Source: a virus (taxonomy: Duplodnaviria > Heunggongvirae > Uroviricota > Caudoviricetes). Taken from it: DNA of 29,172 nucleotides. This document shows positions 1 through 29,172 of this stretch, piece by piece (position 1 is the stretch's first letter; each line of letters opens with the position of its first letter). The notes beneath the pieces were generated by a model. That model was not told where the DNA came from and did not search any database. It saw only the letters and a program-made list of their open reading frames with translations. A program made the translations under genes and the position numbers. The DNA is taken from IMG/VR virus record IMGVR_UViG_3300021399_000107, positions 1 to 29,172 of that record; one strand, 5' to 3'.

Positions 1-20
1 TAAAAAAAAAGGGGGGGGGG

Positions 21-196
21 GGGGTTCAGCGAAAAAACTACGCTGGTTTTCAAAATCAGCCAAAAATTGGTTTAAAAAAAATAATACCTATTCGCCGCGC
101 GGGAGGGGTTCAGCGAAAAAAATACGCTGGTTTTTGTTTTGAAGCTCAGGGGTTCAGCGAAAAAAATACTACCGTCCCAGGGGTTCAGCGAAAAAA
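21..196 (+). repeat. Four direct repeats of GGGGTTCAGCGAAAAAA (iteron-like), followed by an AT-rich tract
   Basis: Copies start at 21, 105, 149 and 180; AT-rich segment about 200-340; directly upstream of the helicase-like ORF. Confidence 0.85.
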
Positions 197-349
197 TTGA
201 TGCGAAAATTTTTTGTACATATTTTTTTCTCAATAGATTTTTTTTCGTTCTACGCTAAAAATATACTAAAACATTACAATTATTTCTACTTTTATTTTGC
301 AAGCAGAAAAAATTTTTCTGCTTAGTTTTAATTTAAAGGAGCAAACTAT

Positions 350-1783
350 ATGCTAACAATTTCAGATCTTGACGAAAAACAACTTATAACTTTGCAAAAA
401 GGCCGCTATAATATTATAGGATGCGGTATTCGCACAGGTAAAACTTTTTGGGCTACACATAGCCTATTAAAGTATACTCGTGATAATCAGAATAGCCGCA
501 TCCTTTATCTAACCAATACAACTGCTTTGCGCGACCAGATTTGCGCGCAATATGCAGACCGCACCATTGTGGGTGATGATCTATGGAAAGAGTCGGTTGA
601 TGCTTGGGGTGAACATGCCAACAAAATTGGTGTCATGTGCTACCAAACATTGTCCGCCTGTATTATGAAGAAGCGTATGAACTGGTTGGATAATATTGAT
701 GTAATCGTTTGGGACGAGTGCGACGATATTTTTTCATTTGCCGCGCAAGAGTTTGCCAAGGCGCGCAAGCGTATGTCACGTGCAGACGCTTCTGTCGTCC
801 TTCATATCGTACAAAATTATAGTACAGATGCCGATTACACTTCTTTAATTTTGCTCAGCAATTGGAATCGTTTTGTAGCGGAAGGCCGTATCCTTTGCGT
901 TGGACTTTCAGCCACGCCTGAAAAAGCCTTCCAATACTATACGGATATAGTAGCTCAGAGCATTAAGGGTTCCTATCAAACTGGGTTTCGCGCCCGCGGA
1001 GACATCTTTTTCTATGATATTATGGCGCTTATATCTACCTTTACGCCGGAGCCTACAAAAGGCTACTGGTGCTATTCACCTTGGATAGAAAACAATAAGG
1101 CGATTGTTGAAGCTGCCAAGCAACGTGGCTTCCACGCTATTGAGCTTCATTCGCGCAACAATGAAGATAAGCCTTTGGATGCCGAGCAGCGTCGTGTGTT
1201 TGACTGCATAGTGAATACGGGGATGGTTCCGCCTGAATACGACTTCGTAGTCTTCAATAACGCCGCTTTGCGTGGCCTGAACCTCCTCGACACACGCTTC
1301 GACACGGAAATCATTGACTCTCTATTGCGTGAAAGCCGTGAACAGGCGGGCCGCCAATGCTTTCCCTACCAACGTTACCTTAAGGTCTACATTCCTAAGG
1401 TTCCCGAACAATATTACAATCGTTTCCTAACCTTACAGGAGTGCAGGGAGTTGGCAGAAAAGATGCAGGTACGCGAAACAGTAGATACCGATAGGAGCCA
1501 TTCAGGTCATATCGTGACGTGGAATCGCCTCAAGACTCTTTTGCCGCAAGCTGGGTATGAAATTGAAAATAAACCGCAGTATGTGCATGGCGTTCGTAAG
1601 GTCATGTACCGGATTACCGGTAATTGGCAATATGCTGAAGCCGCTGATGAACCATTTATGAAACTGGTGGAAGCCAAGGGAGGGGACTCCGCTTCCGTTC
1701 CTCCTACTGGCAATTGCGATGTCAGCTACGATAGCAACGTCACTATTCCGCCTGAGCACCAGCACATCATGTGGACTCGCTAA
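350..1783 (+). CDS. Superfamily 2 (DExD/H-like) helicase/ATPase
   Basis: Walker A GIRTGKT, Walker B IVWDECD, motif III LSATP, motif V-like RGLN, motif VI-like QAGR; RBS AAAGGAG. Confidence 0.8.
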   Translation: MLTISDLDEKQLITLQKGRYNIIGCGIRTGKTFWATHSLLKYTRDNQNSRILYLTNTTALRDQICAQYADRTIVGDDLWKESVDAWGEHANKIGVMCYQTLSACIMKKRMNWLDNIDVIVWDECDDIFSFAAQEFAKARKRMSRADASVVLHIVQNYSTDADYTSLILLSNWNRFVAEGRILCVGLSATPEKAFQYYTDIVAQSIKGSYQTGFRARGDIFFYDIMALISTFTPEPTKGYWCYSPWIENNKAIVEAAKQRGFHAIELHSRNNEDKPLDAEQRRVFDCIVNTGMVPPEYDFVVFNNAALRGLNLLDTRFDTEIIDSLLRESREQAGRQCFPYQRYLKVYIPKVPEQYYNRFLTLQECRELAEKMQVRETVDTDRSHSGHIVTWNRLKTLLPQAGYEIENKPQYVHGVRKVMYRITGNWQYAEAADEPFMKLVEAKGGDSASVPPTGNCDVSYDSNVTIPPEHQHIMWTR

Positions 1784-1896
1784 GTTGCAGCTTCCAGCTT
1801 GCCTTAGGCAGGGGTGGGTTCCAGCTTTTCAGCTTATAGTGGCGGTGGTATGTTAAAATTGGGTTGCGTTTTGTTTTCCTCCCTTTTGTTAAGTTT

Positions 1897-1925
1897 ATTA
1901 TACTATAAATTTAATCGAAAGTCAA
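1897..1925 (-). promoter_or_regulatory. Consensus sigma-A promoter with RBS but no downstream start codon
   Basis: TTGACT-17-TATAAT on minus strand, GGGAGG at 1883-1878, no ATG after it. Confidence 0.65.
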
Positions 1926-2088
1926 ATGGTTGCGGATAGTTATTTAGACATAACTAACTGGGAGGGGAGGTTATGTTAAGGGGAGGTTAAAAGTGGGGCC
2001 GGCTCTGCTTTTTACCAATTCTTAACTTGCTTTTTCGTGCTGATGGTGCTATAATACTATCAGAACGAAGAAAGGAAGGTACTCAAGA

Positions 2089-2589
2089 ATGAAGAATGAT
2101 TACGTAACGAGGGCGCGCCAGTTTGTGAAGGAAATTGCTCCGATGATGGACAACCGCCGGGATTTCTATTCTGTATCTCGGGCTGTCCATGAGTATGAAA
2201 CCAAGCACATCTATCGTAGAGTGACCTTCTGTCATGGTGCTGTTCGTTGCGCTATTATTACTTCCGATTATGTTATCAAGTGGGACTATGATACGGAGAG
2301 TGCGAAGGAATATGGCGGGTGTGTGGCTGAAAGTCGTCTTTGGAAGAAGTTGAAAGATAGCGAATATGCCGACCTGTTCGCGCCGATTACGTGCATCAGA
2401 GAAAGCGGTCATTATTGGTACGTTATGCCGCGTATCAATGGTGAGACGCCCGAGCACCGCATTTCCTATTATGTAAATAATGCCGCGAACGAATTTCTTG
2501 GGAGCAATCATATTTGCGACCTTCACTGTCAGAATTGGAGATTGGTGCGCGGAAAGCCTGTGATTTTTGATTATGCCTGCTCGTGGTGA
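2089..2589 (+). CDS. Minimal protein-kinase-like fold protein (paralog 1)
   Basis: GAVR loop, VIK lysine, alphaC-like Glu, DLHCQN catalytic loop, IFDY (DFG-like); own promoter and RBS. Confidence 0.75.
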   Translation: MKNDYVTRARQFVKEIAPMMDNRRDFYSVSRAVHEYETKHIYRRVTFCHGAVRCAIITSDYVIKWDYDTESAKEYGGCVAESRLWKKLKDSEYADLFAPITCIRESGHYWYVMPRINGETPEHRISYYVNNAANEFLGSNHICDLHCQNWRLVRGKPVIFDYACSW

Positions 2590-2763
2590 GCAGGTTTTTC
2601 TTTTTGTAGAGAACTATTTTTCATGGCTGTTTTGGCCTGTTTTGGAGGCGTTAAAGCGTATTAAAAAATCGTCTCCGCAATGACAACACGCGGAAAAATT
2701 TTTTCTTTGTTAATTTTGGCGCCGGCTTGTAATTTAACATAAAAATTACGAAAAAAAGACCGC

Positions 2764-3189
2764 TTACGCGGTCTTGATAGAATAGGTCAGGGGATTCTTA
2801 CCGTTGTCGTGCCTGACAAGCTCATCGCGCATATCGTGCGACAGAATGTAGGAGACTTCGTTGCGGTTCATCGCGCAAACATTGGCAACCTTATCGGTAA
2901 TCTCCTGCGCGGTCAGAGGAATGTTGGAGCTGGACAGGGCCGCGAGAATGGCGGGGCGGCGCTCGGCCATGACAACGGCACGCTTCTCGGCGCGCTTTTC
3001 ACGCTCGCGTTCGGTCTTAGCCGGGCTCTTGGTGTGCGCCTGAACAGCATCGTACAGAACCTTGAGAACACTGGTACGGTCAACCTCATGTTCCAGACCG
3101 CTCACCTTGAAGGTGGCATCAGCAGGCATGGCGGAAATCTGAGCGATAGCAACACGGATAGCATCGGCCTGAGTGAGAATGTTCTTCAT
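2764..3189 (-). CDS. Coiled-coil plus winged-helix-like protein (paralog family A)
   Basis: Start reassigned to MKNILT behind promoter/RBS; C-terminal PLTAQEI...VSYIL...GKNPLTY shared with 10825 and 12671 ORFs. Confidence 0.75.
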   Translation of the reverse strand: MKNILTQADAIRVAIAQISAMPADATFKVSGLEHEVDRTSVLKVLYDAVQAHTKSPAKTEREREKRAEKRAVVMAERRPAILAALSSSNIPLTAQEITDKVANVCAMNRNEVSYILSHDMRDELVRHDNGKNPLTYSIKTA

Positions 3190-3374
3190 AATGTGGTGTC
3201 CTTTCTGGTTTGGTGGGTGTCCTTCCCATTCGCTTTCTCGTTCCTTCCCTCGGAACAATTATATAATACCACATGGGCGCGAAAAAGTCAATAGGGAAGA
3301 TTGTAAAGAGTTGGTTAAGTTGCGGGCCGGCTTTCGATTTAACAAAAGGTTAAAAAAAGAGCGTTTGAGCGCTC

Positions 3375-3629
3375 TTAGTATATATGTAGTGCTCTTAAAA
3401 TATCAATTGGTTTTAGGTCAGTGTGTTTAAGCCAATGAATAATATTGTAAATTTCGTTCATGTTAGTAATACGGTGATTTTGAATAGCGTTAACAATATA
3501 TTTGTCCATAGTGCTTATTCTCTCTGCTTCATGACGTAAATTTAATTCTTGTTGTTTTAATTCGTCAAGTATTTGAACAATAGGTGTATTTTTACTATAA
3601 AGGTCCCCATCTTTAATAATCATATCCAT
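3375..3629 (-). CDS. Hypothetical protein (AT-rich cassette)
   Basis: Promoter, AAAGGAG RBS, terminator at 3355-3376. Confidence 0.75.
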   Translation of the reverse strand: MDMIIKDGDLYSKNTPIVQILDELKQQELNLRHEAERISTMDKYIVNAIQNHRITNMNEIYNIIHWLKHTDLKPIDILRALHIY

Positions 3630-3796
3630 GAGTATTATCTCCTTTCTATTTTCTTAGCTATATTATAGCAAGAAGCAGATAGAAAGTCAAGTTAATCATA
3701 AGTAAAAAGCCGCGCCGGCTCGTGACTTAACATAACATTAACTTGTTTTTTTGTACAATAGGTGATATAATATAAGCAGAAAGGGGATGAATAATA

Positions 3797-4015
3797 GTGT
3801 TGAAAATTGGTCAAAAGGTAAGAATTAAAGGTGATTATGTTGTGATAGGTTATATTGTTGGGATTACCATTGATCCGATTGAAGAATATGAAGTTAATTG
3901 GGAAGCTCAAAATTATGTTACATATACGATACGACGCTATGATTCTTCTTTGTTTAAGAATGGTTTTGTGGATTATCGGCGCACGGGCGATGAAATTGAA
4001 CCTATTACTAATTAA
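3797..4015 (+). CDS. Hypothetical protein, SH3/KOW-like beta-rich
   Basis: GTG start with RBS, promoter 3743-3771, hairpin about 4017-4035; KIGQKVRIKG N-terminus. Confidence 0.75.
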   Translation: MLKIGQKVRIKGDYVVIGYIVGITIDPIEEYEVNWEAQNYVTYTIRRYDSSLFKNGFVDYRRTGDEIEPITN

Positions 4016-4065
4016 ACAACGTCCGTAAGGACGTTTTACATCTATGTTAATTTTAATGCCGGCCT

Positions 4066-4233
4066 TCAAATTAACATAACAGTTACAAAAGTGGCGGCAT
4101 CCTTACATGCCGCCTTACCTTCCTGTCTGGTGCGTTTCTTGTCCTTCTTGCGGTCATGTACAACAGAAGGACGAAAACCGACCCAGGTGTCGCGCTGCGG
4201 GTCTGGCTTTTTCTTTGCTTTCTTTTTACGCAT
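4066..4233 (-). CDS. 55-aa very basic protein whose ORF runs through its terminator (ArfA/BrfA-like candidate)
   Basis: Hand translation MRKKKAKKKPDPQRDTWVGFRPSVVHDRKKDKKRTRQEGKAACKDAATFVTVMLI; GAGGAG RBS overlapping the end of the upstream ORF. Confidence 0.6.
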   Translation of the reverse strand: MRKKKAKKKPDPQRDTWVGFRPSVVHDRKKDKKRTRQEGKAACKDAATFVTVMLI

Positions 4234-4239
4234 AATCAC

Positions 4240-4464
4240 TCACTCCTCATCCAGATTTGCGTATTCAATATTTGCATAATACTGTTCGCCAAGGTCAGTC
4301 TTAAAATAGTACCAATAATTACCGCTATCTACCCAGTGGGTGATGTGGGGGTTTGCCAACAGATGCTCTTCAATTGCGTGCCGCGCTTTCGGTAGAGAAG
4401 AATATACACCATAGACTGAATCAGAACCATCCAGAAAATTCGTAGAAACAACAAATACCATCAT
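4240..4464 (-). CDS. Hypothetical protein
   Basis: Start reassigned to MMVFVV after promoter and AAGGA RBS. Confidence 0.75.
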   Translation of the reverse strand: MMVFVVSTNFLDGSDSVYGVYSSLPKARHAIEEHLLANPHITHWVDSGNYWYYFKTDLGEQYYANIEYANLDEE

Positions 4465-4702
4465 TATTTTGTCCTTCTTTCTCTCATTTCGTACCCTTAT
4501 TATACCACTCGCGCGCCCTCTTGTCAAGAGGTTCTTTCGTCTTTTCTGAGGAAAATTTTTGAAGCTGAAAAAGTAGCCGGGAGATTGGTTATTTTGAGCT
4601 CCCGGAAGCTTGTTCTGAACACTTCTTCGCAAGAAAAATTTTTATTTGTTAATTTCGGGGCCGGCGCTAAATTTAACATAAGTATTGCAAAAAAGAAGAG
4701 GC

Positions 4703-5002
4703 TTACGCCTCTTCATCATCGTGGAAAGGCTTTGCTTCCCACTTCCAGTAGCCGCGCTCCTGCACCTTCGTCAGGAAATCCTCAAGATCACTGCCGCAAG
4801 TGACATCACCCGAATCCATTTCGGTCTCGGAACAACAGTTGCTCAGAGAAATCTCATACAGGTCTTCTTCGGTCAGATTGTATACGTCCAGAACCTTCTC
4901 ATGCGCTTCGGTCATATCGTTAGCGTCAACAAAACCCCAATCCTTAAAATCATCACCGAGAGCTTCGCAGTAGTAGGAAATCATGTAACCATACTTCGTC
5001 AT
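4703..5002 (-). CDS. Hypothetical acidic protein
   Basis: Start MTKYGY after AAGGAG; leader hairpin; stop codon in terminator loop. Confidence 0.8.
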   Translation of the reverse strand: MTKYGYMISYYCEALGDDFKDWGFVDANDMTEAHEKVLDVYNLTEEDLYEISLSNCCSETEMDSGDVTCGSDLEDFLTKVQERGYWKWEAKPFHDDEEA

Positions 5003-5083
5003 AATGAGTTCTCCTTCTGGTTTTAATGGGTTTTCCTTCCCTTTGTTGATTTTATTATAGCATAGAGCGTGCAAAAAGTCAAG

Positions 5084-5239
5084 TTAAGAATTGATGTTGG
5101 TTGGCTCCCATGATGCGTCTACGGCTTCGATGCCGTTGTCCTCACAGTAGTGGCAAACTGCCGCAATAACGTTTCTCCAGAATCCGGTAAAGATGTGCGT
5201 GCGATTGTTGGAAAACAGAACGGTACATTTGACTTCCAT
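5084..5239 (-). CDS. Hypothetical protein (51 aa)
   Basis: Start MEVKC after promoter and purine-rich RBS. Confidence 0.7.
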   Translation of the reverse strand: MEVKCTVLFSNNRTHIFTGFWRNVIAAVCHYCEDNGIEAVDASWEPTNINS

Positions 5240-5402
5240 TAGCTCTTCTTCCTTTCCTCTCGTTTCTGGAAATAGTATAGCATAAATTGGGATGAGAGTC
5301 AAGTTAAAGATAAGTAAATTAGCGGGCCGGCTTGCTATTTAACCATTGTTTAACTTGCTATTGGGTCGCAAGTATGATATAATGAGTTCAGAAAGTGAGG
5401 GA

Positions 5403-5792
5403 ATGATGATGCTGAGAATTTACAAGAAGTATGTGGATGTCTATTTGAACAAGCACCCGGGTGGTATGGTTAAAACTGAGGGCTGGTTTGTTATTGAAGA
5501 TGAAAATAATACACAAGAAGAAATGACTTTTTGGGCGGGGAGGGCGGCGATACGGGATTCTTTAATGTCAGAGAATCCGGAAAATGTTAGTTGGAGAATT
5601 ACTCTTTTCACAAAAAAGTTGCAGTTGTGGTCTATTTTTGAGGATAAGTTTGTTGCGGTTCAGCCGCATGATATTCTATATAAAAAGATTTGGTATCGAC
5701 CTGTTTCTATCTCTATGGAACAGTTGATGAAACTTCCGGCAGAAAAGGTTGCGGCATATCTTCGACAAGAGGGTCTTTCGGTGGGCGCATAA
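5403..5792 (+). CDS. Hypothetical protein
   Basis: Start MMMLRI after GAGGG; promoter from 5355; stop in terminator loop. Confidence 0.8.
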   Translation: MMMLRIYKKYVDVYLNKHPGGMVKTEGWFVIEDENNTQEEMTFWAGRAAIRDSLMSENPENVSWRITLFTKKLQLWSIFEDKFVAVQPHDILYKKIWYRPVSISMEQLMKLPAEKVAAYLRQEGLSVGA

Positions 5793-5889
5793 GCGTCCAT
5801 TTTTTTTGTAAATAAGAGGTTAAATAATGGGCCGGCGATTAATTTAACATTAGTATCAAATAAAACGCGGCTATGAAGCCGCGTTTAGT

Positions 5890-6330
5890 TTAATCAATGG
5901 TGCAAAACGAACCCCAGTTTTCCTTGAGCCGTTCAATATCTTCTTTATAACTATGCCAAAGTTCACCGTCGGAGTCATAACGCCAAAGCTCATGCCCTTC
6001 AAAAAAAGTTGGGATGCTGGTTTGAGTCTGTGTACTAAAAAAAGTGTATAGAATACGCCAATCCGCAGCAGTACATTTTGGGTTAATACGTAAAAACATT
6101 ACGGTACTGTCTATTTTTTCTTTGATAAATTTAACAAATTTTTGGGGTTCTGTTTCCGGGTCATAGCGTGTAGAAATTTTTTCGCCTTTGTAATTATACA
6201 TAGTAACATTATTGTGCCACAGCGGTGCAATAACGTTCTTTTTAAGCACGTTCAGTTCATAGTCCTGACATTGCTTCTGGTTGGTAAATGTCTTCCCGTC
6301 ATCGCTCACATATACAGTCTTCTCAATCAT
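5890..6330 (-). CDS. Hypothetical phage protein
   Basis: 146-aa ORF with YVSDDGKTF...C..YE N-terminus; own promoter and terminator. Confidence 0.8.
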   Translation of the reverse strand: MIEKTVYVSDDGKTFTNQKQCQDYELNVLKKNVIAPLWHNNVTMYNYKGEKISTRYDPETEPQKFVKFIKEKIDSTVMFLRINPKCTAADWRILYTFFSTQTQTSIPTFFEGHELWRYDSDGELWHSYKEDIERLKENWGSFCTID

Positions 6331-6409
6331 CTTCCATAGCCCCTTTCATTTTTCTGTAACTATTATATCATAGTATATTCGGTTTTGTCAATACTTGTTT
6401 GTGTTAAAA

Positions 6410-6610
6410 TTAAGAGATTGGGTAGTCTCCCCAATACTTTTTTACCTGCTCCTCGCTCCATTCTCGAACTTCAAACCATTCATCGAGATCGCAATCATTG
6501 TTGCGCCGGTCGCAATCTTTTTTCGCGTCCTCTTCGTTGTAGAATACATCGTGCACATCCTCGTTGCTAATGCCATGCCAGTTACCGAATACTATTGCGT
6601 AAAACTTCAT
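6410..6610 (-). CDS. Hypothetical protein
   Basis: Start MKFYAI after GAGGAG. Confidence 0.75.
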   Translation of the reverse strand: MKFYAIVFGNWHGISNEDVHDVFYNEEDAKKDCDRRNNDCDLDEWFEVREWSEEQVKKYWGDYPIS

Positions 6611-6745
6611 TTTGATTACTCCTCTCATGTCGTTGTCCTAATTATAGCATAAAGAGGCAAGTAAGTCAATAATTAAAATGTCAAGATTATGTTAAATTCA
6701 AGACCGGCCCGTGATTTAACATAAATATTACAAAAAGAAAAGGGC

Positions 6746-7075
6746 TTATGCCCCTTCCTTTTCCTTCTTAGCTGCGCGGGCGGCCGCGTCTGCGGCGGCC
6801 TTGGCCTGCTTTTCGGCGGCCTTTTCGGCTTTCTTCGCCTGCTTAGCTTCGTAGTCGTTCGTTTCCTTTTTCATGAGTTCGGCGGCGGTCATATCTTCGC
6901 GCTCTTCGGCAACTACGGCGTTAACACGGACGTAACGTTCGGTACCATTGACATCAGTCAGGAGAATACCAAAACTGCGGTCGTTGATACGGGTGAAACC
7001 CTCAAGGTTCAGACGAGAAAAAACTTCGGCACGGAGAGCGGCATCAGTGGTGATTTTGTTCGTCTTAATGGGCAT
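6746..7075 (-). CDS. Hypothetical protein with Lys/Ala-rich coiled-coil tail (paralog family B)
   Basis: LTDVNGTERYVRV similar to ITDPEGNESYATI of the 13172 ORF; leader hairpin; stop in terminator loop. Confidence 0.85.
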   Translation of the reverse strand: MPIKTNKITTDAALRAEVFSRLNLEGFTRINDRSFGILLTDVNGTERYVRVNAVVAEEREDMTAAELMKKETNDYEAKQAKKAEKAAEKQAKAAADAAARAAKKEKEGA

Positions 7076-7222
7076 GGTGTTCGCCTTTCTGGTTTGGGGT
7101 GTTTTCCTTCACCTTTCGAGAATATTATAGCATGAGATTTGAGAAAAGTCAAATTAAGAATGTGTAAAGTTGCAGGCCGGCCCCAAACTTAACATAACTT
7201 TAACCAAAGAATAGGGTGGACG

Positions 7223-8260
7223 TTAGTCCACCCTATTTACGTCAAGTGAAGTAGTTAGCGGCAAGTTAAGATACATTTCAAGTCCATTCAACTTTCGTCT
7301 AAGTGAAGTCACATACCCCATAAGATTATCATTATCCACCAGTTCATCAACTTTCTGCTGATAGTGATTAACCATGCGATTGTAAACCGTGCGCGCTCCT
7401 TCTTCATTCTTCTTTTTGTTATTCAGAATGTAATCAGGTGTTTCACCCAACATTCTAAAAGGAAACGCTTCAATTCCTTCTTCAATCTTATGGTAACGCG
7501 CAATTTTTGACAGGATGAAGGATTCAATGATAGCATCATCCAGAGCCGTGTGCGATTCATTAAAATCATACTGCTGTTGAAGGAATCGGAAAGTGCTTTC
7601 TGCACTTGTCTTAAAGTACATTCCACTATCAGTCAACATATCATGCGCCAAACATTCATTCTTGTATTTCTGCGTGTTTAACAGATATTTAGTAGCAAGT
7701 CCCCAAAGGTCGAACAGAGGATAAGTTTTGCCACGAAAACGGAATACATCAGGTTCAAATTCGCGTTCTTTGCGCGGACAGGCATTTTTGGCGATATTAT
7801 CACAAAGCACTGTCTGATTGTCATACCACTTCTGAAAATCGGGTGAATACAGTTTCTGAATATACAGTTCCGTGAAGGGGATTGCCTTTTTGAAGTCGAA
7901 CATGGAATTGAACGCACCAACGGAAGTACACTTTTCAAGGTCGTTCAGATAAATGTCCATGATGTCGTTCCACGGAAGGACAGAAATTTCGCCGCGCTTG
8001 AGCATATCCAGATAAATGGGGCGCTTTTCCGCATAATAAGCGGTATTGAAAACATCTGGAACAGAAAAGGTTTCCGCAACAAGATACTTCCGCTTTTCCA
8101 CGATAGTTCCATCACGCTGGACAAGCGTCCACCCCAGATCATAAATGAGCGGTCGCGCAATAGCAATACGCTTCTTCATGTCGGGTCGGTCGTTGTAGCG
8201 AGAAGCATAGGGCAAGGTCGCGGTTTCCGTGTCGGTCACACAAAAGAGCTTTTTCTGCAT
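7223..8260 (-). CDS. DEDDh (DnaQ-like) 3'-5' exonuclease
   Basis: ExoI DTET, ExoII FNSMFD, ExoIII HTALDD. Confidence 0.88.
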   Translation of the reverse strand: MQKKLFCVTDTETATLPYASRYNDRPDMKKRIAIARPLIYDLGWTLVQRDGTIVEKRKYLVAETFSVPDVFNTAYYAEKRPIYLDMLKRGEISVLPWNDIMDIYLNDLEKCTSVGAFNSMFDFKKAIPFTELYIQKLYSPDFQKWYDNQTVLCDNIAKNACPRKEREFEPDVFRFRGKTYPLFDLWGLATKYLLNTQKYKNECLAHDMLTDSGMYFKTSAESTFRFLQQQYDFNESHTALDDAIIESFILSKIARYHKIEEGIEAFPFRMLGETPDYILNNKKKNEEGARTVYNRMVNHYQQKVDELVDNDNLMGYVTSLRRKLNGLEMYLNLPLTTSLDVNRVD

Positions 8261-8436
8261 AGGGGTTGAATCTCCTTTCGGTTTACGAGGTTTCCTTCCT
8301 CTCTTGCGTTCTTTCTCAAGAACAGGTATAGTATACCATATGGGAGGCCAGAAGTCAATAGGAATGAATGTTAAAGGTATGTTAAGTTGGTGGCCGGCCT
8401 TATATTTAACATAGATATTACAAAAAGAAAGGAGCC

Positions 8437-8769
8437 TTATGGCTCCTCATATTTTATATCACTTGATTCTTCGAGGTCGCTATCGCTGGGGAGGATGTTT
8501 TGGTCATCAAGCCAATGAAAAAAGGATACCTGCTGGTCAGTGAGCTTTACAAAATATGTATTATCACATGAAGTCATTCGATAAAAATTTCGTTGTGGGG
8601 TACATTCGGCGTGCGTACCGTCCATTGCTATCATCATGATTATTTCTGTTTTACTGTATTTTCGGGAAGGGTCTACATAAATATTACGAGTTTTGCAGAT
8701 TTCAAGAAGTGTATTATAAGGATGGTCAAACAGTGCCACATACTTACTCGTCTCATACTTTTTCATCAT
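8437..8769 (-). CDS. Hypothetical protein
   Basis: Start MMKKYE after leader hairpin and RBS; stop in terminator loop. Confidence 0.75.
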   Translation of the reverse strand: MMKKYETSKYVALFDHPYNTLLEICKTRNIYVDPSRKYSKTEIIMMIAMDGTHAECTPQRNFYRMTSCDNTYFVKLTDQQVSFFHWLDDQNILPSDSDLEESSDIKYEEP

Positions 8770-8957
8770 ATCTTTTCCCTTTCTGGTTTTATGAGGTTGT
8801 TCCTTCCTCGTTTCTGTAAGTATTATAACATAAGGCAGATTGGAAGTCAAATTAAGATTGTGTAAAGTTAGCGGCCGGCGCGCCAATTTACCATTTCTTA
8901 ACTTGACTTGCGTGAAAAATCATGCTATACTATACGTGTTGAAAGGGGATGACATAA

Positions 8958-9494
8958 GTGATTGATATGGAACTGAGTCGGTCTACGTTTGAGAAGTTGT
9001 ATCGTGATGTTTTTTGTCATTATCCTGTTATTGATTGGGATAGGCTGAATCCAATTAAGCGCGCATTGCGGCTGTGGCAGTTGGAACACCATATTAAGGA
9101 TATGTCGATTCATTATGGTATCAGTCGGTTCGTTATTGTGTTTTCCTCTTTTGTGCTGAAAATTCAGATGAATAGCGGCCACGATAACGAAATGGAAGTA
9201 GACTTCTATAAGTTCGCGGAAGATGAAGGCTATGGCTACCTTTTCGCGCCTGTGTATCATTTTGACGCGCATGGTTTTTCTGTCAATGTGATGCCTACTG
9301 TTGAAAATATTAATGATGAAAATGATGATTTGATTAGTAGTGATTTTATTGGAGATGATGAGCGTGATTGGCTTGAATGTCATGTAACCGATTTGCATAG
9401 TGGTAATTATGGTTTTGATGAATATGGTAACGTAGTAATCTTTGATTACGCGATGTGTTCAGAAGAAGGAGATATTTCAAGTGAGAACTATTAA
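8958..9494 (+). CDS. Minimal protein-kinase-like fold protein (paralog 2)
   Basis: GISR loop, VLK, LFAP, VMP, DLHSGN and IFDYA all collinear with the 2089 ORF. Confidence 0.78.
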   Translation: MIDMELSRSTFEKLYRDVFCHYPVIDWDRLNPIKRALRLWQLEHHIKDMSIHYGISRFVIVFSSFVLKIQMNSGHDNEMEVDFYKFAEDEGYGYLFAPVYHFDAHGFSVNVMPTVENINDENDDLISSDFIGDDERDWLECHVTDLHSGNYGFDEYGNVVIFDYAMCSEEGDISSENY

Positions 9495-9717
9495 AGAAGG
9501 TTGGGTTTTCTTTACGCCTGATGGGGTGTGGATTGGAACCCCACATTGTTTTCCGAATTGGGCGCAGGCGCGTGAGGATTTTTTGAAGTTGGCTGAGCGC
9601 AAAGAATGGAAGCATGATTGGATTCCTTTTGAAGAGCCGGACAAGTTCAGAAGCTATAATGCGACAACTGATGAGGGCGTTAGTTTTAAGGTTAATTTTC
9701 AGAAGGTGTCGAAGTGA
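9481..9717 (+). CDS. Hypothetical protein coupled to kinase 2
   Basis: GTG at 9481 with AGGAG RBS inside the kinase 3' end; terminator over the stop. Confidence 0.7.
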   Translation: MRTIKEGWVFFTPDGVWIGTPHCFPNWAQAREDFLKLAERKEWKHDWIPFEEPDKFRSYNATTDEGVSFKVNFQKVSK

Positions 9718-9797
9718 CGCCTTCTTCTTTTTGTAATGAAATTGTTAAGAAGTGGGCCGGCGATTGATTTAACAAAAGGATAAAAGAAAAAGATGGC

Positions 9798-10025
9798 TTA
9801 TTGCCATCTTTTTTTAGGGCTGTTGATACCGCGCTTCAAGATATTAGTATATTCAATACGATACATCTTAAAGTTTTTGATACGTATATAATATAACGCT
9901 TTTGCACAACTATTAGCTCGTCTGGAATAGGGTGTAGTCTTTTTCCAGAAACGTTTATTGTATTTTCGACATGCTTTATTCCATTTGCTGTAAAAGCCAA
10001 ATCCGATATTGCGTACACATTTCAT
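9798..10025 (-). CDS. Small basic protein (paralog family C)
   Basis: TPYSRR..SCAKAL and terminal KKRWQ shared with the 12303 ORF. Confidence 0.75.
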   Translation of the reverse strand: MKCVRNIGFGFYSKWNKACRKYNKRFWKKTTPYSRRANSCAKALYYIRIKNFKMYRIEYTNILKRGINSPKKRWQ

Positions 10026-10178
10026 AGTCTATCACTCCTCGCTTTCTAAAAATATTATAGCAAAAGCGCACACGAAAGTCAAGTTAAGACTTGGTAAAAA
10101 GAACTGCCGGCGCCTGTTTTAACATAAAGGTAAAAGAAAAGAGGGCTTGGCGCCCTCTTCTTGTTATTATAGTTTCTT

Positions 10179-10415
10179 CTAAATAATTTCTACCTCTACC
10201 ATAGAATAAGTATCAATTTCCGGCCAACGCTCATTTACCTGTTGATGACAAAGCGCGTCTATTTCATTGTCTGAATAGTCTACCATAATTTTCCTATTTA
10301 GTTCTTTAAGATGTGCGAATGCCTTTTCGTAGTCAAGATAGATTCCTTCTTCATAGGCCGGTTCGTTATCTGCGCCAAAACCATCTACACCGAGAATAAA
10401 AGCGTATCCAGTCAT
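10179..10415 (-). CDS. Hypothetical protein
   Basis: AAGGA RBS, second gene of a two-gene cassette. Confidence 0.75.
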   Translation of the reverse strand: MTGYAFILGVDGFGADNEPAYEEGIYLDYEKAFAHLKELNRKIMVDYSDNEIDALCHQQVNERWPEIDTYSMVEVEII

Positions 10416-10433
10416 CTTTTTTAAGTCCTTTCT

Positions 10434-10658
10434 TTATTCATTGTCCGTTTCATATACATTACAGCCGCTGTAAGGGTCATAATTACTTTCGTCGACGTCA
10501 TCGTCTATATCATCATCCCACTGGTCGCTCAGATATACGGTATTTGTGGCATCATCATAGAAAATTGTTTCCGATGAAGAGTAGCAATCGTTTGAACAGA
10601 CTACTGTAGCATCAGAAGGCATGGAATTGAGAATTACGATCAGTTCACTTACAGTCAT
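10434..10658 (-). CDS. Hypothetical acidic phage protein
   Basis: MTVSELIVILNSMPSDATV N-terminus; leader hairpin. Confidence 0.75.
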   Translation of the reverse strand: MTVSELIVILNSMPSDATVVCSNDCYSSSETIFYDDATNTVYLSDQWDDDIDDDVDESNYDPYSGCNVYETDNE

Positions 10659-10824
10659 GTCACAAGCCCTTTCTGGTTTTAAGTGTTTTCCTTCACTTGA
10701 TGGTTATATTATACACGAAGATGAACGGAAAGTCAAGTAAAGAATATGTAAATTGGGCGGCCGGCCGCGAATTTAACATAAATATTACATAAAAAAAGAA
10801 GCCCCGTTTGGGGCTTCTTTCTGG

Positions 10825-11154
10825 TTACAGGCAATAGGTGTTCGCGCCCTTGCCGCTATCGTCCTTCTTCACCTTGTCCGCAAGCTGATGCAGAAGCAGA
10901 TACTGAACCTTATTCTGCGTGAAGTCATCGGGCAGGTCGGCCGCGCAAGCCTCGTAAATTTCCTTGGCGGTCATGGGCTTGTCCGACATAGCCGCAAGCA
11001 CAATAGGCGCGGCAGTGGCATACTTGTCCGCATTGGCGCGAGCCTTAGCGGTCATGTGGTCAAGCTCGCCCTGAAGCTCGTCGCGCAGAGCAGCAGTATC
11101 AACATCAGCGCCGTTCAGGTAAGCAATCATGGTCTCGATGGTGTTCTTCTTCAT
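10825..11154 (-). CDS. Coiled-coil plus winged-helix-like protein (paralog family A)
   Basis: KPMTAKEIY...KVQYLL...GKGANTY. Confidence 0.8.
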   Translation of the reverse strand: MKKNTIETMIAYLNGADVDTAALRDELQGELDHMTAKARANADKYATAAPIVLAAMSDKPMTAKEIYEACAADLPDDFTQNKVQYLLLHQLADKVKKDDSGKGANTYCL

Positions 11155-11256
11155 AAGGCAAATCCTTCTTTCTGGTTTGGTGGGTTTTCCTTCCCTTTTC
11201 TGTATTTATTATAACAGATTCTCACTTGGAAGTCAAGTTAAGATTCTGTTACAAAC

Positions 11257-11375
11257 TGGCGGGACGCGGAGGAATTGAACCTCGTTCCTTGCGGAACCGC
11301 TCTGCTTTTGCACTGAGCTACGTAATCGTCTTTCGACTTACCACGGCGGCTACCCTGATGCCGCTTTCGCGCCCC
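11257..11375 (-). ncRNA. tRNA-like non-coding RNA (about 119 nt) with CCA end but no anticodon loop
   Basis: GGGGCGC/GCGTCCC acceptor stem + G-CCA, T-arm GAGG-TTCAATT-CCTC, D-arm-like TAGCTCAG..AGAGC, extra hairpins; own promoter 11417-11389; no RBS/ORF. Confidence 0.8.
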
Positions 11376-11505
11376 TCATTACGATAATAGTATAGCAGAA
11401 AATGCGCGAAAAGTCAATCATTATGTGTGTAAAGAATTGGTTAAATGTGCGGCCGGCCTGGGATTTAACTTTTATTTAATAAATAAAAAACGGGGCTGAG
11501 CCCCG

Positions 11506-11790
11506 TTAGGTATAATCTGCAATTCTTTTGAGTAGAGTGATTAGAATAGATTTTTCCAAGCTACTCATGATTTGCGGCTTATCTTCTCTATTTTTAAGCC
11601 ATGTGCTAATGGTATCTATTGCATCGGCGAGATCATCAGCGGGGTTATATCTTGTTAGAATAAGTTTGTTTCCAAAACAGCTTAGCTCCATCGGCGTACC
11701 TTCATCAATACACAAAGCTTCACGAATTTCTATTGGAATAGTCACACGTCCCTGTTCATCAAGATGTCGAACAATAGTATTCGTATTCAT
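11506..11790 (-). CDS. AbrB/MazE/SpoVT-family DNA-binding protein
   Basis: IVRHLDEQGRVTIPIEIREALCIDEGTPMEL is a typical AbrB swapped-hairpin N-terminus. Confidence 0.88.
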   Translation of the reverse strand: MNTNTIVRHLDEQGRVTIPIEIREALCIDEGTPMELSCFGNKLILTRYNPADDLADAIDTISTWLKNREDKPQIMSSLEKSILITLLKRIADYT

Positions 11791-11802
11791 AAGTTAATCT
11801 CC

Positions 11803-12174
11803 TTAAATATTATTTGCGATTCTGTTCAGACAGTTTGTAATCATATTTCGTGCCGACTGGTTTAGAATTTTATTGCTATCGGTAGAATCAAACCACTGCT
11901 TAATAACTGTAATGGCGCTGTGCATATCATCTGCGGAAACAGTCGGCTTTTTGTTGGAAGGCTCATCGGTGGTTGTGAGATGTACGAGAAGATCACCAGT
12001 TTCTGCTGAACAAATTTGAGCTTCTGAGAAATTATGCTTATTCATAATTTCAGTGTCACGCTTGATGGTTTCACTAATGAAATCATCATCGCGGCGTAGA
12101 GCAATGAATGTAGTGCCGTCATAGAAGAATGTTTCGGTGGTAGTCTGCCAAGTGTATTCTACGTTGATAGCCAT
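11803..12174 (-). CDS. Hypothetical protein sharing its C-terminal domain with the adjacent AbrB-like protein
   Basis: Start MAINVE after AAGGAG; ADD...AI..I..W...RIA C-terminus. Confidence 0.78.
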   Translation of the reverse strand: MAINVEYTWQTTTETFFYDGTTFIALRRDDDFISETIKRDTEIMNKHNFSEAQICSAETGDLLVHLTTTDEPSNKKPTVSADDMHSAITVIKQWFDSTDSNKILNQSARNMITNCLNRIANNI

Positions 12175-12302
12175 AATGAATTTTCTCCTTTCATATTCCC
12201 GTTGCCCTTTCAACGTGTATAGTATATCATAGCATTACAAAAAAGTCAACTATTAAAATTGTAAAGAATTGGTAAACTTGCGGGCCGGGCCGTAACTTAA
12301 CG

Positions 12303-12527
12303 TTACTGCCACCTCTTTTTGTCATCATCCCACTTATTATGTACTCTTAGTGCTTCGTAAGAATAAATGTGAGTATTATGCGTCATTGACCGAAGGGCTC
12401 GCGCACACAGTCTCCACCGCCGAATATATGGAGTGGCGCGTTTGAGATAAAGTTTGCAATAACTCTTTTGCTCAATTTGAAATACAGAGTAGGTTTTGCC
12501 GCAAAACATGATGCGCTTGTTTTTCAT
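12303..12527 (-). CDS. Small basic protein (paralog family C)
   Basis: TPYIRR..LCARAL...KKRWQ. Confidence 0.72.
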   Translation of the reverse strand: MKNKRIMFCGKTYSVFQIEQKSYCKLYLKRATPYIRRWRLCARALRSMTHNTHIYSYEALRVHNKWDDDKKRWQ

Positions 12528-12670
12528 TCTTGTTTTCCCTCTCTTTCATAGAAAGTATACCATAAATCGCGCACGGGGTCAAGTTAAAGGTTAGTAAAAT
12601 TGCGCGCCGGCGGTAAAATTAACACAAAAATAAAAATAAAATTGGGGCGGTATTATGCCGCCCCTTCTTT

Positions 12671-13006
12671 TCAATACTTCGCCGTATAGGTCATCGGGTT
12701 CTTACCGTTCATATGACGTTCCACGTTGTCTGCCCACAGGGCGCGCAGACCGTACCGAATCTTCTCAACCGTGAAGCCAGCGGGCCACTGGTCAGACCCC
12801 TCGAATAGCTGTTCGGCCGTCTGCGGCACATCCGACAGCAGATTGCACAGGACTTCCTTAGCCTGCTCATAGGCGTCTGTCTTGGCCTGCGACTTGGCGA
12901 GCATCTTGTACCATTCGGCATTGATTTCGTTGCGCAGGGTGTCCATGTCCGCAACAGGCTGACCATTGACCATCGCGACAACCATCTCAAAAACATTCTT
13001 CTTCAT
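12671..13006 (-). CDS. Coiled-coil plus winged-helix-like protein (paralog family A)
   Basis: Start MKKNVF; collinear with the 10825 ORF over its whole length. Confidence 0.8.
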   Translation of the reverse strand: MKKNVFEMVVAMVNGQPVADMDTLRNEINAEWYKMLAKSQAKTDAYEQAKEVLCNLLSDVPQTAEQLFEGSDQWPAGFTVEKIRYGLRALWADNVERHMNGKNPMTYTAKY

Positions 13007-13171
13007 AGGGCTTTCTTCCTTTCCGGTTTGAAGGGTTTTCCTTCCCTTGATTACGTACATATTATAGCATGAGCGCGCATGAAAGTCAATAACTGGGGAT
13101 GTTAAATAGGAGTAAACTTGTGCGCCGGCCTTTAATTTAACATAATATTTACAAAATGAAATAAGGGCGCT

Positions 13172-13579
13172 TTACGCGCCCTTAATGTTATCTCGAATTT
13201 CCTTCTTCATCTTCTCAAAGTCTTCCACCTTGACCTTCTTAGTACGAGCGGCGGCTTTGCGTGCCTTTTCGGCGTCCTTCTGCGCCTTATTCTGCGCCTT
13301 AATCTGTGCTTCCAGTGCTTTTGTTTCACAATCTACTTTCCATGCTTTTGCGGCTTCATAGCCATTATACGGTTCATATCCACCCGGGATACGCTTGCCG
13401 CGCGGAATTGCAACCTGAATAGTAGCATACGATTCATTGCCTTCGGGGTCGGTAATAGGCATCATTACCACACCAGACCCGACATATTCCACATCGGTTT
13501 CATACTGAGATTTCATGAAGTTCACAAGGTCGGTCATGATACTGTCGCGCACTTTCGTCATATTGATTTCCTTACCCAT
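13172..13579 (-). CDS. Hypothetical protein with Lys/Ala-rich coiled-coil tail (paralog family B)
   Basis: ATG at 13579 (alternative 13561); stop in terminator loop. Confidence 0.8.
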   Translation of the reverse strand: MGKEINMTKVRDSIMTDLVNFMKSQYETDVEYVGSGVVMMPITDPEGNESYATIQVAIPRGKRIPGGYEPYNGYEAAKAWKVDCETKALEAQIKAQNKAQKDAEKARKAAARTKKVKVEDFEKMKKEIRDNIKGA

Positions 13580-13681
13580 CACTCAATCCCTCACTTTCTG
13601 AGAATATTATATCTCAAATTTTGAAAAAAGTCAAGTAAAGATTTTGTTAAGAAGCGGGTCGGCGCAAGATTTAACTTGCGC

Positions 13682-13900
13682 TTAACATAGATCGGACGCA
13701 TAGTGGCTTTCATAGAGACCTTGAGTGATAAGGAAACAAGGGTATGCAAAATCACAAGTATATTCTGAACCTTTAATAGATACCGTATTTTTCTTTCTAT
13801 ATCTACAATTCTCGCATTTATTGTTACACGATACGCACATATCCAGAAAGGCGGTAATAGCATCAAAATCGGCGGCAGTGAATAGCTTTGGATTTTTCAT
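13682..13900 (-). CDS. Cys-rich hypothetical protein, possible Zn-binding
   Basis: CVSC..KCENC...C; AAGGAG RBS. Confidence 0.7.
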   Translation of the reverse strand: MKNPKLFTAADFDAITAFLDMCVSCNNKCENCRYRKKNTVSIKGSEYTCDFAYPCFLITQGLYESHYASDLC

Positions 13901-13916
13901 CGTTATCTCCTTTTTT

Positions 13917-14150
13917 TTACAATGTCAGAAAATAAATATTCATCGCAATAACTGCCAATCGCATCACAATAGCATTGATATGACAACGGTCATGAATGTC
14001 CCAAATTAAGCCGCCAATAGCCACCGGTAATCCAACATACGCGCCCTTATTGTACACAATAATAGCGATAACATTCACTATCATGAGCGCGCTTGCTAAA
14101 TCCATTCTCTCAAAACGATATGGCCCATACAATTCAAACCATTTGCGCAT
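13917..14150 (-). CDS. Small membrane protein
   Basis: About three hydrophobic segments; GGGAGG RBS. Confidence 0.75.
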   Translation of the reverse strand: MRKWFELYGPYRFERMDLASALMIVNVIAIIVYNKGAYVGLPVAIGGLIWDIHDRCHINAIVMRLAVIAMNIYFLTL

Positions 14151-14276
14151 AGTTGCATGCCTCCCTTGCTTTCTGTCATTATTATACTATAGACTTGCGA
14201 TGGGGTCAAGTTAAGTGATGGTTAAGTAGCGGGCCGGGCCGCAATTTAACACAAAATTAAAAATGAAATAGGGCGC

Positions 14277-14723
14277 TTATGCGCCCTGTATCAGTTTCTT
14301 GAGCGTGGGGAGAATTTCATTTGGCGTAAAAGCGTTCTCGCCCCAGTCGTTTCTATTTTTTTCTTCATCATCAAAAAGGATACCAGAGCCGCAAACCGAA
14401 CGCTTGTTCGTCCCGTAAGGAACTATGTGGATTTCATCCCATCTCACGGAATGTAGATGGCGTGCCAGCCATTTCCTTTTAGCCTGCGCCACAGCTTCAT
14501 GATAGCGTTCCGTGCCACTTTTAGATGTCCAGCTGATAATGCCCAGCTTCCAGCCAGCTTTCTGGAGCTTGTGTGCAAGACGCGCGAATAGAGCAAAGTT
14601 CAACATTGGCGCAGCTTCCAGATACGGACGCACGATTTCGGCTTCAAGGTCGGCAAGCCAACCTTCAACTTCATAAAAACGGTTCAAAGTACCGTCCATA
14701 TCGAAATAAATCTTTTTCTCCAT
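14277..14723 (-). CDS. HAD-superfamily phosphatase, 5'(3')-deoxyribonucleotidase-like
   Basis: Motif I FDMDGTL, motif II ISW/T, motif III K, motif IV LFDD. Confidence 0.85.
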   Translation of the reverse strand: MEKKIYFDMDGTLNRFYEVEGWLADLEAEIVRPYLEAAPMLNFALFARLAHKLQKAGWKLGIISWTSKSGTERYHEAVAQAKRKWLARHLHSVRWDEIHIVPYGTNKRSVCGSGILFDDEEKNRNDWGENAFTPNEILPTLKKLIQGA

Positions 14724-14869
14724 TTGCTTCCTTCCTTTCTCTCATCTGGCAATAGTATATCACACAGCGGCGGCGCAGTCAAGTTAAACGTGGGTTAAAA
14801 GCGGGGCCGGCCTTGAACTTAACATAATTTTTACAAAAAGAAAAAACGGGCAATAATGCCCGTTTCCTT

Positions 14870-15136
14870 TCAGTCGTAAAAGTAGAGGTTGAGAAGGGCG
14901 ATGGCGTCTACCATATTCACTATGATTGAATCGTAATTGCATCGTCCGTTGTCATCCAGTTTATAAAAGAAGAGCTCTACTTGCTGTAAGGTATTGTCGC
15001 GAATGACCACGGCTGGATCGAGCAATGCGGAGCAAAAACGGAATATCGTCTCCCTTTCGGTTCTGTAGATACGGTACTGTGGAATGTTCGGACATTTCGC
15101 CAGCAGCTTCTTGAACAACTGCACCCGATACTTCAT
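14870..15136 (-). CDS. Hypothetical protein
   Basis: GGAGG RBS in the end of the upstream ORF; terminator downstream. Confidence 0.7.
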   Translation of the reverse strand: MKYRVQLFKKLLAKCPNIPQYRIYRTERETIFRFCSALLDPAVVIRDNTLQQVELFFYKLDDNGRCNYDSIIVNMVDAIALLNLYFYD

Positions 15137-15140
15137 TATT

Positions 15141-15311
15141 TTAGCCCTCCTTGCAGCTTTCGTCCGCGCTCAGGCGGCAAATGTCGAACATGATAGCCAC
15201 GTTGGTATAGGGATGCTTCTCCTCGCAGTAGCGGAAAAACCTGATGGTCTGCGGGCACTCCATGCCGTAGTTAGTCACCATATAGTCCTTCATCTGCTTC
15301 TTGGTCATCAT
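15141..15311 (-). CDS. Small protein (paralog family D, YGxE motif)
   Basis: MTKKQMKDYMVTNYGMECPQTIRFF. Confidence 0.75.
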   Translation of the reverse strand: MMTKKQMKDYMVTNYGMECPQTIRFFRYCEEKHPYTNVAIMFDICRLSADESCKEG

Positions 15312-15426
15312 TTTTGTTCCCTTCCTTTCCCTTTTCTGAGAATAGTATAACATAACGTATCCACGAAGTCAAGTTAAACGTAGGTTAAGTCGGCGGCCGG
15401 CCCAGCTTTTAACAAAAAAGATGCCA

Positions 15427-15588
15427 TTAGGCATCTCCAGCTTGCGGTTGAGTGGTCAGGATATGAAATGCTTTTGCCAGCTCACCAGCGTTTGGGTGAC
15501 GGCAGGCAATGTTAAAAAACGAAATGGTGCGATAGTCCTCGAAACCGTAGTTGCGCACCATGTAGTCCATCATTTCCTGCTTACTCAT
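15427..15588 (-). CDS. Small protein (paralog family D), 53 aa, not in ORF track
   Basis: Hand translation MSKQEMMDYMVRNYGFEDYRTISFF...; GGAGG RBS; stop in terminator loop. Confidence 0.8.
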   Translation of the reverse strand: MSKQEMMDYMVRNYGFEDYRTISFFNIACRHPNAGELAKAFHILTTQPQAGDA

Positions 15589-15726
15589 TGTGTTGCCCTC
15601 CTTTTCATTCTGGTATTAGTATAGCATAAAATGCTCGGGGTGTCAATATGGTTTTAGGTAAAGGTTTGGTTAAATGTAAGGCCGGCCCGCAATTTAACAT
15701 AAAATTAGCAAAAAGAAAAGAGCCGA

Positions 15727-15927
15727 TTAGCGGCTCACGGAACGAATATCGTGATAAACTGCCAGCCAAACATTGCGCGGCTTGCCGCTCAGCATAACGT
15801 CATACAGCTTACCGCCTTCATGATGGTACAGGGCAACATTGTAGCGGCCGGGACGAATTGGTGTCAGAATGATAGAGTAGTCGCGGGAAGAAATGGCGGC
15901 GAACGTTCCGTAATTCATGATTTCCAT
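15727..15927 (-). CDS. Hypothetical protein
   Basis: Start MEIMNY; complete promoter-RBS-terminator cassette. Confidence 0.72.
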   Translation of the reverse strand: MEIMNYGTFAAISSRDYSIILTPIRPGRYNVALYHHEGGKLYDVMLSGKPRNVWLAVYHDIRSVSR

Positions 15928-16057
15928 TTGTTTATCCTTCCTTTCTCTCATCTGGGAATAGTATAGCATAGATGGGACAGCAAGTCAAGTAAAGAGTTGG
16001 TTAAATTGGCGGCCGGCCCACAATTTAACATAACTTTTACAAAAGAAAAGAGCTGGT

Positions 16058-16351
16058 TTACACCAGCCCGTAGAGGTTGAACGTGTGGTCGATGATCCAC
16101 ACCTTGCGATCAGCGTCCCACTTGTACCAGCCATTCCAAAGAAGGGCGTCCCCTTCGTCCGGCAGCTCTGTCTCATAATACTCCGTGCGCACGATGTCGA
16201 TGACGTTGTACTTACGCAGCGTGGCCCAGCTCGGCAGTCCCTTATGGCCTTCCATCATGGCCATGATGTCGTTGTAGGTCAGAGCTTTGTTGCCGATGAG
16301 AGCCTTGAAGTTGTCGATTTTGGCTTTGGTCGCGTTCTGCATTTTCGTCAT
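16058..16351 (-). CDS. Hypothetical protein
   Basis: Start MTKMQN; complete cassette. Confidence 0.78.
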   Translation of the reverse strand: MTKMQNATKAKIDNFKALIGNKALTYNDIMAMMEGHKGLPSWATLRKYNVIDIVRTEYYETELPDEGDALLWNGWYKWDADRKVWIIDHTFNLYGLV

Positions 16352-16494
16352 TTTGGTTTGCCCCTTTCCTTTTTTCTGTATATAGTATACCACCGACCGC
16401 CCAGAAAGTCAAGTAAAGATTGCGTTAATTCGCGGGCCGGCCCTTGATTTAACATAACTTTTACAAAAGAAAAAAGCCGCTTGCGCGGCTTTTG

Positions 16495-16782
16495 TTAAAC
16501 GTCAAGGTCTTCACACGCTCGGTCATACACGGATTCCCATCTATCCTGAAGGTCGGGGTCGTCATCTATGATTTGGCGCAACTCACGGATAGAGAAATCA
16601 TCATCGCTTTCAAAATTTGCAATCATAGCCTCATAGGCTTCATTGTAAATCTCATCATGGAGGTCGTCTTCATCCATATCTTCACTATCGTCGATGTTAT
16701 CGACAACCTGCTTAACAAGCTCTTCAATACCTTCATCACCGTAGCACCATTTGCGCGCATCCAAATAGCCAACCTTGTACAT
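16495..16782 (-). CDS. Highly acidic protein (paralog family E)
   Basis: AGGAGG RBS; very Asp/Glu-rich. Confidence 0.82.
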   Translation of the reverse strand: MYKVGYLDARKWCYGDEGIEELVKQVVDNIDDSEDMDEDDLHDEIYNEAYEAMIANFESDDDFSIRELRQIIDDDPDLQDRWESVYDRACEDLDV

Positions 16783-16906
16783 CGTTGTGTCCTCCTTTTC
16801 TTTTCTGGATATAGTATAGCATAAGGCAGCGGCAAAGTCAAGTAAAGATTATGTTAAATTCGCCGCCGGCCTTGAATTTAACAAAATATTTACAAAAAAG
16901 GATCGC

Positions 16907-17077
16907 TTAGCGATCCCAGTCCATGATAAGCTTGTGCTTGTTCCAGTCGTAAATTTCAACACTAATACAGGTAGGGTCTTCAACATAGATTGCTGCGCAA
17001 GCCAGCGCAGAAGGGAAGTTCGCGGTCGTTTCAGTCTTGCTGGAACAGTCATCCCACATAATAATAATCTGATACAT
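16907..17077 (-). CDS. Hypothetical protein (56 aa)
   Basis: Start MYQIII; stop in terminator loop. Confidence 0.75.
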   Translation of the reverse strand: MYQIIIMWDDCSSKTETTANFPSALACAAIYVEDPTCISVEIYDWNKHKLIMDWDR

Positions 17078-17216
17078 GTTGGTTTCCTCTCTTTCTCTTT
17101 TGTGATTATAGTATAGCACAAGGCTGAACGAAAGTCAATACCGGCTTGGTTAAAGGTATGTTAATTGGCGCGCCGGCCTTGGATTTAACATAAATTTAAA
17201 AATAAAATTGCGCGGA

Positions 17217-17531
17217 TTACTCCGCGCAATAGGCCAGATTTTTGCGTGCCCAACCGAAAATTGAAATTTGGTTATGCGCGCGACCGATTTCAAGGGCTTC
17301 ATGTTTGGTCTTGACACGATAGCTTTTGTCGATGTAAAAGATACCATCGGACAGCCAAATGCCGCAATCGCCATGATAGCTTTCAATGGCAGCAAGGGCT
17401 TCTTGCGCGTCACACGTTTCAATGCCTTCCGTTGCAACCTGCCAACCAGTTTTGTACTCAATGGGCTGGCCGGCTTTCAGGCTCATTCCGTCATTGTTTT
17501 TAAGATTCCGAAGCTGTTCAATGGTAATCAT
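17217..17531 (-). CDS. Hypothetical phage protein
   Basis: 104-aa ORF in a complete cassette; stop in terminator loop. Confidence 0.82.
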   Translation of the reverse strand: MITIEQLRNLKNNDGMSLKAGQPIEYKTGWQVATEGIETCDAQEALAAIESYHGDCGIWLSDGIFYIDKSYRVKTKHEALEIGRAHNQISIFGWARKNLAYCAE

Positions 17532-17679
17532 GTTGTTTGCCCCTTTCCTTTTTCTGATAGTATTATACCATAGCGGGGCCAGAATGTCAATAGCGGGATT
17601 GGTTAAAGGTGTGTTAAAAGGGCGGCCGGCCCGTAATTTAACATGGATTTAAAATAAAATAAGGAACGCATGGCGTCCC

Positions 17680-17976
17680 TTATAGTTCAAAGTAGTCGCA
17701 AGCATTGTGCTAAACATATTCGTGCAGTTCTTGAAGTTCAGGATCGTTTTTAATAATTGAATCACGGATATTATTTTTAAGATAGATGTCGCTATTGAAA
17801 TACATGCTCATAACGTCATAAATATTGTTATGAATTTTCTCGTAAAAATTTTTTCGGTTGTCTATTGTCTGAATCAGTTATTCGCCGTATTGAACAACAG
17901 ATTTTATCAACTTATCAACATTGGCATCAAATATCCAATGATGGCCTTCAATCCAACCAGTTTTGAACGCCTGTAT
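17680..17976 (-). pseudogene. Interrupted paralog of the acidic 16495 protein
   Basis: One frame aligns end to end with the 16495 ORF but has an ATA start and in-frame TAA (17880-17878) and TAG (17712-17710). Confidence 0.7.
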
Positions 17977-17993
17977 AAAACTCCCGTCGTTTC

Positions 17994-18125
17994 TTATAGA
18001 AGCATAACAGTGATGATAAAACCGAACACGATGAGCGGTAGAAGAATCTCGCCAGTCTTCTCATTGTTGGTACTGAGCGCGCAAGCGCACAATAGAATCA
18101 TAACCAGAGCCGCAATCAGAAACAT
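17994..18125 (-). CDS. 43-aa membrane peptide, not in ORF track
   Basis: MFLIAALVMILLCACALSTNNEKTGEILLPLIVFGFIITVMLL; AAGGA RBS; promoter upstream. Confidence 0.65.
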   Translation of the reverse strand: MFLIAALVMILLCACALSTNNEKTGEILLPLIVFGFIITVMLL

Positions 18126-18241
18126 TGTTCATCCTTCTTTCTTTCCTTTTTCTGAATATATTATACTACGAATGGTGGCGGAGATCAAGTTAAGATTGTG
18201 TTAAATGGCGGGCCGGCGCGTGATTTAACACGCGCTTTACA

Positions 18242-18475
18242 TCATTTAAGATTACGCTTTATCATTTCTTTCTTGACATCATTGTCGATATAATCGTGAT
18301 GATTAGGCGTAAAGTACGCAATAACGACACCAGTATACGTATCAATTATATCGACAGTATAATGTTTCGTATCACGTATCTTGCGTCCACAATAGATAGC
18401 GCCATAGGCCGTCCTAAAGAGATAGGAAATTTTGTAGCCCTGGTTCTGATTATCGCGATAATAAATTTCGTACAT
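18242..18475 (-). CDS. Hypothetical protein
   Basis: Promoter and AAGGGG RBS. Confidence 0.72.
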   Translation of the reverse strand: MYEIYYRDNQNQGYKISYLFRTAYGAIYCGRKIRDTKHYTVDIIDTYTGVVIAYFTPNHHDYIDNDVKKEMIKRNLK

Positions 18476-18602
18476 TCTGATTGCCCCTTTTCTTTTTCTG
18501 TACTTAGTATAGCATAGAACCGTGAGGAAGTCAAGTTAAATGGCTGTTAAATAACGGGCCGGCTTTGAATTTAACATAATTTTTACAAAAAGAGAAAGCG
18601 GG

Positions 18603-18836
18603 TTACACCCGCTCAAACTCCAACATGGGGTCGATGTGCACCAGCTCGTCCCAGCTTGCACCACGTTCCAGCTCGTAGCGGATTGCTGCGGTGATGCGGG
18701 AGTTGGCTCCGTACCTGCGCGTAACGTTTTCGATAACGGTTGCCGCCATGATCGCGTCCTGCTCGTCCTCGTCTATCTGATACTCGTCCTCGTAGACCTC
18801 GCGTGCGTCAATGCTGTACAGTTCCTCAATGCTCAT
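18603..18836 (-). CDS. Hypothetical acidic protein
   Basis: GGGAGG RBS; stop in terminator loop. Confidence 0.78.
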   Translation of the reverse strand: MSIEELYSIDAREVYEDEYQIDEDEQDAIMAATVIENVTRRYGANSRITAAIRYELERGASWDELVHIDPMLEFERV

Positions 18837-18967
18837 TTCTGTGTCCCTCCCTTTCGTTCTGGATACAGTATATCACACATTGAGGGGGGAAGTCAAGTAA
18901 ATATTATGTTAAATGCAAGGCCGGCCCTAGATTTAACAAAAGCTTTACAAAATAAGAAAAGCGCCGC

Positions 18968-19231
18968 TCAACAGCGGCGCTTCTTGTTGTTAAACCATGG
19001 GGCTTCTTGCTGGTAGCGCTCATAGGCGCTAATTTTAATAAACTCGTTGTACTCTTCCAGCTGAATTTCGCGCGCTTGCAGGATTCCGCGTGTGTGTTTC
19101 ACGGAAGGCATCCGCTTTGCTCTGTCCATCGCTTCAATCATGTTAGCGCATTTGAAAGCGAATTTTATGTCGCTTTCGTGACCATTACCACAGTGTCCAC
19201 GCGGAACAGTTACCATGAAATAACGTGCCAT
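18968..19231 (-). CDS. Hypothetical phage protein (RGHxG motif)
   Basis: AGGAGG RBS; terminator over the stop. Confidence 0.8.
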   Translation of the reverse strand: MARYFMVTVPRGHCGNGHESDIKFAFKCANMIEAMDRAKRMPSVKHTRGILQAREIQLEEYNEFIKISAYERYQQEAPWFNNKKRRC

Positions 19232-19246
19232 TTTCCAGCTCCTCCT

Positions 19247-19342
19247 TTACATCGCCATAACAATGGCGTTCACGATAGAGTAAACGATGTAGAGCGCCAG
19301 TAATGCAATCGTGGAACCCATCAGAATCAGAATAGCCTTCAT
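19247..19342 (-). CDS. 31-aa single-TM peptide, not in ORF track
   Basis: MKAILILMGSTIALLALYIVYSIVNAIVMAM; first gene after the promoter. Confidence 0.65.
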   Translation of the reverse strand: MKAILILMGSTIALLALYIVYSIVNAIVMAM

Positions 19343-19501
19343 TTCAGCCCTTCCTTTCTTTCCCCTCGGTACATACATAGTATAGCACCAGACGCGCCAG
19401 AAGTCAAGTAAAGATTGTGTTAAATCGGCGGCCGGCTTTTGATTTAACGTACATTTAACGTAAGAAAAGAAAAGAAAAAAAGCGGCTTGCGCCGCTTTCT
19501 T

Positions 19502-19696
19502 TCAGAAGTCCAGCTTATCGCTGAGAATGTCATCTCCCTCCCAGCGTAGCAACATGACGCCTTCCCACTCAGAACCGTCTCGCAGCTCGCGCGCCCGATC
19601 CTTAGCTTCGTCAATGTCATAATAGTCCTCCCAAAGCTCGTCCATGAAACCATCAGACGCTTCCTTCTCAGCAATCACCGAATACCTGTACCACAT
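19502..19696 (-). CDS. Hypothetical acidic protein
   Basis: Start MWYRYS after AGGAGG. Confidence 0.75.
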   Translation of the reverse strand: MWYRYSVIAEKEASDGFMDELWEDYYDIDEAKDRARELRDGSEWEGVMLLRWEGDDILSDKLDF

Positions 19697-19844
19697 GTTT
19701 TTGTTCCTCCTTTTTCCTTTCGTTCTGTGAACATTATACCACATCGCGACCGCCTTGTCAACCCTCTTCTATGTAAATTGTATGTTAATTTCAGGGCCGG
19801 CCCTTAATTTAACATATCCTTTACAAAAAGACCCTTATGGGTCT

Positions 19845-19988
19845 TTACACGCAAATGGTTTCTACGTGCCACGGCTTGCCGGTGAGATTCGTGCGCAACG
19901 TGGCGGCTTGTTCGGCTTGTTCGCGCGTGGGGTAGTATTCGGAACCGCGGAAACCATTCCATGAATAGATAACATACATGATTCTCAT
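19845..19988 (-). CDS. Hypothetical protein (47 aa)
   Basis: Start MRIMYV after AAGGGGG. Confidence 0.7.
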   Translation of the reverse strand: MRIMYVIYSWNGFRGSEYYPTREQAEQAATLRTNLTGKPWHVETICV

Positions 19989-20113
19989 TTTGAAATCCCC
20001 CTTTCGTTCTATGAATATGATAGCACAAAATGGATAGGAGGTCAAGTTAAGTGATGGTTAATTTAGCCGCCGGCCCTCGATTTAACATACATTTTACAAT
20101 GAAATTGGCCCGC

Positions 20114-20242
20114 CTAAGCGGGCCAATTTTCTTTCATTAGTTCATCAAATTCAGCAAACGTAATTTCTTCATCGGTGGCGGCGAGATATTCCCAAAACAT
20201 GAATATCTGTTCTTCATCGCTCATTTCTTCCCATTTCTTCAT
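20114..20242 (-). CDS. 42-aa acidic protein, not in ORF track
   Basis: MKKWEEMSDEEQIFMFWEYL...; GAGGAG RBS; TAG in terminator loop. Confidence 0.7.
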   Translation of the reverse strand: MKKWEEMSDEEQIFMFWEYLAATDEEITFAEFDELMKENWPA

Positions 20243-20243
20243 G

Positions 20244-20420
20244 TTACTGTTCCTCCTCTTCGGCGGTCATGCGGCGCATCCAAATGTTAGTCATGGTCGT
20301 GTACATGTGTGCCTGCGCGCCCAAGGTAGCATCCGGATGACGTTCCATCCAATCGGTATACTGGCGGACTTCTTCGGTCTCCTGACCAATGGCACGGATG
20401 AGCAGATTCAGAAACATCAT
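20244..20420 (-). CDS. Hypothetical protein (58 aa)
   Basis: Start MMFLNL after GGGAGG. Confidence 0.72.
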   Translation of the reverse strand: MMFLNLLIRAIGQETEEVRQYTDWMERHPDATLGAQAHMYTTMTNIWMRRMTAEEEEQ

Positions 20421-20542
20421 TGTGTTTTCCTCCCTTTCACTTTCTGATAGTATTATAACACGGGTAGGGTAAAAGGTCAAGTTAAACGTATGTTAAATGG
20501 CGTGCCGGCTTTGAAATTAACATGAAATTAACGAAAAAGGGC

Positions 20543-20710
20543 TTACGCCCTTTTTAATTTCTCTGTTAGTGCCTTGAGTTTGGATTCGATGACATCCAGT
20601 CGCGCGTTCTGGTCTTTGAGCTCTTGTTCAATCTCACGCAAGTTTTGTGTTATCTTACTCAGGATTATGTATTCGTGATTGCCAACCGTGATATACTTGT
20701 TCTTCTTCAT
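20543..20710 (-). CDS. 55-aa coiled-coil protein, not in ORF track
   Basis: MKKNKYITVGNHEY...LREIEQELKDQNARLDVIESKLKALTEKLKRA; stop in terminator loop. Confidence 0.75.
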   Translation of the reverse strand: MKKNKYITVGNHEYIILSKITQNLREIEQELKDQNARLDVIESKLKALTEKLKRA

Positions 20711-20863
20711 GGTCTATCCCTCTCTTTCATTTATGTCTACATTATAGCATAAAAGCGTGTATTTGTCAATATAGAATAAGGTAAAGATTGTGTTAAAAGA
20801 CGGGCCGGCCCTGAATTTAACATAGATTTTACAAAAGAAGAAGGGCGGCTTGCGCCCTTCCTT

Positions 20864-21031
20864 TTATTCTTTGTTGTTGTCATCCGGCCACCGGATGGCA
20901 AATTCATACCAAATTTCAGCAAGAAATTGGTCATTAGGCGCCATTTCCAGACACTCGAAGAAGTAGAGGGTAGCGGGATGCTCAAAGCCGTAGGTGCGAA
21001 TGATTTTGTCCTGCATTTCCTTGATAGTCAT
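20864..21031 (-). CDS. Small protein (paralog family D)
   Basis: MTIKEMQDKIIRTYGFEHPATLYFF. Confidence 0.78.
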   Translation of the reverse strand: MTIKEMQDKIIRTYGFEHPATLYFFECLEMAPNDQFLAEIWYEFAIRWPDDNNKE

Positions 21032-21180
21032 GGTGTCAACCTCCCTTTCACTTTCTGGTAATAGTATACCATAGGGCAGAACGAAAGTCAATAGGAGGAA
21101 TGTAAAAATGGTGTGAACTTTAAGGCCGGCCCTTAATTTAACATGGATTTAACATAAGGGCGAAAAAAAGAAAAAGGCGC

Positions 21181-21321
21181 TTACGCGCCTTCTTTTTTTT
21201 CCCATTCGGTGAAGAGGGCTTCCAGTTCCTCTTCGGTCAGTCGGGCCGCCATAGTGGCTTCTTCCATAAACTCGCGCGCGTCCTCGTCCCTAAGGGTCAT
21301 GTCGCCATTCCAATCAAACAT
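21181..21321 (-). CDS. 46-aa acidic protein, not in ORF track
   Basis: MFDWNGDMTLRDEDAREF...KKEGA; AGGAGG RBS; stop in terminator loop. Confidence 0.75.
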   Translation of the reverse strand: MFDWNGDMTLRDEDAREFMEEATMAARLTEEELEALFTEWEKKEGA

Positions 21322-21454
21322 TGCTTGTTCCTCCTTTTGCTTTCTGGATATATTATACTACGGGGTGGATTATAAGTCAAGTTAAGACTATGTTAAATGC
21401 GCGGCCGGCTTTTGATTTAACATTGATTTAACATAGTGTATAAAAAGAAGGCGC

Positions 21455-21595
21455 TTATGCGCCTTCCTTCTCTGCGATCGGACGGATTATTAAATCCAAA
21501 CGATCAATCTGGAACATCCGCCACTTGAACAACTGATCGTAAGTCAACCCCGACAGGATAATTTTGTTAGTACGGACATTGTAGATTTCAAACAT
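21455..21595 (-). CDS. 46-aa protein, not in ORF track
   Basis: MFEIYNVRTNKIILSGLTYDQL...KEGA; GGGAGG RBS; stop in terminator loop. Confidence 0.75.
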   Translation of the reverse strand: MFEIYNVRTNKIILSGLTYDQLFKWRMFQIDRLDLIIRPIAEKEGA

Positions 21596-21718
21596 TGGTT
21601 TTTCCTCCCTTTCATTTTCTACATATATTATACTGCGGGGCCAGTTTCATGTCAAATTAAGATTGTGTTAAATGTGCGGCCAGCCCCTATTTTAACATGA
21701 AATTAACACTCATGGTAA

Positions 21719-21869
21719 TTAAAAAGCCGCCCGAAATGGGGCGGCTTTTCGGTTGCGCTCATATTTAGCACGGGCGCGCAAGCCGTGCCAGAACAGAATC
21801 AAGTTAGGGGATATGGGCGTTTCTGTTCGGCGTTTCCATAGAGCCCTTGCCTTAGTACAATGGAATCAT
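21719..21869 (-). pseudogene. Cassette with intact promoter/RBS/terminator but only a 5-codon ORF; probable frameshift
   Basis: ATG ATT CCA TTG TAC TAA; the +1 frame stays open to the terminator. Confidence 0.4.
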
Positions 21870-22052
21870 TCCTTTCCCCTTCGTTCTGAGAATATTATAC
21901 TACGGGCGGAGTTCTAAGTCAAGTTAAAAGAATGTTAAAAGAGGGGCCGGTTTATGATTTAACTTGAAATTAACACGAAGGCGCGCAGCTTGTGCGCCAA
22001 AAATGAAATTCGCAGCTTGCAGCTTGCAGCTTGTGTTAAGTTTAGGTTAAAT

Positions 22053-22199
22053 TTACGTTAAGCGCTCCGGTGCGCGAGGAGGTGGATTAGCAGCTTGCTT
22101 CCAGCTTGTCGCCGCGAAAATGTCGCGCAGACAGAAACCAGAGCTTGCAACAGAGCGCCCCAAGGTTAAAAATAAGTTACGATTGTATTTCATTATCAT
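22053..22199 (-). CDS. Doubtful 48-aa ORF running into repeat DNA
   Basis: Promoter and AAGGGA RBS present, but the 3' part is CAGCTT/arm repeats and there is no terminator. Confidence 0.3.
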   Translation of the reverse strand: MIMKYNRNLFLTLGRSVASSGFCLRDIFAATSWKQAANPPPRAPERLT

Positions 22200-22368
22200 A
22201 TCGTTCCCTTTTCCTTGCTATCGTTTTGTGCCTTGCCCTTCCATCACCCCTATTATACTGCAACGGCGTGTATGGTGTCAAGTAAAGATTATGTTAAAAA
22301 GAAGGCCGGCCTTTAATTTAACGCACATTTAACAAAATAGGCAAAAAGAAAAGCGGCTTTCGCCGCTT

Positions 22369-22608
22369 TTATTTCACTTGACACTCCCAGTCCCAGCTAT
22401 CATTCACAAATCGTGTGATCCGAATATGGTCCCAGCAGCCTTCCTTCACCAGCTCATTGGCGTAGAAGTCCGCATCTTCGTAGGTTTCCAGCTCTTCTTC
22501 TTCCTCATCATCATAAATGACGTCATCATCGTGGTGGGGCGCGTAGGTCACGCGGTAGGTGATTTCCTGCTCATGAGTTCCAAATTCATCATTCCAATAC
22601 TGCATCAT
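22369..22608 (-). CDS. Hypothetical acidic protein
   Basis: Start MMQYWN after AAGGAG; terminator 22345-22372. Confidence 0.78.
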   Translation of the reverse strand: MMQYWNDEFGTHEQEITYRVTYAPHHDDDVIYDDEEEEELETYEDADFYANELVKEGCWDHIRITRFVNDSWDWECQVK

Positions 22609-22854
22609 GATTGTCAACTCCTTCCCTTTTTCTGTAATCATTATACCACGCCCCACCCCAGAAGTCAAGTAAAGGTTTCGTTAATTCGCGCTTCGGGGCT
22701 ATGTAAATTTTATGTTAATTTGTGGGCCGGCCTTCTATTTAACATAGATTTAACTTTGAAATTGGAACTTTCAGGATTGTTAAGATGAAGTTAAATAATA
22801 ATTTTTAGGATAAAATAAAATTATAATTGGGGTATAATTATTAGTGAAATTAAA

Positions 22855-22990
22855 AATGAAATTACGGGAATGTTAAAATGCCGTTAAAAAATGAAATTGT
22901 TATGGGAAAATAAAATGAAATTCCCGAAAGTAATGGGAATGTTAAAAGAAAATGAAATTCCTAACATTGTTAATAAAAGAAAATGAAGTT
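22855..22990 (+). repeat. Five copies of AAATGAA(A/G)TT in an AT-rich gene-free interval
   Basis: Copies near 22855, 22889, 22913, 22950 and 22981. Confidence 0.7.
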
Positions 22991-23044
22991 AACAAAGGCG
23001 CGCGAAGCGCTACGCGGCAAAATTAAATGATGGTTAAAAAGAAG

Positions 23045-23250
23045 GCCGGCCCGCTATTTAACATACATTTAACATAAACGCGCCAGAAAAATTTTAACTT
23101 AAACTTAACATAAGCGCGCTGTTACGATTTAACGTAAACTTAACATTCGACCCGGCGCGCCTTTTAACGTAAATTTAACATAAGAGCCGGCCTGCATTTT
23201 TACCTAAACTTAACATAAGACCGGCGCGCGATTTAACATCAATTTAACAT
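23045..23250 (+). repeat. Tandem array of about six 35-bp half-elements (core-N7-TTAAC-N6-TTAAC)
   Basis: Cores at 23045, about 23081, about 23116, 23151, 23186 and 23220. Confidence 0.8.
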
Positions 23251-23299
23251 GTTGTTTTGTGTTAAAAAAGGAGCCGGCTTTCGCCGGTTCCTTTTCCTC

Positions 23300-23530
23300 T
23301 CAGTCCTCGTTGAGGATATCGAGGATGTCGGGGCGGAGGACAATGTCCTCGATGTCCTCGACCGTGTACTCAGCCGCCTCATTGTCCATGATGCGGGCCA
23401 GCTTGTTCAGCTGGGCGTCGGTCAGGCTGTTGATGGCCTCGATGGCCTCGTCGTTCATGAGAGCGGTCAAGGCGCGGATGACGGTGACGGGGTTGTGGCG
23501 GCGGGTCTCGATGGTGATGTTCATGTACAT
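23300..23530 (-). CDS. Hypothetical protein (GC-rich cassette)
   Basis: Promoter, AAGGAAGG RBS, terminator 23265-23295. Confidence 0.78.
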   Translation of the reverse strand: MYMNITIETRRHNPVTVIRALTALMNDEAIEAINSLTDAQLNKLARIMDNEAAEYTVEDIEDIVLRPDILDILNED

Positions 23531-23637
23531 TGTGGTTCCTTCCTTTCCTTTGTTCTGTGGTTATTGTACCACAGATTCCTTTGTTTGTCAACCCTTTTCG
23601 GTGTTAACTTCTTGTTTTCCGGGCCGGGCTATGGGGC

Positions 23638-24105
23638 TCAGCGCCCCATAGCCTTGTCGATGGTCTCAAGTGCGGTAATGGTCGCATCATCCGCCTTGAG
23701 ACTCAGCTTCATGCCATACAGCGTGACATCGCTGTCCATGTAGTATGGCGTGGAATCCTTCACCCAGCTTTCCAGCGGCTGGTTCAAGTACGTCATCTTG
23801 AACCACGCTTCGAAGCAGTCACCTGCGTTCCTGCCCGGCAGGCACTTGAAAACCTCATCCGGGTCGGATGCGATTTTTTTGGAGTGCCCCAGCAGCTTGC
23901 TCTTGCTCTTGCTGTGCAGGCGCAGGCGCAGTACAGCTTTCCCTTTTGTGTTCGCGCCCAGCTCGACGTCTTCGAGCAGCTTGCGCAGGTCTTCCACGCG
24001 CGCCATATACGCGTGGTGATTGTACACAAAAGCGACTATGGTCGCTTCGTGGGCGCGCGTGATCTCATACTCCGCCAAGTACTGCTTAATGATCTCTGTT
24101 TTCAT
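23638..24105 (-). CDS. Putative PD-(D/E)xK nuclease-like protein (paralog 1)
   Basis: Start MKTEII; NAGDCFE ... SD ... SLK...AT motif order. Confidence 0.55.
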   Translation of the reverse strand: MKTEIIKQYLAEYEITRAHEATIVAFVYNHHAYMARVEDLRKLLEDVELGANTKGKAVLRLRLHSKSKSKLLGHSKKIASDPDEVFKCLPGRNAGDCFEAWFKMTYLNQPLESWVKDSTPYYMDSDVTLYGMKLSLKADDATITALETIDKAMGR

Positions 24106-24274
24106 GTCGTTGCCCCCTTTCACTGTAACCATTATAGCACTTTTGCCCCTGCCTGTCAATAGCAAATCGAAATCTTAATAATTGTAACAAAAATGACATA
24201 ATTCATATTTATGCACTTTCCTGCATAAATATGCAGATGAAAATACTTATAGATGCAGAAATAAGTATCCGCGC

Positions 24275-24530
24275 GGTTAGAATAGTCTAACTGATCTTAT
24301 GACATAATAAATATTCGCTTGTTTGCCGCGCCTAACCGTTATCGTATTATAAGGATCAGTTAGACATAACTAACCGCAAAATACTTATTTTTGCATAATG
24401 ATCAGTTAGTCATAACTAACTTTGCCGCTTTAGTGTGCTAAAGTAGGTAGTTAGTCATAACTAACTGGGACGCGCTTTGGTGCTTTAGCACGCTAAAGCG
24501 CCGGCGGAGGTTAGTTAGTCATAACTAACT
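24275..24530. promoter_or_regulatory. Cluster of five palindromes GTTAG-N6-CTAAC, interleaved with two CTTTAG-N4-CTAAAG
   Basis: Copies at 24275, 24358, 24404, 24449 and 24513; outliers at 1942 and 25951. Confidence 0.8.
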
Positions 24531-24545
24531 GAGACGACGTTGGAT

Positions 24546-25800
24546 GTTAAATTTACGTTAATTTGCTGGCCGGCTCTCCTTTTAACACATATTTAACACC
24601 ATCGGCGCGCTGATTGGTCTTAACCTAAGCGCAACCTTTTCTTTCGACAAACTTAACATAAAGCCGCCCGGGCCGACTTAACGCAGCTTGCGCCTTTTCT
24701 TAACCAAAACTTAACATTCGCTTCGCTTTCAGCTCGCTTTTTCTTAACCTAAATTTAACATTGCTTGGTGCGTCCCAGCTCGCGGTGGCGTTTTAACATA
24801 AATTTAACACAGCCGTTACCAGCTTGCCACCGGAATTTAACGTAAATTTAACACAACTCGTTCAGCTTGCCAGCGCGTTAAAAAAATGTTAAATGCAGCT
24901 CGCCTCCGCGTTAAATAGGCCCCAGTGTTAAAAACAGGTTAAATTTTGGTAAAGCGGATGTTAAGTTTTTGTTAAGTTAAGGCGGAGCTCAAATTTACAT
25001 AGATTTAATAAAGATTTAACAAACATTTAACTTGACAAACTTCTTATACCGGAGCAAAAATTAACAAAAATTTAACATAACATAAATTTAACAGAAAGGC
25101 CATAAATGTTAAATTTAACAATTGTGGTTAACCTAAACTTAACACAAGAGTGTTAAGTTTAGGTTAAGTGTTAAGTTTGTGTTAAGTTTGTGTTAAGATC
25201 AGGTTAAGTCTGTGTTAAATGTTAAGAATATGTTAAACGTTTGTGTTAAGTCTGTGTTAAATGTTAAGTTTAGGTTAAGTGTCTGTGTTAAGTTTTGGTT
25301 AAGCGTTAAGTTTAGGTTAAGTGCTTATGTTAAGTTTACGTTAAGTGTTAAGCTTGTGTTAAGTTTAGGTTAAAAAAACGAACACCAGGTTAAGTTTGTG
25401 TTAAGTTTGTGTTAAGTGTTAAACCCAGGTTAAAAGCACCTCCGCCCGAATGTTAAGTTTAGGTTAAGTGTTAAATGTGTGTTAAATGTTTGTTAAATGC
25501 AGGTTAAAGGTTAAATGTTTGTTAAATTTTTGTTCAGTGTTAAAAATGTGTTAAATGTTTGTTAAGAATGTTAAATGTTAAAAATATGTTAAAAGTTTGT
25601 TAAGTTTGTTAAGTGTTAAATGTTTGTTAAATGTTTGTTAAAAATGTTAAGTGTTAAAAGTGTGTTAAATTTTTATGAAAAATGTTAAATGTTAAATCTT
25701 TGTTAAATTTTGATGACGATTGTTAAATGTTAAATTTTTATGAAATTTTTGTGACATTTGTTAAATATTAAATTTCTGTGAATTTTTTGTTACAAAAATT
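24546..25800. repeat. Dense array of TTAAC/GTTAA arm motifs at 11-bp (and 7-bp) spacing with polarity switch at about 25148
   Basis: Mostly TTAAC left of a perfect 18-bp inverted repeat (25128-25145 / 25150-25167), essentially only GTTAA right of it, decaying into an AT-rich tract. Confidence 0.92.
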
Positions 25801-26256
25801 TAATATTAAATTTTTGTAACATTTTTAATAAAAATTTAATATTTCGGTTAGTGATGTCGAATACTTATATGAGCAGAATAGTAAAGGAACAAAACTATTA
25901 TGCAAGCAGAATAGTGAATACAGCAAACTATTATACTGTCAGAAGGATCATGTTAGCTGTCTCTAACTGCTATGACGTCATAAAAGTAAAGAGACTAAAT
26001 TATTATGCGTCTGTAATAGTGTAATGAGTAAACTATTATAGTCTCGCAAGAGTTTGACGTTGCTAACACTTGTATGCACATATGTATATACAAGACTGTA
26101 TAATGCTGTATATACATGTATGTATATACATGAAAAAATGGAATGGGTATCATGAAAAAAAAGAATGGAAAAAACTATTGACAAAAACGCGCCACGGGTG
26201 TATTATACGCATGTACCGCGGGCGGGAAAAGCCGCCGGGTTAAAGGAGACTTAACA

Positions 26257-26409
26257 ATGTACAAACTGAGCGAGAACGACAATATCGAGAGCCTGCTGCA
26301 CTTGCTGGATAAGTGGGCGGCGCAGCCCGACTACGCGGCGATGATTCGCGGCCGCCTGCCCCGTGACTATGACGCAGTGCTGGTCTATATCGCTGCTGTC
26401 AACGATTAA
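26257..26409 (+). CDS. 50-aa hypothetical protein, not in ORF track
   Basis: TTGACA-17-TATTAT promoter at 26178, AAAGGAG RBS, MYKLSENDNIESLLHLLDKW... Confidence 0.7.
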   Translation: MYKLSENDNIESLLHLLDKWAAQPDYAAMIRGRLPRDYDAVLVYIAAVND

Positions 26410-26478
26410 TGCTAAGGGGCTTGCGTGATGTGAACGTCACGCAAGCCCCGCCCCAACAACAATAGAGGAGGAATCATC

Positions 26479-26976
26479 ATGAAAAAATCTCTGTCTGAAC
26501 TCATCGCCGAACGCAAGGCGAACGCGGAGCAAATGCGCGACTATATCGCGCGGATGGTAGAGCGCAACAGCGCGCGCTATTACATCATTGCCTATGGCCG
26601 TGACGGCGCGCGCGAGGGTGGCAAGCTGTACGCCATTACAGTGGCGGCTGCCGACTTGCCTGATGCAATCGCGGAGGACTGCGTGATGTCGGTAACAAGC
26701 GCAGACCACGGTTGCAAGCCTTGTATCCGCTTTTGTCCCCTTGCGGCGCGCGTCGACGCAGTGCGCATGTCGGGCCGCGCTCATGTCGTTGTCGTACCGG
26801 ATGGCAAGGGCAATAAAGGCGAACGCGCTGAGGTTGAGTTACTGCGCGAGTTTGGTTTGGAGCGCAACCCTCAGCCGCAAACGTCCCTGTACGCGCCGGA
26901 CGGGTTTTCCCGTTGCGGATGGGCATTTCAGATTAAAACGCCCGGCGCAACGGTGGACATTTTGACGGGGCTTTAA
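26479..26976 (+). CDS. Putative PD-(D/E)xK nuclease-like protein (paralog 2)
   Basis: GAGGAGG RBS; NKGERAE ... PD ... QIK...AT; terminator over the stop. Confidence 0.58.
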   Translation: MKKSLSELIAERKANAEQMRDYIARMVERNSARYYIIAYGRDGAREGGKLYAITVAAADLPDAIAEDCVMSVTSADHGCKPCIRFCPLAARVDAVRMSGRAHVVVVPDGKGNKGERAEVELLREFGLERNPQPQTSLYAPDGFSRCGWAFQIKTPGATVDILTGL

Positions 26977-27256
26977 GCCCCGTTTTTTTTGACGCCGGGC
27001 ATTTATTATCCGATAATAACTATCCCGGGCGTATGTTTCGGGCAAATCGAACACGTGTTCGGGAGTAAGGGAGCCCGCTGCCAATTCTTCCTCATGAGTC
27101 AAAAATTTTATCTTATGAGTCAAAATTTTCACCTTCATAACCAAAAATTTTTACCTATAATTCAAAAACCTCTTCACCCCAACCCTTGACTTTTTCACCC
27201 TTTTATGATAAAATAGAAACATGGGTCAGTAGACCCAAAAGGAGCGACCAATCGCT

Positions 27257-28561
27257 ATGAAGAAACCCTATTCCCTAGACTTTACTATTGACCTCGAGCG
27301 CGACCGCTTAGCTGCCGTGCGCGAAATTTTGGATACATTGGAGCGAACGCCAGCCGCCAGCGATCTCGAAACAATGGCGTCCTACATCCTATACGGCAAA
27401 GACGAAAATGGCCAAAACGCAATCCAGCGTCGCGACTGCATCGACCCCGATCGTCGCTACGGCAGCTTTCGCCGCACTGAAGAAAAAAATGAATCCCTAG
27501 AAAAAGTGCTGGATAATCCCATGACGGATCAAGCATCACTAAAGCCAGCGAATGAGCGCTACATTTACACAAAAAAGACGGAGCCCATCCACCGCCCCAA
27601 GTACGACAAGCGAACAGGCGAATTGATTGATCCGGGCGACAGCACCATTCCAGGCATGACGCAACTTTGGGAATCCATAGACCGAATTGCCCATACCGTA
27701 GCCGTAAACGAAGGCTTAGTATCCGACCCCGAAGTAGAGCTGCTGTCCAACTATCGGCTTATGCAGTTGCGCCACCAGCTAATTGACTTGCGCCGCCATC
27801 AATACTACCTGCGCGACAGCTATCGCCCCACAATCCATCCTTTGCATCTCGTGCCGCCCAAGCCGCAAACAATAGATTGGGAATCCGACTCCCAATATTG
27901 GATGCCAATAGACGCGTGGGAGCGTAAACTAGCGGCGTCATGGCTAAGCTCCCTCTCAAGGGATATACGCGACTATGAAACCAAAATTGCGCCCGATGGC
28001 ACCATTATGGTGCGTTGGCACGTCCGTTCCCATGTCTTCAATTGGGAAGACCCCAAGCATGTGCGCGCCCTTATCGACAATTATAGCGCGATCGCGCAAC
28101 AAATGCACGACAAGCTTTATGCTGACGGTCGCTACCTAGTGATGGATTTGGATCGTTACAGCACTGCCGCGCACCTAAGTGACATTCGCCAATACTGCAT
28201 GGATAGGAAAGTAGATAAGGCATCATGCGAAGAAATTCAAAGTGAGCTGACCAAACGCTTTAACGTCAATTACGCCCTATCCCACATTGCCCACATTTTG
28301 AACATCGAGATACCCGAAGAAATTGCGAAGGCGGCCCGTAAGGCGCACCTTCTTGCGGACACCCCCGCATCGGCCCGCAAGCGTTGTTCGCGTTGCAAGC
28401 GTCTATTGCCACGTCACGACCTTTTCTTTGCGCGCCATAAGCGCCACGCAGACGGCTTCTCGTCTTCCTGCAAGGAATGTGAGCGCAGAGGGCGCATGTT
28501 GAAAAACGGAGGCGAAGTTTATGACGCAAGATATAAAGATGCGCAGATGCGTCAAATGTAG
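27257..28561 (+). CDS. Phage protein with C-terminal helical/HTH-like region and CxxC...CxxC zinc finger
   Basis: 434 aa; CSRC...CKEC; TTGACT-17-TAAAAT promoter near 27186 and AAGGAG RBS. Confidence 0.75.
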   Translation: MKKPYSLDFTIDLERDRLAAVREILDTLERTPAASDLETMASYILYGKDENGQNAIQRRDCIDPDRRYGSFRRTEEKNESLEKVLDNPMTDQASLKPANERYIYTKKTEPIHRPKYDKRTGELIDPGDSTIPGMTQLWESIDRIAHTVAVNEGLVSDPEVELLSNYRLMQLRHQLIDLRRHQYYLRDSYRPTIHPLHLVPPKPQTIDWESDSQYWMPIDAWERKLAASWLSSLSRDIRDYETKIAPDGTIMVRWHVRSHVFNWEDPKHVRALIDNYSAIAQQMHDKLYADGRYLVMDLDRYSTAAHLSDIRQYCMDRKVDKASCEEIQSELTKRFNVNYALSHIAHILNIEIPEEIAKAARKAHLLADTPASARKRCSRCKRLLPRHDLFFARHKRHADGFSSSCKECERRGRMLKNGGEVYDARYKDAQMRQM

Positions 28562-29172
28562 GGAGGAAAAGCCTGAATACCAATTTCAGCGCACGCCATG
28601 TCCATTCTTTCCCTCCCATCGTTCTATCATTTGCACATCCTGTTTGGAAACGATGGTAAAGCAAGATAACCTAGGTGAAGTAGACCGCCTAATGCGCTAT
28701 CTTGACCTTCCTTTCGATCTAAACAAATGGACGCAACTTTTTGCTGTCCACAAAGACCATACCCTAACTGCCTACTTCAACCTTTTGGATACCGATCAAC
28801 ACTACGAATCCTTGAAGTGGGCAGACGAAAATGAGCGTTGGCGCCTAGCGCGCGAAGAACAAACTACCGATGAGCAGATTGCGGCCCTAGCTGAATCCAA
28901 GCGCCGCAAGCTGCAAAAAGAATGGGCGCCAACCTATTCCTTCGATGAACTTCTTTTTTTGGACAACTATTACAACCAAATTATTTCTACCCAAAACGCA
29001 TCGACCCCTATTTTGCAATCGCGCGCCCGCGACCTTTGCGAGCTAACCTTGCGCGCCAAGAAGGGTATCCGCGAAGGAATAGATGTGAAGAAGGATTTGG
29101 ATGCCATAGACAACATTATTAAGACGTGCCACTTTGACGCTTCAAGCGCAAAGAACGCGGCTGATTTTGAAT
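28521..29172 (+). CDS. Zn-finger phage protein, truncated by the window end; possibly packaging-module associated
   Basis: Hand translation MTQDIKMRRCVKC...CTSC..., open to the window end; GGAGG RBS; functional guess is inference only. Confidence 0.7.
   Translation, partial: MTQDIKMRRCVKCREEKPEYQFQRTPCPFFPSHRSIICTSCLETMVKQDNLGEVDRLMRYLDLPFDLNKWTQLFAVHKDHTLTAYFNLLDTDQHYESLKWADENERWRLAREEQTTDEQIAALAESKRRKLQKEWAPTYSFDELLFLDNYYNQIISTQNASTPILQSRARDLCELTLRAKKGIREGIDVKKDLDAIDNIIKTCHFDASSAKNAADFE

Follow-up and report, generated by a model that had tools for sequence, protein, structure and literature searches.

A phage family of tRNA-derived RNAs with an inserted arm, a cysteine-type anticodon loop and three kinds of acceptor end

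What is the 119-nt tRNA-like RNA that stands as a cassette of its own in this phage genome, and what might the phage gain from it? The stretch analysed here (the window, 29,172 nt) opens a phage record of 165,344 nt (G000) and covers its first 29 kb. Small minus-strand genes are arrayed along it, many of them behind a sigma-70 promoter of their own; promoter-like sites number 84, where 43 would be expected, and terminator-like sites 60, where 21 would. An earlier note on this DNA had proposed a tRNA mimic, neither a tmRNA nor an ordinary tRNA, and its account of the minus-strand letters at 11375-11257, of the encoded CCA and the T-loop UUCAAUU, and of a TTGACT-17-TATACT promoter at 11417-11389 was exact. 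The proposal itself is borne out by covariation, by the lack of any ARAGORN or Rfam match and by a promoter-RNA-promoter layout that recurs in other contigs, and several of the arms are renamed here (Table 1).

Table 1. Positions of the tRNA-like RNA, its parts and its neighbours in the window
Feature	Position	Strand	Basis or remark
tRNA-like RNA gene, 119 nt	11257..11375	-	fold z -5.36; family of 27 distinct sequences
Acceptor stem, 5' strand, 8 bp; G3-C70 and G4-U69 in the window's RNA	11368..11375	-	5/8 pairs change on both sides in the family
Hairpin 1, D-arm analogue, 5 bp, loop AUCAGGGNA	11346..11364	-	loop in 23/23; 100% paired; 3/5 pairs compensated
Hairpin 2, inserted arm: internal loop GGUAR/GAU, short inner stem, GNRA tetraloop	11321..11345	-	family comparison
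Hairpin 3, anticodon position: 4 bp, 12-nt loop with U-GCA-AA at 11312-11307	11299..11318	-	URCAAA in 23/23
Hairpin 4, variable-arm position: 5 bp, GCAA loop not conserved	11284..11297	-	abuts the T-stem like the V-arm of 8/4 allo-tRNAs
T-arm, 4 bp, loop UUCAAUU	11269..11283	-	2/4 pairs compensated
Acceptor 3' strand, discriminator G73 (11260), encoded CCA	11257..11268	-	sequence
Predicted 5' leader, about 7 nt, putatively removed by RNase P	11376..11382	-	promoter spacing
Sigma-70-type promoter TTGACT-17-TATACT	11389..11417	-	10/12 consensus; ends 13 nt before G1
Next cassette: promoter and 109-aa predicted winged-helix gene	10825..11236	-	promoter starts 20 nt past CCA
Winged-helix-type paralogues, predicted long helix and winged-helix end	10825-11154, 12671-13060, 2764-3258		three in the window

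The 119-nt RNA is real, conserved and derived from a tRNA. Its predicted fold (-53.6 kcal/mol, z -5.36) is matched by none of 200 shuffled sequences, and the stem pairs have probabilities of 0.91-1.0, except for a three-pair mini-hairpin inside arm 3 (0.73-0.85). Neither ARAGORN nor Rfam, the check that the earlier note had named, gave a confident tRNA or family match for the 119-nt RNA, and the family is absent from Rfam 15; genes of this type are overlooked by tRNA finders and Rfam.

Relatives of the phage were chosen by its sigma-factor gene (18 loci), and 15 of these loci together with contig L001 were searched for CCA-ending T-arms, among which an RNA of G001 shares the hairpin-1 loop and the T-loop with the window's RNA. 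Patterns built on hairpin 1 then yielded 2 members among 19 viral matches and 19 members among 36 metagenome matches, and a pattern that ignores hairpin 1 yielded 13 members, 11 of them new, among 55 viral matches; the remainder (17 of 19; 17 of 36, namely 16 chance matches and a truncated copy, L207; 42 of 55) was dropped before counting. Counting contigs that were found twice, the family thus collected has 37 occurrences; these reduce to 27 distinct sequences, 112-159 nt in length. Four of these are long (159 nt), with about 40 extra nucleotides, and keep UGCA but lose the AAA of the URCAAA loop at the anticodon position. The two routes of collection agree reciprocally: the 11 short members found via hairpin 1 all have URCAAA, and the 11 found via URCAAA all have the hairpin-1 loop. 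A covariance model of the family (R1) scores the window's RNA, which belongs to its training set, at 113 bits, with one copy in this genome and one full copy in each carrier genome. Across 13 records picked by the sigma-factor gene, full members occur in 3, a weak 84-nt relative in 1 and none in one 98%-complete record. This relative (L341:1501-1584, in G006; E 1.5e-6) shares the 8/4 branch and the T-loop with the family, and its D-type loop is similar; it has a single middle arm, bearing UACAA, and no inserted arm, and is possibly an intermediate form.

Among the sequences searched, phage and metagenome contigs alone contained the family. Exact 5' and 3' patterns had 0 matches each in viral contigs, and of the 91 INPHARED phage records matched by blastn, none reached 80% coverage of the query; the listed 20 matches were of promoter length only. 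Scans of GTDB genomes returned 12 and 20 matches, none a family member, and model R1 found none in bacterial genomes (0/3 and 0/151, the latter of the order of one Ruminococcus genome and run without a positive control). Patterns built on the hairpin that had been taken for the D-arm hit at least 120 loci and 10 loci, all ordinary or degenerate tRNAs. The 8,495 candidates of Fremin et al. 2023 (PMC10690425) may include the family; six supplementary files of that study, searched for it, contained no match.

The covariation analysis used an alignment of the 23 short members (A1), with the 4 long ones excluded; hairpin 3 and the outer part of hairpin 2, misaligned by MAFFT, were excluded from the pair count. 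In this alignment, 94.6% of the cells are paired and 13 of 24 pairs change on both sides, counts that overstate the number of independent events because the members are related. The covariation score is 0.50, compared with 0.27 for shuffled alignments and at most 0.19 for slid partners, and hairpin 4 is 73% paired, a value lowered partly by misalignment. RNAalifold, an independent check, counts 15 of 26 pairs as compensated. Identity between the window's RNA and the other members is 56-73%; compared with L263, where 9 of 30 pairs differ, all 9 still pair. Judged by these patterns of substitution, the RNA is under selection as a structure; the relatives with compensatory changes to which the earlier note had pointed as a check are thus at hand. 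At the strain level the signal is weak: none of 58 differences from L219 over 1539 nt (p 0.02) and none of 35 substitutions in X5 over 814 nt (p ~0.006) fall in the RNA, but L219 has another invariant stretch of ~330 nt, and in the low-depth contig X2 (depth 2.4) a change breaks a hairpin-1 pair. A decaying pseudogene or a chance fold with no function is accordingly most improbable, since it is largely refuted by compensatory change at such identities and sits poorly with the unchanged RNA in L219 and X5, for all that the gene is absent from some relatives and truncated in one (L207).

The family also shows what each arm is. Hairpin 1 begins 3 nt after the 5' strand of the acceptor stem and is identified with the D-arm because no other conserved feature supplies the GG that, in a tRNA, the D-loop offers to the T-loop; the G run of its loop would contact the T-loop in a predicted elbow. 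The two extra hairpins described previously are therefore reduced to one, with hairpin 2 as the only true insertion. The internal-loop motif of this arm is present in 23/23 short members and its GNRA cap in 22/23, and the inner stem is 100% paired, with compensation in 2/3 pairs; such conservation of the internal loop and the cap suggests that the arm may dock by tertiary contacts. The internal loop presumably resembles the UAA/GAN motif; a literature search for this motif returned no paper with the term.

Hairpin 3, which had been labelled D-arm-like, has the UAGCUCAG opener in only 1/23 members and bears the U-R-C-A-A-A loop in 23/23. This is the pattern of the tRNA-Cys anticodon loop, with GCA in 13 short members and ACA in 10, and 11 of the 23 members with URCAAA came from patterns without that motif. 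The loop around it measures 6-16 nt, with 7 nt in 1/23 (L298), under constrained folding. Hairpin 4, previously seen as an anticodon arm capped by a GNRA tetraloop, has such a loop in 3 of the 22 members in which the hairpin was called and is the variable arm. Likewise, the acceptor/T branch is not 7/5 but 8/4. The T-loop is invariant in A1, although most search patterns and the collecting script demanded that loop.

Compared with a canonical tRNA, the window's RNA has the 12-bp acceptor/T branch, the T-loop and the NCCA end (8+4 bp, UUCAAUU, G-CCA), but where a 5-bp anticodon stem and a 7-nt loop would follow straight on the D-arm, it has 4 bp and a 12-nt loop, preceded by the inserted arm. 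Taken strictly, the description of the RNA as anticodon-less does not hold; a cysteine-type loop is kept at the anticodon position, and a label of this kind taken from a single sequence can mislead. Similarly, the statement that the RNA cannot decode is likely correct for a reason other than the one given, in that an anticodon-type loop survives on a non-canonical arm. Decoding appears improbable given the extra arm between the D and anticodon positions and the loops of other than 7 nt. Two other readings of hairpin 3 were rejected. The loop cannot be taken as an alanine anticodon (UGC), because the would-be U33 is U in only 16/23 members, and a pseudoknot between the URCAAA loop and the 3' trailer is possible in the window's RNA and some members without CCA (type B, below) and is not conserved; the type-B trailer pairs with the leader, which speaks against the pseudoknot there. 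Across the sequences compared, the conserved core consists of the D-type loop, the inserted arm, the U-R-C-A-A-A loop, the T-loop and the 12-bp acceptor/T stack, and it is joined to three different ends.

The closest likeness of this core is with the 8/4 allo-tRNAs, which carry G73 with a long V-arm, or G3-U70, together with non-matching anticodons (Mukai et al. 2017, PMC5389517). Both groups have an 8-bp acceptor stem, a 4-bp T-stem and a V-arm adjoining the T-stem. In the family, the 8/4 branch is present in 27/27 sequences, a layout that the collecting script demanded, and both helices covary; the identity features recur as well, with G73 and a 5-bp arm at the V position in the window's RNA and G3-U70/A73 in 12/23 short members. 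Rows of the table of Mukai et al. bear the same T-arm and acceptor-end letters, in G73 and in G3U70 types, and some have a GCA anticodon, whereas the D-loop motif of the family occurs in no row (PMC5389517). The differences lie mainly in the middle of the molecule. Allo-tRNAs have a long D-stem with a tetraloop; the D-stem of the family has 5 bp, with one more A-U pair at P 0.22, and its loop 9 nt. Allo-tRNAs form a cloverleaf with a canonical anticodon arm, whereas in the family an extra arm lies between the D and anticodon positions in 23/23 short members, and the anticodon arm has 3-5 bp and a loop of 6-16 nt, of 7 nt in 1/23. The family sequences are also 112-159 nt long and include a form without CCA that has a long closing stem. 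Judged by likeness, not by a tree, the family is most simply read as descending from an 8/4 allo-tRNA that gained one arm, and this origin is likely. A further match of model R1, in L274 (L274:2755-2849), is an 8/4 tRNA whose V-arm end is similar; this gene and one in L287, both on viral contigs, are allo-tRNA-like, with a UGA anticodon.

Could the RNA then still act as an allo-tRNA, charged with serine (G73 and the variable arm) or alanine (G3-U70), that reads cysteine codons and causes mistranslation or rescues stalled cysteine codons? GCA and ACA both correspond to cysteine codons, and the loop of L298 has 7 nt. Moreover, 8/4 forms with serine or alanine marks and non-matching anticodons are active missense suppressors in E. 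coli, some allo-tRNAs translate (PMC5389517), and hairpins at the V-arm tip are tolerated (PMC7590224). The extra arm of the family, however, is between the D and anticodon arms and not at the V-arm tip, the 7-nt loop is confined to 1/23 members, the UGC of the window's RNA can pair with the following GCA (P 0.73-0.85), and ten members lack CCA and have a sealed end; six irregular allo-tRNA-UAU species with altered junctions did not translate (PMC5389517). We therefore regard active decoding of this kind as unlikely.

The acceptor end is where the members diverge. Full alanine marks (G1-C72, G2-C71, G3-U70 and A73) are found in 16/27 sequences, 15 of these 16 with an encoded CCA. Among the 23 short members, 12 have G3-U70 and A73; 10 (type B) have G73 without CCA, and ACA in the anticodon-type loop; and the window's RNA has G73 with CCA. 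The type-B acceptor helix is prolonged by 15-19 pairs (judged from folds of 8 of the 10), and 8 of the 15 consensus pairs of this extension show compensation. The end of the window's RNA, which is common to L219, is the only CCA end without alanine marks (G3-C70, G4-U69, G73); in the tree of the RNA, drawn with a midpoint root for display only, this RNA groups with the alanine-type members (support 100/99). A purine occupies position 73 in all members, and U73 occurs in none; a purine there suits RNase P. A G4-U69 pair is charged by human AlaRS and is not known to be charged by bacterial AlaRS; a literature search for G4-U69 alanylation found no paper. SerRS reads G73 together with the V-arm, and CysRS needs U73 (PMC5389517). 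Because the core is constant while the acceptor end varies, amino-acid charging is unlikely to be the shared function, and because 16/27 members keep the full alanine marks, it probably matters in at least those.

The alanine marks bring to mind a message-less tmRNA, alanine-charged and binding EF-Tu and SmpB, that would block or replace the ribosome rescue of the host. A TLD-only tmRNA is on record in mycobacteriophage DS6A, and such a molecule inhibits tmRNA (PMC4131195, PMC11915505); like the family, with its alanine marks in 16/27 members, it is a phage tRNA-like RNA without a message. The window's RNA and the 10 type-B members, in contrast, lack G3-U70 and A73, no tmRNA model match or tag reading frame was found in the window's RNA, and the SmpB gene is absent in 5/5 carrier phages. 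The D-loop of tmRNA has no stem, whereas the family has a 5-bp D-stem that is 100% paired, four internal arms and the 8/4 branch. This function is improbable, slightly more so than decoding.

Alternatively, the RNA could be a donor of alanine or serine for non-ribosomal transfer to the cell wall or lipid. Staphylococci have a non-decoding tRNA-Gly for non-ribosomal transfer, and cell-wall transferases of Bacillota use Ala- and Ser-tRNA; the alternation of Ala-type and G73/V-arm ends in the family would be in keeping with such a role. Nevertheless, Pfam matches of the 171 ORFs of the phage include no such transferase, type B has no CCA, and the conserved loops are left unexplained, so that we give this possibility little credence. 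Even less likely is an uncharged-tRNA mimic that acts on T-box riboswitches or Rel and turns on amino-acid genes of the host or damps the stringent response, an idea that was among those of the earlier note and that found little support. The elbow, the anticodon-type loop and, in the window's RNA, a CCA end without a clear synthetase identity fit it. Cysteine T-boxes, however, read U73, which no member has; most CCA-bearing members look chargeable with alanine, which would switch a T-box off; and the extra arm alters the distance from elbow to anticodon.

The genomic setting bears on whether the RNA acts by itself. Some family members follow a promoter of their own, others close a transcript and are followed by a terminator-like hairpin, and others lie within tRNA clusters; given these settings the RNA looks like a free RNA. 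The promoter-RNA-promoter layout is the same in L219, L245, L263, L277 and L293; L219 has the same RNA as the window behind a different promoter, with the junction at 11382. The same RNA as in the window also occurs in contigs from animal-gut runs, sheep and cattle gut included. Contigs from the RNA runs X7 and X20 span the downstream gene and not the RNA; contigs of this kind indicate presence only and are neutral with regard to expression. At the locus in the window, no terminator-like site was found between the RNA and the next promoter, and a winged-helix gene is present in the fetched flank of 10/12 short alanine-type members. Both observations favour a cis-acting processing or stabilising tag, at which cuts by RNase P and 3' enzymes would define where adjacent mRNAs or tRNAs end. 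The winged-helix gene, however, changes sides (upstream or downstream) from locus to locus, the window contains three paralogues of it, and none of the type-B and long members tested has it as a neighbour; the next gene in the window carries a promoter of its own, and neither a conserved inserted arm nor a URCAAA loop would be required in a cutting signal. A tag of this type is about as improbable as the message-less tmRNA. The winged-helix protein was also considered as a partner of the RNA and rejected: its structure model (pLDDT 95) has only weak, generic fold matches, its 42 relatives form no clear Pfam family, and with several copies per genome it is a frequent neighbour only. In L001 (L001:9785-9895) the slot before the winged-helix gene holds another short non-coding cassette, with an 11-bp closing stem and no T-arm.

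Two other kinds of tRNA-like RNA invite comparison. RNA C and RNA D of phage T4 (rnaC, rnaD; AF158101) are stable RNAs of 139 and 119 nt from the tRNA region, with no assigned function (PMC9697503, PMC3014915). RNA C resembles the family in having a T-arm before the 3' stem. The arm layout of the T4 RNAs differs from that of the family, they are expressed late, whereas the family RNA is within an array of host-type promoters, and model R1 had no match to them at E 0.1 (L176), so that the two are not homologous; the family is of the same broad kind. The T4 RNAs have been known for decades with no function assigned to them, and the variants of the family make the question testable. YrlA RNAs, which include a tRNA-mimic module with D- and T-like arms and occur in some phages, are permuted (T arm before D arm), start with GNCGAA and adjoin Ro60 (PMC4201824). 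The family, in contrast, has the D-like arm first and then the T-arm and ends in the acceptor stem; a Ro60/TROVE gene was found within 4 kb in none of the 5 carrier genomes that are at least 90% complete, where the control was positive in 2/14, and GNCGAAN0-1G is absent near the 5' end, its letters occurring in just 2/23 members and, in the window's RNA, inside the hairpin-2 cap. The suggestion of a Y-RNA-like species thus failed on gene, motif and order alike.

We favour, tentatively, the view that the RNA is a stable decoy that does not decode, probably derived from an 8/4 allo-tRNA and aimed at a host protein by which tRNA is attacked or read; of the functions suggested in the earlier note, a decoy fits best. 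The strong host-type promoter would drive early transcription by the host polymerase, RNase P and 3' trimming would release the RNA as they do a tRNA, the tRNA shape would stabilise it, and the D/T elbow with the anticodon-type loop would be the bait, taken by a defence enzyme that cuts tRNA or by a comparable protein that binds it. Among the genes of the phage is one for a T4-type RNA ligase, next to that of an AAA_33 kinase; such a ligase is present in only 2/11 related records. Phage tRNAs defeat the PARIS, Septu and retron defences by resistance or excess (PMC13728456). Titles and abstracts of the literature contained no report of a non-decoding tRNA mimic as an anti-defence decoy, and a literature search for a phage-defence toxin that cuts tRNA-Cys found none. 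Some observations count against bait of this kind. To our knowledge the ACA anticodon is largely absent from bacteria, and a close mimic of host tRNA-Cys would not need the ACA found in ten members; furthermore, because the four long members keep UGCA and lose AAA, the URCAAA loop may be structural. More doubtful than the decoy as such is the wider picture of a phage-only family that uses an allo-tRNA chassis for an anti-defence decoy, keeping the extra arm and the tRNA-Cys-type loop while the ends are swapped. The probability that remains beyond the decoy and the alternatives weighed above is left to functions outside this list. If the RNA is a decoy, it would be an RNA-only counter of phages to tRNA-targeting defences and would point to an enzyme directed at tRNA-Cys in gut bacteria. 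In either case, natural variation already separates the parts that are kept (the elbow loops, the inserted arm and URCAAA) from those that are swapped (amino-acid identity and CCA).

Several other unusual RNAs were encountered in this phage and its relatives. Outside the window, at G000:C1:119235-119084 (minus strand; L324:6084-6235), the anticodon loop of a tRNA is split by a 75-nt tRNA-like unit with G3-U70, A73, CCA and an odd T-loop; without the insert, ARAGORN calls a tRNA-Lys(UUU). A unit 78% identical to it is inside the anticodon loop of a different tRNA, by eye of Trp type, in G014 (L162:1650-1724), a phage without the T4-type ligase. The unit looks like a mobile tRNA-shaped insert that tRNA-processing enzymes might excise. 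In G001 (L157:about 581-703), the D-arm of another CCA-ending tRNA-like RNA, of 123 nt and with its own promoter, is normal, and a long, branched arm replaces the anticodon arm; in G018 (L346:1501-1613) a 113-nt tRNA-like RNA with G3-U70 directly follows the 3' end of an apparent tmRNA. In contigs L058, L102 and L110, tRNA bodies whose anticodon arm has collapsed each follow a similar GGAAAGAC hairpin; they perhaps represent another family. Phage G000 itself has few ordinary tRNAs, and at G000:C1:118306-118876 and 29607-44164 it has a ROOL RNA (304 bits) and four group I intron matches, with homing-endonuclease-type genes nearby. Finally, positions 24200-26000 of the window, between divergent gene blocks, form a nearly ORF-free stretch of ~1.8 kb with TTAACA-type repeats and very low GC at 25001-26000, which is possibly an origin or genome-end region.
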